Shown here: piece after piece, positions 1-64,000 of the stretch
How positions within the stretch are numbered: the stretch's first letter is position 1
Layout: each line of letters starts with the position of its first letter
Sequence record: OZ346212.1
Direction: 5' to 3' (one strand)
From: a phage
Length of the DNA stretch: 64,000 nucleotides
Notes under the pieces: model-generated
What the model saw: only the letters and a program-made list of their open reading frames with translations
Told to the model about the DNA's origin: nothing
Database searches by the model: none
Translations under genes and position numbers: made by a program

Positions 1-20
1 CCCTTTAAGGAGAACTGTAT

Positions 21-2444
21 ATGAGCATGTGGTCGTTCGACTTTGAGTCATCCGGTTTGCTGGAAGACCCAGATCTTTATTATCACTGCGGCCTGTTTAA
101 AGAGCTGAATAAGAACCGTTTTATGCTGTTCCTTCCTCTAAATGACCGCACACACTACTCCGAGGAGGATATAGAAAAGGCTAAGAACTTCATTCTGGCA
201 AAGAAAACTCTTTATAAAGATTTTGAAGTTCGCATAGCAGATTTTTCAGAGTTGGAAGGTTGGCTTACAGGAAATTCTGACTGGTCACCAACAGCTTTGA
301 ACTGCCATAACTGCTACAGTTATGACTTTATGCTGATGGAAAGATTATCTGGTATTCATTTTGATATGTTCCGTGATCCTAAGTGTATGGGGACTATCAA
401 CGATCACCAGGTTAACCTGTTTGATACGTTGGCGATGAGCCGAATCTTGTGGCCTGATCGCCCTTTACCAAAAGGTTGTCCGGACTCTGTATTCAACCCG
501 GTTACTAAGAAAATGCAGCCTGTTGGTCCTCACGGCCTTATGGCATGGGGCTACGCCCTTGGTAACCAGAAAGTTCAAATTGATGACTGGCGCGATCTTC
601 CGTTATGGAAGTATGTGGATCGTGTATTTGAGGACGTTATCATCCAGGAGCTGCTCTGGAAAGAGCTGGTAGCGGAATCAAAAGGTGTATTCTACGGCAA
701 ATCTGACATGCAGAACTTTATGTACGATCCTGCCAAAGAGAAGCCGAAAGGGTTCAAGAAGATCACCTGGAAGAACGCATTACGTCGAGGCATGTTGCAG
801 CACTTCCTGATGGAGCTGCAGGCCCGTCAGGGTGTATACTTCGACATAGATGGGGCTATTGCTTTACGTGACCGCTGCGATGCGTGGATGAAAGAGATCG
901 CTGATCGTGTTGAACCACAACTGCCTTTAAAAGAGCTGTCAATGTCTCAGCGGCCCAAGTTCCCTGAAAAGCCGTTTAACCAAGATGGGACAATCTCTAA
1001 TAATGGTTGGAAATGGTTAAAAGATAAGCTTGGCTATCCTGTGGACATGAGTGCTTTAGAGTTCAAAGCCCCACCTAAGCGAGCATTTACCTCTACAGGA
1101 GATGTCAGTAAGATGGGGATAAAATGGTGTGAAGAGATGGGCTGCAAAGACCACGATAAGATGGCTGATTTCTTGAGAGGTTATATTAAGGGCACCTCCA
1201 CACCACAACCTTTACCTAAAGAGCTGATGGATCAGGCAATAAGCGATCTGCAACAGAAGCGAATGCCTGACTGCAAGATACCTATGAAAATCAGCAATCA
1301 GGACGACATTAAGCGATACCTGATCAGTGCTGGTTGGCTTCCGACAATGTGGAGAACTAAGGATGTAACTAAGGACAGCAAGAAGAAAGCTCTACCTGAT
1401 GCAGATGTTGATGCACGAGTATATGCATACATGGACGAGCTTTTAGAGTCAGAGTATTGTGACCTAATTATCAACTTCTGGAACAAAACTGATGCTAAGT
1501 TTCAGACAACAGTGCACAAGTTCCGAAGCTTTCCTAACTCCGAAAGGATTAAAAAGGAAGTGTTCGGGAAAATACGCAGAAAAGCCAGGGCACTTATTAC
1601 TTCTCCGCAACTGAAAGATACGTTTGGACACCTATGTCCGAATCTTGAAAAATTGAACGGAGAGATGGCTAAAGATATCGTCTTGTGGTTATCATTGCGA
1701 AACCGCAGATCGGTCCTTGATCCAATCAAGGAGGATAAGGTTGATACTGGTCTTCTTAATCACCCACGTTTGAAGATTGACCATAAGCTTCCTGCTAAAA
1801 GCTCTGGATTAACAAACACTTCCCGACAGAAACACAGTATTTGTGCAAACATGCCTAAACCATCTCCTAAAGTGGTTATGGGTAAAGAGATGCGTAGCTT
1901 GTGGGGTGTTCCTCCTGGATACTTTGAGATCGGTATTGACGGGTCCAACTTAGAGCAGCTTATCGGGGCTTGGGGTGCCTTTGAGTTCGACAACGGCTTG
2001 TACTATGATGTTGTAAGTAACGGGGACGCACACCAAAACAATGCTGAGGCATATACAAAAGTAGCAGGCAGAGAGGTGTCTCGTAACGACGGTAAACCTA
2101 TCACGTATGGGGTTATGTACGGGGCACAAAAAGATAAAGTTGCAGATATGCTGGATATCTCCCCAGAGTTGGGGCAAAGGGTGATCGATGCACTTTGGGA
2201 TGCCAACCCAGGTCTTAAGGGGCGCAAAGAGGATCTGGAGAAATTCTGGGAAGCAACAGGTAAGAAGTTTATCTACTCTTTTGATGGTCATGCTATCTGG
2301 ACCCGATCTAAACACTCTTTACTTAATGCATACCAACAAAATGGCGGCGCATCGTTGTGTGACTTAGTTGGGATACTCATGCACCATCAAATGGTGAAGC
2401 GTGGGTGGTACGATGAAGGTGTTCGTCGTATTATCTATTACCAT
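21..2444 (+). CDS. DNA polymerase, family A (T7 gp5-like), exon 1: 3'-5' exonuclease domain plus polymerase motifs A and B
   Basis: AAGGAG SD then ATG 21; N-terminus SFDFESSGLL...YHCGLF resembles T7 DNAP Exo I; motif A-like IDGSNLEQL and motif B-like RNDGKPITYGVMYG; frame closes one codon after ...RRIIYYH, exactly where motif C (HDE) is expected. Confidence 0.8.
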
Positions 2445-3286
2445 AAATAACATTGTGGCTTCGTGCAGTGATGCACGTCGAAAACCTCTTTAATTGACGG
2501 GAAGGCTAAGTTGACTTTTACACCTAAACATGGTAAAAGCTCAATATGCTAATCCGCAGCGAAGACTAAAGGGGTGTAGTTAAAATGGCTAGATCAGTTG
2601 AGTATCACGGATATACCGTGTTTGATGATGGAACAATACCTTTATCGAAACGTGATCATACAACAATGTTTTGTTTTGATAATGGTCGAGGTTACCTTTG
2701 CGTAACCATGTTCATCGAGGGGAAGCAGTGCACAAAAGGTGTCCACCACTTGGTTGCTGAATGCTTTGTATCAAACCCTGATCCTGAAAGGCTCACATGG
2801 GTGAACCATAAGGACGGAAACAAATACAACAATGCATACTGGAACCTTGAATGGACCACCCCTGGTGGAAATATCAAACACGCTTATGATAATGACCTCA
2901 GAGTAAGGCCAGTCGGTGAGTATAATGCCAACGCTGTACTGACCGAGGATGAGGTAACGGAGATTTGCGAACTGTTACAAAGTGGTTTACGACAATGCGA
3001 GATTAGGGATCTTGGGTATCCTTATGAGACGGTCAGAGCCATAAAGCAAAGAAGACAGTGGAAACATATCTCTAAAAACTACACCTGGTAGTAACGTTCA
3101 GAGACTATCGAAAGCATAGCGCCAACATAAATTGGTGCGAAGAAGCGAGTAGAGTAGACCAGCAAGTGCGGTCGAAATGGGAGGTGCCTTGGTAACAAGG
3201 TAGTGAGATAGTCCGATCCATACAGGAAACTGTATGGCTGTGCACGTAATGGTGCGGGGTAGCTTAACGACCTACCTGAACTATTG
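2445..3286 (+). mobile_element. putative group I self-splicing intron in the DNA polymerase gene (boundaries approximate)
   Basis: Last exon-1 nt is U, last insert nt is G; joining 2444|3287 restores ...YYH|DEYQLQV (motif C); insert carries a free-standing HNH ORF flanked by 140 nt and 195 nt of non-coding sequence. Confidence 0.55.
2585..3091 (+). CDS. HNH homing endonuclease (intron-encoded)
   Basis: HNH signature HHLVAECF...VNHKDGNKYNNAYWNLEW; complete ORF lying inside the interrupted polymerase gene. Confidence 0.8.
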   Translation: MARSVEYHGYTVFDDGTIPLSKRDHTTMFCFDNGRGYLCVTMFIEGKQCTKGVHHLVAECFVSNPDPERLTWVNHKDGNKYNNAYWNLEWTTPGGNIKHAYDNDLRVRPVGEYNANAVLTEDEVTEICELLQSGLRQCEIRDLGYPYETVRAIKQRRQWKHISKNYTW

Positions 3287-3640
3287 GATGAGTACCAACT
3301 TCAAGTCCCTGACACACCGAAGTATAAGACTGTGTACACCTTCGACACAATCGAAGAACTGGAAGCATTTAAGGCAGAGCAGGAGGCCAAACTTCATGTG
3401 TTCGACGGTCATAAGTACAAAAAGGCACGCAAGGATGAGGACGGAAACGAAGTGGTTGACAGAGACGGAAACACGGTGTACGATCCTATCCTGAACGATG
3501 ACGGAAAGCTTGAACTTATCTGGAGCCCTGTGGGTGAAATGGTGGTGCATTGCTTCTGGCAAGCTTCTAAAATGATGGGCGTCCCGTTCCAGATCACGGG
3601 TGAATACCTGTGTGGTCGTAATTGGGGTGATTGTCACTAA
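3287..3640 (+). CDS. DNA polymerase exon 2 (motif C to C-terminus)
   Basis: Frame reads DEYQLQV... supplying the missing HDE; C-terminus ...GEYLCGRNWGDCH parallels the T7 DNAP C-terminus ...GKMGPNWAICH. Confidence 0.7.
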   Translation, partial: DEYQLQVPDTPKYKTVYTFDTIEELEAFKAEQEAKLHVFDGHKYKKARKDEDGNEVVDRDGNTVYDPILNDDGKLELIWSPVGEMVVHCFWQASKMMGVPFQITGEYLCGRNWGDCH

Positions 3641-3689
3641 TGTAAACTATCAACACATGGAAGTGTTGTTGAGCAAAGAGGAGACTTTT

Positions 3690-3974
3690 ATGGTAGTAGA
3701 ACCAACAAAAACATTTACATCCATGACTATCCCTGTTATTATGCAGGTGGAGTGTGTTCAGGTATCTCAAGTGTGGCCTGGCACCAAAATCCCGACAGGG
3801 CCTGATTTCTTTCAGGTTGGCAAAGTGTACAATGTCTGGAAGGCACCAGATTGTTACCCTTTCATCAAAGATGACCGTGGGATGCTGTGGTATCTTGGAA
3901 ATGATTTGACACTGCACCTTGGGAATGCTATTATTGCAGTATTCAGACTTAACAAGAAGGAGACTGATCAATGA
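3690..3974 (+). CDS. hypothetical protein
   Basis: ATG 3690 preceded by AAGAGGAG; longer track ORF (from 3600) would overlap the polymerase 3' end. Confidence 0.5.
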   Translation: MVVEPTKTFTSMTIPVIMQVECVQVSQVWPGTKIPTGPDFFQVGKVYNVWKAPDCYPFIKDDRGMLWYLGNDLTLHLGNAIIAVFRLNKKETDQ

Positions 3975-4198
3975 CGACTTTGGTTAAAGCTACCTTTGTA
4001 GAAGAAAAGATGACAGACCTGTCATTCTTTAAAGAAGGAAAGACCTACGAGGTTTATTACGATAAAGCTCGTGCAAATAAAATGATTAAAGACGAGGAAG
4101 GGGTTGCCTGGTTTATCTCCCATCTGGCAAACGGTGAGTATCATATCTACGGAACCACCCTGCTTGCCAAGTTTGTAGCTGTTGAAGAGGACCTATGA
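3971..4198 (+). CDS. hypothetical protein (75 aa)
   Basis: Track ORF, start overlaps upstream stop (ATGA), co-directional compact packing. Confidence 0.55.
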   Translation: MTTLVKATFVEEKMTDLSFFKEGKTYEVYYDKARANKMIKDEEGVAWFISHLANGEYHIYGTTLLAKFVAVEEDL

Positions 4199-4389
4199 AA
4201 GTAAAGTATCTGGCTGAGGGTATGAGTAGGTATTTCACCCTTGGTGAAGAATATTGGCCATTTACAAGCAACGGCGATGTCTACGTGAAAGATAATTTCG
4301 GCACGCCATGGTTTTTGCACCCTAACGGGTTAGGGTATTCTATTTATCGCAGTGCAATGAGCGACACAACCCTTGCAGAGTTTGTATAG
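4195..4389 (+). CDS. hypothetical protein (64 aa)
   Basis: Track ORF, ATGA overlap with upstream gene. Confidence 0.5.
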   Translation: MKVKYLAEGMSRYFTLGEEYWPFTSNGDVYVKDNFGTPWFLHPNGLGYSIYRSAMSDTTLAEFV

Positions 4390-4399
4390 AGGAGGTAGA

Positions 4400-4771
4400 A
4401 TGTTAGTAAAAGGTACTCACACAGTCAAACAACGTATCGAAGTTGAGATCGATGACTGCGAGCTGAAGCATATTTTACGGTCATGTTCCAACGTTTTGCT
4501 CCTTAGTATTCTCCAGGAGCGAGCGGAGAACGAGTTCTTAAATGCACTGGCAGGCCGCCCTGGTGATTTCTGTGTGCGTAAGCGTGGTGACAACAAGTCA
4601 TGGCTGTGGGAGATAGACGCAGAATGGGATTACCATAAAAATGAGGGTATAGATGAACCTATTCGTGAATTGACGGACAACGAGGTTCAGATGTACAATG
4701 AAGTTTGTCAGTGGGCAAAAAGTCAACAAACTTATCTTGATCCTTGGTGGATGATCGAAAATAGTCGTTGA
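4400..4771 (+). CDS. hypothetical protein
   Basis: Internal ATG 4400 preceded by GAGGAGG; track ORF starts 4373. Confidence 0.55.
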   Translation: MLVKGTHTVKQRIEVEIDDCELKHILRSCSNVLLLSILQERAENEFLNALAGRPGDFCVRKRGDNKSWLWEIDAEWDYHKNEGIDEPIRELTDNEVQMYNEVCQWAKSQQTYLDPWWMIENSR

Positions 4772-4847
4772 CAGGAAGTAAGATTAGATATAAGATGCTT
4801 CACACAAACAGAGCGTTGATTGTTTAACACTTAAGGAGACCGCTAAG

Positions 4848-5102
4848 ATGAAAATTACTCTGAAGCCAGAATGCGTTGAAAATGACCGAGCTTTTAAAGA
4901 TTGCACAATCGGTGCAATTTATGAAGCAGAGTTTTGTGAGAACCCTTTGGTAAAAGCCCTTCTGGAAGAAGGAGCTCCTCTATCACAGGAAGAGCTTGAT
5001 GAGTTGGAAAACTCAGCACAGTGCCTTACCTTTAAAGATGATGAAGGAGACTCTGTCTGGTGCACTGTTAATGAAGTAGTTTTTGTAAAACCTGAACATT
5101 AA
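4848..5102 (+). CDS. hypothetical protein, paralog of 5166-5438
   Basis: SD AAGGAG; shares AF(K/R)DCT...KDD(E/Q)GD...C(T/C)T motifs with the next gene. Confidence 0.6.
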   Translation: MKITLKPECVENDRAFKDCTIGAIYEAEFCENPLVKALLEEGAPLSQEELDELENSAQCLTFKDDEGDSVWCTVNEVVFVKPEH

Positions 5103-5105
5103 TGC

Positions 5106-5134
5106 TTGACAACAGTCATAGGGCCTACTATAAT
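5106..5134 (+). promoter_or_regulatory. sigma70-type promoter (TTGACA-17-TATAAT)
   Basis: Perfect -35 and -10 hexamers with 17-nt spacer upstream of gene 5166. Confidence 0.6.
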
Positions 5135-5165
5135 GGCCCTATCAAAACGAAAGGGGACCACAGCA

Positions 5166-5438
5166 ATGACCAAACAATATCAACGAATTAAAGCCAAGGT
5201 TAAGCCAGACTATCTGGAGAAGGACTCTGCTTTTCGGGACTGCACAGCTGACAAAGTTTACACAGGGGCCGTCCTGTTGAACGATGAACTTGAAGTAGAT
5301 ATTCTGGGTAAAGAGGCCACTATTAAGGACGACCAAGGCGATTATGTTTGCTGCACCACACGTGAGCTAGAAATCTTAGAATACTTCGGTGAAATCTTCA
5401 CCTCTCTTGATGATTACTTAGATGATGAGGAAGCGTGA
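5166..5438 (+). CDS. hypothetical protein, paralog of 4848-5102
   Basis: ATG 5166 downstream of consensus promoter; track ORF start at 5106 is the -35 hexamer itself (TTG). Confidence 0.6.
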   Translation: MTKQYQRIKAKVKPDYLEKDSAFRDCTADKVYTGAVLLNDELEVDILGKEATIKDDQGDYVCCTTRELEILEYFGEIFTSLDDYLDDEEA

Positions 5439-5827
5439 TGAAAAATATTTGGGATATCGATATCTTTGAAGCCTCTAAGCTTGATGGTGCTGATGGAGTG
5501 ATTATGGTGTCTGATGGCAAAGCAACACTAACTTCCGGAGATATCATCTATGCCTTGGACGAGCTGGCGCTTCTGAAATCTACCGGTAACACTTTAGAGG
5601 AGCGTCTTCAAGGCTTCGCCTTCAAAGAAGGCACAAATACCGCCATGATGTGCACCACACGGACAGTTCAAGTTGGTAACGGTGTCTATATGATCATTGC
5701 TGTGTGTCCTAAATTCAGCAACGTCAACAAAGATGATGCTGACGCTGTCAACGATGTGGTTGTTCTCTTCGTGGGTGACGCTATGGCAGATCTGATGAAT
5801 GCAGGAGAAGCAGCAAATGAAGACTGA
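5435..5827 (+). CDS. hypothetical protein (130 aa)
   Basis: Track ORF, ATGA overlap with upstream gene. Confidence 0.55.
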   Translation: MMKNIWDIDIFEASKLDGADGVIMVSDGKATLTSGDIIYALDELALLKSTGNTLEERLQGFAFKEGTNTAMMCTTRTVQVGNGVYMIIAVCPKFSNVNKDDADAVNDVVVLFVGDAMADLMNAGEAANED

Positions 5828-6119
5828 AAACATCACCCCCGCAGGGTTCTTAAAAGTATACCGTGAACTGCTATATACTACAGAGGACAGTGTTCTAGAG
5901 TATCCAGAATATCTTTTGCTGTATAAGTATCTGCAGGAGGCTGGTGAAAATCTGCCAGTTAGTGCAGAAGGTGGTCCGAACTGGATATACAGCGCATGGA
6001 GAAAGGTTGACATTCTCCCAGATCCGGGTAAAGATATGGTAGTTTGGCAGCTTATCAACAACATCGGGATTCCAATCTTTGATGAAGCTGTTAAAATCTA
6101 TTTTGAACTTGACGATTAA
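5817..6119 (+). CDS. hypothetical protein
   Basis: Internal ATG 5817 after AGGAGAAG; avoids overlap with previous gene. Confidence 0.5.
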   Translation: MKTENITPAGFLKVYRELLYTTEDSVLEYPEYLLLYKYLQEAGENLPVSAEGGPNWIYSAWRKVDILPDPGKDMVVWQLINNIGIPIFDEAVKIYFELDD

Positions 6120-6136
6120 TATCAGGAGACCTTAAG

Positions 6137-6382
6137 ATGGCTGAAGTAGTTGCTCGCGCAGGACAGAAAGTACGTTGTGTGGAAGTAGGTTTTGGTGGCA
6201 AAGGGTGTCAAAACTTGACTCAAGGTAAGGAATACGCTGTTATTTCTGGTGGTGGCGACGAGAGTATTGTGTTCGAGGGCCACATCCTGGATGCTGAAAA
6301 CTTTGAAATCTTTGACGACGATGGAGATCCGATCACCTGCCTGCTGGACGGGAATTGGGGAACTTTCGAAGTGATTGGCTAA
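6137..6382 (+). CDS. hypothetical protein (81 aa)
   Basis: SD AGGAGA upstream; Gly-rich small protein. Confidence 0.55.
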   Translation: MAEVVARAGQKVRCVEVGFGGKGCQNLTQGKEYAVISGGGDESIVFEGHILDAENFEIFDDDGDPITCLLDGNWGTFEVIG

Positions 6383-6465
6383 CAAATACCTATTGTAATT
6401 TACAGAAGGGGATGCTAAAATAGTGTCTCCTTCTATGTTGTTCAAATAAAATCGGAGATTCCATA

Positions 6466-6831
6466 ATGGAACAAATGAACGATCAAGCGTCGGTTGCGAT
6501 GAACGAGCAAGAACAACCTCAAGAATTTTTCTTAGGGTTAAGTAAAGATCAAGTGTCTCTTCTGCTAGTGCTTTCTTCTTTCATGGGAAGACTTCAGGAG
6601 CTCACACAACAGCCAGAGGCTGAACAATTATTCCAAGCTTTGCGTGAAGAAGAAAAATATCGTCGTTTGGACTATGCCTTAGGTTGGGTAGCTCAACAAC
6701 GAGATATGCTGATGGCCCTCTCTGGGACCACAAGTTTTGCAATGGGGCTGTTGGCTCAAGTTCAGGACAAATTAATTCAAGCAGGGTTTGCACACACGGC
6801 AAACACTAACGAAGAACAAGGAGACAAATAA
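6466..6831 (+). CDS. hypothetical protein (121 aa)
   Basis: Track ORF with SD-like GGAGA upstream. Confidence 0.55.
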   Translation: MEQMNDQASVAMNEQEQPQEFFLGLSKDQVSLLLVLSSFMGRLQELTQQPEAEQLFQALREEEKYRRLDYALGWVAQQRDMLMALSGTTSFAMGLLAQVQDKLIQAGFAHTANTNEEQGDK

Positions 6832-8057
6832 TGAGCGTTATTCAACAATTCGCTAACCCGATGAATCCGCGTGAAACTGTTTTACTGGCTCACGGCATGA
6901 TTAAACGTGTCAGCATCAAGCCTATCAAAGGTGCTGATCCTACAACAGGTATTAAAACCACTGTGTGGCAAGGTAAGAAAATTGAATCCAGCCACACCAT
7001 CTCTTTACTGATTTCTGAACTGGATTCCTCTGATAACCTGCTTCAAGGTGGTGAAGAAGTTTGGATCAGCATGGGTGATAAGCTGCTTAAACCTGGTCAT
7101 CAAGACTCTGTCTCTGTTAAAATTGATGACAAGTGGGAAACCGTAACGCCGGGATGGATCGTAAATATTCCTTTGAAGGCAAACGAGCATAACGGTAAGA
7201 CCTATTACAAAGGCTCACTGGCTAAGATGGTCAAGCTGGGTGCAGGAGAGGCTCCAGCAGCGACTCAGCAGCAAAAACAGCAACAAGGTGCACAATCACA
7301 AGGCCAGAAGCAGAAACCTCAGCAGAATGCCAATCAGGACGTTTTACGCATCTATGGTGATGTGACTCAGATTGTTGGCAACGTGGTTACTGTTAATGAC
7401 CACAAGATTGGCGAAGGTGCTATGGTTGTAACTGATGAGCAGCTTAAAGACCTGGTGGTAGGTGGTCGTGTTGCAGCCATTGTTGACAAAGACACCGGAA
7501 ACATTATCAGTGGTTTCAAGGCCTATCCTCCTAAGGCAGAGAACGGCACTCAAGGCTCTGGTGGCAAGCGTAAATCCTCTTACGACCCTATCGGTGTGGA
7601 AACGGGGCATAGCATCAATGCGTTGCAGATCATCCTGGATCGCGGGTTTAAGGTAGACGACCCACTGGGCGTGGCTAAAACACTGCACGTAGTCACCATT
7701 GAGCTTAAGAAAGAGTATGCTCAAGCCACCAACCGAGCTGAAGATGAAGTAGGTGCCAGTGTCGGTAATGCGGTGTTGAACGCTTGTCGCCGTATTGACA
7801 AGAAAACGAAAGTTGATGATTTTGCAGTGGCAATTACTGCAGAAGCAAAAGATGTCTTGACTAATCTAGCTGAGCCGTTGTACGATTGGATCAAGAACGG
7901 TGCTGAGTCCACTGACCATCAAGAACCTCAGGCTGCCAAACAGGAAGCAGCTCCACAGCAAAACACTGTAGACGCTCCTCCTGTAAATGATGCGGAAGAT
8001 GACCCAATGGATCAGAATCCAGCACAGTACGTCTTTGATGATGACATCCCATTTTAA
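6831..8057 (+). CDS. putative ssDNA-binding-like protein with SSB-type C-terminal tip
   Basis: Ends ...YVFDDDIPF*, identical to the E. coli SSB interaction tip; internal Q-rich low-complexity linker (QQQKQQQGAQSQGQKQKPQQ). Confidence 0.45.
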   Translation: MSVIQQFANPMNPRETVLLAHGMIKRVSIKPIKGADPTTGIKTTVWQGKKIESSHTISLLISELDSSDNLLQGGEEVWISMGDKLLKPGHQDSVSVKIDDKWETVTPGWIVNIPLKANEHNGKTYYKGSLAKMVKLGAGEAPAATQQQKQQQGAQSQGQKQKPQQNANQDVLRIYGDVTQIVGNVVTVNDHKIGEGAMVVTDEQLKDLVVGGRVAAIVDKDTGNIISGFKAYPPKAENGTQGSGGKRKSSYDPIGVETGHSINALQIILDRGFKVDDPLGVAKTLHVVTIELKKEYAQATNRAEDEVGASVGNAVLNACRRIDKKTKVDDFAVAITAEAKDVLTNLAEPLYDWIKNGAESTDHQEPQAAKQEAAPQQNTVDAPPVNDAEDDPMDQNPAQYVFDDDIPF

Positions 8058-8119
8058 CATTTAGTTAACATAGCCCTGCCAGAAAGGGTGGGGTATTTTT
8101 GTATAAGGAGATCTAAAAA

Positions 8120-8536
8120 ATGACATTAGAAGATATCATTGTTAAACCTGAGAACTATGACCAATACAACCTGTCAACTCAATCTGTAGACCTTGGATGC
8201 GCCACGGTCAGTGCGTGGCTGGTTAACGGAAAAGAGCTGGATAAATGCTTAGAAGCTCACATGTCTATTAACAAGTTTCTGGATGAAAATACTCACTGGC
8301 TTGAGGGTGCAGGAGTATATGCTTCATGGTTGGAAAGTATGGGATTCGACTACCAATCTGAAGAAGGGTGGTGGAGCTATTTAGCTATCTGCCCAGAGAC
8401 GCTGCAATGCTTCATGAAATATTCTGAAGATTTGGAGTACCGGGCGGTGGTTGATAGTGCTATTGCCCGTTATAGCCGTAAACCTTTTTCCCACGACATT
8501 AAAACTGTGGAAGAGTTTGTTGAAGTTTTCTGTTGA
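8120..8536 (+). CDS. hypothetical protein (138 aa)
   Basis: SD AAGGAG upstream of ATG. Confidence 0.55.
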   Translation: MTLEDIIVKPENYDQYNLSTQSVDLGCATVSAWLVNGKELDKCLEAHMSINKFLDENTHWLEGAGVYASWLESMGFDYQSEEGWWSYLAICPETLQCFMKYSEDLEYRAVVDSAIARYSRKPFSHDIKTVEEFVEVFC

Positions 8537-8632
8537 CACAGGTGGAAAGGTGTGCAATTATAACTTCATAGAACGGGAGGACGTGATGAACGAAGAAAAC
8601 TGGGATGTATAACTAACAGGAGGCCACTGCCC

Positions 8633-8830
8633 ATGATTTATCGAATCCGTGTAAGAGAAGATGCACCAGGCTGTTACTTTGACTGGCGTGGGTGGTGGTT
8701 TCTCCACCCAATGGATGGACTCACAGATAGAATGCTGGATGCTGCCCTTTATACAGATACCGACATAGAATATAATCTCTATCTGAAGGACGGTATAGAT
8801 AACGGCCTGTTTGAAGCAATTCCTGTGTAA
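8633..8830 (+). CDS. hypothetical protein (65 aa)
   Basis: SD AGGAGG upstream; preceded by TTGACA promoter-like hexamer at about 8546. Confidence 0.5.
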   Translation: MIYRIRVREDAPGCYFDWRGWWFLHPMDGLTDRMLDAALYTDTDIEYNLYLKDGIDNGLFEAIPV

Positions 8831-8898
8831 GAGACTGTAATAGCTATGTTTTATGATCTTCCTGTAGCACCACCACCTGTTGAACCCGGAGAACTAAG

Positions 8899-9324
8899 AT
8901 GATCTATGAAATGCCAAAACTGATTCGTGACGATGCCCAAAACGCCCACACCTTTATCATGGGCAAGCGCATGGATATTATTTGTCATAAAGATTTCTGG
9001 GAAGGTAGTTACTTCACAGAATATTTTGGTAAACTGGATAATGGTCTGCTGATCCAGTTCTACACCGATGCGGAAAACAATATCTGCTGGGAGTTCGAAA
9101 CTGAAGATATCCATAAACTTTTCACCTTCCTAGGTATTAAGGTTGAGGCCAAGTTTGAAGAAGGCGAGTGCGACGATTGTGGATTCTACGAGGTAACAGA
9201 TTTCTATCTCCCAAGTGGTGAGAACCTTTACTATGAAAGCCACTTCGGCAACTCAAATATGCCACAAGGTTGGGATGAGTTTTTTGAAATTGCGGAAGAG
9301 GAGCTGACATACCGTGATTATTGA
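8899..9324 (+). CDS. hypothetical protein (141 aa)
   Basis: Track ORF, SD-like GGAG upstream. Confidence 0.55.
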   Translation: MIYEMPKLIRDDAQNAHTFIMGKRMDIICHKDFWEGSYFTEYFGKLDNGLLIQFYTDAENNICWEFETEDIHKLFTFLGIKVEAKFEEGECDDCGFYEVTDFYLPSGENLYYESHFGNSNMPQGWDEFFEIAEEELTYRDY

Positions 9325-9772
9325 TACTGTAGCGGGAGATTTAATCTCCCTTTTTAAGAGCGGTGCTGGTCACCTGATCCACGGTTGTAACTGCTTTCAT
9401 ACAATGGGTGCAGGCATAGCGAAAGATATTGCCCGTGAGTTCCCTCAAGCACTGGCAGCCGACAAAGAGACTGCCTATGGTAATCTGGACAAGCTGGGTA
9501 TGTTTTCTTGTTGGGAGCATTTTGCCAAGAACAGGGTCGTATATGGAATCAACCTGTATACCCAGTTCTACCCAGGGCCCAATGCTGAATACTTCTCAAT
9601 AATGAAAGGTTTTGAGCGAGTCAACGAGGTATTCAAAGGTGTGTCATTGCCGTTCTACATTCCTAAAATTGGATGCGGTATTGGCGGTCTAAAGTGGGAA
9701 CATGTAGAAGATGTAATTAATCTTGCAACCACAGATATTGATGTGGTTGTAGTAGAGTACAAAAAGTGTTGA
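9314..9772 (+). CDS. macrodomain protein, TARG1/OARD1-like (putative ADP-ribose hydrolase)
   Basis: GDLISLF...HGCNCFHTMGAGIA and IPKIGCGIGGLKWEHV align with human TARG1 GDLF...HCISEDCRMGAGIA and MPRIGCGLDRLQWENV. Confidence 0.7.
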   Translation: MIIDTVAGDLISLFKSGAGHLIHGCNCFHTMGAGIAKDIAREFPQALAADKETAYGNLDKLGMFSCWEHFAKNRVVYGINLYTQFYPGPNAEYFSIMKGFERVNEVFKGVSLPFYIPKIGCGIGGLKWEHVEDVINLATTDIDVVVVEYKKC

Positions 9773-9826
9773 CGACCATCTTCTGAGGTGATATAGTTTC
9801 CACAACAACTAAGAGAGGAGAGCACT

Positions 9827-9997
9827 GTGGAGACTAAAATCTTAATTCTTGCTGTGGTAGATACAACCGAAGGAGCTATATTCGAATCTGCAGGGGGGTA
9901 TTTCTACCTACCATACGGAAAAAGAACTTCCGAGCCAAGTAAAGATTCAATCCTCAAGGTGTTCCCGTGTGCTTTCTGGCTGGAGATTTTGGTATAA
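9827..9997 (+). CDS. hypothetical small protein (56 aa, GTG start)
   Basis: Strong SD AGAGAGGAGAG 6 nt before GTG; below track size cut-off. Confidence 0.35.
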   Translation: METKILILAVVDTTEGAIFESAGGYFYLPYGKRTSEPSKDSILKVFPCAFWLEILV

Positions 9998-10023
9998 GAT
10001 TGCAGAGGATTTGGGAGAGAATT

Positions 10024-10218
10024 ATGAGAAACAAGAAAGAGCTTTACTCTGGTGAGTGGATCAACGATCAACAGGTGGGAGAGGTAACCTGCTTCCGATG
10101 TTTTACCAGGTACAATCTTAAAACTGCACCAAAAAGTGTTCCAAAGACTGACGGTTATTACATAAAAGAACCTCATTGCCCAAAATGTAAATGCCGATTA
10201 TACTGGAGTAACCTGTAA
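10024..10218 (+). CDS. small zinc-ribbon protein
   Basis: ATG 10024 after GGGAGAGA; CFRC...CPKCKC cysteine pairs. Confidence 0.5.
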   Translation: MRNKKELYSGEWINDQQVGEVTCFRCFTRYNLKTAPKSVPKTDGYYIKEPHCPKCKCRLYWSNL

Positions 10219-10222
10219 AAGA

Positions 10223-10250
10223 TTGACATCTGAAAACTGCAGTGTATAAT
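10223..10250 (+). promoter_or_regulatory. sigma70-type promoter (TTGACA-16-TATAAT)
   Basis: Consensus hexamers 59 nt upstream of ATG 10282. Confidence 0.6.
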
Positions 10251-10281
10251 ATATGCATAAACTAACAGAGAGTGATGTATT

Positions 10282-10473
10282 ATGGTAATTTTTAACCGGG
10301 ATGGTATCATAGTTAGACAGCACCCGTTCCTTGAATACTATCAAATTGAGCAATGGTGCTACGGGGATTGCAGTCACTCCTATGGGCAAAGTTGGGGATA
10401 TCGTACAGTTTTTGAATCCACAGACCTTGACAAAGTAAAACAGAAAGTTTTAGAACTTCTTAACAACAAGTGA
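10282..10473 (+). CDS. hypothetical protein (63 aa)
   Basis: Track ORF downstream of consensus promoter. Confidence 0.5.
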   Translation: MVIFNRDGIIVRQHPFLEYYQIEQWCYGDCSHSYGQSWGYRTVFESTDLDKVKQKVLELLNNK

Positions 10474-10483
10474 GTATCGTGCC

Positions 10484-10816
10484 ATGGTAACATTGGAAAG
10501 ACGTAAAGCTATTGCCGCCACACTGGCAGACATCTTTTGGGATTGTAATTTAAAATCTACCCGAAATTGTGGTGCATCTGTAGATGTATTATTCCCACGG
10601 CCTACTATTGTTGCAATGGGCAACCTGCTCGATGTGGTATATGGAGCATGGGACAAGGAAGGTGGATTCTATATCTGGCAACCTGACTACGGGACTTGGA
10701 AAGAGGTTAGTGGTTCTTCGGACTTCACTCCTGCAGTGGCTAAAATGGATGGCTGGAAAATCTATGTCGGTAACGACATGGAACTGAAAGGCGAAATTGT
10801 TTACTGGTTACCTTAA
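10484..10816 (+). CDS. hypothetical protein (110 aa)
   Basis: Track ORF, co-directional. Confidence 0.55.
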   Translation: MVTLERRKAIAATLADIFWDCNLKSTRNCGASVDVLFPRPTIVAMGNLLDVVYGAWDKEGGFYIWQPDYGTWKEVSGSSDFTPAVAKMDGWKIYVGNDMELKGEIVYWLP

Positions 10817-10837
10817 GAAAGTCCAGGAGATAAAGTT

Positions 10838-11083
10838 ATGAACAAAGGGTGGACATTTGTAGACGGCGTTAAAAACATGCCTCTAGGAAAGTATATTGTA
10901 GCCATGGCAGATGAGAATGGCAAGGTTGATTTCGGAGTTTGCGAGGTTGTTCTTGCAGGATCTGGTGACTATGCTCACAAAACTGGGATAATTAACGGTC
11001 ATTTCTACTTTGATTACAACCCTGTTGTGGCGTATATGGCTATGCCAGAGTTCGAGCTCCCAAAGGAAGGTGCAGATGTTTAA
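10838..11083 (+). CDS. hypothetical protein (81 aa)
   Basis: SD AGGAGA upstream. Confidence 0.55.
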   Translation: MNKGWTFVDGVKNMPLGKYIVAMADENGKVDFGVCEVVLAGSGDYAHKTGIINGHFYFDYNPVVAYMAMPEFELPKEGADV

Positions 11084-11273
11084 GCTTAAATCTGCATGGA
11101 ACATCGCTGTGGGGGACGAGATCCGTATCCCAGGTGGAAAGACCATTATGAAAATATCTCGTATCGAGTACGAAGGTGATCGTGTATTTCATATCTTTGC
11201 AGAAGATGGTCGAGAGATTTATATACAGGTAGGATCTCACATCTATATTCGTAAGAAAGGGGAGGACAAATGA
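11076..11273 (+). CDS. hypothetical protein
   Basis: Internal ATG 11076 after AAGGAAGG; track ORF starts 11010. Confidence 0.5.
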   Translation: MFKLKSAWNIAVGDEIRIPGGKTIMKISRIEYEGDRVFHIFAEDGREIYIQVGSHIYIRKKGEDK

Positions 11274-11599
11274 CAGAGATCATCATTTCAACTGCAGGGT
11301 ATGTATTCCTGACAATCATTGCACTGGCTATTTTGGTGACAGTGTATGGGTTTGTTATCCTTCCTATCCTTGAGACATTTAGTTTGTGTCGGTGTTGGAG
11401 AAAAGCTTACGGTCCACAACCATGGAAGGACTGGCCCCACCTGGTGCGCTTAGCGTTCTCTTATGCTTACGATCACTCCAGTAGTGCATGCATAACCGGA
11501 TACCACGCCCACAACTGGAGCTGGGAAGGGTTGAGGAAATGGAATGTTACAAAGACCATACCTCTGCGCATGTACAAACCTAAAAACAAAGACAACTGA
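11270..11599 (+). CDS. hypothetical membrane protein
   Basis: N-terminal hydrophobic segment (IISTAGYVFLTIIALAILVTVYGFVILPIL); ATGA overlap. Confidence 0.5.
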   Translation: MTEIIISTAGYVFLTIIALAILVTVYGFVILPILETFSLCRCWRKAYGPQPWKDWPHLVRLAFSYAYDHSSSACITGYHAHNWSWEGLRKWNVTKTIPLRMYKPKNKDN

Positions 11600-12780
11600 T
11601 ACTTGAAAATTCCTGGCATATCAAGTATAAGGGGGATTTCTAAAATGGATTTCCTCCTTTTGATATTTCACCGGGCTGGATATTTTAAAATTCTTAGAAA
11701 ATCAGAAAATGGATCGAAAACTAAAATGGATTTTTCAGAGTAGGCGCGACAAGCTGAATAACTCATCCTATCGTTTGCACCATATTCCAGGCCACCATTA
11801 TAGATTTCCCACACATGCTAACCTCTCCCTACTAGAACTTCCTCCACTTACCCTTGACCTTCTATGGTAACAATCTAACCGCTATCTTGAAGTTGCGGTG
11901 CAGCTTTCCAGGTACTCGATCTACTTTTCATTTCAGGGCTTGGATTTTCTGAAAATTTTTCTCGATAAATTTCTCAGTACTCGATCTGTTTTTCGTTTTC
12001 TGAATCGGATTTTCTGGAAATCGTTCCGGCTCTCAACCTGAAATTTTTGGGGACGAAATCGATTTTTCGTTTTCAGAAATGGATTTTTAAAATTTCTATA
12101 TGGGAATATTTTAGTGGATACTGTTTTATAGGAAATTGTTACGGAGGGTAATTAGCATGCTAATTAAATTTATTAAATGCGAGGAGTTCTCATTTAGAAT
12201 TTTGAATGATAATCATTCTCGTTTGCAGAATAACGGGCAGGCCCGGTGATTGTCTCCCGGCCCCTGTTGCCCCGGCTTGTTATTATAGTATCACACAGGA
12301 CAAAGAAAGCAAGGACTTTTTGCATAAATTTTTAAATGATAATGATAACCGTTCTCATTTTATGCAGCGCCCATCCCCGGTGGTTGTCTCCCCCGTCACC
12401 GGTGCCTGCCGTCCTTTCGATATGTATATTGTGCCACCTGGCGGGGCCGCTGTCAACACTTTTCAAAAAATTTTTCTAACCTGGTGCGCTAACCGTTGCA
12501 ACCTGGCGGGGCCAGCCTGGCAGGACCTAACTGACCAGGTAGGGGAGAATGAAGGCTTGTAAACCTGGTGGGCCTATGCTACAGGATAGGTAACAATTGA
12601 AGAGGAGGTACAAAAATGATATGATCCCCCTGGAAAATGTAGCTATTAATGACTCTGAGGCTATCGCCCTGGTTGAAAAGGCTATGGCGGGAGCGTTGGA
12701 ACATAAAGAAGAGTACGAAAATGGTGGTTAACCTGGCGGGGGCGGCAGGTGGATTCTATCATAAAAATAATTTAAAATAG
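11600..12780. other. non-coding repeat-rich island
   Basis: About 1.2 kb without a convincing ORF; degenerate GGATTTTCTGRAAA / TACTCGATCT repeats, two tandem units with Fur-box-like GATAATGATAA sites, repeated CCTGGCGGGGC motif. Confidence 0.6.
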
Positions 12781-12861
12781 TAGTTGACAACAAGGTTAAT
12801 CATGGTATTATTACCCTACAAGGTGAACAACACCGCACTAACCAGTAAAGAGGATAAATTT

Positions 12862-13059
12862 ATGAACGCATACGGGATCAAAGTACGTCGCAACACTCGC
12901 CAGGTGGTCACCAATCAAGTGATTTGCCGGGTGGATGTAACCATCAACAACGGGCAAGGCCTTTATAAATTTCGTCGCGGTCATAGCTATACCCTGCAAC
13001 AGCTTAATCGTTGCGCCCTGACAAAAGGTCAGATCAACCACTGGTTTAATAAAAAATAA
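12862..13059 (+). CDS. hypothetical protein (65 aa)
   Basis: ATG 12862 after AAGAGGA; track ORF start 12784 is the promoter -35 TTG. Confidence 0.5.
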   Translation: MNAYGIKVRRNTRQVVTNQVICRVDVTINNGQGLYKFRRGHSYTLQQLNRCALTKGQINHWFNKK

Positions 13060-13062
13060 GTA

Positions 13063-13091
13063 TTGACATACAGTCAGACACCAAATACACT
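13063..13091 (+). promoter_or_regulatory. sigma70-type promoter (TTGACA-17-TACACT)
   Basis: -35/-10 hexamers 61 nt upstream of ATG 13124. Confidence 0.5.
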
Positions 13092-13123
13092 AAAAGCACA
13101 AAAGACACTAAGAGGATAAAATC

Positions 13124-13309
13124 ATGAAAACCACTACCTTTAATTTTGATAATGCAGACTTTTCTTTTTCTGATGTCAAGAACTGCCGCCGTGATCGTGG
13201 ATTTTACAAGGCTTATAATCTGGTGGGCCTGGACGATGACAATAATTTGCACGAAGTAGCTGAGATCCAGCTTGACAGATTGGACGGGAAAGTACTAAAA
13301 ACTTATTGA
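13124..13309 (+). CDS. hypothetical protein (61 aa)
   Basis: SD AAGAGGA then ATG. Confidence 0.55.
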   Translation: MKTTTFNFDNADFSFSDVKNCRRDRGFYKAYNLVGLDDDNNLHEVAEIQLDRLDGKVLKTY

Positions 13310-13310
13310 G

Positions 13311-13357
13311 TTTATTTTTAGATGGCCTTGACACCAGGGCCATCAATAAAGTAAACT
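13311..13357 (+). repeat. intergenic palindromic element, copy 1 (GATGGCC-TTGACACCA-GGCCATC)
   Basis: TTATTTTTAGATGGCCTTGACACCAGGGCCATCAATAAAGTAAAC; near-identical copies at 13933 and 17650, degenerate copy at 14266. Confidence 0.7.
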
Positions 13358-13509
13358 AACCACAGTTGAGCGGAAAAGGAGGCTTAAAGATGAGCACTAC
13401 ACGCCAGCACACAAAGGTAACCATCATCGTTTGCATCATTGGGTACATCCTGGCGCAAATGTTGATGGGTAGCGCCAACGGTGTCGCAAAATTTTTCTTA
13501 AACTTTTAA

Positions 13510-13537
13510 TTGACAAGCTAACTTAAATCGATATAAT
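13510..13537 (+). promoter_or_regulatory. sigma70-type promoter (TTGACA-16-TATAAT)
   Basis: Consensus hexamers about 79 nt upstream of ATG 13589. Confidence 0.6.
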
Positions 13538-13588
13538 AAGCACATAAACGGGAAAACTTCCCAGAACACACAAAAGGAGAAAAACACC

Positions 13589-13930
13589 ATGACTACTATG
13601 ACCGCCTCAGAAAAAGCTATGCAGATCGCTGAACTGAAAAAACAGATCGCAGACCTTGAGAATAAGATCGATAACTTTGAAATCGACGAGGACAAGTACG
13701 ACGAAAACTATGATGAATGGTTAGACGAGATCTACGGCGAAATTATGATCGGAAACATTTCTTTTCTTCCGTCGCGTATCCTCAAGGAGCTAGATCCTAT
13801 CGCTTACCGCTGCGGATTTAGCGACTACATCGACAGCCTGGATATTGAGGACGATGAAGAATACCAGGAATTACAGACAGAGTTAGAAGAAGCAAAAGAA
13901 GAGCTTGCGGAGCTGGAAGAAAACGAGTAA
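13589..13930 (+). CDS. hypothetical acidic coiled-coil protein (113 aa)
   Basis: SD AAGGAGA; D/E-rich with heptad-like N-terminus. Confidence 0.55.
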   Translation: MTTMTASEKAMQIAELKKQIADLENKIDNFEIDEDKYDENYDEWLDEIYGEIMIGNISFLPSRILKELDPIAYRCGFSDYIDSLDIEDDEEYQELQTELEEAKEELAELEENE

Positions 13931-13932
13931 GC

Positions 13933-13978
13933 TTATTTTTAGATGGCCTTGACACCAGGGCCATCAATAAAGTAAACT
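13933..13978 (+). repeat. intergenic palindromic element, copy 2
   Basis: Identical core to copy 1, directly after stop of 13589-13930. Confidence 0.7.
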
Positions 13979-14019
13979 TTATACTGTTAACACTGAACTA
14001 ATGCATAGGAGTTAAAACC

Positions 14020-14265
14020 ATGGCAGCACTAATCACCAAATATTATGCCCCTACCAACACCAAAAGCGCCCGTATCATGGTAAAAGGCTTCGGACGTAAA
14101 AAGGTGTACACCTGGGATTATGCCTTAGACACGGAAGACAACTACACCAACGCAATGACCGATTTTATTAATGAACTAAATAAGCAGATCTTGACAAGTT
14201 ATAAAGTGACCGATATTGCTTATATAGGTGAAGGCGGGATCTGTTTTGTAGGCATTGTGAAATAG
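14020..14265 (+). CDS. hypothetical protein (81 aa)
   Basis: SD TAGGAG then ATG. Confidence 0.55.
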   Translation: MAALITKYYAPTNTKSARIMVKGFGRKKVYTWDYALDTEDNYTNAMTDFINELNKQILTSYKVTDIAYIGEGGICFVGIVK

Positions 14266-14339
14266 TTATTTTTTCGGTGGTCCTGGTTGCAGGGCCATCT
14301 ATAAAGATAATTTATTAACACCATGAAAGGAGAAAGTAC

Positions 14340-14693
14340 ATGATCAGCGGGGCAAGTTTTATTATTGGCGCTATTGCTACGGCTTTAATTGTAAATAAGA
14401 TCCAGGATAAAAAGGAAAGAGGAAGTACCGCCCTTGCAGAATATCCATTTTGGGCATTCAACGATAACGAAGATTATATTATAAAGTATAAAAATAAAGA
14501 AGGTGACCAAGTAACACCGCGACCGATCCCGGCTTACAAAATGCAGGAAACACTATACCGCCTGGAGGCGGGTGGCGCAAAAATTGTAGACTTTTGGGGA
14601 TACGACCACACAGATCAGGAAGTTATAAAGCGCCGTATCCGGGCTATTCAGGCCAATATTGAAGTTAGCAAGGGGGGAATATATGAAAATTAA
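14340..14693 (+). CDS. hypothetical protein with N-terminal transmembrane segment
   Basis: SD AAAGGAGAAAG; hydrophobic N-terminus SFIIGAIATALIV. Confidence 0.55.
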   Translation: MISGASFIIGAIATALIVNKIQDKKERGSTALAEYPFWAFNDNEDYIIKYKNKEGDQVTPRPIPAYKMQETLYRLEAGGAKIVDFWGYDHTDQEVIKRRIRAIQANIEVSKGGIYEN

Positions 14694-14880
14694 TTTCGAG
14701 AAAATTGTAAAGCGCCCTCATGATTCCGAAGAGCTGCCAGAACGCCGCCAGCGTAACAATAAACTGAATAAGCCAAAAAGGTTTGGGAAGATCTGGCGTA
14801 ATCATTATGATCGTAAATTGCCCGGCCTACTTTTGGAACGTGAACGACAGGCAGAACGATACCGCCATAAAGACAAATAA
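14683..14880 (+). CDS. hypothetical basic protein
   Basis: Internal ATG 14683 after AAGGGGGG; R/K-rich. Confidence 0.45.
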   Translation: MKINFEKIVKRPHDSEELPERRQRNNKLNKPKRFGKIWRNHYDRKLPGLLLERERQAERYRHKDK

Positions 14881-14888
14881 CAACCAAC

Positions 14889-14917
14889 GCCCCGCCATTG
14901 TGCGGGGCTTTTTATTT
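14889..14917 (+). terminator. rho-independent terminator
   Basis: GCCCCGC-cattgt-GCGGGGC followed by TTTTTATTT. Confidence 0.7.
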
Positions 14918-15037
14918 CTATCCTACGAATAGCGCCCCTGGTTGGCCCTGTAAGCGCCAAAAAGGCCCCCACCTATGCAATCGCCCCTTTAACCTGAAAA
15001 CATCGCCCAGGGCCGTTTCATGGCGTTAAAAATATCA

Positions 15038-15065
15038 TTGACATCGTCAACAGGTTAGCTATACT
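15038..15065 (+). promoter_or_regulatory. sigma70-type promoter (TTGACA-16-TATACT)
   Basis: Hexamers 60 nt upstream of ATG 15098. Confidence 0.6.
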
Positions 15066-15097
15066 AACCACATCAAAGAGAGAAAGGAGTAAACGCC

Positions 15098-15358
15098 ATG
15101 CGTAAATTAAAAAATTTTGATAAAGTTGATGTTATCCTGAATAATTTTTACTACTGCAACAACAAGGCTATTTGGTGGCGTGATAGTTCCACCGATAAAG
15201 TCAGGGCGCGCTTTCTTCAGGGGCACTGGCAAGGCCGCCCAGTGATTAAAATCATGGGGCAATCGGTAGCGTTTAAAAATTGCCGCCGTGTTGATGACGT
15301 TGAGGAGATTTTAAACATTTTGCGCCACAATAATTTAAAAAATAGTGTTGACAAGTAA
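15098..15358 (+). CDS. hypothetical protein (86 aa)
   Basis: SD AAAGGAG then ATG. Confidence 0.55.
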   Translation: MRKLKNFDKVDVILNNFYYCNNKAIWWRDSSTDKVRARFLQGHWQGRPVIKIMGQSVAFKNCRRVDDVEEILNILRHNNLKNSVDK

Positions 15359-15375
15359 GCCTCAATAAGTATACT
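15348..15375 (+). promoter_or_regulatory. sigma70-type promoter (TTGACA-16-TATACT)
   Basis: Overlaps last codons of upstream gene; followed by leader hairpin GGCGGGAA-aac-TTCCCGCC. Confidence 0.6.
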
Positions 15376-15432
15376 TAAACACACAGGCGGGAAAACTTCC
15401 CGCCACTAACAAAGAAAATAGGAGAAAATATC

Positions 15433-16056
15433 ATGACCACCGTTAACATTACCGCAGGTTACAATTTATCTTTCGACGTGCTGACCGACGAACAAAAAGA
15501 AAAAGCCGTTGAAATGGTCCGCGAAAGAGAAGAACACAGCGGGGATAACTTTTTTGCAGAAAGTGTAATTGAATACTATAAAGAATATGTTTTTCCAGAG
15601 TATGGCCTTGAAGATACCGAAGTACATTGGTCAGGCTTTTGGTGCCAGGGTGACGGCGCGTCAATCAGTGCTGAAAACGTGGATTTAGAAAAATTTTTAC
15701 GTAAAGTAAAGGCCCTGACCAAGTTCCGATCAATTCGTCACTTGTTCGGCACAATGCACGATGGCGAGTTATCAGCCAGTGTTGAACGCGACAAGTACAG
15801 CCATTACAGCCATGAAAACACTGTAAGCGGGTACATTGATACCACTTGGCTAGATCTGACCGCCAAACAAGAAAACAAAGTGGAAGACCTGGAAGAACTG
15901 ATCACCGAGACGGTACGGGAGCTATCCCGCAAGGTTTACGTAGACCTGGAGGAGGCCTATCTAGAACAGTTCACCGCAGAAAACCTGATCGGCCTTATCG
16001 AGGCCAATGATTGGCGGTTTGATGTCGATGAATATGGTGAGATGACTTTTTCATAA
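15433..16056 (+). CDS. hypothetical acidic protein (207 aa)
   Basis: SD TAGGAGA; strongly D/E-rich. Confidence 0.6.
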   Translation: MTTVNITAGYNLSFDVLTDEQKEKAVEMVREREEHSGDNFFAESVIEYYKEYVFPEYGLEDTEVHWSGFWCQGDGASISAENVDLEKFLRKVKALTKFRSIRHLFGTMHDGELSASVERDKYSHYSHENTVSGYIDTTWLDLTAKQENKVEDLEELITETVRELSRKVYVDLEEAYLEQFTAENLIGLIEANDWRFDVDEYGEMTFS

Positions 16057-16146
16057 ATAAAGTGTTGCAATAACCTAAAAACCTGCTATATTAAAACTCA
16101 AGGGGGCAAGACGTTTGCCCCAACACAAAACAAAGAGGATAACATC

Positions 16147-16527
16147 ATGAAAAACACTACCAAGGCTATTGACACCGTTATGTTTAACCTGGTTACATTC
16201 CGTGAAGATATGAAAGATCTTCCTCGTGAAACAGTGTGCGACCATATCGAAAACTATCGCAAACTAATCAAAGAGTTGCCTTTAAAACGTGATCAATATG
16301 CGGCTAACGCCATGCTTAATGCCATGATCAAAAAGATGATCCAGTGTGATTTAACCCTGGCCTATGATTATGCAGGCGGTCGTTTTGCAGTATACAATCA
16401 GCCCGTGCCCGGTATGAGCACCACCGAAGAATTGCACGCGCTCAATCTAAAACAAGACGTGTGGGATAGTATGCCTCGCGTGGTGGTATGGGTAGAAAGC
16501 GGAAAGATTTACGGCGATAATTTTTAA
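16147..16527 (+). CDS. hypothetical protein (126 aa)
   Basis: SD AAGAGGA then ATG. Confidence 0.55.
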   Translation: MKNTTKAIDTVMFNLVTFREDMKDLPRETVCDHIENYRKLIKELPLKRDQYAANAMLNAMIKKMIQCDLTLAYDYAGGRFAVYNQPVPGMSTTEELHALNLKQDVWDSMPRVVVWVESGKIYGDNF

Positions 16528-16536
16528 TCAGGTAGC

Positions 16537-16563
16537 AGGCGGCATATTTGCCGCCTTATTGTT
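16537..16563 (+). terminator. rho-independent terminator
   Basis: AGGCGGCA-tatt-TGCCGCCT followed by TATTGTT. Confidence 0.6.
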
Positions 16564-16591
16564 AATCAGAACTGTAAAAGAGGTACATAGA

Positions 16592-16963
16592 ATGGAATTT
16601 ATTATTTTGGCTGTATTGGTTGCCTTGTTTAACGCCTGGATCGCTGGCAAGATGGGAAGATCCGCCTTTTTATGGTTTATTATATCTATTTTCCTGGGGG
16701 TGGTTGCAACTATTGTATTGGTTATCCTTGCAATTGTTGACAAGGGGAATAATAGAAAGGGTAAAGTATTTTCAGACCTGTACGACGCTCAAACGTTTGT
16801 CAACGCCTATTATAGTGATCTTCCAGTCTCCCTACGTTGCAGCCTTGCACAACAGGTTTTCGATGAAGCTAAAACCAGAGATCACGCCCATGAGATTTGT
16901 TTAACTGAGGCGGATCGCCTATTTGAGAGGAATAGAAAATATGTGGACCAGCCGTTTAAATAA
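16592..16963 (+). CDS. hypothetical membrane protein (two predicted TM helices)
   Basis: ATG 16592 after AAAGAGG; IILAVLVALFNAWIAG and FLWFIISIFLGVVATIVLVILAIV hydrophobic stretches. Confidence 0.55.
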   Translation: MEFIILAVLVALFNAWIAGKMGRSAFLWFIISIFLGVVATIVLVILAIVDKGNNRKGKVFSDLYDAQTFVNAYYSDLPVSLRCSLAQQVFDEAKTRDHAHEICLTEADRLFERNRKYVDQPFK

Positions 16964-17306
16964 TGCCACGTTAATTAACCCCTTTAGTAAAGATTTGAAG
17001 CCAGCCGCCTGGCGGGATGGATTCAATAACGAACGCTTTATTTTCAGGCCTGATCTTGAGGAATTTTATAACAATGGATCGAACAACAGCGGAGATAATT
17101 TTTCTTGTGGTGTGTGTCGTGATAGGACTCCTGGGGGCCATTGTAGATCGCGTCACTACTACCAGAAGGAAAGGGGGAGACGATGACAACCAAGGATAAG
17201 CCCCGCACCGATAAGGTGCGCCGTGTTATGGTATGGCTTGAGATCATCGCCCTTGAAATATTGTTAGGCGTAGGGATGTATTTTATCTCTGTAAGTAACT
17301 GATAAC

Positions 17307-17338
17307 GGCCCCCGATCCCTGGGGGGCCTAACTTTTTT
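17307..17338 (+). terminator. rho-independent terminator
   Basis: GGCCCCC-gatccct-GGGGGGCC followed by TAACTTTTTTC. Confidence 0.65.
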
Positions 17339-17445
17339 CAAAAAATTTTTCTTCCGGGGTGTTGCAATCCGGTCCTGAATATGGATAATAACAATCAACG
17401 GGGAAACATCCCCACCAACACAAAAACCAGAAAGGAGAAACAAAA

Positions 17446-17646
17446 ATGAGCAACAATATCCGCGTTATTAACTTCAAAAAAGAAGAAAAAATTGCCGTGC
17501 TGATTGACGGTCAAGAAATCTTCAAGGGCGACTATGAAGATCATCAAACGGCGATTAGTATCACTCGCGTGATTGGTTACCATAATTTTTACCCCCAAGG
17601 CGCTGAGGCGGCGGTTAAACGAATCAAAGAGATTGTAGGCCTGTAA
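17446..17646 (+). CDS. hypothetical protein (66 aa)
   Basis: TTGCAA/GATAAT promoter, leader hairpin, SD AAAGGAGA. Confidence 0.55.
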   Translation: MSNNIRVINFKKEEKIAVLIDGQEIFKGDYEDHQTAISITRVIGYHNFYPQGAEAAVKRIKEIVGL

Positions 17647-17649
17647 AAT

Positions 17650-17695
17650 TTATTTTTAGATGGCCTTGACTCTAGGGCCATCAATAAAGTAAATT
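17650..17695 (+). repeat. intergenic palindromic element, copy 3 (TTGACT variant)
   Basis: TTATTTTTAGATGGCCTTGACTCTAGGGCCATCAATAAAGTAAAT. Confidence 0.7.
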
Positions 17696-17739
17696 TAAAC
17701 CCTGTTAAAATACCACGCAGTTAACAAGGAGTAATGATC

Positions 17740-18039
17740 ATGTTTATCCAGGCTAATAATCTTTATTTCTTTGATGGTCAGATCGTAGATGGTGTGGAAG
17801 TGGAGATCACTGGGTGCCCTGGTGGTCAGGCTATGACTTTTCGGAATAATGCCTTTGATGATTCTCATATCGTTATGAGAATGGAAGTTACAAAGCTGGA
17901 CGACAAGAAAACGCTCATTGACTATTCCGTGAAAGATCATCCAGACTACCACATGATCTATGGTGATTTGTGCATTGTTGACCGTGACAAGGTGGGCGGC
18001 ATTGTGATCGCTATTGTGAACGATGTTTTCTCTGTATAG
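17740..18039 (+). CDS. hypothetical protein
   Basis: Second ATG (17740) has better spacing from SD AAGGAG than track start 17734. Confidence 0.55.
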   Translation: MFIQANNLYFFDGQIVDGVEVEITGCPGGQAMTFRNNAFDDSHIVMRMEVTKLDDKKTLIDYSVKDHPDYHMIYGDLCIVDRDKVGGIVIAIVNDVFSV

Positions 18040-18097
18040 TTCCGGCAAATGATGCAAAATAAGGCCCCTAGCAGGGCCTACAGCGATATAATCACAT

Positions 18098-18130
18098 AAA
18101 GGCCATGCAACCGCATGGCCTTTATTATTT
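18098..18130 (+). terminator. rho-independent terminator
   Basis: AAGGCCATGC-aacc-GCATGGCCTT followed by TATTATTTT. Confidence 0.7.
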
Positions 18131-18217
18131 TGGCGTTACAGCGGCCCCAAGGCGCTTAAAAATTTTTTAAAGAAGTACTTGCATCAAGCCCTACAATATG
18201 GATAATAGGACGTGTCA

Positions 18218-18231
18218 GGGGGGGGGGGGGG
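18218..18231 (+). repeat. homopolymeric G tract (14 nt) in a 5' leader
   Basis: G14 between the TTGCAT/GATAAT promoter and the SD of gene 18271. Confidence 0.8.
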
Positions 18232-18270
18232 AGGCCCCAATCATTAACCGGATAGATAGGAGTTAAAACC

Positions 18271-18555
18271 ATGGCTATTGTTACCGCTGGCGATGTAGTA
18301 GAAATGGAAGCAAAATACTTAAAAGCGGGTATGCATATCCTACGCAACGATCTTGAACTGGTCCTGACAATGGTTGACTATAACCCAGGGCAAGATTATC
18401 CAAGTGTTGACTACTTTTTTGAGTATGTTGATGAAGAGTTGAAAGAGGATGAGGCCTATTGCGGTGAGTTCTGCAACTTCTTTTGTCCTGATGAGGTTGT
18501 AAAGGTTATCTATCAACCTGGCGTAGCTTTCCCGCTGCACGCTATCAATAAATAA
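18271..18555 (+). CDS. hypothetical protein (94 aa)
   Basis: SD TAGGAG then ATG. Confidence 0.55.
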   Translation: MAIVTAGDVVEMEAKYLKAGMHILRNDLELVLTMVDYNPGQDYPSVDYFFEYVDEELKEDEAYCGEFCNFFCPDEVVKVIYQPGVAFPLHAINK

Positions 18556-18559
18556 ACCT

Positions 18560-18590
18560 GGCGGGGCCGAAAAGGCCCCCGCCTGAAATT
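18560..18590 (+). terminator. terminator-like hairpin
   Basis: GGCGGGGCC-gaaaa-GGCCCCCGCC directly after stop; weak U-tract. Confidence 0.45.
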
Positions 18591-18617
18591 ATGAAAAATA
18601 AAAAGAGGCAAACTATC

Positions 18618-18851
18618 ATGATGGAACAAATTAAACGCGCTGAGGCTATTAATGGCAATGTAATCTATTTTGTCAGCAAAAACGAAAAAGGCGTACCCTA
18701 TGCGGCGGTAATAGTACAGCCTGACGGCGATTATTGGTGCACTGTGTACGGCGCTTATTCTTTTGGGCGTCCAGTGCATGATAAAATTTTGAAAGTAGCG
18801 AACCCTACCGGGAAAAATATTACAGCAGAAAAATTTTTTGAAAAAAGTTGA
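18618..18851 (+). CDS. hypothetical protein
   Basis: ATG 18618 after AAGAGG; track ORF starts 18591. Confidence 0.5.
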   Translation: MMEQIKRAEAINGNVIYFVSKNEKGVPYAAVIVQPDGDYWCTVYGAYSFGRPVHDKILKVANPTGKNITAEKFFEKS

Positions 18852-18927
18852 CATGACCATATAAAACTGTAGTATATAAATCAAAGGGGGCAACAAGCCC
18901 CACCAACCACAAAGAGGATAAAAAATC

Positions 18928-19107
18928 ATGGCTATTATTGCAAAGACCGAGATCGTAGGCTTAGATTCTATTCTCCTCGCATATGAGGAAGCTATAGAAA
19001 TGTATGTGGTTTCCTATGGTGAGTATATCCGTGAATATGAATCTATTGATCTAGCTTTTGAATGTTATATTCGCCAGGTTAATAAAGCGTACGATGATTA
19101 TCGTTAA
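18928..19107 (+). CDS. hypothetical small protein (59 aa)
   Basis: TTGACA promoter, leader hairpin, SD AAGAGGA, ATG 18928; just below track size cut-off. Confidence 0.45.
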   Translation: MAIIAKTEIVGLDSILLAYEEAIEMYVVSYGEYIREYESIDLAFECYIRQVNKAYDDYR

Positions 19108-19198
19108 AATAGTTTGACAACAAACAACCATCTAACAAAGCATAATACATAAGGTGGTAGAATGATCCGCCACCCGGAACAAAGAAGAGGTAAACACC

Positions 19199-19444
19199 AT
19201 GAAAAGCAATAAAGGTTATAACGGTTACAAAAACAAAACTCATTGGAATGTAAGCCTTTGGATTAATAACGATGAGTCATTGTACCGGTTGGCCCAAGGA
19301 TTTATTAACGCTAATGCTAATCGTAATGATGCGGCGCGGGATATGATGCTTTTTCTGGAGCTAACCGGACAAGATAAGACCCCGGACGGCTTCAAGTACA
19401 GCACTACGGCGATCCGTGCCGCGATGGTTGGAATGAAACACTAA
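19199..19444 (+). CDS. hypothetical protein (81 aa)
   Basis: TTGACA promoter at about 19117, SD AAGAGG. Confidence 0.55.
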   Translation: MKSNKGYNGYKNKTHWNVSLWINNDESLYRLAQGFINANANRNDAARDMMLFLELTGQDKTPDGFKYSTTAIRAAMVGMKH

Positions 19445-20436
19445 AAGCACATAGCCGCCAGATCTCAGAATTTACGTACGCTCACCAGTCTATAGCCTGC
19501 TAAGTATTTATTCCAACCATAGAATAACGGAATAGTCAATACCTGCATAAAATAATTATTCGTGTAAACTGCATAACATAAATCGGCTAGGATGTCAACA
19601 TTTTTCGTAAACAGCTCGAAATTATAACGGTGAGTTATAATAAACAGAGAAATCTTTAGTCGTCTAATGTTTACTGTACATTACTATACTGACTGGAATC
19701 ATTAGATGACTAAGAGAAAGATAAGAAATCATTAACAATGCAATTGTTTTATTCGTAACAATAAGGCAACTATGCAAACGGATGGCATGGCGCGACGGAG
19801 TCGCGACATAATATAAAAGCAGTAACCATCACCCCCGTGATAGTTTGTCTGCAAACTATTAATCAGATCATAGTTGCCTTGTATTTAGTTAATCATGACA
19901 TAACAAGCAAGGCAACTATAGATCTGCTAATAGTTGCCCTGCTTTTATATTATGTCATAGATTATTAGCCTGTTAATTGTTAGTCAGTCAAATCAACAAC
20001 GTTATCATTTCAGTCTTTATTGTTGTTGATCGTTATTGTTATCATGCAAACGAATGGCATGGCTTATCATTTTTGAGTAAACAATCTATACGTGAACAGT
20101 GAGGCAAGTTAGCAGCCGATAGATTAGATATTAACCTGCAGACTTCTGACCGTCTAGACGTCTAAACGCCCACACAACAAGGATTATACATACAATACTG
20201 AATGTAAACAGGGCCGCAAAAATGCTACCATACCACAGATTGTAAATTTTTCATGCAGCACTTGACAAAGAGGAGAACTTAATTTTATCAGGATAGGCAA
20301 GAATGTCAAGGCATGACTGCTCACTAAACAAGCAAACAGTCATGTGTGGGAGGTAAGTGATTGTGGTGGTAGGAAATTTAGTTGAAAGATGTGTTATAGG
20401 TGCTTCCAGCACTTTAGCCGGGCAGCTAATTGTGTG
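19445..20436. other. convergent-transcription junction, AT-rich with hairpins and direct repeats
   Basis: No ORF; palindromes ATAGTTGCCTTG...CAAGGCAACTAT, CGCGAC-gga-GTCGCG, ATAGTTTG-tctg-CAAACTAT; direct repeat ATGCAAACG(G/A)ATGGCATGGC twice. Confidence 0.5.
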
Positions 20437-20652
20437 TCAGTCCAGCGGTTCATCCTCTACTTCACTGAAATCAATGTTCATGGTCTCTTCCCAACCATCG
20501 ATCTCAGCACAAGAGTGGAGTTCTTTAGGGTTTACTCCTAAAGCCTCAGCAACAGAGTCTATATTTAACACCTCTGGCAGGTATGATTCATCAAATTCAA
20601 GGTAAATCAGGCCACGAGTGTTGTCAGCTCCACCAAATATTTCTATCTTCAT
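20437..20652 (-). CDS. hypothetical acidic protein (71 aa)
   Basis: Track ORF; last gene of the minus-strand block. Confidence 0.5.
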   Translation of the reverse strand: MKIEIFGGADNTRGLIYLEFDESYLPEVLNIDSVAEALGVNPKELHSCAEIDGWEETMNIDFSEVEDEPLD

Positions 20653-20773
20653 AAAATCTCCTCTGGAAATGAGAGTGTGAACAGGGTTTTATACGTCCCA
20701 ATGCACAGGAATTATGCACGTTTTCCTCTTCAGGCCATGCTTTAGCATGAGGAACCTGTGTGGGCTCGGTGCT

Positions 20774-20986
20774 TCATAGTCTACCACCTCTGAACTCTTC
20801 GTGCTCAGGCATAATAGAGAACCAGATATCTACGATGTCCTCCCACGTCAGGTCATCAGCCTCAGGATCTGTCTGGGACGAAGATGAAGAGTCCTCAGAA
20901 TCTAAGTTTTCCTCTTTAACTGGCTCATCCAAGGGACATATGGTCACTCCTTCGGATGTCTCTTCAGATGCATGTGTGTTGATCAT
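20774..20986 (-). CDS. hypothetical acidic protein (70 aa)
   Basis: Track ORF; D/E/S-rich. Confidence 0.5.
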   Translation of the reverse strand: MINTHASEETSEGVTICPLDEPVKEENLDSEDSSSSSQTDPEADDLTWEDIVDIWFSIMPEHEEFRGGRL

Positions 20987-21346
20987 GTTCCACCCGTGAG
21001 TATTCCGGCAACAGCTGCTATGGACGTAATGATCATCAGGATCACCACTAAAACTTCGGACAATGTTCTCATTGTGTACTCCATATTCTACAAACTATGT
21101 GTGGATACTATCACTGGATCGGTAATGTGTCAACAGAAACGCCGCGAGGGTTTGGTTAAAATCCGAGCGTATGGTGATTTGGGTCAAAACGGACGTGCGT
21201 TCTCGCTACGCTCGAAAGAGAGATTTGTTTGTAGGAAGCTCTTAAACGCTCTGTAATGAGATTATCTGTCCAAGGTATGCAATCGTGCACCAGATAAAGA
21301 AAAGGACGCCACAGAGCGTCCTAGGTGTCTTAAATTTGATATTTTG

Positions 21347-21658
21347 CTATACCCATGAGGGCTTATCAAGGTTGGAGTAGCTGAAAGGTGTCAAAAGGTG
21401 ACTGTCAAAATCTCTCAAACTATCTAAATCTTTTTCCTCGTCCTGACACCATCTGTGCCTACATTTATTGTTGTAGTGCATAGAATGCATAGCGTTCTGC
21501 AACTTAACAGGTACAAGTGATTCAGGAGTAGATAGTATTGTTGGGTATGCCAGAATCACCTCAAACAGTGGAAACACATCGAAACTAAAGTCTACCTCTG
21601 CAGAGGTTGATGGCATATAGGAGTATTTAGCCGCCTTTGTAGACATAATCCACCTCAC
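21347..21658 (-). CDS. hypothetical protein (103 aa)
   Basis: Track ORF; ATGA overlap with upstream gene. Confidence 0.5.
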   Translation of the reverse strand: MRWIMSTKAAKYSYMPSTSAEVDFSFDVFPLFEVILAYPTILSTPESLVPVKLQNAMHSMHYNNKCRHRWCQDEEKDLDSLRDFDSHLLTPFSYSNLDKPSWV

Positions 21659-21981
21659 ACAGGTTTGATAATACCTTTACCGAATAATTCTTCGTATCTA
21701 ATCTTATCCGGATCCCACTCTTGGATAATTTCGAAGACAATATCCAACCCAGGGATAATCACTTCTCCAGTGTCAAGTTTGGCAAGAACAAAACCAGAAG
21801 GCTGAATGGTTTCCCAGTTGCGCCGATTGGAATAGAAGACCTCGAAAATATCGCCGACCTTTATCTGTTGATCAAGATGTTCAAGATTCTCTTTCATATA
21901 GACGCAGCGGATTTTTCGTGCAGGCCATAGACCACCTGCATCACGTTCATTTAGCTCTTTTACAGTAATCGGTATACCCAT
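21655..21981 (-). CDS. hypothetical protein (108 aa)
   Basis: Track ORF. Confidence 0.55.
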   Translation of the reverse strand: MGIPITVKELNERDAGGLWPARKIRCVYMKENLEHLDQQIKVGDIFEVFYSNRRNWETIQPSGFVLAKLDTGEVIIPGLDIVFEIIQEWDPDKIRYEELFGKGIIKPV

Positions 21982-22034
21982 CTCAAATCTCCTTCATAGA
22001 TAGTAAAGAGGGGCCCAAGCCCCCCTCTTTGTCA

Positions 22035-22340
22035 TCATTCTACAGAGCGTTTGAACAGAATGTCTGCCTCAGACATGTGCTCAACCTCTTCTTCGATTTT
22101 AGCGCGACGTTTTTCAGCCTCATAGCGAATATCGAACTCGGTAGCCACCAGAGATTTGATGAATTTAGGAGAATACAGGTGATCCTGCTTCTCAACGAGA
22201 ATGATATCCTTAATGGCATCTTTCAGATCTTTAATCTGAAGTTGGAGTTCTACCAGTTCTTCGATTGTTTTGCGAAGGCGATCACGCTCTGCAGTGTCAG
22301 AAGGAAGAGAGGTGAACAGTTCAACTTTAGATTTAGCCAT
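22035..22340 (-). CDS. hypothetical coiled-coil protein (101 aa)
   Basis: Track ORF; charged heptad-like sequence. Confidence 0.55.
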   Translation of the reverse strand: MAKSKVELFTSLPSDTAERDRLRKTIEELVELQLQIKDLKDAIKDIILVEKQDHLYSPKFIKSLVATEFDIRYEAEKRRAKIEEEVEHMSEADILFKRSVE

Positions 22341-22368
22341 AGTAAGAGTCTCCTTATGTTGTTTTAAA

Positions 22369-22623
22369 TTAACGTTCTACAAAAATACCGTTCAGTTCAA
22401 TAACCAGGAATTTCTGGTCTTCACTATCGTCTCGTGCCAGCACCTCACAGACGTATCGGTCATCCCCATCATCATCGCAGTCAAATACAAGACTGAGGAC
22501 TTTATCATGGTAAACCTTCGCCACTACCGCCTCGTAAGTATTGCCGATTGTGAATCCAAGATAATCTCCGATGCATTTGACAACAACATGGTCTCCAGCA
22601 TTTAAGTCAATCTTCGTCATTAC
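22369..22623 (-). CDS. hypothetical protein
   Basis: Internal Met (MTKIDLNAGDH) avoids overlap; track ORF extends to 22686. Confidence 0.5.
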   Translation of the reverse strand, partial: VMTKIDLNAGDHVVVKCIGDYLGFTIGNTYEAVVAKVYHDKVLSLVFDCDDDGDDRYVCEVLARDDSEDQKFLVIELNGIFVER

Positions 22624-22775
22624 TGCGCTCCTTGGGTAATAATACTGTATGTAAAACTTTAACCAGAGATGTGAATAACGCCCCAAAACACACCGATAGC
22701 GCTAAAACAGACAAGGCCATCATTAAAGCTTCAGTAAAATCAGTCATTCCTCACCTCTTGTTAGCCACTATACTA

Positions 22776-23039
22776 TCATTTATCCTTTTCGTCAAGAACT
22801 TTTTTAAATCTTTCAGGGATATCTCCCGTTCTTAGATAGTTCATGACCTCGCAAGGTTCCCACTTGAATTTCTTACAGAGCAGGGCGGCTGAGATTGTTT
22901 CATTGCGAAAAGAAAGGATATTAATATCCCACTCTGAGAACCCCAACTTCCGAAGGGTAGCTACAGAAATCCTCACCGCAACCCAGCAGCAAAAACATGC
23001 AACAAACGCCACTGCTACAACCCACATCAGGATGTTCAT
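22776..23039 (-). CDS. hypothetical membrane protein (87 aa)
   Basis: N-terminal hydrophobic helix ILMWVVAVAFVACFCCWVAV. Confidence 0.5.
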   Translation of the reverse strand: MNILMWVVAVAFVACFCCWVAVRISVATLRKLGFSEWDINILSFRNETISAALLCKKFKWEPCEVMNYLRTGDIPERFKKVLDEKDK

Positions 23040-23128
23040 ATAAGCACCTTACTGAAATACAAGACACAGTGTTAAGGTTACTGACCAGCAAATAATTAGC
23101 AGGACCATTGCAACCTTGGCAAGATTTA

Positions 23129-23416
23129 TCATAGTGCCTCTAAGATTTCATATCCTTCAGGTCGAAATACAAGCCACTCCGTGGCTCCGTTTGGTCGATA
23201 CGCTTTATACAGAACAACCTGATCTCGGCACATGCACATGGCTACATAGTTTTCATCCACACCTGCAGCCTGCATTGCATCTTCTTCTCCGGCAACTGCT
23301 TTGCTTACAACTTCCTTGGTAGGTAGGTGTGCGATCAGCTCGTCACCATCATTAATTCCAAAATGACTGAGTTCTCCATTGGTATCTTTAATCTTAATCT
23401 TAACCAGATCTTTCAT
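23129..23416 (-). CDS. hypothetical protein, possible distant member of MKVK...EIVE family
   Basis: Ends ...EGYEILEAL; tandem with family members. Confidence 0.5.
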   Translation of the reverse strand: MKDLVKIKIKDTNGELSHFGINDGDELIAHLPTKEVVSKAVAGEEDAMQAAGVDENYVAMCMCRDQVVLYKAYRPNGATEWLVFRPEGYEILEAL

Positions 23417-23745
23417 TAGTCTTTCTCCAGGTTCAAAGGTCCTAAGATTTCATATGCCAGATTAGAAGTTACCAGAGGGTCTTCTGCATCTTTAGTATTG
23501 TACCACCCGTGAATAACCAGAGTCCCACTTTGTTTCATATCCAACTGGAACTGTTCTGCAGTTTCCTCATCCAGCTCCAAGATTTCCATAAGGTATTTGA
23601 TGTTAGGAAGGTATGCAGCTGTTACAGTTCCCTCCACCAAACCTTCGGGCCAACCTACATCCGGATGACAAGTAGGAACCAGGTTGGTCAACTTAATGGT
23701 GTACGCTTTTTCTGCACGAGCCTTCAGTAACGGGTCAATCTTCAT
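23416..23745 (-). CDS. hypothetical protein (109 aa)
   Basis: Track ORF; ATGA overlap. Confidence 0.5.
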   Translation of the reverse strand: MKIDPLLKARAEKAYTIKLTNLVPTCHPDVGWPEGLVEGTVTAAYLPNIKYLMEILELDEETAEQFQLDMKQSGTLVIHGWYNTKDAEDPLVTSNLAYEILGPLNLEKD

Positions 23746-24095
23746 TATTCGTCCTCCTCTTCGGTGCCTGCTTCCAGTAATAAGTTAAGAATATCTTCTG
23801 CACAAGGCTCATAGAACTCTTGGCCTTCATTATCGATGATTTTGTAGTCATCTCCACGAATAATCAGGGGATCACTCTCAAAATTATCGAGACCTTTAAC
23901 AACGACAACACGATCGATTGCCATCATTGTAAGAACTTTATCGACATCTTCCTCTGCTACACCATACTGCAGCAGAATGTCTTTGGTAGGAGGAACAGCA
24001 TCCACCACAACGCCGTTACCAAAACCTTCTGGAAGTTTAGCTAAAATATCTTCCGGAACCACATTCACATCAAAACCGGTAATTTCTACTTTCAT
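23745..24095 (-). CDS. small acidic protein, MKVK...EIVE paralog family
   Basis: MKVEITGFD... N-terminus, acidic C-terminus; tandem array. Confidence 0.6.
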   Translation of the reverse strand: MKVEITGFDVNVVPEDILAKLPEGFGNGVVVDAVPPTKDILLQYGVAEEDVDKVLTMMAIDRVVVVKGLDNFESDPLIIRGDDYKIIDNEGQEFYEPCAEDILNLLLEAGTEEEDE

Positions 24096-24356
24096 TTACA
24101 GCACCTCTTCGTCAACTACTTCATAAAAATGGCCTGGGATTGCAATAGCGTTCTCACCTTCACCTGCAAACACAGTTCCGTCAAGAATCAACATCATAAG
24201 AATTTCTGTAATATCCTCTTCCGGAACGTTGCCAAAACCTTTAATCAGCTCGTAGGTTGGAATATTTACATCTAAGATGTCACCATCTTTAGAACGGAAA
24301 TCAACACCGTCCTGAATCTCTGCCGTTTCAAGGTTTTTCAATTTAATCTTCATCAA
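24096..24356 (-). CDS. small acidic protein, MKVK...EIVE paralog family
   Basis: MMKIKLKNLE... and C-terminal FYEVVDEEVL. Confidence 0.6.
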   Translation of the reverse strand: MMKIKLKNLETAEIQDGVDFRSKDGDILDVNIPTYELIKGFGNVPEEDITEILMMLILDGTVFAGEGENAIAIPGHFYEVVDEEVL

Positions 24357-24432
24357 TCGGTCTCCTGTCTTGTTAAGATGAAGGTATTATTTCACACAGG
24401 GTTGGCGTTGTCAACACCTGTGTGCAAGAAAA

Positions 24433-24828
24433 TTACTGAAACAGTGCGGATAAATTACCTTCTGGTGGGAACTTATCTGCCAAAAACGGTGTTAGCACAG
24501 TAGCCTTCTGAAGATCTGGGGTCCACTCGTTGTTCAGAACATCCCAGTAGTACGCAATGTTGCTGTGTGGGTGCCGCATTACGAACTTTTTCCCTTCGTA
24601 GTCGTCTGAAACCTCTACAGAAGAAATAACAACAGAATCTTCAAGGGTTTCTTCATAGAAAGATCCCCCTTCAAATTTCCAACGAGATGCAAGAGCCCCT
24701 GCCTTGAACGCTGCAGATAACGGACTGTCGGCAAGAACATACATTTCTTGCACTCTGTCGCTGCGATCTTTGCTTCTTACGTTGTATACAGTATCTGAGC
24801 TATACTCAACACGGTATAGGCTTACCAT
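24433..24828 (-). CDS. hypothetical protein, paralog of 26640-27038
   Basis: Shared YYWxxxxxxWTP...ATxLTPF segment. Confidence 0.55.
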   Translation of the reverse strand: MVSLYRVEYSSDTVYNVRSKDRSDRVQEMYVLADSPLSAAFKAGALASRWKFEGGSFYEETLEDSVVISSVEVSDDYEGKKFVMRHPHSNIAYYWDVLNNEWTPDLQKATVLTPFLADKFPPEGNLSALFQ

Positions 24829-25160
24829 TACCGCACCTCCTCAATAACTTCCACATCTGAACCTACCACAAATGCAAAAGGACAGGTTTCATGAAAGACA
24901 TCTGGATCGCCGCCAAGCTTGCTAACAATCTCTCCACCACTAATAAACACAAGCTCACCGATATTCATCAGATTGCTGAAATAGTAACCATAATGATTAA
25001 AGAATGCAGCAGGGTCAGGTAGACTGGTAGCCTCAAGCACTACATCGGTTGAGGTTACTTTCTTATCATAACCTCTCGCCTTTTGAGATGCAAGATCTGC
25101 AGAATCCTCAGGAGACCGGAGATGCACAGGAATTGTTTCACCAATAAAGCGTACTTTCAT
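24828..25160 (-). CDS. small acidic protein, MKVK...EIVE paralog family
   Basis: Internal start MKVRFIGE...; C-terminal AFVVGSDVEVIEEVR matches family; track ORF extends to 25187. Confidence 0.55.
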   Translation of the reverse strand: MKVRFIGETIPVHLRSPEDSADLASQKARGYDKKVTSTDVVLEATSLPDPAAFFNHYGYYFSNLMNIGELVFISGGEIVSKLGGDPDVFHETCPFAFVVGSDVEVIEEVR

Positions 25161-25164
25161 ATTA

Positions 25165-25428
25165 TCACCCAACAACCATAGCTTCAAAAGGAGTCATGAA
25201 CGAATAAACGGCATCATCATCTGCTTCAGGGAATGCTCCCAAAGACTTCATATCTGAACCCTTGACAAATACAAGGTTTTGATCAAAGGCTTCTTGGGGG
25301 TCAATCCGATACATATTTCGTAGAATATCGCTTACCTCCTCATCAAGAGGTGAGTATGCTGTGCACGTTTTTCCGATCAAGCTTTGAGAATCAGGGTATC
25401 CACCTGAAGTTTTAAAATAAACAATCAT
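25165..25428 (-). CDS. small acidic protein, MKVK...EIVE-related
   Basis: VFVKGSDMKSLGA matches family core VLVKGKDLLAAGA. Confidence 0.55.
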   Translation of the reverse strand: MIVYFKTSGGYPDSQSLIGKTCTAYSPLDEEVSDILRNMYRIDPQEAFDQNLVFVKGSDMKSLGAFPEADDDAVYSFMTPFEAMVVG

Positions 25429-25519
25429 ATAGTATCACCTCTGGTAAGAGATTGGGATTCCTTTCCCACAAATAATTACAAATCTTCCTTATCGAGGAAG
25501 TATGCTAATCCAAGCAGGA

Positions 25520-25789
25520 TTATTCCTCTACAATCTCATACACATCAGGAGTTACAATCAACTCTTCTCCGTTACCCGGTGCAACAAACACCACCAAACC
25601 TTCAGGTGTGTGCTTTTTAGCCATCTCGATAACATCTTCTCGCAGAGCTGGCTCCATCAGATCAAAACCTTCACCCAGGGCATCACGAACCACCTTCATA
25701 TAGTCAACTGGTTGTGCTTCAACAATCATGCCTTCAACCAGTCCACAGTTTTTGTCTGCCAGCTCAGTTTTGAATAATTTAATTTTCAT
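25520..25789 (-). CDS. small acidic protein, MKVK...EIVE paralog family
   Basis: MKIKLFKTE... and C-terminal TPDVYEIVEE. Confidence 0.6.
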   Translation of the reverse strand: MKIKLFKTELADKNCGLVEGMIVEAQPVDYMKVVRDALGEGFDLMEPALREDVIEMAKKHTPEGLVVFVAPGNGEELIVTPDVYEIVEE

Positions 25790-25926
25790 TTAGAGGTCTC
25801 CTCAATTATTTGATATTAATAGCCGTAACCTAACACATTAACTACAACTGCGATTGCAAACATAATTTCAAAGCATGCAATCTCTACATTTGGGACTAAT
25901 TTCTTAATCACACCCATTGTAGCACC

Positions 25927-26247
25927 TCATTCTCCAAAGTCAATCTTTACTTTGCCTTTCCCCTTACCTTTCTTTCCACCGCATTTAGCCAGCTGACGTG
26001 CTGCAACATCTACCATACGGTCAGTTGCCTCGTAAGCATCACTGCCTTTAGCCTTGGCAATAACTTCTTTTCCAGAATTGTCAAAAATGAACGCCATAAC
26101 TTCCTGGTGATCATTTTCAACTTTTACACTTACACGTGCATAGTTAACAGAGGGATGTAAACGCTCCAGCTTGGACATTTTGCGGGAAATAAAAGATACC
26201 ATACCTTCTGTGATTTCTACATTGTTGCCAGTGATTTCAATTTGCAT
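25927..26247 (-). CDS. hpf: ribosome hibernation promoting factor / RaiA-family protein
   Basis: MQIEITGNNVEITEGM...KLERL...VKVE...GKEVIAKAKGSDAYEATDRMVDVAARQL aligns along its length with E. coli HPF MQLNITGNNVEITEAL... Confidence 0.8.
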   Translation of the reverse strand: MQIEITGNNVEITEGMVSFISRKMSKLERLHPSVNYARVSVKVENDHQEVMAFIFDNSGKEVIAKAKGSDAYEATDRMVDVAARQLAKCGGKKGKGKGKVKIDFGE

Positions 26248-26331
26248 AACGTGTTCCTTTTAAGGAAGAGGGAATAACTATCTCTCTTTGAAAACAATGA
26301 TACTAAATCTGAAGCGTTGTGTCAACAGTTT

Positions 26332-26622
26332 TTACAGCTTGTTGTCGATAGTTTTTAAAATATCCACAGCAAGATCTGCCATTTTTCGAACATACTCTGC
26401 AAACTCAACAGGATCCTTGATCAAAGAATTCACAGGGTCGTACCCTAGAGCGTTTAAAATGGCTGCAGCATCTACAACCTTCTCATCATTTGCGAAGATC
26501 TCTCCGTCAAACTTGTAGGTCTATTTTGAGTCAACCTTAGCAGAGCAGGGTTTGTCCATGCTTGTTACACCATCGTCTTTAAACTCTCCTGCGTTATCAA
26601 TATTTAGAATTAAATCCATCAT
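26332..26622 (-). pseudogene. small ORF interrupted by an in-frame TAG (amber) after codon 33
   Basis: GAGGTG SD then ATG ATG (26622); TAG at 26521-26523; same frame stays open for 62 further protein-like codons (TYKFDGEIFANDEKVVDAAAILNALGYDPV...) without any start codon. Confidence 0.4.
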
Positions 26623-26639
26623 GGTGACACCTCACTGTT

Positions 26640-27038
26640 TCAGTTTAGCTTTTCTTCAACAACCCCATAACTTGGGGCAGAGTCAAGAGCTTTCTGGTTT
26701 AAAAGTGGCGTAGCAGAATCTGCAAACGGTGTCCAAGTTTTTGTTCTGGAATTCCAGTAATGCTTCACTCTGGAATCTGGATGCACTATAACAAAAACTT
26801 TTTCACTTGTCAACACATTAATTTCTTCTACACCCTTGCTGATAATTTCTCCGTCATAGCCCCCAGTCTGGTATCCTTCGTACCAGGTTCTTGCATAGGC
26901 ATAGCCAGCCTGCCAGCATGCAGCCTCCTCCGAGGTGGAGACTACGTAGAAGTCTTTCTCAAATTCCGGAATACGCCCTTGCTTTACGCTCCAAGCTCCG
27001 CGAATTTTCATTGTTACTTTGAAAAGCTTGTTCTTCAT
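26640..27038 (-). CDS. hypothetical protein, paralog of 24433-24828
   Basis: Shared HYWNSRTKTWTPFADSATPLL segment. Confidence 0.55.
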   Translation of the reverse strand: MKNKLFKVTMKIRGAWSVKQGRIPEFEKDFYVVSTSEEAACWQAGYAYARTWYEGYQTGGYDGEIISKGVEEINVLTSEKVFVIVHPDSRVKHYWNSRTKTWTPFADSATPLLNQKALDSAPSYGVVEEKLN

Positions 27039-27039
27039 A

Positions 27040-27294
27040 CTACCGCTCTACAATCTCTACGTCTGTTCCTACACCGAAGGCATAGTAATGTTCTTCCCCA
27101 AAGTAATACTTGGGGACACCCGCTTTGATCAGATCTAACCCGCGAATAAATACCACACCGTGTGATACAGTGGAATGCTTCTGACGCACAGGATCGTTGT
27201 CAGGCAACCATTCAAAGTACACCGCAGGTACAACCTTTCCCTTCAGGAAGGATTGTCCCAAGTAGACGTTAGAATCAAGAATTTTAACCTTCAT
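27040..27294 (-). CDS. small protein, MKVK...EIVE paralog family
   Basis: MKVKILDSNVYLGQ...GLDLIKAG...YYAFGVGTDVEIVER. Confidence 0.65.
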   Translation of the reverse strand: MKVKILDSNVYLGQSFLKGKVVPAVYFEWLPDNDPVRQKHSTVSHGVVFIRGLDLIKAGVPKYYFGEEHYYAFGVGTDVEIVER

Positions 27295-27511
27295 TCTCGT
27301 CCTCCACTATCTCTGCATCCTCACCAAGGGCAAAGTTGTAGGTCCACTGGCTGTCAAAGCAGTCCTGAGATGCACCAGCGGCAATAAGATCTGCACCTTT
27401 TATTTTTAAAAGGTCAGGATAATCTTCGTTAGGGATAGCGGTAAACACTTTCCCCACTAAGGGCTCCTGACCAATATAGAAGCTTGAATCTAAAACTTTA
27501 ACTTTCATCAA
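27284..27511 (-). CDS. small acidic protein, MKVK...EIVE paralog family
   Basis: MMKVKVLDSSFYIGQ...GADLIAAG...FALGEDAEIVEDE; closest paralog of 27040-27294. Confidence 0.65.
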   Translation of the reverse strand: MMKVKVLDSSFYIGQEPLVGKVFTAIPNEDYPDLLKIKGADLIAAGASQDCFDSQWTYNFALGEDAEIVEDENEG

Positions 27512-27795
27512 CGGTCTCCCTCAGGCGGTTGTGGGACGTAAACACTGTTACGAATATCGTCAGCAGTGTAGTAATAAGTGGTTCCAACCCTATCTCGGGC
27601 TGCAATGTACTCTGCTATACCAACAAGTGCCATTGATTTGGTGGCGTATCTTCCCCACTCGTTAGCTCCCCAGTAGAATTTAGACCAGTAGGGAATAAGA
27701 CCGAACAAATATACCTTTTGACGAACTTCCCAGTAAGTGCCTTTTCCGACAAGTTTAAACTCTACTTCACTACTGTTAATCTTTTTCATTATCAA
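27508..27795 (-). CDS. hypothetical protein (95 aa)
   Basis: Track ORF; W/Y-rich. Confidence 0.5.
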   Translation of the reverse strand: MIMKKINSSEVEFKLVGKGTYWEVRQKVYLFGLIPYWSKFYWGANEWGRYATKSMALVGIAEYIAARDRVGTTYYYTADDIRNSVYVPQPPEGDR

Positions 27796-28088
27796 TCTCC
27801 CTCTACCGTGGTCGGATTGTCAGTAAGAAATTGAGCATTGGCTGGAGGCACGCCTGACATTTTCCACACAACCATAAGTTTATAACCAGGCACTCTATTA
27901 AGTGCAGATCGAGTAGAGTTTGTGCACGTATACTTTCGCTTTCCAAACCCGTTCTCCATCATAATCCAGTACCCAGTATCTTTGTCACCAGGTATCGGTA
28001 GACCACCTTCATCAACCCACTGAATTGACCACGGCACGATGGCTACAGCTTTATATTTAAACTTTTTAAACCACTCAAAAAGTTTCAT
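27792..28088 (-). CDS. hypothetical protein (98 aa)
   Basis: Track ORF; ATGA overlap. Confidence 0.5.
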   Translation of the reverse strand: MKLFEWFKKFKYKAVAIVPWSIQWVDEGGLPIPGDKDTGYWIMMENGFGKRKYTCTNSTRSALNRVPGYKLMVVWKMSGVPPANAQFLTDNPTTVEGD

Positions 28089-28388
28089 AATTCAGCCCCG
28101 CATAGACATAATCACTATAAATAGGCAAACAATGAATCCGAATGCCACGCCACCCATAAACGTTAATATTGATGCAATCATAGTCAATCAGCCTCGCCTG
28201 GCAACTCTTCTACCTTAACATGCCGAAAAGTGTTACCGTAATGGTTGATCCATGACATCAGCTCACTTTCTTGCTCTTCCTCTGGGATGAACTCTCGAAT
28301 ACTGACAAGTTTTAAGAAAACCTAATCACAATCTGCACCCATTCTACCAGACAGACAATAGTGCTTCATAAAAACCCTCCCGCCCGGT

Positions 28389-28583
28389 TTAGAATATTGC
28401 TTCTTCCATTGCGCCTGAGAGCAACAAAGAGGTGATCTGGCTAACATTCATCTCAGACTCTACTTCCTCCCCTTTGAAAGGTTCGCGGCAGAATAGGACT
28501 GTTTCAGGACTTTTACTTCGAACAATATAATACAAATCATTCAATGTGTTGTAGTAATAAGTGTTAAAACGTAAGTTTTTCAT
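28389..28583 (-). CDS. hypothetical protein (64 aa)
   Basis: Track ORF. Confidence 0.45.
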   Translation of the reverse strand: MKNLRFNTYYYNTLNDLYYIVRSKSPETVLFCREPFKGEEVESEMNVSQITSLLLSGAMEEAIF

Positions 28584-28867
28584 TTTCTAGTCCTCTTCTT
28601 AGATTTTTGGGGAGAAACGCTTTCTGCAATACGAGACAGACGTTCTTCTGAAGCCTTACCTACTCCAGGTTTTTTGAGTGGATTATCTTTATGACCACAA
28701 TCCAACTGGATATTGGATACCTCTCCAACTTTGTAAGTCAATTCTAGCAAAAGGTTGTCGTCCTTGTCAAATGTTTTTACGATAAATTTTTTATCGTTCT
28801 CCTGAACTTCATATCTGGTACCTGCAGTATACAGCATGGTGCCATCAGCATAGGATATCCAGATCAT
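28580..28867 (-). CDS. hypothetical protein (95 aa)
   Basis: Track ORF; basic C-terminus. Confidence 0.5.
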   Translation of the reverse strand: MIWISYADGTMLYTAGTRYEVQENDKKFIVKTFDKDDNLLLELTYKVGEVSNIQLDCGHKDNPLKKPGVGKASEERLSRIAESVSPQKSKKRTRK

Positions 28868-29211
28868 TGAGCCTCCTTTTGCTGCAACAGCATTAACTCT
28901 TTGTTAGAGATCTTTACTGCTGTTTTTATTGTTCCATCTTCACGAAACCACGACCAGAACTCTACAGTGTCACCACTATCAAGTAAAGCATGCCCATGGT
29001 AAAAATCTTTGTCCTTAGACAGTTTCTCATCTATATCTGCATCAACACATTCGTGATCCAGAGCATTTTGCCTGAACGCATCGGTTATGCCAATGCACGC
29101 CTTGCTCTCAAGACTGGTATATCCGATATCTTTTAATTCAGTTTCCCAAGTCCAGTACCCTATAAAAGCTAAAACAGCTACCCACAGTAATAACGTTTTA
29201 ATCTTTGGCAT
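28864..29211 (-). CDS. hypothetical protein with N-terminal signal/TM segment
   Basis: MPKIKTLLLWVAVLAFIGYWTW hydrophobic N-terminus. Confidence 0.5.
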   Translation of the reverse strand: MPKIKTLLLWVAVLAFIGYWTWETELKDIGYTSLESKACIGITDAFRQNALDHECVDADIDEKLSKDKDFYHGHALLDSGDTVEFWSWFREDGTIKTAVKISNKELMLLQQKEAQ

Positions 29212-29273
29212 TCTCTCTACCTCTTTCTTAGTTTATTTCACTATGGCACATCCTTTGTGCCATATCTCAACTA

Positions 29274-29744
29274 CTACTTAAATAGTAGTTCAAAATAGTG
29301 CAAAATTAACAGAAGTTGAACTACACCTAGTGCAACGGCGAGTATGTTAATCTTAGAATCGAAAAACTTCTTAACTTTTACTCTAAAAGGTTCCTTAATG
29401 TCCTTTACGATCCTATCTATAGATGACCTCATATCTCTGATTACCATCCTGAACATTAAAGACGGATGCTCCCCCATCTCCGTAACGGAATCGAAAACAT
29501 ACTCTCTTCGGTCATAAGGGCCGCCAGCTCTGCGTATTAACCTCTCCACAGAGACCTCGAACGTCACACCTGTAACGTAATCATCTATAACAAGTCGTGA
29601 CGGGTCTTTACCTTTACTATCAAGAGGTATCAAAGTTATCTTTCCAGATTTTGTTAAAATTTCCCCTTTTTCAAGCAAGGTGTACCAATGCTCTCTGCCA
29701 AGACTGTTGAGGCACGTTTTTACATATTTAACAAACATCGTCAC
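29274..29744 (-). CDS. hypothetical protein with C-terminal TM helix (156 aa)
   Basis: C-terminal ILAVALGVVQLLLILHYF. Confidence 0.5.
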   Translation of the reverse strand: MTMFVKYVKTCLNSLGREHWYTLLEKGEILTKSGKITLIPLDSKGKDPSRLVIDDYVTGVTFEVSVERLIRRAGGPYDRREYVFDSVTEMGEHPSLMFRMVIRDMRSSIDRIVKDIKEPFRVKVKKFFDSKINILAVALGVVQLLLILHYFELLFK

Positions 29745-29944
29745 CCCTCATCGCACGTCTGATATAACCACTCTATAAAATCTTGATACCATTCGCCCTC
29801 TGAGCGCTCCGTAGGCCAATAATCTTCACCCTCTCGTGCATTAAAATCTGAGTATTCAACTTTCCACTCCTTTACCAGCTCGTGGAGAAGGTTTTCAGCC
29901 TGCTCTAAAGATTTATTTTTTACCATTGCTGTCTCCTTTTTCAA
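29741..29944 (-). CDS. hypothetical protein (67 aa)
   Basis: Track ORF. Confidence 0.45.
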   Translation of the reverse strand: MKKETAMVKNKSLEQAENLLHELVKEWKVEYSDFNAREGEDYWPTERSEGEWYQDFIEWLYQTCDEG

Positions 29945-30145
29945 GATAGTTATACATCAGAACTGCACCACCTAAGATGGCTACCAGTAACAATATCCCA
30001 GATAGCATCTCAATAAACATGGCTTGAAACACTGGAAGGTCTCCCTAAATTAACGCACCATTTTAAATACATGCTCTTTTCCCATAAAGGTGCCTGGCTA
30101 AGATCTGCGTAGAACGCAATCTCTTTAAGAACAGTATAGATAGTT

Positions 30146-30373
30146 TTAGGTGCGGTCTCCATCCCTACTCTCCTTCCTGATATTCTTGTAGTAATCAACT
30201 AGGCACATTATTACGATGAAGATAACAACAGGCCAAAAAGGTGCAGCAGTGATGATGGTGATAAAATCATCAAACTTCACCCTTCGTCTGGACACGATGC
30301 ATACACCTGTCAAGAATACCGCTGTTATAACGGACATTACCAGGTAACCTATTAGCACAACATTTATACTCAT
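30146..30373 (-). CDS. small membrane protein with two TM helices and charged C-terminus (holin-like topology)
   Basis: VVLIGYLVMSVITAVFLTGVCIV and ITIITAAPFWPVVIFIVIMCLV followed by KNIRKESRDGDRT. Confidence 0.45.
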   Translation of the reverse strand: MSINVVLIGYLVMSVITAVFLTGVCIVSRRRVKFDDFITIITAAPFWPVVIFIVIMCLVDYYKNIRKESRDGDRT

Positions 30374-30403
30374 TGGTCCTCCCTTTGTAGGTTAAATTGT
30401 ATA

Positions 30404-30937
30404 CTACAAATGGTCGCTGAGGGTGTCAAGAAAATTATCCCGTTCTTTCTCAGAGTTTTCATGTGTGTAGCTGAAAAACATATCGAGAATAACCTTATTG
30501 ATATATTCCAGCTCCTCTGTGTTCAGATGCTTAGCAGGATCTACAATGACATCCCAAATATCATACAGACCGCACTCATGATACCCATAACGCCACTCAA
30601 TTGTCAAGCTGAGCGGCAAATCTTTACCTTCACAAACAACCTTCCATCTACATATGTTGGTATCTGGTCGTACCTGTGCACGGTACACCTGCACAAAATC
30701 CAATTTGAATTTGAGGTACTCGTCATACAATTTAAGCACAAAGCTCTCGATTTGTGGAGACACTTTTGCAGCAAACTGTGCGTATTCGTACTTGCACTGG
30801 ATGATCTTTCTGCGTTTTGCAGTTAAATTTTTTGCCGCCAGTTGTTCTTCAGTGTATCTCCACCTACGATCAACAAACGCAACAGGGTCTTTGTCCCCAT
30901 AGAGGTCTTCCCAGTTAATCAGAAGCATACCTGTCAC
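30404..30937 (-). CDS. hypothetical protein (177 aa)
   Basis: Track ORF. Confidence 0.55.
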   Translation of the reverse strand: MTGMLLINWEDLYGDKDPVAFVDRRWRYTEEQLAAKNLTAKRRKIIQCKYEYAQFAAKVSPQIESFVLKLYDEYLKFKLDFVQVYRAQVRPDTNICRWKVVCEGKDLPLSLTIEWRYGYHECGLYDIWDVIVDPAKHLNTEELEYINKVILDMFFSYTHENSEKERDNFLDTLSDHL

Positions 30938-31167
30938 TCCTCCACAACTTCAAGGCCTTTACCGCCTCGCTCTGGCAGATTACTTAAAGATAGGTAATAC
31001 ATATAATCAGGAGAGATCCTGCCAGACTCTGCACCTGCAGCTAGTAAATCCTTCCCTTTAACCAGGACAACATTCTCGTTTGCAGATAGCCGTTTTGCTT
31101 CCACAATTTTACCAACACAGTCAACCAAGGAAGGGTACCCTAAATCTGTAAGAAATTTAACTTTCAT
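30934..31167 (-). CDS. small protein, MKVK...EIVE paralog family
   Basis: MKVKFLTDLGYP...VKGKDLLAAGA...LEVVEE. Confidence 0.6.
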   Translation of the reverse strand: MKVKFLTDLGYPSLVDCVGKIVEAKRLSANENVVLVKGKDLLAAGAESGRISPDYMYYLSLSNLPERGGKGLEVVEE

Positions 31168-31204
31168 GCTACCTCCTACCTACCGTCCCTGGTAAGATAA
31201 ATTA

Positions 31205-31603
31205 TTACTGAACAGAGCGCGGTGCTGGGAAGGATAACTCTTCTAAAGAGAAGATTTCATTTCCTACCACCCAAGTTGCTGGGTCATCTGGATCAACAGG
31301 TTGGATAATCATTACCTCATCCGCCTCGCACACACGTTTCCCACCCATAGTAGCGTCAGCCACTAACATACGCGGCTCTTCAGAAATGCACAGGTAGCCA
31401 CCTCGGCCCACTGTTCCTTCCACGGGATCCTGCCCTTTGACCACAATGAATACCTTCTCTCCTGTGGCGATATTACTTTTCACACTAACAGTTTGACCAA
31501 CTTTAGATGTACCGATCTTGGTGGCTTCAAACATTAAATCCCGAATTACTGTTGCATAGTTGCCGGACACTTTCTTACCTTCTTTAGTAATCTCAATCTT
31601 CAT
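31205..31603 (-). CDS. hypothetical protein, possible distant family member (132 aa)
   Basis: MKIEITKEGKKV...; track ORF. Confidence 0.5.
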   Translation of the reverse strand: MKIEITKEGKKVSGNYATVIRDLMFEATKIGTSKVGQTVSVKSNIATGEKVFIVVKGQDPVEGTVGRGGYLCISEEPRMLVADATMGGKRVCEADEVMIIQPVDPDDPATWVVGNEIFSLEELSFPAPRSVQ

Positions 31604-31872
31604 AACCTAGGCTCCTTAAATGAATCTATGTAATCAATTAAATCCCAAGCATCGCGATGGGCTGTCAGAGGGTATACTTCTCCGAGAGGGATCATAGCAA
31701 TAAGTCTATCAAAAACCCAGTCTGGACGCAACATTTTATGGTGATATTCCCACTCACCTTCCACAGATTTTTTCTGAGTGATCAGGATCTCTGTGTAGTG
31801 TTTCGCCTGTCTTGAGTAGATTGAAAATGACTTGTACATAAAGACCCCCTCTTGTTGAAAACAACAATACAC
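31600..31872 (-). CDS. hypothetical protein (90 aa)
   Basis: Track ORF. Confidence 0.5.
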   Translation of the reverse strand: MYCCFQQEGVFMYKSFSIYSRQAKHYTEILITQKKSVEGEWEYHHKMLRPDWVFDRLIAMIPLGEVYPLTAHRDAWDLIDYIDSFKEPRL

Positions 31873-31874
31873 AA

Positions 31875-32159
31875 CTACCAGGTTACTGTCAAGTAGGCAA
31901 CCGTATTATTTTTCTCTGGGGAGATGCCAACAACATCTACCTGCAGACCTCCTGCCCTTAAATCTCCAACAATGTGCGGGAAGTAATCTGAGAGATGCGA
32001 GGGTAGATTTATCGAAAATCCGCACCCCAGAAAGCCTGCTAACGCTTTATTTTGTATCTCCCCTACAATCGCATCATAAATGGAGTTAAGCTCGTCAGGG
32101 AGCGTTACAGGACGTTTTAGCGCTAACTGGTGTAATTTGTCCTTAGCACTCATTTTCAT
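31875..32159 (-). CDS. hypothetical protein
   Basis: Internal Met (MKMSAKDK) gives 4-nt overlap with upstream gene; track ORF extends to 32189. Confidence 0.5.
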   Translation of the reverse strand: MKMSAKDKLHQLALKRPVTLPDELNSIYDAIVGEIQNKALAGFLGCGFSINLPSHLSDYFPHIVGDLRAGGLQVDVVGISPEKNNTVAYLTVTW

Positions 32160-32689
32160 TTCAGGTCTACCTCTGGTGGTGCCAACCACATAAATGGCGG
32201 CAAGCCTAAACGGTTTTTCTTATCCCACACAAAATATGCATATGCTTGCCCGTCAGTTCTGCCATTTGATTGAAAAGATGGACGCTTAGATATTGTGATC
32301 ACAGTGGTAGGTGCATTATCAAGCCACCATTCAAATCTGGCTTTGCTTTCCAGAAAATTAAGACGCAAAAGCATAATAACTACGTCAGCATCTTTCAACG
32401 CCTTGTCTACAAACTCACGAGCCAAACTGTATGGTGGGTTGGTGATAATACAGTCAACATGGTTGTATTCTGTATTCAGATAGTCAACACCTTCTTGGAT
32501 TTCTCCCCATGCAGATCCTAACGGCATACGGGAGTAGAACACACCTGAGGCACTATTCCTGCAAGGCTCTAAGTAGGTCCAGTCTTCTGGGAACGGAATA
32601 AGGTCATACAGCCCTTCTGCACACCACTCCGGTGTCACATACTCATCGTAGGCGTTACGTTGTTCATCAGGTTTTCGAGCACAAGTCAT
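32156..32689 (-). CDS. putative N6-adenine methyltransferase (NPPY motif)
   Basis: CIITNPPYSLAREF catalytic motif IV. Confidence 0.45.
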   Translation of the reverse strand: MTCARKPDEQRNAYDEYVTPEWCAEGLYDLIPFPEDWTYLEPCRNSASGVFYSRMPLGSAWGEIQEGVDYLNTEYNHVDCIITNPPYSLAREFVDKALKDADVVIMLLRLNFLESKARFEWWLDNAPTTVITISKRPSFQSNGRTDGQAYAYFVWDKKNRLGLPPFMWLAPPEVDLK

Positions 32690-32740
32690 GCAAATCTCCA
32701 GATCATAAAAGCCCTCCGAAGAGGGCTTTAGAATTAATGT

Positions 32741-33790
32741 TTAAGCTTCTTCGACAATTCCTGCACCCAGGATTTTTTCATTGAGCTCTTTTGCTGTTTT
32801 AATAATATTGTCCACCAGACGCTTGCGAGTCTTATCTTTTACCTTAACCTCTTCACCGCCGTTCAGGGTTGTCTTCAATTGGGACAGAATGTCTTGAAGT
32901 TCAACGACAGAGAATCGCTGCAGATCTTCTGAGGTAATCTCGCCTAAGGCAATCTTAACGGTCTCACCACTTTCCATCTGCAGGTTCAGGAACACAGTGT
33001 GAACATCACCTTTCGAACCACCCGCTTTTGCAGATTCAACAGCATGAACTAGCTCATCTAAAGAGGTGCACTGGTGAATCTCCGGAAGACCTGCTTCACC
33101 TAGCACACCTTCTTCATCACCTTTTGCCAAAAGCTTTTTAGGTTTTTGTCCGTTCTGGATGCGTTGTATGTTGCCTTCATCCAGAATGATAGCTCCAGTT
33201 CGAGCTGCCAGCTCCTCTCCGTCCAACCACACTTCGCCACCCGCTGTGATGGATGCGATCTCATCTTCTGTCAGCACCCAACCGTAGTATTTTTCGATCA
33301 GGCGTTCGAAACGTTTTTTCCAGTAGCTGACCTGAGTATTCATGTTCACACCATTGCCATAAGTGCCGCCTTGATAGTAGTGGAACATAAACTCTGTGTC
33401 CGGAGCCACAGTGCGTTCTTTGCAACCCAGCCATAGGATTGTTCCAGCAGAGCAGCACATCCCTTCAGCATGTGCAACAACGCTTGCCTGAGACTCGCGG
33501 AATGCCTGTAGATAAGCCATTGCAATGTGCACGCAACCCCCAGGGCTATTGATGATCACACGAATGCTTTCTTCCGGCTGAGCCATACGGATCGTCTGCA
33601 GACGAGACATATGATCCTGCAGGTCCTCCAAATCGTCGATATAAAGAACGTGGTCAACAACAGGTGTTGGGTAGCTGTATGTTTCCATAATACCACCCGG
33701 CATACCAAACATTTTATTACTCATAGGTTCGAAACCGTTCTGTTTTTCTTTCATGCCGTGTACCATGGTTCTGCGAGGTGTTAAATTCAT
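32741..33790 (-). CDS. ClpP/S14-family serine peptidase-like protein with C-terminal extension
   Basis: INSPGGCVHIAMAYLQAF...GMCCSAGTILWLGC resembles ClpP core around the catalytic Ser. Confidence 0.6.
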   Translation of the reverse strand: MNLTPRRTMVHGMKEKQNGFEPMSNKMFGMPGGIMETYSYPTPVVDHVLYIDDLEDLQDHMSRLQTIRMAQPEESIRVIINSPGGCVHIAMAYLQAFRESQASVVAHAEGMCCSAGTILWLGCKERTVAPDTEFMFHYYQGGTYGNGVNMNTQVSYWKKRFERLIEKYYGWVLTEDEIASITAGGEVWLDGEELAARTGAIILDEGNIQRIQNGQKPKKLLAKGDEEGVLGEAGLPEIHQCTSLDELVHAVESAKAGGSKGDVHTVFLNLQMESGETVKIALGEITSEDLQRFSVVELQDILSQLKTTLNGGEEVKVKDKTRKRLVDNIIKTAKELNEKILGAGIVEEA

Positions 33791-33850
33791 GAGAAATCCT
33801 TAATATTGGAAGTTGAAAGCTATTTATTTAAACCTGATTCACATTTACCT

Positions 33851-34162
33851 TTATTTAGCAATCACTATGGAATACTTACGATTGTCAGAAGCATCACAAC
33901 TCAATGATTGCCAGTCTACCACATACCACGTATCATTGTCAACAATTACTTTATCGCCTGTTCTGTAGCAAGTGCTGCTTTCAATAATTCGAGACTCGAT
34001 AAAGAATCTGTGTCGGCGCTCACGTAGCAACGCTAAGTTAATTATATTACCACCGCTGTCCTTGGTCCACACATTCTTGGATCCCTTATTTGCCAAAATT
34101 GTCTCGCCGTTATAGACAAACAGGCAGTATATTTTATTCAGTTTCTCTTGTATTGTAGCCAT
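33851..34162 (-). CDS. hypothetical protein (103 aa)
   Basis: Track ORF. Confidence 0.5.
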   Translation of the reverse strand: MATIQEKLNKIYCLFVYNGETILANKGSKNVWTKDSGGNIINLALLRERRHRFFIESRIIESSTCYRTGDKVIVDNDTWYVVDWQSLSCDASDNRKYSIVIAK

Positions 34163-34263
34163 ACTGTCCTTCTCTCTGTTTTGTCCGATAATAATATCTA
34201 AAGCTTACCTATTTGTCAACAACTGTTTTAGATATTTAAGGGTGGAATAACCACCCTTCTGTA

Positions 34264-35052
34264 TTACTCGGAAACAGGGGTCCAAATATGATTTGCACGA
34301 TCCTCAATAAGATTGAGTGCGATCTGACGACCCAACCCAGAACGAACGACATCGTCTGGACTATCAAAGCTGATCATTCCAACCTCAGGATCTGGATGAC
34401 GAGTAAAGAAATCCGTCACCCATGCAAGGCCAGATTTACCAGGGATGTCACGTTGGCTATTATCACCCATAATTACAAGGGTGGCTTGATCAGAGATCCT
34501 TGTGATAATTGACAACATTTCTTCAGGGTTAGTTTGCTGTGCCTCGTCAATCAGGACAAAGCATCGCTCATCGAAACTACGACCACGAATGCTTTCAACT
34601 TCACAAATCTCGATACGGCTGTTCTGACCGTCTCCCAGCATTGCGGCAAAAGCACCTTTGCCAACACGACGACAAATCGTGTCCATCATGCTTCGAAGAT
34701 AGGGCCACAGTTTCTGCATTGCATTTCCAGGTTTAAATCCTGAAGTCTTTCCTGTCTGAACGTAAGGACGTGCAACAATAATCTTATCAATCTCGTTCTT
34801 ACGCAGAAGATCACCTGCATATGCAGATGCCATGAATGTCTTACCGGATCCAAACACACCGTTTACAATAATAATCTTACGTGACCCTAGATAATCAAGA
34901 TACTTTTGCTGCTTCTTATTCATTGGTCTGAGAGCTGGAGCGGTGTGCTCTCTTTCGTCAGCAAATTTCTCAGCAGCCTTACGCAGGCGATCAGATTTGC
35001 GAGCCTCTCTAGCTTCATCACGCATGCGTTTTGTTTCTTTAGCTCGACCCAT
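34264..35052 (-). CDS. phoH: PhoH-like ATPase
   Basis: Walker A GVFGSGKTFMA and PhoH-typical downstream motifs (VLIDEAQ...). Confidence 0.8.
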   Translation of the reverse strand: MGRAKETKRMRDEAREARKSDRLRKAAEKFADEREHTAPALRPMNKKQQKYLDYLGSRKIIIVNGVFGSGKTFMASAYAGDLLRKNEIDKIIVARPYVQTGKTSGFKPGNAMQKLWPYLRSMMDTICRRVGKGAFAAMLGDGQNSRIEICEVESIRGRSFDERCFVLIDEAQQTNPEEMLSIITRISDQATLVIMGDNSQRDIPGKSGLAWVTDFFTRHPDPEVGMISFDSPDDVVRSGLGRQIALNLIEDRANHIWTPVSE

Positions 35053-35090
35053 GTTGGGACTCCTTTCAGATTGAGATGTGCCAAGTACTT

Positions 35091-35441
35091 TTACTGCAAC
35101 AGTTTTTCAATAGCCGCTTCCATGCTGCTTGCAACAGCCTGAACTCGGATATTCATCTCTTCTTGGTGGATCAGCTCCTTAAGCTCTTTAATGGTAAATT
35201 CTTTAGAGAAACCTTCCACCATAATCTTGTGCAAGGCTTCTTGCGTGTCTACTTGCAAGAACTTTTCCAGTTTGTTGGCAGAGGCTTCTAAATCAGCCCG
35301 AATACGAGGGTCATCTGTGCGATTCAGCATTAGGCGTAAGCCATCAAGATTAGTAGAAATAGCATCTGCATGTTGAGTAACTAACCGTGGCAAAATGAGA
35401 TCTACAAACTTATTAGCCAAATCGATACGTTCTTGTGTCAC
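35091..35441 (-). CDS. hypothetical protein (116 aa, GTG start)
   Basis: Track ORF. Confidence 0.5.
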   Translation of the reverse strand: MTQERIDLANKFVDLILPRLVTQHADAISTNLDGLRLMLNRTDDPRIRADLEASANKLEKFLQVDTQEALHKIMVEGFSKEFTIKELKELIHQEEMNIRVQAVASSMEAAIEKLLQ

Positions 35442-35551
35442 TGTTGCACCCCCTCTTCATCTTCATGATGTTTCTTTTCACGCTTGTGTTTTTTCTTAAG
35501 CTCAAGCGCAATCTCTTTCTTGTACGCCTTCTTCAAGGCTTTTTTAGCCAT
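35438..35551 (-). CDS. small lysine-rich protein (37 aa)
   Basis: SD GGAGGTG then ATG; MAKKALKKAYKKEIALELKKKHKREKK...; below track cut-off. Confidence 0.35.
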   Translation of the reverse strand: MAKKALKKAYKKEIALELKKKHKREKKHHEDEEGVQQ

Positions 35552-35613
35552 TTGGCACCTCCTCTGCTTTCATTACGGCAATTATAACCAACTCAACAAA
35601 GCTTTGTCAACAA

Positions 35614-36087
35614 CTAGTCTACCTGAACCCAACCGCCTGATACTTTTTTAAACATTCTTTGGTTATCACTGCCTCGGAACGGTTTCTTGGTTGGTAAATC
35701 TTTTACATACTTACCGTCAATGATGATATCAGCCAGTTTAATAACATCACTAGAGATATGGTCAAATGTGAACCCAGTATATACAAGAATAGTTTTCTTG
35801 TCACCAAATTTTTCCTTAATTTTCTCCATCAGGCTAATAATATCTGGCTCATTATAGTATGCTAAGGGTTCTCCACCCAGTAGAGAGATACCGCACACAG
35901 ACGGGTTATCTAAATCTGACAAGATTTTTTGCAAGTCTTCTTCAGTGAACTTCCTCCCCTTATCTTTTGACCAAAATGCCTGATTAAAGCAACCAGGGCA
36001 AGCGTGTGGGCACCCAGATACCCACAAGGCAGTTCTAATACCTGGTCCTTCGGTGTAAGATATTTCTGTGTATCCAGCAATGTTCAT
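35614..36087 (-). CDS. nrdG: anaerobic ribonucleotide reductase activating protein (radical SAM)
   Basis: CxxxCxxC cluster VSGCPHACPGCFN. Confidence 0.8.
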   Translation of the reverse strand: MNIAGYTEISYTEGPGIRTALWVSGCPHACPGCFNQAFWSKDKGRKFTEEDLQKILSDLDNPSVCGISLLGGEPLAYYNEPDIISLMEKIKEKFGDKKTILVYTGFTFDHISSDVIKLADIIIDGKYVKDLPTKKPFRGSDNQRMFKKVSGGWVQVD

Positions 36088-36200
36088 AGATACTCCGCAT
36101 CACATTTAGGGCAATGCCAAATAAAATCGTCTAGTGCCTTGCACCAACGAAGATTACAACTACAGCCGCACTTGCAAATTTTATAAATACCTGATGACAT
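36084..36200 (-). CDS. small Cys-rich protein (38 aa)
   Basis: SD GGAGGTG then ATG; KICKCGCSCNLRWC...HCPKC; stop overlaps nrdG start. Confidence 0.35.
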   Translation of the reverse strand: MSSGIYKICKCGCSCNLRWCKALDDFIWHCPKCDAEYL

Positions 36201-36263
36201 ACTGCACCTCCTAGCTCACTGTGTGTCAATAATATGCCACATCCTTGTGGCTTTTGTCAAGAA

Positions 36264-37532
36264 TCAGCAACCACAACTTCCGTAGTGCTTAACTCGCTCG
36301 ATAACTTCCGCTTGCTTACCTTTATTGTAAGGACGGGAGTTAGGACTGGAAAGGTATCCAGACACACGTCGAATTACACTGATCGTTCCCTCTTCATGGT
36401 TTCCACACTCTGGGCATACAAAGCCTTTAGCTGTTGCACTGAACTCACCAGAGAAACCACACTTGAGACATTTATCCACAGGTTGGTTAATACCAAAATA
36501 CATAATGTGTTTATACCCGAAGTCAACAAGAGCCTCTAAAGCATCCAGGTTGTTTTTCAGGTTAGGTGTTTCTACGTATCCGATGTTGCCACCAGAGGAT
36601 ATCATAGCAAAACCTTCTTCATACTCCCACTTATCAAAAGGAGAGCTATTGATCCATACTGGCTGATGGAAACTGTTGGTGAGATATTCATGCTCGTGCT
36701 TCAACACTTCAGGATATTCACGATCCAGACAGGTTGCAGCTTTATAGCATAGACTCTCAGAAGGGGTGCCGTACAAACTAAACGCTAGTCTACTTTTCTT
36801 CTTGTATCGCTCACAAGCATCTCTCATGTGCTGAAGTATTCCAAGAGCTAAAGCCTTGTCACCCTCTCTGCCCAAAATCTGACAGGTTTCATACACACCA
36901 ATATACCCAATACTGATGGAAGCGTACCCGTCATAGAAGAGTTTATCAATACTCTCTTCAGGATCCAGGCGAGCAAGAGCGCCTTCACACCACATGATAG
37001 GGTTCTGCCCTGCCTTAGTGCCTTTCAGACGGTTAACCCTTACAAGGTGAGCTTCATATGCCAAATCCAGATACTCGTCAAGAACGGAAAAGAAATCAAC
37101 ACCTTCCGTCTTAGCTTTTGCCGCAATCATTGGCAGGTTAAGACTAACAACACCCAAGTTGAATCTGCCGAGGTATTTCTCCTCACCTGTTTCCAAGTCA
37201 TTGTATTTGCTAAGAAAACTCCGGCAACCCATGCTCGTTACTTTACCATCTGTCGAGCCTGTCACTTTACGATTTAGTGGAACAGAAACAAAGTCAGGAT
37301 AAATCCGCTCTGCAGAGCATTCCAGAGCTAATCGTTTCAAATCATAGTTAGGATCTCCAGGGTTCATGTTGACACCCTCTTCTAGGAAGAACAACACTTT
37401 AGGGAACACAGGTGTGATACGTTCTTCACCAAGACCCATTTTGTGGACTTTCAAGTAGTTTTTGGTAATCATTCTACCAAAGACTGAGGTGTCCAGACCT
37501 AAACTTAATGTGATGAATGGAGTCTGCTGTCT
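36264..37532 (-). CDS. nrdD: anaerobic ribonucleoside-triphosphate reductase, exon 2 (glycyl-radical half)
   Basis: In-frame upstream extension RQQTPFITLSLGLDTS...; MGCRSFL active-site Cys, RRVSGYL glycyl-radical motif, C-terminal CxxC...CxxC. Confidence 0.75.
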   Translation of the reverse strand, partial: RQQTPFITLSLGLDTSVFGRMITKNYLKVHKMGLGEERITPVFPKVLFFLEEGVNMNPGDPNYDLKRLALECSAERIYPDFVSVPLNRKVTGSTDGKVTSMGCRSFLSKYNDLETGEEKYLGRFNLGVVSLNLPMIAAKAKTEGVDFFSVLDEYLDLAYEAHLVRVNRLKGTKAGQNPIMWCEGALARLDPEESIDKLFYDGYASISIGYIGVYETCQILGREGDKALALGILQHMRDACERYKKKSRLAFSLYGTPSESLCYKAATCLDREYPEVLKHEHEYLTNSFHQPVWINSSPFDKWEYEEGFAMISSGGNIGYVETPNLKNNLDALEALVDFGYKHIMYFGINQPVDKCLKCGFSGEFSATAKGFVCPECGNHEEGTISVIRRVSGYLSSPNSRPYNKGKQAEVIERVKHYGSCGC

Positions 37533-38332
37533 CCTCCCTGTGTTTCCACAGGGCCAGACTATCTCTTACTCTACTTCAATAAGATAATAACCCTTTATTG
37601 TGAGATGCTTACCTTCGGCATTTCCTTCGATAGCCCTATGAACGTTACCTACGTTCAAATTTAAGGCTTTTGCACAGGCATAGAGTGAAGGATATTCACC
37701 CACCAAGGTTTTACCTTTGTATGCCTGCACTTTCCTATAGCACTTACCTGGACAAAGTCCTGTTCGGAAAGCATGTCTCTTATTATCTTCCGGCAAAACC
37801 CACTCTAGGTTAGACGGATGATCATTCAATGTATTGCCATCTTTATGATTCACTTCCCAGTTTTCAGGGTCTTCTGGGACATCCGGCAAACAATACAAGG
37901 CAACAATCCTTGAGGTTTGGATTCGAATCTTTTTACCTTTGTGGTTGAAAGAGTACATATAACGGCGTTTAACATGCTTGTTACCTTTTCCATAACCTCC
38001 CCACAATATTGGGTGTAGCATTCCACGTTTTCCGTATACGTTTCCAACCTCATCAATCACATAGTTTGATTCTTCACCATTAAGAATGATCTTTTTCATA
38101 GAGCCTCTCCATTTCGAAGTTAGTATTTCAACTAACCCCTACACTACTTGGTTCAGAAATGTTTGTCAAGCATTTCTGCCTTTCGTTAGTCGTTACAACC
38201 GTTCCAACTCCTGTAAGAACTAGTCACGGGATTGGCATAGCTTTCGCCTTAGCGTTCCCCGTTAGCCGGATTTACCGACCCCTCTTATGAGGTTAGGAGA
38301 GTTTTACAACGGCCAGTTTGTTAACCGTTGAC
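37533..38332 (-). mobile_element. putative group I intron (T4-like core) in nrdD, HNH ORF in 3' region (boundaries approximate)
   Basis: 5' portion contains CUAACGGGGAAC...CAAUCCCGUG, matching the T4 td intron core AAACGGGGAAC...CAAUCCCGUG; exon 1 ends in U, insert ends in G; splice restores INTLTS|RQQTPF. Confidence 0.6.
37566..38099 (-). CDS. HNH homing endonuclease (intron-encoded)
   Basis: WEVNHKDGNTLNDHPSNLEW HNH signature; lies between the two nrdD halves. Confidence 0.8.
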   Translation of the reverse strand: MKKIILNGEESNYVIDEVGNVYGKRGMLHPILWGGYGKGNKHVKRRYMYSFNHKGKKIRIQTSRIVALYCLPDVPEDPENWEVNHKDGNTLNDHPSNLEWVLPEDNKRHAFRTGLCPGKCYRKVQAYKGKTLVGEYPSLYACAKALNLNVGNVHRAIEGNAEGKHLTIKGYYLIEVE

Positions 38333-39184
38333 AGAAGTTAACGTGTTGATTTGATAGAGCAAAGTCTGCATGCTGTCAAATACGTCTTTATCTGTCATTT
38401 GCATTGCAACAGTTTCAGCATCCGGCAACCAATGTTCCTGGCAAAATTTAAGGTTCTTCTCATAGGTTGCTTCAGCATACTGTGCCAGATAATGATCAAT
38501 ATGGCTCATAGTCTGACCACCATATTGAGCACTAGCTACCGCACTAGAGATTTGGCTAAGGATTGTTGTTGCAACCCCTATTGACTTCGGCTTACTGACA
38601 TGGGCGTTACCAATGTTGAATCCGTTTTCCAACATATCTGGATAATTTACCAAACAACAGTTTGTTAACGGACTGATCAAGTAGTCAAGATCATGCACAT
38701 GGATGAATCCTTTATTGTGCTCTTCGGAGACACGGTCTGGCAGGATCTGTGTTGATGCAAGGTGTTTGCTAAGAATACCTGCAAGCAGGTCGCGATGAGT
38801 GTGTACATGATTAGTAGGCTTATTTGCGTTTTCTTTTGTAAATTCATCACAAGTTCGATCCAAGAAGCCACTAATATCTGCAAGCAGTTTTCCACCTGCC
38901 TCTCTGTTATTATCTCTTGTCTGTCTATACTGGATGTATTCTCTGGCTGCACATTTTAAACCCATATCCATAAGAGCATCTTCAACAAGGATATGGATAT
39001 TTTTTACAGAGATCGTGCACTGGTCGGTTGGTAGATTGTTAGCAACAACTTCATTAACCGCGCAGGCGATCCGGTAAGCTTCTTCTTCAGTATGTCCAGA
39101 CTCAAGTAAGGCGGACTCTGCCGCCTTGATCACCTTAATTCCGTTATAGAACTCTTCTCTACCGTCCCGTTTTACAACTTTCAC
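38333..39184 (-). CDS. nrdD: anaerobic ribonucleoside-triphosphate reductase, exon 1 (ATP-cone and N-terminal half)
   Basis: MKVVKRDGREEFYNGIKV ATP-cone start; ends ...LYQINTLTS just before the intron. Confidence 0.75.
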
Positions 39185-39459
39185 TTTTTCTCTCCAAAAC
39201 CATTCTTAACAAAAGAGATGAAATCGTCGGCACCGCCTATATGGACACTGTCAAGATCGCTTTCTAAGAAGATCTGCGGCAACGTTCTGGGGACAATTGG
39301 ACTGCACTTCTCAATAAGCTCTTCTTTTGTGTAGCCCTCGCCAAGTGTCTTATATACAAAAGGCAGACCTTTGCTGATTGCAAATTCTTTTGCTCTGACA
39401 CAATGTGGGCAGTTATCATTACCGTAAATGATGATGAAAAAAGATTTTTCGCAGCTCAT
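39181..39459 (-). CDS. glutaredoxin/NrdH-like redoxin
   Basis: CPHC active site in IIIYGNDNCPHCVRAKEF. Confidence 0.7.
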   Translation of the reverse strand: MSCEKSFFIIIYGNDNCPHCVRAKEFAISKGLPFVYKTLGEGYTKEELIEKCSPIVPRTLPQIFLESDLDSVHIGGADDFISFVKNGFGEKK

Positions 39460-39462
39460 ATA

Positions 39463-40551
39463 TTAAAACTCCCAAATTTCTTCTTCAGCGTCGTTAACAG
39501 TTGTGTTGACGCGGTAGTCAGTGTTCGACATTTCTTGGTTCGCCGTCTGTTGTAATGAAGGTTTCATCCACACCTGCATAAACGGTAGCGGGTCCTTTGT
39601 TGGCGGCACAAAGTCTTTGTCGATGTCGTAGTAATCATAAATCGGTGAGCAGTTATAGTCAACCCACTCTTTAAGCAACGGTGAGTTAAGACCTATAATC
39701 GCTCTTCCTTCGCTGAAAATATAGTCACTCCAACCGTACTCTTTGGTTCGTACTTCATCAAGAATCTCTTTTAACTCCCCCTTTATCTCAAGGAAGCTTT
39801 TCTCCCATGCGGGATCATTAAGCAAGATATCAATGATGGCAAAATCACCTTTCGAATGTAGCATTTCGTCAAGCATGATTTTTTGAACAAGCTGCGCCAC
39901 CTGAACAAAGATACCCTGTTCAGCTACTGCGAAAGTGCATGCAAAACTTGCAATAAACTCAATACTTTCCAGAGCTAAAAGTGCAAAAAGCGCTCTAAGA
40001 ATGCATTTCCGCACAACATCTTCTTCAACACTAGAAGGATCCAGTCGGTATTTTGCACCAATAACCTCAAGCTCTTGCATGTATTTGACAATAACGCCAG
40101 ATCTGCTCAGAACGTTTTGGTTTTCCTGAATCTCTTCTATAATCTCACGGGCATTGGGGAGGCATTGTCTAACAATCTCTGAGTAAGTTAGTGCGTGAAG
40201 AACTTCAATCTCTGACTGTTTCATCAATAGAGTGAAAAGCTCACTATTAGTGATGAATGGTGAAAAGAGGCAGATGATCGATCTTGCCGCAACGCTATCA
40301 GCCTCCCATTGCCACATCAAGGTCTGCACCATCACGTCATAAGTTGACTTTGAGCATGTTACAAAATCTGAAATAGATTGCGACAAATCCACTTCATCCT
40401 CTGCCCAATCTTGCTCTTTTTGTTTTTTGTATAGTTCAAACAGTTGTGGATATTTTTTGTTGATAGAGTCGTACATACCCATTTGCTGTCCCAGAAACAG
40501 CGGATAGTCACCAGTTTTATGAGCGGTGTTCTCAGCATTAAATACAGCCAT
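39463..40551 (-). CDS. nrdB: ribonucleotide reductase class Ia small subunit
   Basis: Internal Met after GAGGTAGAA SD; ferritin-like di-iron protein adjacent to nrdA; track ORF extends to 40611. Confidence 0.8.
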   Translation of the reverse strand: MAVFNAENTAHKTGDYPLFLGQQMGMYDSINKKYPQLFELYKKQKEQDWAEDEVDLSQSISDFVTCSKSTYDVMVQTLMWQWEADSVAARSIICLFSPFITNSELFTLLMKQSEIEVLHALTYSEIVRQCLPNAREIIEEIQENQNVLSRSGVIVKYMQELEVIGAKYRLDPSSVEEDVVRKCILRALFALLALESIEFIASFACTFAVAEQGIFVQVAQLVQKIMLDEMLHSKGDFAIIDILLNDPAWEKSFLEIKGELKEILDEVRTKEYGWSDYIFSEGRAIIGLNSPLLKEWVDYNCSPIYDYYDIDKDFVPPTKDPLPFMQVWMKPSLQQTANQEMSNTDYRVNTTVNDAEEEIWEF

Positions 40552-40589
40552 TATTCTACCTCTAAAATGGGGCCGAAGCCCCTTTAAAA

Positions 40590-42905
40590 TTATAGTGCAC
40601 AGCTTTCGCAATACGGATCTTCAACTGAACTATCTGCAATCAAAGGATAGTTCTTTCTGGTTTCATCTTCAGCCTGTTTCTTGGCATGGAGTTCCTCTGC
40701 CAAGGAGTCACCAGCACCAACCCTAGAGTTTAAATAATACCATGTCTTCATCCCGAATTTAGTGGCACGGATAAGGTACCCTAGCTGCTCCTTCATTGAA
40801 ATTTTACCATCTTTCAACTTGGTGTAGTCTATGTATAAATCCGCGCTGATTGCCTGACCTGTGAATTTTTGAATCACAGCATACATATCGATCATGTCGT
40901 TAGTATCAACGTCCCAAGCCGAAGTGTAATACTCTTTCAACTCATCGTATTCAGGAACGATAAACAGCACCTGCCCTTGTGGCGACTTTTTAAAGATAAT
41001 GTGCTCACGGACAGGATAAACCCCGTTAGTGGTGTTTGTTGCCAGCGAAGAGCTTTCATTAGGCATATATGCTTCAAGAACGCTATTACGTAGCCCACCA
41101 TTTTCAATGATTTCTTTACGTAACCCTTCCCAATCCTGTTTAAGAGAAGGATCTTTCACCACACTATCGACCTCTTTGTTATAAGTGTCGATTGGTAACC
41201 AACCTTCTGGATATTTTGTTTTATACATCCACTCGCAGACACCACGCTCTTTTGCCAACCGTAAACTTGCCTTATGCAAGCTGTAGCTGTGAAGTTCTGC
41301 AAGATCGTGAACAAGCTGTTTACTTTCAGGAGATCCGTAAGTAACCTTGTGGCTGGCAATAAAATGTGCAACATTGGTAAGGCCAACCCCGATGGATCTG
41401 CGTTTTTTAACAGTACTCTCCATGTTTTCATACGGATATGCCATGATTTCCATAACATTGTCAATCATAAGCACCGTGTAGTATGCAACATCCTCATACT
41501 CCTCTGGGGTAACCCTTCCAGCTACAAGAGATGACAGGAAGCACAATGCAACCTCACCATCATCAACATCGTACTTGAAGATATTACGCATATCTGAATA
41601 GCCTTTTGTCGGGAGGGCTATTTCTGCACACAGGTTGCTTGAATAGATCACATCTTTAAAAGGTGTATGTCTATTCATCTCATCTGTCCAGTATACGTAC
41701 AGCCTTCCCACCTCAGTACGCTGCGTGATCAGCTCAACAGCAAGATCTCTAGCCCGGATCCATGTCTTAGGAATACTGTCATCTTTAGCAATACGCTCAA
41801 CCTCTGCATCGAACTCCTCCATAGACATGGTGAAGATACCCTCATACAGTTGAGGAGCGTGCTTATAAGAAACAAGCATCCAATCTAAATTCTTAGCCAC
41901 ACGGTTGATAAACGACCTATTAATACCGATGGAGTAGTCCATGGTGTTGATTCTTTTTGAAGCAACAGTCATAGGGTTTCTCAAACGGATTAGCTCATCA
42001 ATCTGCGGGTCCAGTGCAAGGAATGATACTGTTGCAGAACCGCCACGTGATTGTTGTCTGTTCTCCTTAACACCAGCATCAATACCTCGATAATATGGAA
42101 TCTTACCCATGTGTTTAATAGTGTTACCGCGAACACCATCACCTGCAGATCTTGATGATAAATAGTAGCCGATACCTGCTTGGTTAACCGTCATTGTGTA
42201 CGCAACTTCACGTGCCACACCAATAGATTTTGCTGTATCGTCAGCTTTTATTACACAACAAGATGCATACCCTGTCTTACCTGTGCGCAGCCCGTTTAAG
42301 TACGGTGTCGGGGCATTGATCTTTAAGTCGGACAGATAAGTGTATAATTTTACAACATCGTTGATACGACGTTCTTTCGGCATATTCTTCATGACAGCCA
42401 TTGCTATCCCCATAAACATCATCTGGGGAGATTCAAACAAGGTGTCTTTAAGAGTATCCTTGATCCCGTATTTGTCGCGAAACTGTTTAAGGACTGCATA
42501 GCCATAGCCGAGATCTTTACTGTGGTCAATAACAGCGTCTAAAGTGTTTAGCTCGGTAAAGCTATATCCCATATCCTCCCAATACCCTTTCTCAACCATG
42601 TCGTTGTAAAATGATGGTAAGGAAGGGATCTTTGTAAACCCTCCAAAAGCCTCTTTATAAATCTGACCAATAAGAACACGACCAGCCATACGGGAATGTG
42701 CTTCGTCTTTACGGCTAACACAGGAGTCTATGATAGCTTGGTTAACTTCTTTGGTTGTACATCCATCATACAGTCGTTTGTATGCATCCAGTGCAATATG
42801 TGACCAATTGCCGTTACCGTCGTCACCGAAAATAGCTGCCTTATTTAAACGTTCTGGATCGAATGCCACTTCACATCCGTTGCTTTTAATTACCTTGGTG
42901 ATCAA
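40590..42905 (-). CDS. nrdA: ribonucleotide reductase class Ia large subunit
   Basis: 771 aa; N-terminal ATP-cone, catalytic SSNLCAEIALPT motif. Confidence 0.9.
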   Translation of the reverse strand: MITKVIKSNGCEVAFDPERLNKAAIFGDDGNGNWSHIALDAYKRLYDGCTTKEVNQAIIDSCVSRKDEAHSRMAGRVLIGQIYKEAFGGFTKIPSLPSFYNDMVEKGYWEDMGYSFTELNTLDAVIDHSKDLGYGYAVLKQFRDKYGIKDTLKDTLFESPQMMFMGIAMAVMKNMPKERRINDVVKLYTYLSDLKINAPTPYLNGLRTGKTGYASCCVIKADDTAKSIGVAREVAYTMTVNQAGIGYYLSSRSAGDGVRGNTIKHMGKIPYYRGIDAGVKENRQQSRGGSATVSFLALDPQIDELIRLRNPMTVASKRINTMDYSIGINRSFINRVAKNLDWMLVSYKHAPQLYEGIFTMSMEEFDAEVERIAKDDSIPKTWIRARDLAVELITQRTEVGRLYVYWTDEMNRHTPFKDVIYSSNLCAEIALPTKGYSDMRNIFKYDVDDGEVALCFLSSLVAGRVTPEEYEDVAYYTVLMIDNVMEIMAYPYENMESTVKKRRSIGVGLTNVAHFIASHKVTYGSPESKQLVHDLAELHSYSLHKASLRLAKERGVCEWMYKTKYPEGWLPIDTYNKEVDSVVKDPSLKQDWEGLRKEIIENGGLRNSVLEAYMPNESSSLATNTTNGVYPVREHIIFKKSPQGQVLFIVPEYDELKEYYTSAWDVDTNDMIDMYAVIQKFTGQAISADLYIDYTKLKDGKISMKEQLGYLIRATKFGMKTWYYLNSRVGAGDSLAEELHAKKQAEDETRKNYPLIADSSVEDPYCESCAL

Positions 42906-43132
42906 TTTGCTTCCTCCACTTCATCAACGTATTTATCAAGGCAGGTATCAGTATCTTGCTGGATAAAGGTATCCTCTTCTACAGAGATATTTATAATTTT
43001 GCCTGTATACTCGTCATAATAAACATCATCATACATTTTAATATCGTTTGTCAGGCCGTTGAACCAAAGCCAACCAACATACTCTGACCGACTTGCAAAA
43101 CCAAGATCCTTCCACTTGGAGTTATGACTCAT
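42902..43132 (-). CDS. hypothetical protein
   Basis: Internal Met (MSHNSKWKD) after GGTGGTGAAG; track ORF extends to 43210. Confidence 0.45.
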   Translation of the reverse strand: MSHNSKWKDLGFASRSEYVGWLWFNGLTNDIKMYDDVYYDEYTGKIINISVEEDTFIQQDTDTCLDKYVDEVEEAN

Positions 43133-43142
43133 CTTCACCACC

Positions 43143-43643
43143 TTAGCTTTCAATACCGAATAATTTTTCCAGGCGATGCAGATCTTCAAAATTGAAAGGT
43201 TCATCAACAATATGAATATCTTCAGCCTTTTCAGATTGTTTTGTATACTTTCTTACATTAACACGATCCTCTACAGGAATATCATACGGAAGATCTTGAA
43301 CAAGCATTGCCTCACCAGGTGCTTTATCCACATCTAAAATATCTACACCGTTATACATTTGCGGGTATCTAAAGTCTGCACGCATGACACCAGCAAATAC
43401 ATCTGCCTTTCGATAATGTGTTGGCTTATTTTTGCATCGAACGTTTTTTCCACGAAGAACATCAATACTTTTTAAATCAAACCCTACGGCAAAGAGTGCA
43501 GCTCGGAGACCGTTTCGTGTGCGAACGTTAAACCCGGGAACGGTAGATAGGAAATCCAAAGTAACTGAAATAAATGTCTTTTTAGGAATCATAACATTAC
43601 TCATATCTGTCTCCATTTCTGGCTCACCAACAAAGTGAGCCAT
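43143..43643 (-). CDS. hypothetical protein (166 aa)
   Basis: Track ORF between thyX and nrdA; no confident motif. Confidence 0.5.
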   Translation of the reverse strand: MAHFVGEPEMETDMSNVMIPKKTFISVTLDFLSTVPGFNVRTRNGLRAALFAVGFDLKSIDVLRGKNVRCKNKPTHYRKADVFAGVMRADFRYPQMYNGVDILDVDKAPGEAMLVQDLPYDIPVEDRVNVRKYTKQSEKAEDIHIVDEPFNFEDLHRLEKLFGIES

Positions 43644-43702
43644 TATTATAGATTATCTAATACTATTAGTCAACACAAAAGTTACCTATCGCTGTGATAG
43701 GA

Positions 43703-44686
43703 TTAACCTTTCACGAAGTGGTTATTAAGCAGTTGTCTGTGCTGAACCCACCCACAAAAGTTGGCAGACCAGAATTTACCATCACGGTCTTGATGGGTTA
43801 CACCTTCCTGCCAAGTACTGATGTCTTGTGTGATTTCACATGAAGACAGGTAGTAGTTTAAACGTTCCATTGCGTTATCGTGATCCATAGGTGTTGCCTG
43901 GTGCTCGTAAGGGCTTGCATGAATACGATCCCCACCAATCAATTTTTTAGCCACACTGTCTGCCTTTTCAAACGTGCTGTCAATATTTCGATAAGATACT
44001 TGTGCACAGCAACTAGCACTGATAGACAGAGCTTCTTTAGTATCGAGAATGCAGAGCTTTCCTTCTGTGTCACGTACAGCGTAGTTAAACTCCCCGTCCA
44101 AATAAACGTGCTCTACATATGGAGTGTGCCATTGACCCGGTTTAAGGATTTCAGGAGTGCTATTCACAAGAGCCTCCCACATACAATTAGCTAACATCTG
44201 AATCGTAGGATCCGCATCGTGCCAGCAACGGAGGTGGAAAAAATTATTCCACTCGGTGCTTGTTACAACTGTTTTCATGCGCTGAAAAGGCTCCACTAAG
44301 CGGTTACATACTTGCTTATGGTAACCAGCAAGGGCAAACTTCTCTGCATGCCAAGCGGCGTTTTTTGCAGCTTCTTTCCAAAACTCTTCCGGAGTTAGCT
44401 CCATATCAGTGTACTCTACACGGATCTTTTGATCGTGTTCCCCACCATCTTCCATTCCTCGCTTATTTACACCGAAGCGAACTGGCATTGCCGGATTCTC
44501 CACAATCTGTTGCAGCATCTTTCCGACAGGCACTGCACGGGAAGACATGGCGTTTCGGCTGAACACTCGGTGCGTCATAAGCTCTGAGTGAATAATTCGA
44601 GGATACTCTAGCTCAAAAGTGGTGATGCGCTTACCTTTCTCGGAAATGCTGTCAGCAATGATCTTTGCAGTGCACAGTTTTAGCAT
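43703..44686 (-). CDS. thyX: flavin-dependent thymidylate synthase
   Basis: ThyX signature region MTHRVFSRNAMSSRAVP (HR...S...SxR). Confidence 0.7.
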   Translation of the reverse strand: MLKLCTAKIIADSISEKGKRITTFELEYPRIIHSELMTHRVFSRNAMSSRAVPVGKMLQQIVENPAMPVRFGVNKRGMEDGGEHDQKIRVEYTDMELTPEEFWKEAAKNAAWHAEKFALAGYHKQVCNRLVEPFQRMKTVVTSTEWNNFFHLRCWHDADPTIQMLANCMWEALVNSTPEILKPGQWHTPYVEHVYLDGEFNYAVRDTEGKLCILDTKEALSISASCCAQVSYRNIDSTFEKADSVAKKLIGGDRIHASPYEHQATPMDHDNAMERLNYYLSSCEITQDISTWQEGVTHQDRDGKFWSANFCGWVQHRQLLNNHFVKG

Positions 44687-44886
44687 TATTTAGCTCTCCT
44701 TGTTTTAATTTTGGAAATTTCGTCTGGGTTTATGTTGGCCTTAAATGCAAGGTATCTGTTGAACATATCGGAGCACATGTCTTGGGTGATCCTGGAGGCA
44801 TACACCAGCTTACCTCCCAGATCATACACCTCTAGCCAGTCACCGTATCTGACTACAGGATCGCCACCTTTAGAACATCTGCCCAT
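44686..44886 (-). CDS. hypothetical protein (66 aa)
   Basis: Track ORF; ATGA overlap. Confidence 0.45.
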   Translation of the reverse strand: MGRCSKGGDPVVRYGDWLEVYDLGGKLVYASRITQDMCSDMFNRYLAFKANINPDEISKIKTRRAK

Positions 44887-44887
44887 T

Positions 44888-45481
44888 TCAAATACCTTCT
44901 AAAAACTTTCCTATTTTATACCAGCTATTAGCGGTATAGTCAACACTGACCTTTAACTCCTCAAATTGCTCATAAGGCGTATCTTTTAGGATTTTAATAA
45001 CTTCAGGGCGTGAAGCGAATTGGTTCAGGTATTCATGCCTGTCGTCAATTATAACATCTACAGCCACATTTCCCTTGAAATGCGTGGCGTAGAAGCCGTG
45101 ACCCTGGGTGTGATCGTCCAGATCCATAAAATCACTAGTCCAACGCTTTAAGAACCTTGATTTAGATGCAAGGTGACCTTTCTTGCATACCGAGATAAAT
45201 GCAAGCTTGTGACCACGAGCCACCAAATCTTTCATAACCTCAATAGCCCCCTCTTCAGGCTTAAGAAAGTCGTAGAGGAACGGGTCACTCCAGAAATCAA
45301 AAGGCCCTATGATGTTTTCTTTGGGGCGATCAGGCCAATACTTTGACAGATCGTAATACATTAACCCATTAGAAGGTTTAGTGACTGTCTTACTGGCTGG
45401 ACCATATAAACGCTCCAACCACTCCCACCATGCTGTTCCTGAATCTACCAGTGTCAAATCTACATCAATACCGATTAACAT
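44888..45481 (-). CDS. HAD-superfamily phosphatase (possible 5'-nucleotidase)
   Basis: N-terminal DxDxT motif in MLIGIDVDLTLVD. Confidence 0.45.
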   Translation of the reverse strand: MLIGIDVDLTLVDSGTAWWEWLERLYGPASKTVTKPSNGLMYYDLSKYWPDRPKENIIGPFDFWSDPFLYDFLKPEEGAIEVMKDLVARGHKLAFISVCKKGHLASKSRFLKRWTSDFMDLDDHTQGHGFYATHFKGNVAVDVIIDDRHEYLNQFASRPEVIKILKDTPYEQFEELKVSVDYTANSWYKIGKFLEGI

Positions 45482-46092
45482 TCTTCTTGGGCCTCTTTAG
45501 CATCAATATACTTGCACACAATCTCCGATGCACATTCCCAAGGTGCACCTTCAGGGTTTACAACATCGAACTCAATTCCTTTTATTCCGTTCTTTTCCAG
45601 ACTTAGATAGGTTCTGGAATCATTTCCCCAGTCATATCCGACACGGTGAATACGGAACAACAACAGATCTCCACCTGTGCTGTACGCGTACTCGCTAAGG
45701 CATGCCAGCTCCTCTTTGAATCCACCATCGGAGTAAACAACAACCCCTTTACCTTTAGGGAAATCTTTCTTCAAAGATGCGACTGCGGCTTTACCGAAAG
45801 CATCTTCACCAAAGATAGGTTTAATCAGATTTTCACTACAATGGATCATCCATTCTCGCGGAGAAACATGCTTGCCGTCTATCATTAAGAAAGGGCAAGG
45901 CTCTTCTTTGTAGTGGCGGTCATAAAGTGCATTCCAGAGTTGAGGAGTTACACCAGCTGCCTTAATTGCCACACTGAAGAGCATCTCCTTAACCTCACGG
46001 TGGTGTGAGTTAGGAATAGCTTCCAACAAGAGATCTGCAATGTGATCCTTACCACTGCTGGGTGGGGCGTTAAGAACAATAATATCCATCAA
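45475..46092 (-). CDS. putative deoxynucleoside monophosphate kinase
   Basis: P-loop-like NAPPSSGKDH resembles T4 gp1 SGVKRSGKDT; nucleotide-metabolism context. Confidence 0.4.
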   Translation of the reverse strand: MMDIIVLNAPPSSGKDHIADLLLEAIPNSHHREVKEMLFSVAIKAAGVTPQLWNALYDRHYKEEPCPFLMIDGKHVSPREWMIHCSENLIKPIFGEDAFGKAAVASLKKDFPKGKGVVVYSDGGFKEELACLSEYAYSTGGDLLLFRIHRVGYDWGNDSRTYLSLEKNGIKGIEFDVVNPEGAPWECASEIVCKYIDAKEAQEEC

Positions 46093-46292
46093 AAACCTCC
46101 GTGGTATTCTTCAACTGCATCAATAATACTTTTACACTTATCTACCAGCTCGTTAGCCACTACAGCATCGTCTTCCCAAACAGCTTCCTCGATCTGATCA
46201 AGCAATGATCGCATCTTACCCATCATTTCTGGGATAAAGTCTTCTGAAAAGCTGTCTGGAATTGTTAACTTTAGTGTCATTGCGTTCTCCAA
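46089..46292 (-). CDS. hypothetical protein (67 aa)
   Basis: Track ORF. Confidence 0.45.
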   Translation of the reverse strand: MENAMTLKLTIPDSFSEDFIPEMMGKMRSLLDQIEEAVWEDDAVVANELVDKCKSIIDAVEEYHGGF

Positions 46293-46307
46293 TCATACTA
46301 TGCGTTA

Positions 46308-46766
46308 TTAGAAGTTTGTTTTTACACGTCCCTTTTCATCAACCTCGTTGTTGGCTAGAAGCGTTACAAAGTCTGTGAAACGGACATGAAGAACTCTTTT
46401 CTTATCAAGGTATCCTAAAGCCACCCCTGAGAAATTTAGCATCAAAGGGGCTAAAGAAGCTCTGGCACTGAAATGCTGTTGTTCTACCCTTCCAACACCC
46501 TTAGTGTAGGATGGGTTAAGATTGTAAGTTCTGAATCCCAGTTTTGTTGGAGCTTTAGAATTAAAAACAACTTTATAGCGTTTCTTACTCAACTTATGCT
46601 CCAGGATAAGCATTCCCTTATCACCCTTGATAAGTTGAAAATCTGTAAAGTGCTCTTTTAATACGAAAGGTAGTGCCAGTCCCATCGCCTGCCCCCTTTG
46701 TACCGCTGTCTCACCAAAAGCTTTTGCATCAGTAAGTTCTTTGGTCAAGTCTATGCTTTTGATCAT
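46308..46766 (-). CDS. hypothetical protein (152 aa)
   Basis: Track ORF. Confidence 0.5.
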   Translation of the reverse strand: MIKSIDLTKELTDAKAFGETAVQRGQAMGLALPFVLKEHFTDFQLIKGDKGMLILEHKLSKKRYKVVFNSKAPTKLGFRTYNLNPSYTKGVGRVEQQHFSARASLAPLMLNFSGVALGYLDKKRVLHVRFTDFVTLLANNEVDEKGRVKTNF

Positions 46767-47577
46767 ACCTAGTCTCCAAAATGTATTGTAGTTCTTTCTT
46801 ACCTATACTCTTCATTCCGGCAGTCTTACCTGCTTCTTCTTGAAAAGAAGAATAGCATTCAGCAAACACTCTGTCAACACCGTCAACTAAAGATTTTATG
46901 AAATATGTTGATTCTTCAGATTTTGGGTCATCCTCCCCCAATACTTTTCCAGCATTATACCCAACACGTCTTACACAGAAGTCGTAGTCATCTGGAGTGC
47001 TAAAAGAAAATAACTTATTCTCCCCAATCTCTACAGGATCCCTGTTGCACGCCTTTTTCTCCCAAATTTGGAAAACACACGGCACGTCATAAGGTTTGCC
47101 ATTAAGTAGAAACGAGTTCTTAGGGCACCTTTCACTGTAGACAAGGTGCATCGACATGTCCAGTTTGTTTGCAAAAAATATTTTTTCAAATGTCCGTGGC
47201 AAGATGAAGGCTATAGCCCCTCCAAGCTCTAGCAATGATGCACAATGGTTAAAGAATTTGCAAGCTAAAGATGAATTCTTGCCAAATGGTGGGTTACCTA
47301 TGAAGACATCTGCCTTGGGATGCACCTCCAAGAAGTTTGCCTGAATGCACGGTGTTGGTCCTTCAAATTCAGGATCTGGTACTAGATCGTAAGACAGTAT
47401 CTCTGAAAATAGTTTTGAAAAAGAACCCCTTCCAGCAGAAGGCTCAACGTATGCACAATTTCCATACTTATCTTTTACTTTACCAACAAGATATTCTGCA
47501 TACTCAGGGTTTGTGTAATATTTGTCGTTGGACTCTTTCTTGCTCAAAGTGCCTCCAAAAGGAAAAGGGAGGCGCAA
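46729..47577 (-). CDS. putative adenine-specific DNA methyltransferase
   Basis: AdoMet-binding-like PSAGRGSFSKLF and catalytic DVFIGNPPFG. Confidence 0.5.
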   Translation of the reverse strand: MRLPFPFGGTLSKKESNDKYYTNPEYAEYLVGKVKDKYGNCAYVEPSAGRGSFSKLFSEILSYDLVPDPEFEGPTPCIQANFLEVHPKADVFIGNPPFGKNSSLACKFFNHCASLLELGGAIAFILPRTFEKIFFANKLDMSMHLVYSERCPKNSFLLNGKPYDVPCVFQIWEKKACNRDPVEIGENKLFSFSTPDDYDFCVRRVGYNAGKVLGEDDPKSEESTYFIKSLVDGVDRVFAECYSSFQEEAGKTAGMKSIGKKELQYILETRYDQKHRLDQRTY

Positions 47578-47593
47578 GCCTCCCTATACTTGA

Positions 47594-48583
47594 TTAGATT
47601 ATCTGAATCAGGGTGTTTTTCATTTCTTCTCTGGTACGGATGTTGTTACGGTCACGAACAACAGATCCACAACCTTCGCAGCGATATGTTTTAAATGCAC
47701 TCAGTTGAGTATACGCCAAAGCTTCTTCCTCGTGAAGGTGTTCTCCACCGCAGCGTGGGCAACGAACTTTTGGCTCCTCATCCTGGTAGTACAATGACAT
47801 ATTGGGGTGCTGCTTAGCAAACGGGCGTGCCAGCAAATACAGGCCTTCCAGAGATAGGATATCACCAACATTGTACTCCCGCATCTGTTTAAACGCCTCA
47901 AGATCACCATGAACACACTTGATCCACATTTCAAATGTGTGGTCAATCAGTTTCTGTCGGGCAAGTTGGAAGTATTTGCATGCATACTCCAAAGTGTTTG
48001 CATTCAAACGGAATGCCTTCTTGATCATTTTAAGGGTGTCAACCTCTTTGTATGGGCTTGTTGGAGGCAACCCGTGAAATGCAAATCGTTGGTTTGCCCA
48101 CCCACAGTCAAAACCTGAATTGTGGGCTACTGCGACATCACATTTATCCAGATAATACCACAAGTCCTGAATCAATTCGAGGTCATTGTGAATATCCTCA
48201 TCCCACATTTTGTAATCGGGAAGAGCGCAGTCAACCACACTAGGACTGTCTAACCACTTACCTGCGAAAGTTAGCATATAGGGCATAATTTCAATACCGC
48301 AGGTTTGAATGTTGGTCTTATAGTGCCCAAAGAACCAGCCGTTTGTTGGTGATGTTTCTGTATCATACACCCAAACTTTAGCTCCTTTGTGTTCTTCAAG
48401 GAAGCGCTCAGTTGCTTCTCCTACAATCTCTGACATATTCTCTTGTGCACGTTTAAGCTGTAGTCGGATCCAACTCTCACGTGACTCACGGCCTAAAAAT
48501 TCACGAGCAATTTGTCTATTAGTGTATCCCTGCTGCTTTAGTGTTAAAATTTGCTCAAGAGTTAACTTTGTCATCATCGTCAA
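47594..48583 (-). CDS. DnaQ-like 3'-5' exonuclease with N-terminal HTH and C-terminal zinc ribbon
   Basis: Exo motifs VWVYDTET and VAHNSGFD; CPRCGG...CEGCG. Confidence 0.5.
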   Translation of the reverse strand: MTMMTKLTLEQILTLKQQGYTNRQIAREFLGRESRESWIRLQLKRAQENMSEIVGEATERFLEEHKGAKVWVYDTETSPTNGWFFGHYKTNIQTCGIEIMPYMLTFAGKWLDSPSVVDCALPDYKMWDEDIHNDLELIQDLWYYLDKCDVAVAHNSGFDCGWANQRFAFHGLPPTSPYKEVDTLKMIKKAFRLNANTLEYACKYFQLARQKLIDHTFEMWIKCVHGDLEAFKQMREYNVGDILSLEGLYLLARPFAKQHPNMSLYYQDEEPKVRCPRCGGEHLHEEEALAYTQLSAFKTYRCEGCGSVVRDRNNIRTREEMKNTLIQII

Positions 48584-48589
48584 AATTCC

Positions 48590-48811
48590 TTAGTAAAACT
48601 GAAGAATGTCTTTTAAAGCGAAGTCACGATATTCGCCCTTGTCTACATCAAAGGCATGCATCAACCACTGCTCTTCTTTATGATACTCTGTAGAGCCAAA
48701 CCATAAATTAGGCTCAGTAACGCAGCGATCTGCAACAACACCTTTCCAGTTACGGTATTTCATCCTGATCAGGACTGAGTCGCAAGGATTGAATACCTTT
48801 TTCATCCCCAT
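48590..48811 (-). CDS. hypothetical protein (73 aa)
   Basis: Track ORF. Confidence 0.45.
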   Translation of the reverse strand: MGMKKVFNPCDSVLIRMKYRNWKGVVADRCVTEPNLWFGSTEYHKEEQWLMHAFDVDKGEYRDFALKDILQFY

Positions 48812-49355
48812 AGAAATCTCTCTCCTCAGTTTTCTTTATAAACTCCTGCATGTAGGACTCAATAGCCTCATGCTTGGTGCACTCTGGATTAATGACAAGA
48901 TTGAGATCTGATTCTGCTCGTGCAATAATCGTAGCTTTAGAGCATCTCCTCAAGAACTTTGTCATATCATCTCTGTAGTTTTTGTGGAGCGGGAAGTCGC
49001 TGTAGTCTTTCTCCAGATAGTCAGCCATCCGGCGCAACGCCTCTGATAAACTGCAATCTGTATACTCGTTACAGTATTTCATCCAGTATTTAAGCACATA
49101 CCCCTCAAAGGTATTAGTGCACTGAGACAAAACACCCCTGCAACGACCAGTCAGATGATCATGATCTAAACAAGGCTTACGAAGTGGCTCGCACAAGATC
49201 GGATCAAGACCATCCTGCTCCTCTGACAATTCTTTTCGAAAGTTGGCTATGTCCTTAGAATCTTTTAGCCACCCGCTATGAACGGGGGCTTTGACAGCTT
49301 TCTTTCTTATTTTACGCTTTGCGATAACCCCTCCAGATGCGCCCTGCCTATCCAA
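48750..49355 (-). CDS. endonuclease VII-like recombination endonuclease (T4 gp49-like)
   Basis: CLDHDHLTGRCRGVLSQCTNTFEG parallels T4 EndoVII NHLDHDHELNG...VRGLLCNLCNAAEG. Confidence 0.65.
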   Translation of the reverse strand: MDRQGASGGVIAKRKIRKKAVKAPVHSGWLKDSKDIANFRKELSEEQDGLDPILCEPLRKPCLDHDHLTGRCRGVLSQCTNTFEGYVLKYWMKYCNEYTDCSLSEALRRMADYLEKDYSDFPLHKNYRDDMTKFLRRCSKATIIARAESDLNLVINPECTKHEAIESYMQEFIKKTEERDFYGDEKGIQSLRLSPDQDEIP

Positions 49356-49936
49356 TAAGCATCTGCGAGATCGGCCTTACCTTGTACCAAATTGATCCCA
49401 TCTAGGAACCCAGGTTCAGATACTTCGCAGGCCTTAACCATCAACTTTTTATCCATCGTAACAGGTTTCTTCACAGTATGCTCTTTACCTGTCTTTTTGT
49501 CAAGCTTTTTCTTCTCCTCAAAAGCAAGTTCCTCAGGAAGATGACTACGAGCAAACTTTTTGGCAGTTGTTGGTGTCACAGTGTGGACCTTAAACAGGCC
49601 GTCATTTTCACAATCAGCTAAAGCATCCCAAAGCATAACTTCAAGACCGTAAAACAACCCAGCCAGTTCGCGTGTGGCATCCCCGCGTGATCCAAAGGAA
49701 AGCCCTTCCATAACCACGGTGTCAACGCCGTGCGTGTGGATGTAATATCTGACCTGTTTGCAGATCCAGTCAATACGCTCAGCAGCTGTTGCAAAAGAAA
49801 CCGTCCCTGGTTTCTTCTCTTTTGCAGATGAGCTTTGAGTTCGTAACACAACCTTATGAACAGGCTTTCCATCGTCCCATACAACGCAAGCTGTGTGTGT
49901 CAACGACTGGTCTATGGATAATAGACGCTCTCTCAT
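49307..49936 (-). CDS. putative RuvC-like (RNase H-fold) nuclease
   Basis: LLSIDQSLTHTACVVW, VVMEGLSFGSRGD and DLADAYWIG resemble RuvC-family catalytic segments. Confidence 0.4.
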   Translation of the reverse strand: MRERLLSIDQSLTHTACVVWDDGKPVHKVVLRTQSSSAKEKKPGTVSFATAAERIDWICKQVRYYIHTHGVDTVVMEGLSFGSRGDATRELAGLFYGLEVMLWDALADCENDGLFKVHTVTPTTAKKFARSHLPEELAFEEKKKLDKKTGKEHTVKKPVTMDKKLMVKACEVSEPGFLDGINLVQGKADLADAYWIGRAHLEGLSQSVK

Positions 49937-50265
49937 GCTTCCTCGTCCTCCTCTCCTTCATCAGGAGCATAAGCCTTATCTTTGAACAAGACGAGAGAGC
50001 AAAGCTTAACATCTGTTTCCACACTGGTGAACATGCATAACCGCTCGCCCTCAATCAGCTCACAATCCTCTTTTAAAACAGCAGACCATACACGGTCATC
50101 TGCGTAATCATCCGTGTACAGGATGTATGAAATGGTGTCATCTTCATACAACCGCCACATACCTGTGGCAACAACGAATGTATTTTTTGTTTTAAGTGTC
50201 CCTGTTGTGTGATCATCCTCAAAAACAGCTTCCATAATTGCGTTATCTACAGCATTTTTAGTCAT
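49933..50265 (-). CDS. hypothetical protein (110 aa)
   Basis: Track ORF. Confidence 0.5.
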   Translation of the reverse strand: MTKNAVDNAIMEAVFEDDHTTGTLKTKNTFVVATGMWRLYEDDTISYILYTDDYADDRVWSAVLKEDCELIEGERLCMFTSVETDVKLCSLVLFKDKAYAPDEGEEDEEA

Positions 50266-51404
50266 CAGATTGCTCCAACATTTCTAAGAACGTTAACAAG
50301 TTTTGTCTGGTCATTAAATGTCCGCTTCATATACAAACAGTCAAAAATTATACTCATCCATTGACCTACGGAAATTCTACGATCAATACCATTGAAGTCA
50401 GTATACTTAACAACACCTTTCGGGAACCACTTCTTGTACTGATCAATAATAGCCACCCACATCTCCTTTGGAGTGCTGCACTGAGACAGTAGGTAGAATG
50501 CTGAGGCATCCCCGAACTTACCCTTACCGATAAGTCCTTGATACGGCTTGATGTTGTCAGCAGAGTCACCACACAGCATTTGGTATCCGAAGAACAGCAT
50601 CCCGTAACCGCCAACCTCTCCATTGGGCTTCATGAAGATGTTCCCCATACCGTTATCGATCAGCATAGGGGTTTCCCTTACAAAATCTCCCTTATCGTTT
50701 CGCATGGGATCGAACACAAGCCCCGGTAGTGTTCTTTGGTCCTTATCAATAGAGATAATAAACTTGTTGAACTTACCTGTTTTTTGGTAGTGGTTCCAAC
50801 CTTCAAATTGCTGGATAGCTAACCAGTCGTCAGCCTCGATACCGTTGATCACTTGAGCATTATACTGCTTTTGGAGATACTGTCTTGCATCTCCAAGCAG
50901 CAGTGGTCGAAGAGTATTGTTACGGTTGGCTTTATATCTTTCCGGCATGGGAAGATCTAGTCTGAAATTACCTGTGCCTCCAAGTACCCCCACGCACCGA
51001 TCTTCCGGAATACCGAGATAATTAAGGACTGCATTAGCTTTACACTTAATTGTGTGCAAGCAGTTCTCTACAGGATCAGGGGTTTGGATATCCAAGACAT
51101 CGAAATCTTCTCGTGTCCACGGAATAAACTCCTTGCCAGCCTTTTTACATGCAGCTTCACGGTTGGTATTCTCAGCTTTTAACCAACCACCAACGGTGTT
51201 CTTCTGCCGCCCCCAGAACTCTGTTCGTGTTTTAAACATCTTCTTACGTCCGGAGGCTTTGTGTGTTACCTCAATTGTCCTTTTTTCACAACTTGCTGCA
51301 GCTTGATATGCAACCTGATCGAAGTCATAATAAACTATAGCGTCAGGTTCAAGAAGATCAGCCAGACAATCTATGGACTCAATAAGTGGATATTCTCTAC
51401 TCAA
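50265..51404 (-). CDS. 5'-3' exonuclease, T7 gp6-like (FEN family)
   Basis: YKANRNN, GIEADDWLA and IISIDKDQRTLP parallel T7 gp6 YKANRKA, EGDDVMG and IISCDKDFKTIP. Confidence 0.6.
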   Translation of the reverse strand: MSREYPLIESIDCLADLLEPDAIVYYDFDQVAYQAAASCEKRTIEVTHKASGRKKMFKTRTEFWGRQKNTVGGWLKAENTNREAACKKAGKEFIPWTREDFDVLDIQTPDPVENCLHTIKCKANAVLNYLGIPEDRCVGVLGGTGNFRLDLPMPERYKANRNNTLRPLLLGDARQYLQKQYNAQVINGIEADDWLAIQQFEGWNHYQKTGKFNKFIISIDKDQRTLPGLVFDPMRNDKGDFVRETPMLIDNGMGNIFMKPNGEVGGYGMLFFGYQMLCGDSADNIKPYQGLIGKGKFGDASAFYLLSQCSTPKEMWVAIIDQYKKWFPKGVVKYTDFNGIDRRISVGQWMSIIFDCLYMKRTFNDQTKLVNVLRNVGAI

Positions 51405-51705
51405 AGACCCTCCTGTTAGTTATTCTGCAAGATGGTTGGATGCTGTAATGGAATGCATCATCACTCTCTGCAATAAGTGACTCAACATCCCAATACTTTT
51501 CAAAAAGGAACGGATTAGACCCCCAGTGGTGGGTTATTTTCATCAAGGAGTCTGGTATCATATAACCACAGATCTTAATTACATCGCCAGGTTGAATTGT
51601 GTTTTCATGAAGGTTGCTTGCCTTCTTCAGAATCATACCTTTATGATTCTCGTTTGCATACAACTGGACAATATCTTTATCTTCAACAATAAAAATTTTA
51701 AGCAT
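51397..51705 (-). CDS. hypothetical protein (102 aa)
   Basis: Track ORF. Confidence 0.5.
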   Translation of the reverse strand: MLKIFIVEDKDIVQLYANENHKGMILKKASNLHENTIQPGDVIKICGYMIPDSLMKITHHWGSNPFLFEKYWDVESLIAESDDAFHYSIQPSCRITNRRVFE

Positions 51706-51764
51706 ATCTAGTTCTCCTAGTTTATAGATATCTGACCGATAATATCAGATTAATAACACTTTTG

Positions 51765-52058
51765 TCAAGACTTTTTAGTCTTTCTTGGAGAGCTTTTTGT
51801 TGATCTTTTCCTTTTGTGGTAGATTCCAAGTGCAGCGTTTTCTTGGGCGCACGTTTTAACAGTTCTCAGAGAAGAACTTTCAGCTTTAGGCAGGTTTAAC
51901 TCCCACCAACCGAGCCAGTAAAGTTCTGATTCCGACAGCTGCTCAGATTCAGCCTTCCGATACAATGATTGCATACCTCTAATGATGTCGTCCAGAGGTG
52001 TATCGAATACAAAAGCTGTCTTATCGAATTTCTCTTTTACAGGTCTCTTAGCCATCAA
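51765..52058 (-). CDS. hypothetical protein with basic C-terminus (97 aa)
   Basis: Track ORF; ...HKRKRSTKSSPRKTKKS. Confidence 0.5.
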   Translation of the reverse strand: MMAKRPVKEKFDKTAFVFDTPLDDIIRGMQSLYRKAESEQLSESELYWLGWWELNLPKAESSSLRTVKTCAQENAALGIYHKRKRSTKSSPRKTKKS

Positions 52059-52563
52059 GGTAACCCTCTATCCACGAAAAGTCAGTCTTCCATTCTGGAA
52101 CTTTACTAAGCTCACGCCACTCTGCAAAGCAGTCTCGGTAATACGCCTCTGCCATACTCTTGGTGATCTTATTCACCTTAGCCAACTGATTAACTGCCTG
52201 AGCATACTTTCCACGGATATTTGCTAACCCAGGATGCACCGATGTGTGACAATCCGGGCACAGTGCTATCAGTCCGACAAGCCGGATCACTCCCTCTTCG
52301 AAAGTGTAAAGTTCATGACACTCCACTGGGTGTTTGCTGCCTTTACCGCCGCACACCTCACAAGTGTAGTTGGCTTCTCTATAGCACTTCTTACGTATCT
52401 TATCCCACTCACTCTTCTTCACAGCGTTTCGGAGGTTATTATACCAAGCTGTTTCTGGGATCAGTTGCACAATAAGCCTGCGTTCAGACTTCATTAAACG
52501 TCCGTCTTCCACGTGTTCTCCCTCATTCAAAGAAATGGGTGCGAGGGCAGGAACCTGCCTCAC
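52048..52563 (-). CDS. HNH endonuclease (free-standing)
   Basis: CEVCGGKGS...HPVECHELY...CPDCH zinc/HNH motif pattern. Confidence 0.6.
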   Translation of the reverse strand: MRQVPALAPISLNEGEHVEDGRLMKSERRLIVQLIPETAWYNNLRNAVKKSEWDKIRKKCYREANYTCEVCGGKGSKHPVECHELYTFEEGVIRLVGLIALCPDCHTSVHPGLANIRGKYAQAVNQLAKVNKITKSMAEAYYRDCFAEWRELSKVPEWKTDFSWIEGYLDG

Positions 52564-52729
52564 CTTGTTTCACAAGCTCGTAGAGCTCACCTTGACTTGT
52601 CTCATAAAGGCAAATACGTTTACCATTGTCCCGATATACATCGACAAGATACGCTGTTTCACCTGCAAACACGACACCACAGGCCAGACATGCTACCATG
52701 AACAAAATTGCCAATAGAAAATCTTTCAT
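52523..52729 (-). CDS. small secreted or membrane protein (68 aa)
   Basis: N-terminal LLAILFMVACLACGVVFA signal-like segment, directly downstream of lysozyme. Confidence 0.45.
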   Translation of the reverse strand: MKDFLLAILFMVACLACGVVFAGETAYLVDVYRDNGKRICLYETSQGELYELVKQGEAGSCPRTHFFE

Positions 52730-52792
52730 GGTTAAGCCCTCCTAAACATTTTATGAGGTAACAATACCACGTCCGTGTGGTTATGTCAATGA

Positions 52793-53263
52793 TCAATCAA
52801 GGACAACACCGCCTGCCTTTTTAAACACCTCGATCAACTTCTCGATCTTCTGTTCATGCTGACCATATCCAGCACCAGGTAACGAAGCCCAGCGGGAACG
52901 GCATTTATGGATAGCCTCGTGGATACGCCCTTCGTCAATGTCGGCGAGAGCCTTGCACTCACGGATCAGTTGCAACGCAATCTTGTCCTGACTGGCGGGG
53001 CCAAAATCTGGCAATCCTAACTGTTCCATGTAGTGTTTAGCAAACTTCTCCAAAACCTGGTAACGACCAGCAGCGGAGGAGGTAAGTTTAGCATTTAGCT
53101 TAACGTACACACCTGGATGCTTGCTGTAATCGCTAAACAGCTTGCCACCAACTATGACATCGTATCCCCGATCCTTAGTGGGTTGCCTACCATTATCTGT
53201 GCCTTCCGAATATGCGATCATGTCCAAGAAAGCTTTTCGTTGAACATTTTTATCAAGTTTCAT
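52793..53263 (-). CDS. lysozyme / lytic transglycosylase, lambda R-like endolysin
   Basis: QRKAFLDMIAYSEGTDNGRQ...GYDVIVGG...WASLPGAGYGQHE collinear with lambda R QRKAFLDMLAWSEGTDNGRQ... Confidence 0.85.
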   Translation of the reverse strand: MKLDKNVQRKAFLDMIAYSEGTDNGRQPTKDRGYDVIVGGKLFSDYSKHPGVYVKLNAKLTSSAAGRYQVLEKFAKHYMEQLGLPDFGPASQDKIALQLIRECKALADIDEGRIHEAIHKCRSRWASLPGAGYGQHEQKIEKLIEVFKKAGGVVLD

Positions 53264-53386
53264 TTTTCATACTCTCCAGTTTACTCATAACTAACACGAT
53301 CAACAACACTACACAGTGTGGTTATGTAGGTGCCGATTGAAAACCATCATTCAATTGGCTACCGTTACCTACTGAACCTTCCTACA

Positions 53387-54670
53387 TCATTCAAGCACCT
53401 CCCAAGTGTCTGGGTTAACATTTCGGACGCAGATACCGACAGGGAATTGGTAATTGTTGTCTTCTGTCCTTGCTTGGTATTTGAAGGTGACAAACTTGCC
53501 GATCATTTCCTGCATCCTGTCATAGCTACGCTCCTCGTGCGTGCCTTTCATCTTCATTTTAACAACAACACCTTCCTTGTCAACACAGATAAGAACACCT
53601 TCATCATTCTTATCTTTCTCAACGTCAATAACTTTCACCTCTGCGTCGTTGAACTTTTTCCATTTCAATGCTTCAGATGTTCGCTGACCATACTCATATT
53701 TACCGCAGAAATTACGCATGATAGTACCTTCATATCCTTCGGACATGAATATACCAACAGATTCTTCGCAATGATCAACTGTGTACGCAAGCTCTGCGTC
53801 AACAACCTTGATATGATCAAGCATCAGAGTGGTAACGGTATCCTCTGCATCCATAAGATCCTTGCAGCGTCCAGACTCTGTTTCTGGATCCCACCACACC
53901 TTGTCGCTAGGAATATCAAAAATGTGATACTCCAGATCGTAGCTACAGTATCCACCGTAACGCAAATCATCACGAACAGGCTCAACATCGACAGGAATAT
54001 CTACCTTGTTGAAGTTTTTGTATGTTGATAAGCCTGCCTTAATTGCTGCATGACGGCGTTTTTTATCTGCCTCATAGTCTTTATCGATCTCGGCCTGAAT
54101 CTCTTCCTGTGTGCGCCACCGTTTAGCAAGAGACACTATTTTCTGCAAAGGAAGACCATGAATGTATAGTTCCCCATCAAGTTGTTTAATCCCAGTGGTA
54201 GAATGGAAAGAACGAAGTTGCTCTAAAAGCTTTCCTTGAATAGGGTAGGACTTATTACCACGGGAAATAAATTTAGGCTCACCATTTTGGAAAACAACAA
54301 GCAGACGAAGGCCATCTAACTTACGCAAGATCCAGCAAGGTAATTTAAGTGCCTTGCCACGCTTCAGGTAGTCATGCACCAGCATAGGTAAAAGATCAAC
54401 ACCCTGCTCGCAATCTTCCATGTTTTCAACATACCCCAGACGGACTTGTTTTTCCCACTTGCTGATAGCCTCAAGCTCGGCCTGTTGCTCAGCTGTAGTC
54501 TCGTTGGCACGACCTACGTTTTTAGGTGTACATACCGTCTCTTTGTACTGCAATTTACCGTCAAGCTTGCCAAACTCTACGATAACCTTTTCGCCATCAG
54601 TGAATACTTTCCACTGTTGGTAGCTGCCATCTTTGTTCAGTGCGTACAGTGTTGTTTTGATTTGATGCAT
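53387..54670 (-). CDS. ATP-dependent DNA ligase
   Basis: Adenylation motif I RKLDGLR (KxDGxR). Confidence 0.7.
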   Translation of the reverse strand: MHQIKTTLYALNKDGSYQQWKVFTDGEKVIVEFGKLDGKLQYKETVCTPKNVGRANETTAEQQAELEAISKWEKQVRLGYVENMEDCEQGVDLLPMLVHDYLKRGKALKLPCWILRKLDGLRLLVVFQNGEPKFISRGNKSYPIQGKLLEQLRSFHSTTGIKQLDGELYIHGLPLQKIVSLAKRWRTQEEIQAEIDKDYEADKKRRHAAIKAGLSTYKNFNKVDIPVDVEPVRDDLRYGGYCSYDLEYHIFDIPSDKVWWDPETESGRCKDLMDAEDTVTTLMLDHIKVVDAELAYTVDHCEESVGIFMSEGYEGTIMRNFCGKYEYGQRTSEALKWKKFNDAEVKVIDVEKDKNDEGVLICVDKEGVVVKMKMKGTHEERSYDRMQEMIGKFVTFKYQARTEDNNYQFPVGICVRNVNPDTWEVLE

Positions 54671-54939
54671 TACTCGGCCTCTTCCTTAAAAATTTTAAAC
54701 ATCTCTTCTTTACTCATTACCAACCAGTCTCCCATAAAGTCAACTAACCAATCTCCCTGGTACAAAACCAAGTTGCCAAACGGCTCAACAAGCTCACACA
54801 TGCGACGAATATCTCTGGTCCGAACAGGTGACGATGTAAACACACCTGTATCAATCCACCGTTGCAGATCAGATACTGATGAAGAGCTTCCATCAAACTG
54901 GTGTGCTTCTACAGGTTTAGCAAGATTAAATAACGGCAT
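54670..54939 (-). CDS. hypothetical protein (89 aa)
   Basis: Track ORF; ATGA overlap. Confidence 0.5.
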   Translation of the reverse strand: MPLFNLAKPVEAHQFDGSSSSVSDLQRWIDTGVFTSSPVRTRDIRRMCELVEPFGNLVLYQGDWLVDFMGDWLVMSKEEMFKIFKEEAE

Positions 54940-55234
54940 TGCAGTCCTCCTTCTGTAGTAGGTCTTTTATAGGATAAACAAGTAAGTGTGGATCGGAATA
55001 ACGTATAGTCCTATTCTGCCACACTATGAACTTTATTACAACCAAATTTACAATATCTTTATCACCATGTAGCCCAACACACACATTTGTCCATATTTTG
55101 TGGTTGAAGATCTTGCTATCGATGTAGATTTTAGTGTCAAACTTATCTTCCATTCTACCTATAAGTTTGATCAGCTCCTTCATCTGGTCGCCAAACACAG
55201 CATCTTTTTCAAGATCTCTGGAATGCTTGTACAT
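54926..55234 (-). CDS. hypothetical protein (102 aa)
   Basis: Track ORF. Confidence 0.5.
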   Translation of the reverse strand: MYKHSRDLEKDAVFGDQMKELIKLIGRMEDKFDTKIYIDSKIFNHKIWTNVCVGLHGDKDIVNLVVIKFIVWQNRTIRYSDPHLLVYPIKDLLQKEDCNAVI

Positions 55235-55296
55235 AACTAACTACCTCACTGCATACTTTCCATAATAAGTAAAGCCGGGTAATCCCGGCTATGTTG

Positions 55297-56010
55297 TTAA
55301 ATATACTCTGTTACATCCTTGAAGCTCGAAGGCTTCATAATCTTACCTTTACTGTCAAGGAATATAATAACTTTATTACCGTTGTAGAACTCCTCTTTAG
55401 CAACGAAACCTTCGTAGCGACCACCAAAACGACGCTCAAGATCTTCAATCTCTAACTCTATGAGCAATTCAGTAGACATATCTGCACTGGCACCGTGAGA
55501 ATATCGTAGATGGTTGATCCGTGCAAACTTGCTGTCATTAGATTTGAGAACCTTCCGCATCATCCCACACACATCGCCGCGAAGCTGGAACAGCAAAGCT
55601 GTTGACAACTCCGCTAAGCGGTAAGCTGACGCTCTTTGCTTGGATGTGTTTTTCGCAGCGATCAGTGTATCATAGAACTCACCGATCTTGAACTTAAGAC
55701 CTCGTGGATTATCAAACAGGTTTGACCACTTTTCGTGATTATCATTAACAAGATAAGCGGCATAACTTGTGACAACGTGAAGATCGCAGGCCTCTTTTAG
55801 CAGGTGATCTCCACCATCACCTTTCTCCAGCTCTTCCAAAACCTCATTGAACTCTTCCTCAATGAAGCTAAGCTGTAATTCGAATGGTGTGTATGATTTT
55901 TTCACTTTAGCTGCCACACGGTTCCAGTTTTCCACCCAGTTGGCAGACCAAAGGTAGTTTTCAGGCTGAGACAGTTTTTCCAGGTTGTCGATCAGTTTAG
56001 TATTCAGCAT
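55297..56010 (-). CDS. hypothetical protein, possibly MazG-like NTP pyrophosphohydrolase
   Basis: EEEFNEVLEELEKGD...LKEACDLHVV reminiscent of MazG EExxE...EA...D pattern; weak. Confidence 0.3.
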   Translation of the reverse strand: MLNTKLIDNLEKLSQPENYLWSANWVENWNRVAAKVKKSYTPFELQLSFIEEEFNEVLEELEKGDGGDHLLKEACDLHVVTSYAAYLVNDNHEKWSNLFDNPRGLKFKIGEFYDTLIAAKNTSKQRASAYRLAELSTALLFQLRGDVCGMMRKVLKSNDSKFARINHLRYSHGASADMSTELLIELEIEDLERRFGGRYEGFVAKEEFYNGNKVIIFLDSKGKIMKPSSFKDVTEYI

Positions 56011-56023
56011 TAAAGGTCTCCTT

Positions 56024-56785
56024 TTAAAGTTCCATAAAGTTTTCTACAGTTTCAATAAATGCTTTATCAGAGAAAGCGTCAACAGCACCGTTAAACCATA
56101 CAGGGATCCCGCGATCCTCATATTGATAAAGGTCGCTACGTGAAATGCCACTCCCATCTGCACTCTGCGAGTCATACTTGTTTACAATCAGCAGTTTTGT
56201 GCCTTTACAAGTAGCAGGAAACAATTCCCAGTTAAAATTAATAACTGTGTTAGAACAACCTACTAGGATCACCATATCATTGCTTGTGAGAGATGTCAAC
56301 AGGTCATACATGTCTGTATACTTAGGAGCAACCTCACCGAAGAACACTACATTGGGCTTAACCCAGGTATACTTGCCTGTATCTACCTCCGTGTATCCGA
56401 TATTTTTAATTACATCATTACCTTCAGCATCTTCGTAGGTGATTTCAGGCAAATACCCGTGGACATGTAAAATATCTTCATGTTTTACACCAGCACGCTC
56501 CAGCAAATCATCTACATTGGTGGTAAGGTTGATCACACGACCAGACCAGCGGGAATACCACTCAGCGATCCGAAGATGTGCAAGGTTAGGATCAACACTG
56601 CCCAGAGCTACACGACGTGCATTGTAAAAGTCATGCACCTTATAGTAGTTCTTGGCAAAGGTGTGGATGTTGCACACCTCATCGATGCTGAAATTCTCCC
56701 ACATTGCAGTGCTACCAGATCGGAAAGTGGGAATACCAGATTCAGCGCTCAAACCAGCACCGGAGATAATAATCAGTCGTCGCAT
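56024..56785 (-). CDS. Sir2-family (sirtuin-like) NAD-dependent protein lacking zinc-ribbon cysteines
   Basis: Rossmann signature IIISGAGLSAESGIPTFRS and catalytic-His region LHVHG; no CxxC...CxxC pairs. Confidence 0.75.
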   Translation of the reverse strand: MRRLIIISGAGLSAESGIPTFRSGSTAMWENFSIDEVCNIHTFAKNYYKVHDFYNARRVALGSVDPNLAHLRIAEWYSRWSGRVINLTTNVDDLLERAGVKHEDILHVHGYLPEITYEDAEGNDVIKNIGYTEVDTGKYTWVKPNVVFFGEVAPKYTDMYDLLTSLTSNDMVILVGCSNTVINFNWELFPATCKGTKLLIVNKYDSQSADGSGISRSDLYQYEDRGIPVWFNGAVDAFSDKAFIETVENFMEL

Positions 56786-56793
56786 AAGTGTCC

Positions 56794-57144
56794 TCAGTAG
56801 ATGTTTTGTTTAATCTCTATTCCAAACTTCTTGAATGAGTCAGCAGCAAGCATAAATTTACGAGCTGCCGATGGATTAGAAGTATGCACGAAAATAATCA
56901 CGTTGTCAATAAGTGGTGGCTTTCCGAATACAAGTTTCTCCTCTAGCGCAGAGAAGCAGTCGTACCCTTCAAGCACTTCACCTAGATCATTGTCAAAATA
57001 CCACTCAGATACGCGTCTGTAGAGCTTTCTCTTATCATTAAGAAAATCCATAAACTCAGAAGAATTCTTTAGCCACAGAGCGTCTGGGAGTCCATAATCT
57101 GACGGATCTCTAAAATCATCAAGCCACACAATCCACTTCTTCAT
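56794..57144 (-). CDS. hypothetical protein (116 aa)
   Basis: Track ORF between the sirtuin-like and ligase-like genes. Confidence 0.5.
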   Translation of the reverse strand: MKKWIVWLDDFRDPSDYGLPDALWLKNSSEFMDFLNDKRKLYRRVSEWYFDNDLGEVLEGYDCFSALEEKLVFGKPPLIDNVIIFVHTSNPSAARKFMLAADSFKKFGIEIKQNIY

Positions 57145-58076
57145 TGCATATAGTCCTCGTTGTGGAAATAGTAGTCCAGTATCTCACGACGCTCCTGCTC
57201 TAATAAGCAATTCCACACATCTTCTGTATAGTTGCTACGAATAAATTTTACCATACCGTAAAACTCTTCGTCAACACGTTTAAAGATATCATCATCCCAA
57301 ATCTTCCAAGCTTTACCCCTCATTACTGCCTTCCGTGCCAGATAGTATGGAGACTTGATCTTCAGCTGCAGATCATAAGGGTAGTAAGGCTTACGAATCA
57401 TATACCCTTCACCTCTTGTTTCTGCAGCTAATTCTTTTGCATAGCTGAACGGAATTTCACGCACAGTGTTAGGACGTTTTGCACCAAGGTATTTGGCAAT
57501 CCCATCTAAAGCTGCTTCTGGTAGCATTATTCCAGAATCATTATATCTGCAACCTATCAAATATGCGCCATGGTCTTCTTGAACAATATGCGGATCTGAA
57601 GGGTGACAAATTTCAAACATGAATGTCATGTTTTCATTGCCCATAACCTTCTTGATAAGATCTAAATTACCACATTGCTCTTGGATGGTTTCCTTTGCAA
57701 GGTTACAATATGGAGAATCAAGAGACCCGGTTGTTGAGAACAATAGGTCACCTTTATGAGATGATACCACACCAAGGAATCCGTTCTTTTTCTCTACCGC
57801 AGTCACAAGCTTATTGTCAGGCAGGTTGGTGGAGTTTTCTCCCAAGTTAAACACTTTTGTGAAGGGCCATGCCACAACATTTCCTTCATTACCTACAACA
57901 ATGCCTCGGCACTCCAGTAAACGAGGGGACAAATGCCATAAATTGTTGTAAAATACTTTTCTAGCATATTTATAGATCTTTAACCCGAGATCTGGGTAAT
58001 ACCTACTGGTTACAAGACCTTTGTCAACTAGGTCGTCTGCATTAAAATACTTCATTATATGTTCCTCATTTGTCAT
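57141..58076 (-). CDS. putative RNA ligase / nucleotidyltransferase (ligase superfamily)
   Basis: Candidate motif I VEKKNGF (KxNG); divergently paired with P-loop kinase and phosphoesterase next to tRNA genes. Confidence 0.4.
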   Translation of the reverse strand: MTNEEHIMKYFNADDLVDKGLVTSRYYPDLGLKIYKYARKVFYNNLWHLSPRLLECRGIVVGNEGNVVAWPFTKVFNLGENSTNLPDNKLVTAVEKKNGFLGVVSSHKGDLLFSTTGSLDSPYCNLAKETIQEQCGNLDLIKKVMGNENMTFMFEICHPSDPHIVQEDHGAYLIGCRYNDSGIMLPEAALDGIAKYLGAKRPNTVREIPFSYAKELAAETRGEGYMIRKPYYPYDLQLKIKSPYYLARKAVMRGKAWKIWDDDIFKRVDEEFYGMVKFIRSNYTEDVWNCLLEQERREILDYYFHNEDYMQ

Positions 58077-58176
58077 TTTGTCAGTCTATCCTGCCACACA
58101 AATAACCTAGTGTCAACACTTGAAATTAACAAAACAGTTAGGTATACTACCGTTGAAATTAAAACGGAGGGTCGCT

Positions 58177-58587
58177 ATGTCTAAAATGCTATATATCGTG
58201 CGTGGTCTACCAGGGTCTGGCAAATCAACACTGGCAAATGAGCTATCTTTAGAGGGTCTGTATCCACATTTTGAGAACGACATGTTCTGGTATGACGATG
58301 ACGGCAATTACAACTGGGATGCAAGTAAAGTAACACTCGCAGCAAAATGGTGCAAAGATAACGTAGAAGATATGATGCGTATGGGATACGACCGTATCGT
58401 GGTAAGTAATACGTTTACAAAAGAAAAACATGTGCAGGAATATGTTGACATGGCAATCACTCACGGGTATAGTTATACCGTGATCGTGGTTGAAAACCGC
58501 CACGGTAATAAAAGCATTCATGATGTTCCAGACAAGGTTGTGGATCGTATGGAACGCCAGCTTAAAAACTGCATTAAACTTAAATGA
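58177..58587 (+). CDS. P-loop polynucleotide-kinase-like protein
   Basis: ATG 58177 after GGAGGG; Walker A GLPGSGKST; track ORF start 58120 lies in promoter. Confidence 0.6.
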   Translation: MSKMLYIVRGLPGSGKSTLANELSLEGLYPHFENDMFWYDDDGNYNWDASKVTLAAKWCKDNVEDMMRMGYDRIVVSNTFTKEKHVQEYVDMAITHGYSYTVIVVENRHGNKSIHDVPDKVVDRMERQLKNCIKLK

Positions 58588-58594
58588 GGAATGT

Positions 58595-59149
58595 ATGAAA
58601 TACTTTGTAACAAGCGACACACACTTTCTCCACCAGCGGGTCATGGAGTTTGATTCATGTCAAAAACACAGATCTCAGTATGATCACAATCTTGACAGTA
58701 TGAATGCAGGAATCATCGCCGAGTGGAACTCTGTTGTGTCACCTGCAGACACTGTGTTCCACTTGGGAGATATTGCGTGCACTAATGATAAGAATATCAA
58801 CAACTTACTTCCAGATATTCTAAATATGTTGAACGGACATATTATTCTTGTTCGTGGCAACCATGACACAAGGACGACTGTCAGAATTATGAAAGAGTTC
58901 GGTCATGAGGTTGTAGATTATTACGAGCTTCGCCACAACAAGAATTTGATCTGTATGAGCCATTACCAGTTTGCAAAGTGGAACAGAAAGCCTCACGGAT
59001 CAGTCCAACTGTTCGGTCATGCTCACGGAACCACACAACAGTTGTTTGGCAGGCAGCTTGATGTCGGTTGGGATGTGTGGGGGAGACTCTTACCATTAGA
59101 AGAGGCATACCGTATTGCAATGAGTTTTGATATTGACAGCAGGGAGTAA
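58595..59149 (+). CDS. calcineurin-like metallophosphoesterase
   Basis: MPP motifs SDTHF, GDIAC, GNHD; ATG 58595 after GAGGA. Confidence 0.65.
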   Translation: MKYFVTSDTHFLHQRVMEFDSCQKHRSQYDHNLDSMNAGIIAEWNSVVSPADTVFHLGDIACTNDKNINNLLPDILNMLNGHIILVRGNHDTRTTVRIMKEFGHEVVDYYELRHNKNLICMSHYQFAKWNRKPHGSVQLFGHAHGTTQQLFGRQLDVGWDVWGRLLPLEEAYRIAMSFDIDSRE

Positions 59150-59196
59150 TCCCTGCTATTTTAAAGAAAATTGCCACACAAGGAGAATCAGGAGAT

Positions 59197-59547
59197 ATGA
59201 AAGATGGGGATAAGCTGCTATATCTTAAAGTCCCCCTTGAAATACTATCTATGTCAAAAGTTTTGAATGACACAACTGGGGAGGTTGTTGTTCTTGACTT
59301 GTATGACAAGATCGTATACTGCTACCTGCACAACTGGTATAAGCTTGGAGGAAATTCACGCTTCACACCAAGCACAAGGAAAATTGCAGCAGATGTTGGG
59401 ATAAAGAAAACAAAAGCAGCAGCGTGCGTTAAAACTTTAGAATGTGCAGGAGTGGTTGAAACATCCACACAAGGGAGAGGTAAAAGATGCACATTTTCCA
59501 AAGTTTTGCCACCAGAAGAAGTTATTCGGATGTCAACAACTGGTTAG
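59197..59547 (+). CDS. putative HTH DNA-binding protein
   Basis: Helix-turn-helix-like STRKIAADVGIKKTKAAACVKTLECAGVV; immediately upstream of iteron array. Confidence 0.5.
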   Translation: MKDGDKLLYLKVPLEILSMSKVLNDTTGEVVVLDLYDKIVYCYLHNWYKLGGNSRFTPSTRKIAADVGIKKTKAAACVKTLECAGVVETSTQGRGKRCTFSKVLPPEEVIRMSTTG

Positions 59548-59621
59548 ACCAGTAAAAACTTAAATATCTGTACTATAAGGATTCGTATGTTTTATGTTCG
59601 CCATGGAACGGATACTATTAA

Positions 59622-59704
59622 CTGTCCGTGATACGGACACTACTGTCCGTCACGCGGACACATCTGCCCGTAATACGGACACTAACTGTCCGTGATACGG
59701 ACAC
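59622..59704. repeat. four phased palindromic iterons (CTGTCCGTGATACGGACAC, 21-22 bp period)
   Basis: Copies at 59622, 59643, 59664, 59686; each an inverted repeat TGTCCGT-N3-ACGGACA; followed by AT-rich tract to about 59830. Confidence 0.85.
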
Positions 59705-59829
59705 ATAAAGAATATAACTAAAATAACTAAATAATAAAAAATAAAAGATCTAGTACTTATGGTACTAAGTACATATACTTAACTTATGTAGAATATACTA
59801 GATCCTAAGTACCATGTTTTAAATTTATT

Positions 59830-60100
59830 ACTTACTATGGGCAGTGTCGGCCCTTCATTGGCACTCGCCTACGAGGGGGCGAGATGCCGGGCCTCCTTGG
59901 CGCACACAATAACAGAAGTTCATACATGCAGGTCTGTTAACATGTGTGGGAGCGAAGCGATAGCGCAGGCCAAAGGCCGAGCACTGATGTGGACCACCGA
60001 CGAAAGCTTGCCAGCGCCGTAAGGAGTCGGTTGAGAGTCTCCCGCGCGAGCTTGGATGAAGTTTATGTGTGGAAACTGACAAGAAGGCCCCTAAATCGCT
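59830..60100. ncRNA. GC-rich structured non-coding segment (candidate ncRNA, identity unknown)
   Basis: Sharp GC jump in an AT-rich genome; nested hairpins e.g. GGCA-CTCGCC-tacgaggg-GGCGAG-a-TGCC; both-strand ORFs are not protein-like and lack SD. Confidence 0.3.
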
Positions 60101-60208
60101 CCACAGCTATATAAACTATACCAGGTAATGCAATCGCACCAGTTTGATAGAAAAGCTCGTTACAAAGCGATACAGTGAGTTTTTCTATAACTTGAAGAGG
60201 AGGCAGCT

Positions 60209-60787
60209 ATGGGTTCACGCAAAGATGACCGTGAAAAGATTGCAAAACGTTATCAGAATGAAGAACAGATGGAGAAAACTTTCAAGTGGAAGCCAGGTTT
60301 CCAGCGTAATCATTCTAACGCTCGTGATCGTAAGCATCCGGATAAGTGGCTAACACCGCCAAATGATGGCATGCAGGTTGGGGATGAGAAGGAGATGTCG
60401 CCTGGAAAAGATGGCAACTACATTCGCACTAAGGACGCTGGTCCAAAGGATGACAGCTATCTTGTAGATAAGGTTCTTGATGGTATCAATGTAGATGTTG
60501 ACACTGCACGAAACCTTTTTCTTGGGTGGTATCGCACAGGTTTTTTCGACATCAAGGCTATTCGTCGTGTTTGTGATATTAAAAAGTCTGCATATGATGA
60601 CGACTCGTTACATCGCACCCTGAGACAATATTCAGAAAGATATGGTCATCCGGTTATCACTCTTGACGATGTTAACGAAGTGATGTATCATGCAGAGGTT
60701 GTTGCAGGAAGATTCGGTGATGCATATCTTGATATCCTTTCTGCAAAGGATGAGGTAATGTTAAATAAGATTTACTATGAACGCTGA
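60209..60787 (+). CDS. hypothetical protein (192 aa)
   Basis: SD GAGGAGG then ATG. Confidence 0.6.
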   Translation: MGSRKDDREKIAKRYQNEEQMEKTFKWKPGFQRNHSNARDRKHPDKWLTPPNDGMQVGDEKEMSPGKDGNYIRTKDAGPKDDSYLVDKVLDGINVDVDTARNLFLGWYRTGFFDIKAIRRVCDIKKSAYDDDSLHRTLRQYSERYGHPVITLDDVNEVMYHAEVVAGRFGDAYLDILSAKDEVMLNKIYYER

Positions 60788-60797
60788 GGAGCGCTTA

Positions 60798-60986
60798 ATG
60801 AACAACCCGGTAGCAAAGAACTGTAATAAGTTCAACAAGTCTGCAATTCACACTGACAGGAAAAAGAGCTGGTCTCCTGACATTGACGAGGAGCTTGAGA
60901 GTTACTTTGAAGACCTGGTCACTAATGCAGATGAGGTTGCGATTAAAGAATACGCAGACAGGAAGGATAAGGCCGGAATCTGTTGA
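60798..60986 (+). CDS. hypothetical protein
   Basis: Internal ATG 60798 after GAGGAG; track ORF starts 60777. Confidence 0.45.
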   Translation: MNNPVAKNCNKFNKSAIHTDRKKSWSPDIDEELESYFEDLVTNADEVAIKEYADRKDKAGIC

Positions 60987-61062
60987 CAAAAATAGTGTTA
61001 CCTGATAAGATCTGCAATATGATGTGATGCAATTTTAACTTACGAGGTCTACAGGTAATGCT

Positions 61063-61305
61063 ATGTTTAAGGTTAAGCTCGTTTTTCGTTCCATGAATGA
61101 GGATTATTTAGAAGATGAAGGTGAATTTCGTGCACTGGATGATGCAATAGATTTTGCCAACGACTTAGCTTGTATGAATACGGGTTATGGGCTATGCTGT
61201 TGGGATGGTGGTGTTCAGATCGGTGATAGCAAGATCTTCTACTTCTACCCTGAGCCTGATAACAAACAAATTAAGTATGTTTTATTTATTTGTGCTTTAC
61301 AATGA
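61063..61305 (+). CDS. hypothetical protein (80 aa)
   Basis: Preceded by TTGACA promoter at about 60984. Confidence 0.5.
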   Translation: MFKVKLVFRSMNEDYLEDEGEFRALDDAIDFANDLACMNTGYGLCCWDGGVQIGDSKIFYFYPEPDNKQIKYVLFICALQ

Positions 61306-61329
61306 GGTTGTTTTCGTGTATCATGATGA

Positions 61330-61592
61330 ATATCCAATTTAAAGATGAATTTGATGGCTTTATCTCCGGATGCTTTGAAACAGGGTTCGGAGAAGGCTGA
61401 GTTCCCCTTAGAGGGCTTGATAGTGCACCACACTTAAAATGGTAGGGGCAGCCAGCACATGACGATGTGACCCCAGCCAACCTGTAATAAGGTCGAGCCA
61501 AAGTGCGGTAATGGGCTCTGGTAACCCACTTGTTGGGTCTTGCTGGTCCAGGACGCTGGACAAGTCGCAGGGAATACCACCCTGCGGCGAAC
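61330..61592. other. second GC-rich structured non-coding segment
   Basis: No protein-like ORF on either strand; hairpins TCCAG-gacg-CTGGA, GCAGGG-aatacca-CCCTGC. Confidence 0.3.
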
Positions 61593-61621
61593 TTGACAAT
61601 CAGTATTTGCTATGATAAAAT
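61593..61621 (+). promoter_or_regulatory. sigma70-type promoter (TTGACA-17-TAAAAT)
   Basis: Hexamers 57 nt upstream of ATG 61650. Confidence 0.55.
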
Positions 61622-61649
61622 CCACCTATCACGTGATAATGGAGGAAAC

Positions 61650-61988
61650 ATGGCGGATACAACTAAAAAGCGTCGCCGTAGAGGCAGACCTCTGAAAGAG
61701 GAGTCCAACGCCATTCAGCTAGAGAAGAACATCCTTGATATGAAGGAATCTTTTATAGCGATGGTTCCAGAAGCTCACAAAGTTTTAAGAGAGCTGATGT
61801 TGGACCCGAAAACCAAACAAAATATTCGTCAAAGCATTGCAGAGTATGTTCTTGATAAGGCAGACCGAATGCAGGAAGAATATGATGAGATGTTTGGTGA
61901 AGAGGAAGAGGTGGTAGTAGAAGAGGCTGAAAAACCAGCACCTTTTATGCCATTCACCACAGAAATACAGCCTGTTGGCAATAGTTAA
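61650..61988 (+). CDS. AT-hook-containing acidic protein
   Basis: ATG 61650 after GGAGGA; KKRRRRGRPLK AT-hook-like motif, acidic C-terminal half. Confidence 0.55.
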   Translation: MADTTKKRRRRGRPLKEESNAIQLEKNILDMKESFIAMVPEAHKVLRELMLDPKTKQNIRQSIAEYVLDKADRMQEEYDEMFGEEEEVVVEEAEKPAPFMPFTTEIQPVGNS

Positions 61989-61997
61989 AATATTTTC

Positions 61998-62026
61998 TTG
62001 ACAAACTTTGCTTAACAGTGTAATAT
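61998..62026 (+). promoter_or_regulatory. sigma70-type promoter driving tRNA cluster (TTGACA-17-TAATAT)
   Basis: Consensus hexamers about 60 nt upstream of first tRNA. Confidence 0.6.
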
Positions 62027-62084
62027 TGTAAACATGGTCTCCCACCTTTTCTGGCGGCTAAGGTGTAAAAGAAAGCCACCCAGT

Positions 62085-62159
62085 GCCCTGTTAGCTTAGT
62101 GGATAAAGCAGCGGCCTTCTAAGCCGTTGACACTGGTTCGAGTCCAGTACGGGGTGCCA
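62085..62159 (+). tRNA. tRNA-Arg (anticodon UCU)
   Basis: Hand-folded cloverleaf: acceptor GCCCTGT/ACGGGGT, anticodon loop CTTCTAA, T-loop TTCGAGT, encoded CCA. Confidence 0.8.
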
Positions 62160-62163
62160 AATT

Positions 62164-62250
62164 GGGGAGTTATCCCGTAGAGGTAGCGGTGTAGACTGTA
62201 AATCTATTGTCATTGCGACTCGGGTGGTTCGACTCCACCACTCCCCACCA
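62164..62250 (+). tRNA. tRNA-Tyr (anticodon GUA), long variable arm
   Basis: Acceptor GGGGAGT/ACTCCCC, anticodon loop CTGTAAA, T-loop TTCGACT, CCA; overall like E. coli tRNA-Tyr. Confidence 0.8.
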
Positions 62251-62364
62251 AATTTATATTTTTAGATGCATAAATAATACAGATAATGGCATTGATATTT
62301 ATCGTCGTTTATACTAGTCACTAACTGCTCGAAAATCAGTGTCATTATCAGTATTATTTATAAA

Positions 62365-62455
62365 GGAGGGTAGGGAGCAATGGTGCTCAATCGGTCTTGA
62401 AAACCGTCCCGTTGAGGATGACTCGATGATGGTTCGATTCCATTACTCTCCGCCA
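62365..62455 (+). tRNA. tRNA-Ser (anticodon UGA), long variable arm
   Basis: Acceptor GGAGGGT/ACTCTCC, anticodon loop CTTGAAA, 20-nt variable arm, T-loop TTCGATT, CCA. Confidence 0.75.
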
Positions 62456-62553
62456 CATTGTTGACCTTGTAATTAAGCGAAAGTCGGAAGCAGAACCGGA
62501 TTATCAAATGTTACAGTCGTCATCGCCGACTAGCAACATGGTCAACATACTGA

Positions 62554-62650
62554 GCTAGGTAAGCCCTTTGGCAAGGGCGAGGATTTTTAATCCTGAAAAT
62601 AGACGAGGTAGTCGTTGAATACATAGGTGGTTCGATTCCATCACCTAGCA
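62554..62650 (+). tRNA. atypical 97-nt tRNA-like gene (possibly Lys-UUU with about 29-nt variable region) or pseudo-tRNA
   Basis: Perfect acceptor GCTAGGT/ACCTAGC, D-arm GCCC...GGGC, hairpin with loop TTTTTAA, extra hairpin ACGA-ggtag-TCGT, T-arm GGTGG-TTCGATT-CCATC; no encoded CCA. Confidence 0.35.
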
Positions 62651-62657
62651 CCTTTTT

Positions 62658-62733
62658 GCTGATGTAGCACAATCGGTAGTGCAATTGATTTGTAATCAAT
62701 AGGTTGTAGGTTCAAGTCCTGCCATCAGCACCA
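62658..62733 (+). tRNA. tRNA-Thr (anticodon UGU)
   Basis: Acceptor GCTGATG/CATCAGC, anticodon stem ATTGA/TCAAT with loop TTTGTAA, T-loop TTCAAGT, CCA. Confidence 0.85.
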
Positions 62734-62734
62734 A

Positions 62735-62809
62735 GGCCCTGTAGCTGGAAGGTTCAAGCAAGCGACTCATAATCGCCAGACGGTGGTTCAATTCCACCCA
62801 GGGCCACCA
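62735..62809 (+). tRNA. tRNA-Met or Ile2 (anticodon CAU), elongator type
   Basis: Acceptor GGCCCTG/CAGGGCC fully paired (not initiator-like), anticodon loop CTCATAA, T-loop TTCAATT, CCA. Confidence 0.75.
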
Positions 62810-62820
62810 AATAGTAAATA

Positions 62821-62897
62821 CTCCGCGTAGCTCAGCTTGGTAGAGCGCCTGATTTGGGATCAGGAGGTCGAGTGTTCGAATCACTCCGTGGAGACCA
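62821..62897 (+). tRNA. tRNA-Pro (anticodon UGG)
   Basis: Acceptor CTCCGCG/CGTGGAG, D-arm GCTC...GAGC, anticodon stem CCTGA/TCAGG with loop TTTGGGA, T-loop TTCGAAT, CCA. Confidence 0.85.
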
Positions 62898-62943
62898 CTT
62901 TCAGTTATACTTTAAACATATATAAACAAAAGGAACCTTTAAA

Positions 62944-63213
62944 ATGTATACACTTAAAATTGTAGAGCGTGTAAATCCAACTCATACCGTAGATTTTCGT
63001 GACGATTTCAATCCTCTGGCTGTAAATCTTCGAGAGTCATATCATGAACTCAGCTGCGATGCAGTGGTGGTCTTTTTTGAAGACAACTCTGAAGGGGCGG
63101 TAGCTTGTGTTGTTGATAGTGAGCAGAAGTTTTATATTTACAGAGATGTAGATGCATACTTGATGAATGAAAACGCAGTTACTGTTAGAATCATCCACCG
63201 AGTGCCTCGATAA
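62944..63213 (+). CDS. hypothetical protein (89 aa)
   Basis: SD AAAAGGAA then ATG, followed by terminator. Confidence 0.55.
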   Translation: MYTLKIVERVNPTHTVDFRDDFNPLAVNLRESYHELSCDAVVVFFEDNSEGAVACVVDSEQKFYIYRDVDAYLMNENAVTVRIIHRVPR

Positions 63214-63269
63214 GTATTAGTCTCCTTTTAGTTAGTTTCGATCTATTTAGGTTACTCAATTTTAACCCG

Positions 63270-63300
63270 CCCCGTTAGCTGTATAGCTGCGGGGTTTTTT
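63270..63300 (+). terminator. rho-independent terminator
   Basis: CCCCG...CGGGG stem followed by TTTTTT. Confidence 0.7.
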
Positions 63301-63318
63301 CGTTTCTGGAGCCTTAAA

Positions 63319-63717
63319 ATGATTTCAGGTTTAACATGGCTGAGTAGGTATAGAGGGATCATAAAAGGTTTAGTTTTTGCAGCGGCTATAGGTACAGCTT
63401 ATCTTGGGGCCGTGTATTGGTTTAACTCTAAGCTTAATGAAGCCTACCAAGAAGGTGTGTTAGCAACAGAGTTGAAGTGGGAACGGATCCTTGATCAGCA
63501 ACAAAAGCAGGCCGACAAAATTAAAATGGGCCACGCAGAGGAGGTTAAAAACCTTGAAAAATCCCTTTCTGATCTACAGGATAAATTAAATATAGCTGAG
63601 AGGGCAGGTAGAGAAAAGCAGATTATCTACCTCCAATCACCTGAAGGTAAGAAGTCAACACTTCCTGATCAGCTTATAGATATTTATAATGAGAGTATCA
63701 ATCAGGAGGATCGATGA
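63319..63717 (+). CDS. putative i-spanin (Rz-like)
   Basis: N-terminal TM helix LVFAAAIGTAYLGAVYWF then charged coiled-coil-like periplasmic region; overlaps lipoprotein gene by ATGA. Confidence 0.5.
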   Translation: MISGLTWLSRYRGIIKGLVFAAAIGTAYLGAVYWFNSKLNEAYQEGVLATELKWERILDQQQKQADKIKMGHAEEVKNLEKSLSDLQDKLNIAERAGREKQIIYLQSPEGKKSTLPDQLIDIYNESINQEDR

Positions 63718-64000
63718 GAGTTGCCGCACTGTTTATTGCGTGCTTGTTATTATGTGGGTGTGCAACAAGCGTTGAGAGAGAATACAAGATTGACCCTCCG
63801 GATGTAGGAAGGTTGATTGTTAAACCCCCAGAAGGTGCCATGAAACCACCTGCTAAGGCTATGCCTTTGAAGAAAGGTGCGCCAGATGCAGTGAATTCTG
63901 GCATTATGAGGGATAATAATCTGTCTTGTAGCAATGATAGAGCTAAATTGATCATTTTGCAAGACTATATTAGAACACTGTTTCCAAAGGAGAGAGGTTA
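63714..64000 (+). CDS. putative o-spanin (Rz1-like lipoprotein), 3'-truncated by window end
   Basis: MRVAALFIACLLLCGCA lipoprotein signal with lipobox-like LCGC; proline-rich mature part (DPPDVGRLIVKPPEGAMKPPAKAMP). Confidence 0.55.
   Translation, partial: MRVAALFIACLLLCGCATSVEREYKIDPPDVGRLIVKPPEGAMKPPAKAMPLKKGAPDAVNSGIMRDNNLSCSNDRAKLIILQDYIRTLFPKERG

Follow-up and report, generated by a model that had tools for sequence, protein, structure and literature searches.

A repeated intergenic hairpin in the early region of a Vequintavirus, conserved as sense-strand RNA and overlapping promoter-like sequence in three of four copies

The 64,000-nucleotide stretch of DNA analysed here (OZ346212.1, hereafter the window) comprises the early-gene region of a Vequintavirus (rV5-like coliphage) and contains four copies of an intergenic element. 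The element is genuine, but a rather ordinary example of the promoter/stem-loop cassettes already described in T4-like phages. With moderate confidence, we read it as a + strand hairpin that follows stop codons and would act as an RNase III or 3'-end signal, that in copies 1-3 would also carry a promoter, and that would thus resemble the promoter-early stem-loop (PeSL) cassettes. Phages of the rV5 type are widely used candidates for therapy and biocontrol, their early-gene expression is essentially unstudied, and no transcript data for any Vequintavirus were found in the searchable literature.

The 45-mer TTATTTTTAGATGGCCTTGACACCAGGGCCATCAATAAAGTAAAC is present without mismatches at 13312-13356 and 13933-13977 and with three mismatches at 17650-17694. 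Its inverted repeat GATGGCC-N10-GGCCATC occurs three times in the 64-kb window (13321-13344, 13942-13965 and 17659-17682) and in none of 100 shuffles, confirming the repeated 45-bp intergenic element that a sequence-only reading had proposed. The degenerate copy (copy 4) placed by that reading near 14266 was also recovered, at 14267-14311, with 14 mismatches to the 45-mer compared to 19 for the next-best background match on the + strand. A covariance model derived from the element family identified only these four sites in 64 kb, with + strand scores of 70-81 bits and - strand scores of 34-43 bits; no other site exceeded 13 bits. All four copies start 2-4 nt past a stop codon (ORF ends at 13309, 13930, 14265 and 17646), in agreement with the earlier claim that the three near-identical copies follow the stop codons of unrelated early genes, and 28-45 nt separate the end of each copy from the start codon that follows. 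The flanking proteins belong to seven different PHROG families, all of unknown function, and the neighbouring genes have no Pfam assignment. The element is restricted to the genus Vequintavirus, where it occupies the same four positions in every genome examined; no sequence match was found in 5,426 E. coli genomes, and no Rfam 15 match at E<=1 overlaps any copy. The features are as follows.

13309-13357, + strand: copy 1 hairpin (dG -26.5 kcal/mol, z -5.4; covariation, covariance model, RNAalifold), with lower stem 13309-13318/13348-13357, internal loop 13319-13320/13345-13347, upper stem 13321-13330/13335-13344 and loop ACAC at 13331-13334; its first base is also the final one of the stop codon that closes ORF 13124-13309, and the next start codon is at 13390.
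13328-13357, + strand: candidate sigma-70-like promoter of copy 1, TTGACA (13328-13333), 18-bp spacer and TAAACT (13352-13357), 10/12 consensus matches; a T-run (13312-13319) occupies the UP-element position, about -52 to -45 relative to a putative start near 13364.
13930-13978, + strand: copy 2 hairpin (dG -23.5 kcal/mol, z -4.6), identical to copy 1 over 45 nt, with promoter-like TTGACA (13949-13954) and TAAACT (13973-13978), 10/12 matches; directly after the stop of ORF 13589-13930, next start codon at 14020.
14264-14312, + strand: degenerate copy 4 hairpin (dG -26.5 kcal/mol, z -4.1; covariance model 70.2 bits), its fold retained via G.U pairs and compensatory swaps, with loop GTTG and CTGGTT in place of the -35; after the stop of ORF 14020-14265, next start at 14340, no promoter between.
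17647-17695, + strand: copy 3 hairpin (dG -23.1 kcal/mol, z -4.2), loop ACTC and closing pair G.U, with promoter-like TTGACT (17666-17671) and TAAATT (17690-17695), 9/12 matches; in the lower stem, the C-to-T change of the '-10' is matched by G-to-A on the opposite strand of the stem; after ORF 17446-17646, next start codon at 17734 or 17740.
13358-13978, + strand: 621-bp repeat period from copy 1 to copy 2, comprising two genes (39 aa and 113 aa), the consensus promoter at 13510 and a single copy of the element.

The palindrome extends further than previously described, as the T-run upstream of the GC-rich arms pairs with the downstream AAAGTAAA to form a lower stem. The element is a bipartite hairpin of about 49 nt, in which a GC-rich upper stem of 10 bp, capped by a tetraloop, is separated by a 2x3 internal loop from an A/U-rich lower stem of 8-13 bp. 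On the + strand, all four copies adopt this same minimum free energy fold, at -23 to -26.5 kcal/mol (z -4.1 to -5.4), a stability that none of 200 shuffles equalled, and RNAalifold independently returned an identical structure. An alignment of 50 distinct sequences, drawn from 24 Vequintavirus loci, has 97.9% of its pair cells paired, compared to 34-56% when the partners are slid by 1-3 columns, and none of 500 shuffles matched the observed percentage paired or the covariation score. Four lower-stem pairs covary, namely 6-52 (GC/AU/GU), 7-51 (UA/CG), 9-49 (UA/GU/AU/GC) and 10-48 (AU/UA), and copy 1 of locus L100 shows a further G-C to A-U switch at pair 6-52. The number of independent covariation events is small (roughly 6-8), because the family is shallow (one genus, at least 88% identity) and its paralogues exchange sequence. 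The structure is specific to the sense strand: 129 of 1000 pair cells (12.9%) are G.U or U.G and would be A.C mismatches on the - strand, the U.G at pair 11-47 is invariant, and most upper-stem changes proceed via G.U pairs that are compatible only with + strand RNA. Furthermore, the - strand of copy 4 folds with only -11.5 kcal/mol (z -0.5), and the covariance model favours the + strand by about 35-40 bits. Selection of the hairpin as a + strand RNA structure is highly likely.

These observations bear directly on the main idea of the sequence-only reading, a regulated promoter whose palindrome is the DNA operator of a dimeric phage or host repressor. Although three copies contain a perfect 7-bp inverted repeat around a -35-like hexamer with conserved TTGAC, the substitutions preserve G.U pairing rather than DNA symmetry, and two invariant 'pairs', 11-47 and 24-33 (both T.G), amount to mismatches in the DNA. 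Beyond the arms, selected pairing also continues for at least 10 bp into A/T-rich sequence. Copy 4, with half-sites GGTGGTC and GGCCATC and no TTGACA, is nevertheless conserved throughout the genus; its A-to-G, C-to-T and T-to-C changes break half-site symmetry and pair only as + strand RNA (G.U or C-G). The half-site centres are 17 bp apart, which is off the helical phase for typical dimers. An operator for a dimeric DNA-binding protein is therefore highly improbable, as symmetric half-sites are not conserved in DNA (copy 4 and the G.U-type cells).

The alternative of a processing site, also raised in the sequence-only reading, fits best, since a covariation-supported hairpin of the sense RNA has the geometry of the RNase III sites of phage T7. 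Like the element, the T7 early sites (R0.3, R0.5, R1, R1.1 and R1.3) are repeated intergenic hairpins of the sense early mRNA located at or adjoining a stop codon. Folded at coordinates that we take to be those of Dunn & Studier (1983), the T7 hairpins have GC-rich upper stems of 9-10 bp, loops of 4-5 nt, asymmetric internal loops (2x3 in R1, or 4x5) and lower stems of 5-8 bp, and R1 shares the 2x3 internal loop with AAU on its 3' side. The element differs from them in that no sequence homology is present, in that its lower stem is almost pure A/U, in the promoter-like sequence superimposed on it and in that its cleavage is a prediction. E. coli RNase III requires about 22 bp of double-stranded RNA (PMC6212723), and the element offers 20-23 bp (10 plus 10-13 bp), interrupted by the 2x3 internal loop. 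On account of this T7-like geometry we read the element as a processing or 3'-end-stabilising signal and not as a terminator, for which a U-tract is missing, or as a DNA operator; by analogy, it is most likely a signal for processing by host RNase III and/or for 3'-end stabilisation, and its assignment to RNase III specifically is tentative, somewhat short of an even chance. Polycistronic early transcripts would be cut between genes at the 3' side of the internal loop, with cuts predicted near 13345-13347, 13966-13968, 14300-14302 and 17683-17685, and the upper stem would then cap the upstream message.

Two other RNA-level functions were considered. In E. coli, palindromes of the REP/BIME type recur between genes, are transcribed at gene 3' ends and can stabilise the mRNA upstream of them. 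A simple barrier of this type, protecting the upstream mRNA from 3'-to-5' exonucleases without a specific endonuclease cut, is consistent with the stability of the hairpin, with its intergenic place immediately behind stop codons of polycistronic units and with its selection on the sense RNA. However, a GC stem would suffice for this purpose, which explains neither the conservation of the 2x3 internal loop nor the covariation in the A/U-rich lower stem. Contrary to REP/BIME, the element is phage-specific, bipartite, present in four copies, overlaps promoter-like sequence and lacks similarity to any E. coli sequence, and a plain exonuclease barrier seems rather unlikely. The hairpin could alternatively be the RNA binding site of a phage-encoded protein that coordinates the four early genes next to the copies, for instance as an antiterminator, a stabiliser or a repressor of translation, as its shape, first loop nucleotides and internal loop are conserved and each genome has only four copies. 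This is very unlikely, given that no candidate RNA-binding protein was identified, that the neighbouring genes have no Pfam assignment, and that the loops differ between copy 4 (GYNR) and copies 1-3 (ACNY).

The evidence from the 3' flank supports the earlier statements that the T-run precedes the stem and that the element is not a canonical terminator. The T-run lies upstream, the 3' tail AATAAAGTAAAC is not T-rich, and a U-tract directly 3' of the hairpin is absent on both strands (AAUAAAGUAAAC with 2 U in 12 on the + strand, UAAAAAUAA on the - strand). A terminator scan of the region listed none of the copies, and true terminators nearby do have U-runs (14889-14908 followed by TTTTTATTT). 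An attenuator or terminator joined to a promoter, as in a classical PeSL or 'promoter-coupled terminator', would let the hairpin stop or damp read-through before the embedded promoter restarts transcription. This reading draws on the strength of the hairpin (-23 to -26 kcal/mol), on the GenBank record of Murica, which annotates copies 3 and 4 as terminators, and on a reporter assay in which the drop in lacZ expression caused by a PeSL stem-loop was similar to that caused by rrnB T1 (PMC2839356). A 2026 preprint also shows terminator stem-loops doubling as -35 elements (10.64898/2026.08.19.745784). It is opposed by the lack of a U-tract after the stem on either strand, when real terminators of the same region possess one, and by copy 4: the conserved genes downstream have no promoter between themselves and this copy, so that they depend on transcription passing through it, and an efficient stop at a copy without a -35 or downstream promoter would silence them. 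In addition, the elements of the preprint place a T-tract between stem and -10, a stretch that reads AATAAAG here. We consider such an attenuator unlikely.

In copies 1-3, the apex of the hairpin contains TTGAC(A/T), followed after 18 bp by TAAA(C/T)T, with 10/12, 10/12 and 9/12 consensus matches and the T-run at the position of an UP element. The earlier remark that no good -10 exists at 17 bp is literally true but misses TAAACT (TAAATT in copy 3) located 18 bp after TTGACA (TTGACT); the promoter reading itself is plausible for copies 1-3 and fails for copy 4, which has no -35. Across the 71 copies belonging to types 1-3, hardly any change is seen at loop positions 27-28, the AC of TTGAC (0 and 1 changes), whereas positions 29-30 show free variation (A15/T49/G5/C2 and C58/T13). 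In the Gotham record, copies 2 and 3 are annotated as promoters by PhagePromoter. GenBank labels for the same element thus conflict, with 'terminator' in one genome and 'promoter' in another, and neither captures the evidence. Matches of at least 9/12 are common by chance (57 found vs 30 expected in the scanned stretch), and clear early promoters nearby are of the TTGACA-16/17-TATAAT type, compared to which the element has an 18-bp spacer and a weaker -10. Conservation of the -10-like hexamer is explained by structure alone, since it lies in the A/U-rich lower stem, and two assemblies carry changes that weaken the -35 (TTTACT and TTGATT). Judged by these motifs, the chance that copies 1-3 contain an active promoter is about even. 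Such a promoter would restart transcription for the next gene from sites predicted near 13364, 13985 and 17702, and the element would represent a PeSL-like 'end of message / start of message' cassette, with copy 4 being a hairpin-only version.

PeSL cassettes have been described in the T4-like phages RB49/phi1, PST/T4 and nt-1/KVP40 (Arbiol et al. 2010, PMC2839356; Comeau et al. 2014, PMC4122927), including a subclass in which the stem-loop overlaps the -35 (PMC2839356). They are the closest known kind to the element, whose function we infer. Both fill the space between two ORFs, beginning at the stop codon of one small early ORF and reaching the Shine-Dalgarno sequence and ATG of its successor. 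Both have a stable stem-loop, which overlaps the -35 here, and the AT-rich stretch and sigma-70-like -35/-10 of PeSLs have candidate counterparts in copies 1-3. In both, recombination between neighbouring copies deletes intervening ORFs (here in four genomes). Unlike PeSLs, the element resides in a Vequintavirus and not a T4-like phage, and its bipartite hairpin encloses the whole promoter-like sequence from the UP-like T-run to the -10. Its pairing is supported by covariation as RNA, one copy lacks a -35, the spacer is 18 bp, and its promoter activity is a prediction. No dense PeSL-style series of copies was found (about three BLAST places per genome across 121 records and four covariance-model sites in 64 kb), and the 3+1 copies of the family contrast with the motif-dense regions of RB49/phi1. 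Promoter-coupled terminators (Fletcher et al., bioRxiv 2026, 10.64898/2026.08.19.745784) likewise lie between tandem genes and encode, in a single stretch of DNA, a stem-loop of the RNA together with the -35 of a promoter; however, theirs terminate transcription and end in a T-tract just upstream of the -10, where the element has AATAAAG, its own T-run being on the wrong side of the stem.

A more speculative and rather improbable proposal sees in the element a 'punctuation' cassette of phages other than the T4-like ones, an RNase III-type hairpin whose fold contains an entire host-type promoter. Cutting of read-through RNA and capping of the upstream message would then take place exactly where RNA polymerase re-initiates, and the module would serve as a portable linker for early-gene swaps between co-infecting rV5-like phages. 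In a variant of this proposal, a putative phage RNA-binding protein would recognise the hairpin and control a four-gene early regulon. Should the hairpins unite promoters with RNase III or stability signals, they would define the real mRNA units of an early-gene block of unknown function, extend the PeSL 'modular shuffling' idea beyond T4-like phages and provide compact, portable expression-insulating parts.

We are very confident that the copies, as direct repeats of 45-60 bp, act as recombination substrates. The 621 bp between copies 1 and 2 are exactly absent in four relatives, namely magaca, ECP32, one IMG/VR contig and one Logan contig (loci L005, L006, L038 and L106), each of which retains a hybrid copy with the 5' flank of copy 1 and the 3' flank of copy 2. 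Because this precise deletion occurs in natural isolates, the 39-aa and 113-aa genes appear dispensable, and the repeats shape gene content. Loop variants and the A41G variant recur in different paralogous copies of different genomes, and the early region around the copies is variable, with indels between relatives. Other promoter/stem-loop composites of different sequence are also present in the window.

The element is real and conserved, and the repetition that the sequence-only reading had described is well founded. Three instances of the inverted repeat GATGGCC-N10-GGCCATC are present in the window, against none in 100 shuffles, and a stop codon lies 2-4 nt before the start of every copy. 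The 45-mers at 13312-13356 and 13933-13977 are identical, and the one at 17650-17694 differs by 3 mismatches. The degenerate copy (14267-14311) has 14 mismatches, compared with 19 in the best + strand background match. A covariance model built from the family recovered exactly four sites in the 64 kb, all of them the known copies, and found no further diverged copies in the window.

13309-13357, + strand: copy 1
13930-13978, + strand: copy 2
14264-14312, + strand: copy 4 (degenerate)
17647-17695, + strand: copy 3

The + strand RNA fold is a bipartite hairpin shared by all four copies (-23.1 to -26.5 kcal/mol, z-scores -4.1 to -5.4), which consists of four parts.

Upper stem, + strand: 10 bp, GAUGGCCUUG / CAGGGCCAUC, one U.G pair included
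Tetraloop, + strand: ACAC or ACUC, and GUUG in copy 4
Internal loop, + strand: 2x3 nt, UA / AAU
Lower stem, + strand: 8-13 bp, A/U-rich, with the upstream U-run paired with downstream AAAGUAAA(C/U)

The lower stem opens with the final base of the stop codon. The GATGGCC/GGCCATC arms reported earlier are genuine, but the palindrome extends further than was described. Support was too weak for a possible third, outer helix in which the ORF ends would pair with a C(A/T)GTTAA motif downstream, and this helix was set aside.

Covariation was assessed in 86 copies from 24 Vequintavirus loci, representing 50 distinct 60-nt sequences, for which RNAalifold returned the same hairpin unguided. Pair cells were paired in 97.9% of cases, versus 34-56% when the 3' partners were slid by 1-3 columns, and 0 of 500 shuffles came up to the real alignment in percentage paired or in covariation score. 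Two-sided changes occur at four lower-stem pairs (alignment columns): 6-52 (GC/AU/GU), 7-51 (UA/CG), 9-49 (UA/GU/AU/GC) and 10-48 (AU/UA). Across phages, copy 4 passes from A-U through G.U to G-C at pair 9-49 and from U-A to C-G at pair 7-51. In copy 3, a C->T change in a -10-like hexamer is balanced by G->A on the opposite side of the lower stem, and one metagenomic genome shows this double change in its copy 1 as well. Upper-stem changes are in the majority compatible with pairing (A-U -> G.U, C-G <-> U.G, U.G -> C-G or U-A, G-C -> G.U), leaving 3 of 500 upper-stem cells unpaired. Wobble pairs make up 12.9% of cells, two of them at invariant positions, and become A.C mismatches if read on the - strand. 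In keeping with this, the - strand fold of copy 4 does not surpass those of shuffled sequences (-11.5 kcal/mol, z -0.5) and the covariance model scores the - strand 35-40 bits below the + strand. The selected object is very probably a sense-strand RNA hairpin, with the caveat that, in a shallow family with sequence exchange among paralogues, independent covariation events are few. In a search for more distant orthologous contexts, homologues of an 81-aa neighbour were found only in unrelated phages (Seuratvirus, Nonagvirus and Pseudomonas phages), and a deeper covariation set could therefore not be built.

The substitution pattern preserves RNA pairing rather than DNA symmetry, and on these grounds a DNA operator, the function first favoured for the palindrome, was rejected. 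The element is also no intrinsic terminator, in agreement with the sequence-only reading: its 3' tail is AAUAAAGUAAAC, neither strand has a U-tract, and a terminator scan passes over it yet calls genuine terminators nearby (e.g. 14889-14908 followed by TTTTTATTT). Furthermore, copy 4 lacks a -35, and no promoter lies between it and the conserved downstream genes that begin at 14340, which requires polymerase to traverse it. A known RNA family was ruled out, as Rfam contained no match for the element.

The hairpin resembles the folds of the T7 early intergenic regions, for which we used the RNase III site coordinates attributed to Dunn & Studier 1983. These folds have GC-rich upper stems of 9-10 bp, loops of 4-5 nt, asymmetric internal loops and lower stems of 5-8 bp that begin at the preceding stop codon, and the T7 R1 fold shares the 2x3 internal loop, its 3' side being AAU. 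The duplex of the element measures 20-23 bp, against the ~22 bp required by E. coli RNase III (PMC6212723). A plain exonuclease barrier would need neither a conserved internal loop nor a covarying lower stem, and we therefore tentatively favour, from architecture, a possible RNase III processing and 3'-end-stabilising signal. The processing site that was earlier offered as a second guess is better supported than the operator. A literature search found no Vequintavirus transcriptome study or transcript data, and looking up the element in assembled RNA-seq contigs returned long DNA contigs only.

Copies 1-3 additionally carry promoter-like hexamers. A -10-like TAAACT/TAAATT, which was overlooked in the sequence-only reading, lies 18 bp past TTGACA/TTGACT (scores 10/12, 10/12 and 9/12), and the T-run falls at about -52 to -45 relative to the predicted start, the position of the distal UP subsite. 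Selection on the -35 is indicated by loop positions 27-28 (AC of TTGAC), which show 0 and 1 changes in 71 type 1-3 copies, whereas the next two loop positions are free to vary. Against a promoter, the spacer is 18 bp and the -10 weaker than in the obvious early promoters nearby (TTGACA-16/17-TATAAT-like), matches of at least 9/12 are frequent by chance in this AT-rich DNA, and the -10-like hexamer belongs to the lower stem. Moreover, two assemblies have TTTACT or TTGATT, and copy 4 is entirely without a -35. On this evidence, the chances that copies 1-3 are active promoters appear evenly balanced. Existing annotations disagree: copies 3 and 4 are given as terminators in the Murica record, copies 2 and 3 as promoters in that of Gotham, the rV5 reference leaves its copies without annotation, and the element is absent from the promoter and terminator table of the rV5 genome paper (PMC3606486). 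In Gotham, the copy-1 orthologue (7005-7049) has a 5-nt deletion (GGGCC) that removes the upper-stem 3' arm and cuts the -35/-10 spacing to 13 bp; this probably reflects either an inactive copy or an assembly error.

By analogy, the best match among known kinds is the promoter-early stem-loop (PeSL) cassette of T4-like phages, in which a stop codon, an AT-rich stretch, a sigma-70 promoter, a stem-loop, a Shine-Dalgarno sequence and ATG follow one another; in one subclass the stem-loop overlaps the -35, and ORFs have been deleted through recombination between neighbouring copies (PMC2839356, PMC4122927). In contrast to PeSLs, the element occurs in another phage lineage in only 3+1 copies, its bipartite hairpin encloses the whole promoter, one copy is promoter-less, and neither a U-tract nor any other mark of a terminator is present. 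The window contains further composites and hairpins:

5106-5142: promoter/stem-loop composite, TTGACA...ATAGGGCC-tacTATAAT-GGCCCTAT, -10 enclosed by the stem
59133-59162: promoter/stem-loop composite, TTGACA-GCAGGGAgtaaTCCCTGC-TATTTT, spacer filled by the stem
13510 and 15348: promoters ahead of GGGAAAACTTCCC, TTGACA-16-TATAAT and TTGACA-16-TATACT
13550-13562 and 15389-15401: second hairpin family, GGGAAAACTTCCC, 2 exact copies versus 0.09 expected

The two composites match other PeSL subclasses described for RB49/phi1. The GGGAAAACTTCCC copies lie ~11 nt past the -10 of their near-consensus promoters, at the predicted mRNA 5' end, where they may act as 5' stabilisers, and a similar hairpin (GGGGGCAACAAGCCCC) follows the promoter at 18848. 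Given the composites at 5106 and 59133 and the 5'-proximal hairpins that follow the 13510, 15348 and 18848 promoters, the phage seems to use the promoter plus stem-loop style generally. We found no publication describing the element and no paper with its sequence in a phage context. We place it in the known promoter/stem-loop cassette kind, with some variant traits and a putative function.

About 120 genomes of Vequintavirus (rV5-like E. coli myoviruses, ~137 kb) are 93-95% identical to window 12500-18500. Among 50,697 phage records, BLAST identified the element in 121, all Vequintavirus, at ~3 detectable places per genome. The E. coli genome collection yielded no match, which rules out a host-derived (REP-like) repeat. 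A 16-mer scan of IMG/VR gave for the most part chance matches plus two rV5-like contigs, and a structure-aware pattern scan of metagenomes retrieved only rV5-like contigs, the full-length ones of ~137 kb. Of the ~120 matching genome records, seventeen (MG0656xx; A142, A141, C12 and others) bear the label of Campylobacter jejuni phages but are ~95% identical to rV5-like coliphages, and all three examined carry an UNVERIFIED flag; their host assignment is probably wrong. The element is set among small + strand ORFs without assigned function, a cluster handled as sigma-70-driven transcription units in the rV5 paper (PMC3606486). The seven flanking proteins lack Pfam assignments and fall into seven separate PHROG families, all functionally uncharacterised.

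Phages magaca and ECP32, an IMG/VR contig and a Logan contig lack precisely the 621 bp that separate copy 1 from copy 2, and with them a 39-aa gene, the 13510 consensus promoter and a 113-aa gene; each of these genomes retains one hybrid copy with the 5' flank of copy 1 and the 3' flank of copy 2. The loop variants ACAC, ACTC, ACTT and ACGC and an A41G variant sit in different paralogues depending on the genome, which suggests gene conversion.

Upstream of copy 1, the 61-aa ORF at 13124-13309 is a chimera with its junction at 13262-13268: its residues 1-50 match the phrog_7028 N-terminus, and its residues 17-61 match the phrog_13245 C-terminus. As relatives are ~690 bp longer here and encode two full genes, homologues of rV5 gp190 and gp189, the window phage has a deletion at this ORF with a 7-bp junction overlap. 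An extra 351-nt gene at 18032-18052, adjoining a terminator-like hairpin cluster (18062-18125), is present in isim, magaca, FFH2 and other relatives and absent from the window, rV5 and Gotham. Two genes past copy 4, a 65-aa gene (~14683-14880) corresponds to PF08200 (Phage_T7_1_1, T7 gp1.1-like) in precomputed matches of relatives, and the Murica record also names it 'T7 gp1.1-like'.

Follow-up and report, generated by a model that had tools for sequence, protein, structure and literature searches.

Promoter-proximal GC hairpins with signs of RNA-level conservation at small, putatively early genes of an rV5-like Vequintavirus

Comparison across phages points to a short GC hairpin, placed just downstream of the promoter of small early genes, that three groups of large coliphages conserve as a sense-strand RNA structure. 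The phage analysed here is an rV5-like Vequintavirus, a coliphage, and the window is the whole 64,000-nucleotide stretch of its record OZ346212.1. The same cassette recurs at many of its small early genes and consists of a strong host-type promoter, the hairpin, a leader rich in A and poor in U, and a strong SD. Six genes of the window carry it (13589, 15433, 16147, 17446, 18928 and 19199), a seventh (18271) carries a degenerate form, and the G-rich/C-rich hairpins start 6-12 nt 3' of the -10 of a sigma-70 promoter (Table 1). The genes are presumed to be early from their consensus sigma-70 promoters and their small, ORFan character. The main strength of the observation is the recurrence of one design, with 77 unique modules in other phages. 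A role of the hairpins as 5' stabilisers of early messages is plausible; as the whole explanation, a compact sigma-70 early-gene cassette whose RNA hairpin lengthens message life is put forward tentatively, at a little short of an even chance.

Table 1. Promoter-hairpin modules and other hairpins of the region (positions in the window; motifs in the order promoter, distance from -10, hairpin)
Feature	Span	Strand	-35	-10	Hairpin	Leader + SD	Motifs
Module of gene 13589	13510..13588	+	13510-13515	13532-13537	13550-13562	13563-13588 (U-free leader)	TTGACA-16-TATAAT, 12 nt, GGGAA-aac-TTCCC
Module of gene 15433	15348..15432	+	15348-15353	15370-15375	15386-15404	15405-15432	TTGACA-16-TATACT, 10 nt, GGCGGGAA-aac-TTCCCGCC
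Module of gene 16147	16065..16146	+	16065-16070 (-35-like)	16087-16092 (TG-extended)	16103-16121	16122-16146	TTGCAA-16-TATATT, 10 nt, GGGGCAA-gacgt-TTGCCCC
Module of gene 17446	17362..17445	+	17362-17367 (-35-like)	17384-17389	17400-17413	17414-17445 (U-free leader)	TTGCAA-16-GATAAT, 10 nt, GGGGA-aaca-TCCCC
Degenerate seventh module, gene 18271	18179..18270	+	18179-18184	18201-18206	14-G run 18218-18231, then to 18238		TTGCAT, GATAAT; 14-G run, then aGG-CCCC
Module of gene 18928	18848..18927	+	18848-18853	18870-18875	18887-18901	18902-18927	TTGACA-16-TAGTAT, 11 nt, GGGGC-aacaa-GCCCC
Module of gene 19199	19114..19198	+	19114-19119	19141-19146	19153-19174	19175-19198	TTGACA-21-CATAAT, 6 nt, GGTGG-12 nt-CCACC
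49-nt repeat (second-class cassette)	13309..13357	+					GATGGCC-ttgacaccag-GGCCATC, -35 inside hairpin loop
Other copies of the 49-nt repeat	13930-13978; 14264-14312; 17647-17695
Promoter-less intercistronic GC hairpin	16537..16556	+			16537-16556		AGGCGGCA-tatt-TGCCGCCT
Second promoter-less intercistronic hairpin	18560-18583				18560-18583		GGCGGGGCC-gaaaa-GGCCCCCGCC
True terminator upstream of the 17446 module	17307-17328

Inspection of promoters, hairpins and folds recovered all six sites where the first-pass annotation had placed them. Its description of the leaders as A/C-rich holds for A; the leaders are not simply A/C-rich but A-rich and depleted of T (P = 7e-11; A 0.60, C 0.20, G 0.15, T 0.056). 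Leaders of promoters without a hairpin are likewise purine/A-rich, and several such promoters, equally strong, lie in the same region (e.g., 13124 and 15098). The leaders at 13537, 15376 and 17387 share 63-76% identity over 38 nt, so that part of the shared architecture reflects common descent. Compared with dinucleotide shuffles, the leader MFE z-scores at the six sites range from -1.9 to -5.7, each modest alone. Between 12.7 and 19.3 kb, five GC hairpins start 6-14 nt past a promoter-like -10 where 0.75 are expected (P = 8e-4); the same enrichment is weak across the whole window (8 vs 4.2 expected, P = 0.06).

The modules vary among relatives. The promoter of 13589 shows 12/12 matches, and its hairpin (dG -5.5, z -2.3) is conserved in 7 relatives, taking the form GGGA-gtaca-TCCC in one lineage. 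The hairpin of 15433 (dG -14.6, z -5.7) reads GGTGGGAA-caa-TTCCCGCC in one relative (L004), a U·G wobble with a changed loop, and carries a G·A mismatch in another (L003). Relatives differ in the lengths of the G and C runs at 16147 (dG -12.5, z -3.0). At 17446 (dG -8.7), loops alternate among aaca, gctaa and gaca, the stem is extended to 6 bp in one relative (L013, GGGGAG-aca-CTCCCC) and its outer pair is G·U in another (L011). The hairpin of 18928 (dG -10.5, z -2.4) has an A·C mismatch in one relative and has lost its 5' arm in Gotham. At 19199 (dG -10.7, z -1.9) another pairing, GGUGG/CCGCC, is possible; AlexBoehm has GGCGG...CCGCC and a 17-nt promoter spacer, the 21-nt spacer of the window phage being due to a 4-nt insertion relative to it, and this promoter is probably weak in the window phage. 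The fold of the 18271 leader, tested in this window, showed no significant structure, and relatives have GGGGG-agg-CCCCC, GGGG-cgg-CCCC or GGAGG-tgatg-CCTCC there, the last with a compensatory G-C to A-U change.

Beyond the window, 77 unique modules (95 instances) were collected from Vequintavirus, from phi92/ZYD/phAPEC8/ZCKP1 and from jumbo Asteriusvirus-like phages. Their stems vary between modules yet remain complementary, with two-sided changes at 7/8 pairs; the share of paired cells in the module alignment (94%) is circular, the modules having been picked for their hairpins. The covariation score of 0.495 exceeded that of shuffled alignments (0.160 +/- 0.022, reached in 0/500) and of slid registers (0.06-0.13), and complementarity between a 5' arm and its own 3' arm was 5.79 of 6, compared with 4.19 +/- 0.09 when the arms were permuted. 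When all mismatches were penalised equally, there were 21 G·T or T·G and 6 A·C or C·A, an excess that may partly stem from C-to-T bias on the non-template strand. Among orthologs, changes per column amounted to 0.40 in loops and 0.37 in leaders vs 0.17-0.23 in stem arms, an approximately twofold difference, and wobble and compensatory changes were present. Covariation, the preponderance of G·U over A·C and the greater variability of loops than of stems suggest selection on a sense-strand RNA structure. Disruptive variants among close relatives (G·A, A·C, U·C and the one-arm deletion in Gotham) indicate that individual hairpins are dispensable or weakly constrained.

The distance from the -10 to the hairpin is tight across modules (9-15 nt, with a consensus C7 A8 T9), that to the ATG is loose (11-38 nt), and the hairpins lie downstream of the predicted start site. 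Given the tight spacing and a C-A-T at the expected +1, an unpaired 5' tail of 0-7 nt is predicted (approximately 0-6 nt in the window). Published TSS or mRNA half-lives for these phages were not found in the literature searched.

The proposal of the first-pass annotation that the hairpins stabilise early transcripts from the 5' end thus gains partial support: the hairpins show signs of selection as sense-strand RNA, lie downstream of the predicted start, have no U-tract behind them and adjoin a U-poor leader. The anatomy of the cassette, its conservation at the RNA level, the missing terminator tails and its recurrence in three phage groups are observed; the start itself and any effect on stability are what we infer. 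Each site would form a compact cassette for early-gene expression, transcribed by the host's sigma-70 RNA polymerase, with initiation at the conserved A of the C-A-T, 6-8 nt past the -10. As its first structured element, the mRNA would have a G-rich/C-rich stem-loop of 5-9 bp that begins approximately 0-6 nt in; behind it would come a leader without structure, rich in A and poor in U, and then the strong SD. The stem-loop would act as RNA rather than DNA and by structure rather than sequence. Its likeliest job would be to make early messages longer-lived by limiting access to the 5' end by RppH and the 5' sensor of RNase E, the route of 5'-end-dependent decay (PMC9943677). The scarcity of RNase E-type sites in the U-poor leader may contribute, as may the strong SD by keeping ribosomes loaded. 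On read-through transcripts from an upstream promoter, the hairpin may double as a 3' cap for the cistron before it.

Several points count against the stabiliser reading. A 5' hairpin is reportedly protective only with at most about 2-4 unpaired nt (a finding ascribed to Emory et al. 1992), and RppH is said to need at least 2-3 (ascribed to Foley et al. 2015). With +1 at A6 or A8, tails of 3-7 nt are predicted in many modules (up to 6 at 13589, 5-7 in BF17), which would lie at or beyond the protective range. The disruptive variants in relatives and the strong hairpin-less promoters at 13124 and 15098 also count against it, as does the ease with which scanning RNase E gets past an internal orthogonal stem-loop (PMC9943677).

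The main rival places the function with the upstream gene: on read-through transcripts the hairpin would be an intercistronic 3' cap that stops PNPase and RNase II once the RNA has been processed, or would attenuate weakly, its position past the -10 arising from packing in very short intergenic regions and inheritance by cassette duplication; we hold this to be unlikely, without being negligible. In 73/87 modules the -35 lies within 20 nt of the upstream stop codon with no second hairpin, and as the hairpin is the sole one after that stop in most modules, a function at the 3' end or in read-through is equally compatible. Of about 15 genes between 13.1 and 19.4 kb, 13 have one GC hairpin within approximately 50 nt downstream, be it past a promoter, around a -35 or without any promoter. 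The two promoter-less hairpins of Table 1 illustrate that most genes here have a hairpin behind them, promoter or not. Hairpins that embed the -35 belong to the 49-nt repeat family (four copies, 71-98% identity), labelled 'terminator' in the annotation of phage Murica; its diverged copy at 14264 stays paired by way of two wobbles (G·U and U·G) even though it lies outside its own promoter's transcript. The stem GGCGGGAA-NNN-TTCCCGCC serves elsewhere as a terminator stem, with a T-tract at 74/116 IMG/VR sites. A role of this kind has been proposed for the stem-loops of the promoter-early stem-loop (PeSL) cassettes of the T4-like phages RB49/phi1, PST and nt-1 (Arbiol et al. 2010, PMC2839356; Comeau et al. 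2014, PMC4122927), and one PeSL stem-loop cut downstream lacZ as much as rrnB T1 (PMC2839356). Against all this, a U-tract was looked for 3' of the six hairpins and none was found; with U-depleted leaders, intrinsic termination is improbable. The spacing is tight to the -10 and not to the stop codon or the ATG, and approximately 11/95 instances keep the hairpin despite an upstream terminator (17446, AlexBoehm 5643, phi92 46470) or without an upstream ORF (BF17 1757 and others).

The elements might instead work at the DNA level, as PeSL-type mobile cassettes whose repeats give homology for inserting, deleting and swapping ORFan genes. The region is indeed an ORFan array with gene-sized indels relative to relatives, the cassettes fall into repeat families, genes with their modules are common to phi92-like and jumbo phages at 70-80% DNA identity, and the PeSLs of RB49/phi1 are G_N-loop-C_N stems with one subclass 3' of the -10 (PMC2839356). 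We nevertheless consider this improbable: the three indels between the window phage and AlexBoehm break at 7-9 nt microhomologies in or after genes and not in modules, stems diverge in a compensatory manner where promoters stay similar, the opposite of what selection for homology would give, and the bias of G·U over A·C indicates a strand-specific structure.

A recognition site or RNA device, be it an early-promoter operator, an antitermination signal of the boxB/put kind or the target of a translational repressor or nuclease, likewise has a low probability. Operators classically lie where these hairpins do, at about +1 to +25, as do nut/put-type signals, and phi92-like and BF17-like phages show rather little variety of stem and loop (GGCGGGAA-TGG/TAG-TTCCCGCC and GGGGAGAA-TAG/ATGA-TTCTCCCC). 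Among the six window hairpins, no shared stem sequence (GGGAA, GGCGGGAA, GGGGCAA, GGGGA, GGGGC, GGTGG) or loop sequence (aac, gacgt, aaca, aacaa) was found and orthologous loops change freely, which argues against operators or boxB-like sites; moreover, a boxA-like partner is absent, an Rfam search gave no family match and the stems are below RNase III length. There is also little likelihood that the hairpins have no present function, as terminator remnants or palindromes hitch-hiking on duplicated promoter cassettes: the stems are terminator-like, mismatch or loss is tolerated in some relatives and some promoters have no hairpin, set against covariation in three phage groups, a conserved distance from the -10 and a variability of stems below that of loops and leaders.

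Intrinsic (Rho-independent) terminators have the same stem type, the exact stem of 15433 being found as such in many other phages, and differ in that the window hairpins have no 3' U-tract on either strand, are followed by 8-10 A/C-rich nt and come after a promoter rather than a gene end. With lambda nut boxB and HK022 put the window hairpins share a small RNA hairpin made soon after an early promoter. The pentaloop of boxB is conserved and GNRA-like, boxB is paired with a boxA, and put is a two-hairpin element of approximately 70 nt; in the present modules loops and stems vary freely, and nearly every gene has its own promoter.

Among 5'-terminal stabiliser hairpins are hp1 of the ompA 5' UTR, reportedly described by Emory, Bouvet and Belasco in 1992, and that of the T7 phi10 leader (GGGAGACCACAACGGUUUCCC). 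The likeness extends to a short GC stem-loop near the 5' end, an unstructured leader, a strong SD and the primacy of structure over sequence, and in the phi10 leader the 5' arm is G-rich and the 3' arm C-rich, as in the window hairpins. For the ompA and T7 hairpins, which begin 0-2 nt into the transcript, the 5' end has been mapped and effects on half-life have been measured, whereas here the 5' end is predicted and the tail may be 3-7 nt.

The closest known system is the PeSL cassette of T4-like phages, in which AT-rich DNA likewise precedes a consensus sigma-70 early promoter, with a G_N-loop-C_N stem-loop next to it and then an SD and an ATG; copies of it stand before small ORFan genes where the genome is variable. 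The PeSL subclass with its stem-loop 3' of the -10 resembles the modules of the window, which also holds the subclasses 'around the -35' (the 13309 family) and 'around the -10' (5118). In most RB49 cassettes the stem-loop occupies the spacer between the two promoter boxes or overlaps the -10 and is thus absent from its own promoter's transcript, whereas the dominant class here, in phi92-like phages and in Asteriusvirus spans about +4 to +25, within the predicted transcript and with constant spacing to the -10. The present cassettes further differ in lacking a U-tract at the window hairpins, in lying away from the three examined indels and in the phages that carry them, Vequintavirinae, Stephanstirmvirinae and jumbo phages, all unrelated to T4-like phages.

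Our analysis confirmed, by reading of the sequence, a perfect-stem search and folding of the leaders, all six sites at which the first-pass annotation had noticed a short GC hairpin just past the -10 of an early-gene promoter. The genes concerned are named here by their start coordinates, and each module consists of a sigma-70 promoter, the hairpin, a leader and an SD (see table). At five of the six sites the promoter matches TTGACA-16/17-TATAAT at 9-12 of 12 positions, and the DNA upstream is AT-rich. Fold z-scores of the leaders are individually modest (-1.9 to -5.7). Between 12.7 and 19.3 kb, five GC hairpins begin 6-14 nt past a promoter-like -10 compared with 0.75 expected (P = 8e-4), and over the whole window the same promoter-hairpin enrichment is weak. 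The leaders, earlier described as A/C-rich, are better called A-rich and U-poor (A 0.60, C 0.20, G 0.15, T 0.056): U is strongly depleted (P = 7e-11), and G occurs almost solely in the SD.

Promoter-associated hairpins in the window, with promoter elements and spacing; predicted tails derive from promoter geometry and the start-site consensus
Feature	Position	Strand	Promoter	-10 to hairpin (nt)	Hairpin	Predicted unpaired 5' tail (nt)
Early-gene module	gene 13589		TTGACA-16-TATAAT	12	GGGAA-aac-TTCCC	~6
Early-gene module	gene 15433		TTGACA-16-TATACT	10	GGCGGGAA-aac-TTCCCGCC	3-5
Early-gene module	gene 16147		TTGCAA-16-(TG)TATATT	10	GGGGCAA-gacgt-TTGCCCC	2-3
Early-gene module	gene 17446		TTGCAA-16-GATAAT	10	GGGGA-aaca-TCCCC	3
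Early-gene module	gene 18928		TTGACA-16-TAGTAT	11	GGGGC-aacaa-GCCCC	3-4
Early-gene module	gene 19199		CATAAT	6	GGTGG-12 nt-CCACC	0-1
49-nt intergenic repeat, PeSL-like class	13309-13357, 13930-13978, 14264-14312, 17647-17695	+	TTGACA-18-TAAACT, -35 in hairpin loop		TTATTTTTA GATGGCC ttgacaccag GGCCATC AATAAAGTAAACT	
PeSL-like hairpin round -10	5106-5142	+	TTGACA-17-TATAAT (12/12), -10 in hairpin loop		8-bp ATAGGGCC-tactataat-GGCCCTAT	
Hairpin past promoter	43673-43620	-	TTGACT-17-TATAAT (11/12)	2	9-bp TGGCTCACT-ttgtt-GGTGAGCCA	
Hairpin past weak promoter-like site, then SD-ATG	22044-21981	-			AGAGGGGGGC-ttgg-GCCCCTCTTT	

Leaders that carry a hairpin are 51-57 nt long, compared with about 32 nt behind the hairpin-less promoters 13124, 13390 and 15098 of the same region, so that the hairpin looks like an inserted module. 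Three of the leaders form one 38-nt repeat family, and their similarity is therefore partly a matter of descent. The promoter of gene 19199 has a spacer of 21 nt in the window (19120-19140) and 17 nt in the related phage AlexBoehm, owing to a 4-nt insertion (ACAAACAACC vs ACAGCC in AlexBoehm), and is probably weakened in the window phage. A seventh module, 18271, is degenerate because of a run of 14 G residues at 18218-18231, where relatives have 4-5 G; the run could reflect a genuine homopolymer expansion, in which case the local hairpin is lost, or an error of sequencing or assembly.

The region from 13.0 to 19.8 kb is approximately 95% identical to Vequintavirus (rV5-like) coliphages, e.g., AlexBoehm/Bas56, Murica and rV5, and matches 282 phage records; in every annotated relative it is filled with small hypothetical genes, all on one strand. 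Among the downstream and neighbouring proteins, nine of ten had no Pfam family above threshold, and the product of gene 19199 hits the unknown-function family DUF7249. Gene-sized indels separate the region from its relatives: compared with AlexBoehm, the window is missing about 0.7 kb at 13262-13268, 0.36 kb at 18032-18052 and 3.1 kb (ten small genes) at 19451-19459. For rV5 itself, the genome paper gives 33 promoters of sigma-70 type and 20 terminators, and makes no mention of promoter-proximal stem-loops (PMC3606486). Twenty-three GenBank records titled 'Campylobacter phage' (host C. jejuni) also share about 95% identity with this rV5-like sequence of an E. coli phage; their naming or host assignment looks doubtful. 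Where the plus-strand gene array meets minus-strand genes lies a repeat-dense non-coding stretch of about 900 bp (19450-20350), which may serve as an origin, in packaging or in some other form of regulation. Copies of AAGGCAACTAT/ATAGTTGCC occur there in either orientation, along with a direct repeat of 20 nt (at 19772 and 20044) and a perfect inverted repeat of 18 nt (at 19805-19822 and 19939-19956).

The module design proved far more general than the six genes first noticed. AlexBoehm genes absent from the window carry it as well (GGCGGGAA-tgt-TTCCCGCC, GGGCA-aagg-TGCCC and GGGCC-ggga-GGCCC), as do the Stephanstirmvirinae phages phi92, ZYD, phAPEC8 and ZCKP1, and the Asteriusvirus-like group of jumbo phage BF17 (383 kb) and its related IMG/VR contigs. 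A uniform scan, which demanded a promoter matching 9 or more of 12 positions, a stem free of gaps and scored with equal penalty for all mismatch types, no T-tract and a downstream SD-ATG, returned 95 instances representing 77 unique hairpins, and this in-transcript class of stem-loop dominates the rV5-like, phi92-like and Asteriusvirus arrays. Between 15463 and 19439, several ORFan genes and their promoter-hairpin modules have counterparts of 70-80% DNA identity in phi92/phAPEC8-like phages and in jumbo phages of 350-380 kb (BF17, UB), an indication that unrelated coliphages exchange early-gene cassettes horizontally. Scans of IMG/VR for relatives found few. A scan of IMG/VR for the exact stem GGCGGGAA-NNN-TTCCCGCC gave 116 sites, mostly terminators of unrelated phages, and 74 of the 116 are followed by a T-tract; promoter-proximal copies are limited to a handful in large coliphage contigs. 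Hence the stem type as such is generic and terminator-like.

Selection on the paired structure was assessed by covariation in a gap-free alignment of 31 modules with a fixed-length triloop, a subset chosen because a MAFFT alignment of entire modules was out of structural register. In these modules 94.4% of cells were paired, a figure that is circular since modules were picked for having a hairpin, and two-sided changes occurred at 7 of the 8 pairs (38 cells). The covariation score reached 0.495 against 0.160 +/- 0.022 in shuffled controls (0 of 500) and 0.06-0.13 in slid registers. Partner specificity, which is not circular, was likewise high: each 5' arm fitted its own 3' arm at 5.79 of 6 positions vs 4.19 +/- 0.09 with the arms of other modules. 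The GC pairs are oriented with G in the 5' arm and C in the 3' arm (338 vs 64), and among non-Watson-Crick stem positions G·T and T·G outnumber A·C and C·A (21 vs 6), an excess that fits a structure formed in the sense strand and to which C-to-T bias may contribute in part.

Comparison of eight Vequintavirus genomes gave 0 changes per column in the -35, 0.13 in the -10, 0.17-0.23 in the stem arms, 0.40 in the loops, 0.37 in the leaders and 0.16 in coding sequence. Orthologs swap loops (aaca, gctaa, gaca), show wobble changes (GGTGGGAA/TTCCCGCC, and one outer G·U) and, in one stem, a compensatory G-C to A-U change (GGGGG/CCCCC to GGAGG/CCTCC). Disruptive variants also occur among orthologs (one G·A, one A·C, one U·C and one arm deletion), so the constraint on any single pair is weak. 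Covariation, the predominance of G·U over A·C and the greater variability of loops than of stems indicate that sense-strand structure rather than sequence is conserved, a trait of stabiliser-type hairpins.

The position of the hairpin is tied to the promoter. Over the 77 modules the distance from the -10 is 9-15 nt, with modes at 10 and 12, whereas the distance from hairpin to ATG is far looser (11-38 nt), which indicates that the hairpin is placed by the promoter or start site and not by the ribosome-binding site. A consensus of C at position 7 (58/77), A at position 8 (62/77) and T at position 9 follows the -10; such a C-A-T provides the Y(-1) R(+1) context at the usual start distance of E. 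coli polymerase. Combined with promoter geometry, this consensus predicts that 0-6 nt stay unpaired at the 5' end in the window, 3-7 nt when all modules are considered and 5-7 nt in BF17. The literature searched, which did not reach the phi92 and FV3 genome papers, yielded no TSS maps, decay data or earlier descriptions for rV5, phi92 or RaK2-like phages.

Taken as sequence evidence, these data favour a role for the hairpin at the RNA level that would depend on structure and be tied to the transcript start. The proposal of the first-pass annotation, that the hairpins may stabilise early mRNA by protecting it from 5'-end-dependent decay, is partly supported: such protection, though not established, would be the simplest account. 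A hairpin near the 5' end would shield the early mRNA from such decay, and the U-poor leader and strong SD would be consistent with protection of the message. The predicted tails lie at the edge of the protective range and are thus borderline for 5' protection, and a scanning RNase E gets past orthogonal stem-loops easily (PMC9943677). If the hairpins do stabilise early messages, they would offer large virulent coliphages a way to secure a burst of host-takeover proteins with the host polymerase alone, and the roughly 80 covarying promoter/5'-hairpin/leader parts would constitute a natural library for tuning mRNA stability in E. coli.

In the main rival reading the hairpin serves the upstream cistron: on read-through RNA it would form a 3' cap or act as an attenuator. 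It accounts for the presence of one hairpin after almost every gene of the region, whatever the promoter layout, and for the 73 of 87 modules that adjoin an upstream stop codon with no other hairpin, but in some 11 of the 95 instances the module comes after a true terminator or lacks an ORF upstream. The two roles, 5' stabiliser and upstream-cistron element, could coexist.

Beyond a generic stabiliser, the promoter, 5'-proximal hairpin and U-poor leader could form a mobile early-gene cassette swapped between large virulent coliphages of unrelated groups (Vequintavirinae, Stephanstirmvirinae, Asteriusvirus), and its hairpin would label self from non-self mRNA and exempt phage early transcripts from phage-imposed decay of host mRNA; we consider this improbable. 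T4 Srd activates RNase E. The rV5 paper names gp11 an Srd homolog (PMC3606486), and the rV5 Srd-like protein had no Pfam match; by tblastn it has homologs in Vequintavirinae and some other phages, with no phi92-like or Asteriusvirus phage among the matches listed. The Srd-like gene lies outside the window, so this link found no support.

Several other readings were rejected. An intrinsic terminator is contradicted by the lack of a sense-strand U-tract after any of the six hairpins (leader T fraction 0.056); a terminator scan recovered none of them on the plus strand, and listed four of the six (13550-13563, 15386-15404, 16103-16121 and 18887-18901), plus a stretch at 17394-17419 containing the 17400-17413 stem, solely on the minus strand, which is empty there, and with weak tails. 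A repressor operator or DNA palindrome disagrees with the six different stems in the window and the strand-asymmetric mismatch spectrum. Lambda-type nut boxA/boxB elements call for a conserved GNRA-like pentaloop and a boxA, and the loops found here (aac, gacgt, aaca, aacaa or 12 nt) vary between orthologs. An N4-type hairpin promoter is rejected on the variability of the stems and loops and on the consensus sigma-70 promoter that lies ahead of each hairpin, and the stems are too short for RNase III sites. An Rfam covariance-model scan of 12-20.5 kb gave one sub-threshold chance match (RF03091, 30 bits vs 94 needed, E = 0.71).

The nearest known system is the promoter-early stem-loop (PeSL) cassette of the T4-like phages RB49 and phi1, where ORFans are preceded by a stem-loop of the form G_N-loop-C_N combined with a consensus early promoter, in five positional subclasses, including 'downstream of the -10', and for which terminator/attenuator and recombination roles were proposed (PMC2839356; PMC4122927). 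Hairpins resembling the other PeSL positions also occur in the window, namely the 49-nt repeat and the hairpin round the -10 at 5106-5142. The diverged repeat copy at 14264 retains pairing via G·U and U·G, and the repeat, labelled a 'terminator' in the annotation of phage Murica, has no U-tract. On the minus strand, the hairpin at 43673-43620 would span the start site, a geometry unlike that of the early-gene modules, and the one at 22044-21981 may be a further module or a bidirectional terminator.

As regards recombination between cassettes, none of the three AlexBoehm indel junctions falls at a module (three events, hence weak evidence); they lie at 7-9 nt microhomologies outside the modules (outer two: GAGATCC and ATAGCYGCC). 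In common with PeSLs, the early-gene modules have a strong sigma-70-type early promoter with an AT-rich upstream region (the promoter of gene 19199 having its 21-nt spacer), a stable G_N-loop-C_N stem-loop in the promoter region, and an association with ORFans in a hyperplastic region; in position they resemble the 'downstream of the -10' PeSLs, a rare subclass (PMC2839356). The RB49 stem-loops, which we checked directly, lie mostly between -35 and -10 or across the -10 and are consequently absent from the local transcript, whereas the class described here lies inside it. The cassette may be classed as a variant of the PeSL or of the 5' stabiliser hairpin. The PeSL idea thereby reaches beyond T4-like phages to a further three phage groups, and an in-transcript stem-loop makes the question of PeSL function testable as a 5' role against a 3' role.

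Follow-up and report, generated by a model that had tools for sequence, protein, structure and literature searches.

The run of 14 consecutive G residues at positions 18218–18231 of the window (the whole 64,000-nucleotide stretch of phage sequence record OZ346212.1 that was analysed; all features described below are on the + strand) is a hot spot for mutation and not a proven genetic switch, and it belongs to two known kinds of element, the hypermutable homopolymer and the 5' leader hairpin. The explanation that we favour, and consider reasonably probable, is that the tract represents a long allele at a hot spot of slippage within a promoter-proximal stabiliser hairpin, in the leader of an accessory early gene, and that it arose as a by-product and does not act as a switch.

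A first-pass annotation of this DNA had reported a 14-nt G run, and a direct reading of the sequence confirmed it, with G at all of 18218–18231 in the order GTGTCA-G14-AGG-CCCC-AATC. The wider sequence around the tract reads ...GGATAAT AGGACGTGTCA GGGGGGGGGGGGGG AGG CCCC AATCATTAACCGGATAGAT AGGAG TTAAAACC ATG.... Seven overlapping matches to G8 were found in the 64-kb window, every one of them inside the tract, while dinucleotide shuffles gave a mean of 0.78 and none of 100 shuffles reached 7. The tract is also the sole homopolymer of at least 7 nt in the window. Runs of A and T reach 6 nt (15 and 36 instances, respectively) and C runs also max out at 6, whereas the base composition predicts about 7 A runs and about 7 T runs of at least 7 nt, of which 0 were observed. 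Given the excess of G8 over the shuffles and the lack of other long homopolymers, the tract is genuine in the sequence, well beyond chance and exceptional for this genome. As a side observation, 50 kb of rV5 (L023, 85000–134999) contains just two T7 runs and one T10 run of this length class, and the near-absence of homopolymers of at least 7 nt in both the window and rV5 suggests a genome-wide avoidance of slippage-prone runs in Vequintavirus.

The window derives from an rV5-like myovirus (genus Vequintavirus). When 1.8 kb around the tract served as query, 173 phage records matched, with a best identity of 95.5%, and the closest relative over 22 kb is phage Murica (96.3%). Exact-protein look-ups with four proteins of the window retrieved only relatives at 91–99% identity, none with G14. 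The site lies within the long early region of small hypothetical genes, which in rV5 runs from gene 238 down to gene 164 (PMC3606486). An intrinsic terminator with a 13-bp stem followed by a T run was found by the terminator scan at 18096–18133 and is conserved in a four-way alignment. The preceding transcription unit ends there, and the gene at 18271 therefore requires a promoter of its own. A sigma70-type promoter was predicted at the appropriate place, with TTGCAT at 18179–18184, a 16-nt spacer and GATAAT at 18201–18206, and both hexamers were identical in all 57 of the relatives' sequences inspected. An A/T tract (TTAAAAATTTTTTAAA, 18156–18171) directly precedes the -35 box, where an UP element would lie. 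Its run lengths are A5T6 in the window, A6T5 in most relatives, A6T4 in C7 and T11 in navn (L038), which makes it a second slippage-prone spot of the same promoter region.

The transcription start is usually 6–8 nt after the -10 box, and the start for this promoter was accordingly predicted at 18212–18214. The G tract is separated by 11 nt from the -10 box on its 5' side and by 26 nt from the Shine-Dalgarno (SD) sequence AGGAG (18258–18262) on its 3' side. This SD is conserved in relatives and lies 8 nt ahead of the ATG at 18271. The stretch from the end of the hairpin to the SD is a linker (AATCATTAACCGGATAGAT, 18239–18257) with a minority-base fraction of 0.065. The earlier placement of the tract in a 5' leader, between the TTGCAT/GATAAT promoter and the SD of the gene at 18271–18555, was thus upheld, and the promoter itself is conserved.

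The gene, identified from the ORF list and by homology, encodes a 94-aa protein (18271–18555) that is a homologue of rV5 gp171/ORF176. The protein matches phrog_12610, a family of unknown function; the Pfam search gave no above-threshold match, the PDB search gave no relative, and homologues were confined to Vequintavirus-type contigs. Its AlphaFold2 model had a pLDDT of 58 and was therefore too poor for a fold search. The leader and the gene were present together in 117 of the 173 related records and missing from about one third of them, and the gene is accordingly regarded as accessory. Directly after its stop codon there is another, strong GC hairpin, GGCGGGGCC-GAAAA-GGCCCCCGCC (18560–18583), without a T run, whose 3' arm shows C-to-T (G-U wobble) or G-to-T changes in relatives. 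Further downstream, the alignment with rV5 breaks up at 19450–20270 of the window, a segment that adjoins the ORF-free gap of the rV5 annotation (about 104.0–106.6 kb) between the converging units ending at genes 163 and 164.

Leaders homologous to that of the 94-aa gene were collected from GenBank phages, IMG/VR, ENA and JGI metagenomes, NCBI assemblies and Logan assemblies, giving 54 distinct records including the window. The homologous spot in the 53 other records consists of a G run, a short loop and a C-rich run, for example G6-CGG-C5 in rV5, G4-CGG-C5 in Gotham, G6-AGG-C5 in Murica and G6-AGG-C4 in D1. The 3' arm is a C run 4–7 long in haplotype A, to which the window belongs, and CCTCC in a second haplotype (haplotype B), which has the form Gn-CGGTGAGG-CCTCC. 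By RNA folding, all 26 of the alleles first collected formed a GC stem of 4–6 bp despite their differing sequences, the stem variants including GGGGG/CCCCC, GGGGGC/GCCUCC, GGAGG/CCUCC (C7) and GGGGGG-UUAU-GCCUCC (navn). According to the folds of all alleles, the G tract in the window is the expanded 5' arm, on the non-template strand, and 18232–18238 comprises the AGG remainder of the loop and the CCCC 3' arm. Pairing is retained while the stem sequence changes, both among the 26 alleles of the leader hairpin and at a sister hairpin at 17400, where an extra G-C pair is found in L025, L029 and L030; the register of the G run is ambiguous, which makes the alignment of the leader hairpin arbitrary. 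As read from these compared sequences, the hairpin is the conserved entity, and the G run is its 5' arm, predicted to pair with the downstream C run, a point that the first-pass annotation had not made. The stem itself is weak in the nearest alleles, with 4 bp and about -8 kcal/mol, and its z-score is 0.0 against shuffles of the same G/C-rich composition. The G6 allele folds into a defined hairpin, while the G14 allele has a minimum free energy (MFE) structure of frequency 0.08 and an unpaired centroid.

Two other roles for the leader hairpin were considered and rejected. The hairpin is not an intrinsic terminator, since its tail AAUCAUUAAC (AAUCAUU) has no U run 3' of the stem, and the site was absent from the terminator scan. 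An upstream small ORF could be read in haplotype B and in C7, which have GTG or ATG in the hairpin loop, but haplotype A has no in-frame start codon, so this ORF is not conserved. Where it can be read (L005–L007, L011–L019 and L039, the last being C7), it spans 10–12 codons, has the form ..PPIIN..RS and stops at a TAA inside the main SD. Taken together, the 5' arm and the loop look like an extended SD (GGAGGUGAU in C7), and the 3' arm CCUCC looks like an anti-SD.

The leader hairpin is not alone in the early region. Four sister promoters nearby are laid out in the same manner. Each has a 16-nt spacer, and 10–12 nt separate its -10 box from a hairpin whose 5' arm is G-rich; about 20 nt of A/C-rich linker then lead to an SD and an ATG. 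The nearest module (17362–17413) has TTGCAA-16-GATAAT, 10 nt and the hairpin GGGGA-AACA-TCCCC, followed by an A/C-rich linker and an SD (fold z -2.55). The second (16065–16121) has TTGCAA-16-TATATT, 10 nt and GGGGCAA-GACGT-TTGCCCC (z -3.25), and the third (15348–15404) has TTGACA-16-TATACT, 10 nt and GGCGGGA-AAACT-TCCCGCC (z -6.13). The fourth (13510–13562) has TTGACA-16-TATAAT, 12 nt and GGGAA-AAC-TTCCC (z -2.59). The sister hairpins, with z-scores from -2.6 to -6.1, thus fold much better than their shuffles. A scan of the window for a promoter with a downstream GC hairpin returned 5 modules, against a mean of 0.6 and a maximum of 3 in 40 dinucleotide shuffles. Four of the five lie at 15.3–18.2 kb on the + strand, each just 5' of an ORF, and the weaker fifth is the one at 13510. 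In 5/5 modules the stem or G run begins 10–12 nt after the -10 box, which is about 2–5 nt from a start predicted 7 nt after that box; with such a start the hairpins would be 5'-terminal.

A position directly 3' of the -10 box is typical of operators, and the same layout recurs at five promoters. Both facts would fit a GC hairpin that serves as a DNA or RNA protein-binding site (an operator or roadblock) or as a transcription attenuator, with the G run as part of the site. However, the five hairpins have no sequence in common beyond a G-rich arm, on the 5' side in all five, and a C-rich 3' arm. Furthermore, the relatives differ freely in the sequence of loops and stems yet retain the pairing, an indication of structure as opposed to recognition of sequence. 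For an attenuator, the U run expected after the stem is lacking here (AAUCAUU) and at the sister hairpins, which are likewise not terminators, and for either role the Rfam scan of 13000–19500 (E ≤ 1) gave no family for the hairpins, its one match (16078–16149) being sub-threshold. We therefore give this explanation only a very slight chance.

The G run in the leader varies widely. Its longest uninterrupted length is 3 in 1 record, 4 in 2, 5 in 18, 6 in 19, 7 in 6, 8 in 3 and 9 in 2, and lengths of 11 (Logan assembly ERR11560377), 14 (the window, second longest of the 54) and 17 (phage V18) occur in one record each. There are thus ten distinct lengths in 54 records, mostly 5–6. Different lengths are found on one and the same flanking sequence: n is 5, 6, 7 or 14 in GTGTCA-Gn-AGG-CCCC, 4, 5 or 6 in AGTACGTGTCA-Gn-CGGCCCCC, and 5 to 9 or 11 in GTGTC-Gn-CGGTGAGGCCTCC. 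Differences of one or two bases occur within each of these three backgrounds, which are otherwise identical. Such length changes, recurring on fixed haplotype backgrounds, indicate repeated independent slippage. The claim of the first-pass annotation that the tract is hypermutable by slipped-strand mispairing is therefore supported by comparison, through both the ten lengths and their recurrence on three haplotype backgrounds. The mean minority-base fraction is 0.25 at 18218–18238, and 0.022 in the promoter, 0.024 from the SD to the ATG and 0.026 at the start of the ORF. Variability in the hairpin segment thus exceeds that in the promoter, SD or ORF about 10-fold.

Similar variation, on a smaller scale, was found in other hairpins of these phages. 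The G and C runs of the sister hairpins and of a terminator at 17307–17328 also differ by 1–2 nt among relatives. The hairpin of the 17362 module is kept in relatives with changed loops and with G4 to G6 or C4 to C3 changes, and the G run of the 16065 module is one base longer than in rV5. Run-length instability is therefore general to GC hairpins in these phages, with the G14 site as the extreme case. The terminator hairpin at 17307–17328, GGCCCCC-GATCCCT-GGGGGGCC, has G6 in the window and G4–G5 and C4–C5 in relatives. Among the records examined, GenBank MG065635–MG065690 (for example L009, L015 and L039) are entitled 'UNVERIFIED: Campylobacter phage'; they are rV5-like Vequintavirus sequences, 83–95% identical to the window, and are probably coliphages mislabelled by host.

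Within its own haplotype the window is an outlier. The haplotype closest to it, that of phages D1 and D# (loci L025, L031 and L034), is identical except for G6 against G14, the other records on this background stop at G7, and G14 is 7 nt longer than any of them, so that the lengths do not form a smooth distribution. In pattern scans of IMG/VR, JGI metagenome contigs and GTDB genomes, no allele with at least 9–10 G turned up at this locus. These results would be in line with a sequencing or assembly artefact, as the first-pass annotation had already allowed, in which the phage, like its relatives, truly carries about G6–G9 and the extra G residues come from base calling or from a consensus across the GC-rich hairpin. 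The V18 allele bears on the same question. In V18 (L008, NC_041937.1, 448–470), G17-CTCC has the same length as G8-CGGTGAGGC-CTCC, as if C, T, A and C had all been replaced by G in a G8 allele of haplotype B, and it may be either a base-calling artefact or a homogenised tract. This match in length implies that poly-G miscalls may occur at this hairpin, and because the V18 run looks like a base-calling artefact it is weaker as independent support for long alleles.

However, the signature of homopolymer errors is absent from the rest of the window, where 45 single-base gaps were counted in 37.6 kb aligned to rV5, and the ORFs are intact. Among the G-run indels relative to rV5, the window is longer once and shorter twice; there is thus no bias towards over-calling of G, and systematic over-calling in the assembly was ruled out. 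Because G14 is 8 nt longer than the nearest allele, it is not a substitution-type miscall of the kind suspected in V18. Long-read platforms tend to shorten homopolymers, not to lengthen them. Furthermore, long runs were present at the same site in an independent Logan assembly (G11) and in phage V18 (G17, itself possibly miscalled). On balance, an artefact is the less likely reading of G14, and we consider it unlikely.

The preferred explanation can be formulated as follows. RppH and RNase E require 5' ends that are single-stranded, and E. coli mRNAs are for this reason stabilised by secondary structures at the 5' end (PMC3997798); homopolymers of at least 6 nt act as hypermutable loci in phages (PMC12633550). 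The leader hairpin is one of at least five promoter-proximal hairpins of the early region. Most likely it shields the mRNA 5' end from RppH/RNase E-dependent decay, and its function is thus probably that of an mRNA 5' stabiliser. The G-rich 5' arm of this short GC hairpin, about 4–6 nt from the predicted 5' end of the transcript, would be the hot spot of replication slippage, the stem-forming G and C runs themselves rendering the site mutable. Most genomes carry G5–G7, and occasional expansions such as G9, G11, G14 and G17 would be tolerated because the gene is accessory and the stem can still form in some register. Expansion of the G run is, accordingly, probably a mutational by-product and not a designed switch.

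The first-pass annotation had also suggested that the downstream gene could be phase-variable. In the classical ON/OFF sense this is not supported, since the tract lies between the -10 box and the SD, outside both the promoter spacer and the ORF, and a change in its length alters neither spacing nor frame. Should expansion have an effect, a graded drop in expression would be predicted, and two routes may be envisaged. By the first, the defined hairpin would give way to a diffuse ensemble, in which the 5' tail, unpaired or G-stacked, is longer. By the second, a G-rich non-template tract beside the promoter would favour blockage of transcription by R-loops. One in vitro study describes a more than 10-fold loss of yield for T7 RNA polymerase, via R-loops, when a G-rich non-template tract lies 9 bp from the promoter (PMC5499740).

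The proposal that the tract can form G-quadruplexes stood in part. A canonical three-tetrad quadruplex needs 15 nt, and the corresponding regular expression (G3+N1-7 repeated four times) fails on GTGTCA-G14-AGG-CCCC, in which G14-A-GG does not provide it. The two-tetrad pattern does match, a two-tetrad or bulged form is therefore possible, and the G17 allele of V18 matches the three-tetrad pattern. Consistent with this, ViennaRNA with G-quadruplex energies predicted a two-layer quadruplex for alleles of G9 and longer, including G14, and a three-tetrad form for G17.

These predictions would also suit a true contingency locus or expression rheostat, in which a hypermutable G run of the leader, kept in place by selection, spreads the levels of the 94-aa early protein across the population, through hairpin register, 5'-tail length or the formation of an RNA G-quadruplex or R-loop. 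Several observations are compatible with such a role. The genome is otherwise depleted of runs of at least 7 nt, and the tract is its one long homopolymer. The length of the tract has changed recurrently on several backgrounds with a long right tail, and its location, 3' of the predicted transcription start and 5' of the SD, is one at which RNA structure can have an influence. Precedents are available both for poly-G or contingency loci in phages (PMC12633550) and for a leader G repeat with gradual tuning (PMC8295292). However, 46 of the 54 records are at G3–G7, a narrow mode that is expected from mutation and drift around a stem needing 4–6 G. Other hairpins of these phages show the same kind of variation in their G and C runs, so the behaviour is not specific to the G14 locus, and the tract lies outside ORFs and promoter spacers alike. 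In addition, the gene has no known function and is dispensed with by about a third of the related records, and no candidate for a C/U-rich RNA partner acting in trans emerged from the window, whose only C run of 6 or more is at 22020, or from the Rfam scan. A selected rheostat is thus, in our judgement, decidedly improbable. Were it true, bet-hedging would operate via mRNA output rather than protein frameshifting, and the genome-wide avoidance of homopolymers of at least 7 nt would mark the G14 site as a deliberate exception.

The reading of the tract as a slippage by-product in a stabiliser hairpin can be compared with several known systems. Homopolymers of at least 6 nt have been described as contingency loci in T2/T4 (PMC12633550), and the same source reports, in its account of Sorensen et al. 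(2021), poly-G tracts in receptor-binding genes of Fletchervirus. The tract resembles these loci in being a poly-G run of a lytic phage and in changing length from one close relative to another, as slippage would give. Unlike the Fletchervirus and T2/T4 tracts, which lie in ORFs and act ON/OFF by frameshift, it is non-coding, is located in a 5' leader and frameshifts nothing. Put in terms of what characterises a contingency locus, it has a slip-prone length (about 6–8 nt or more) and differs in length among related genomes, but it is 3' of the -10 box and so does not occupy a switch position, that is, an ORF or the -35/-10 spacer.

A closer parallel in position is the leader of H. pylori tlpB, where a variable G repeat targeted by the sRNA RepG sets expression gradually and not ON/OFF (PMC8295292). 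Both are homopolymeric G repeats of variable length in an mRNA leader. However, the tlpB repeat is bacterial and a C/U-rich loop of the sRNA binds it in trans, whereas the phage tract has as its only evident partner the C run in cis, 3 nt downstream.

The phage hairpins themselves resemble the 5'-terminal stabilising stem-loops of the ompA and papA mRNAs (Emory et al. 1992; Bouvet and Belasco 1992), as these are summarised in PMC3997798. Here, too, a short stem-loop a few nucleotides from the predicted 5' end is followed by an unstructured leader and an SD, and the hairpins recur at several promoters with conserved pairing, as for stabilisers of the ompA/papA type. They differ in that the phage stems are just 4–7 bp, the 5' end is a predicted one and the effect on half-life is putative. 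Similarly, the tract shares with the R-loop tracts of PMC5499740 a G-rich homopurine run on the non-template strand, no more than about 10 bp from the predicted start. The effect described there is that of T7 RNA polymerase in vitro, whereas the phage tract is a 14-nt run that E. coli RNA polymerase would transcribe in vivo.

The repeated design of a promoter, a 5' hairpin and an A/C-rich leader in the early region is a candidate natural mRNA-stabilising cassette. The phage contingency loci described so far frameshift ORFs, and a leader rheostat, if tract length does tune expression, would extend this idea. If the tract is real, the leader hot spot would provide a cheap strain marker and would call for caution with consensus assemblies, and rV5-like phages used for therapy and typing would possess a non-coding hot spot at which almost any two isolates differ.
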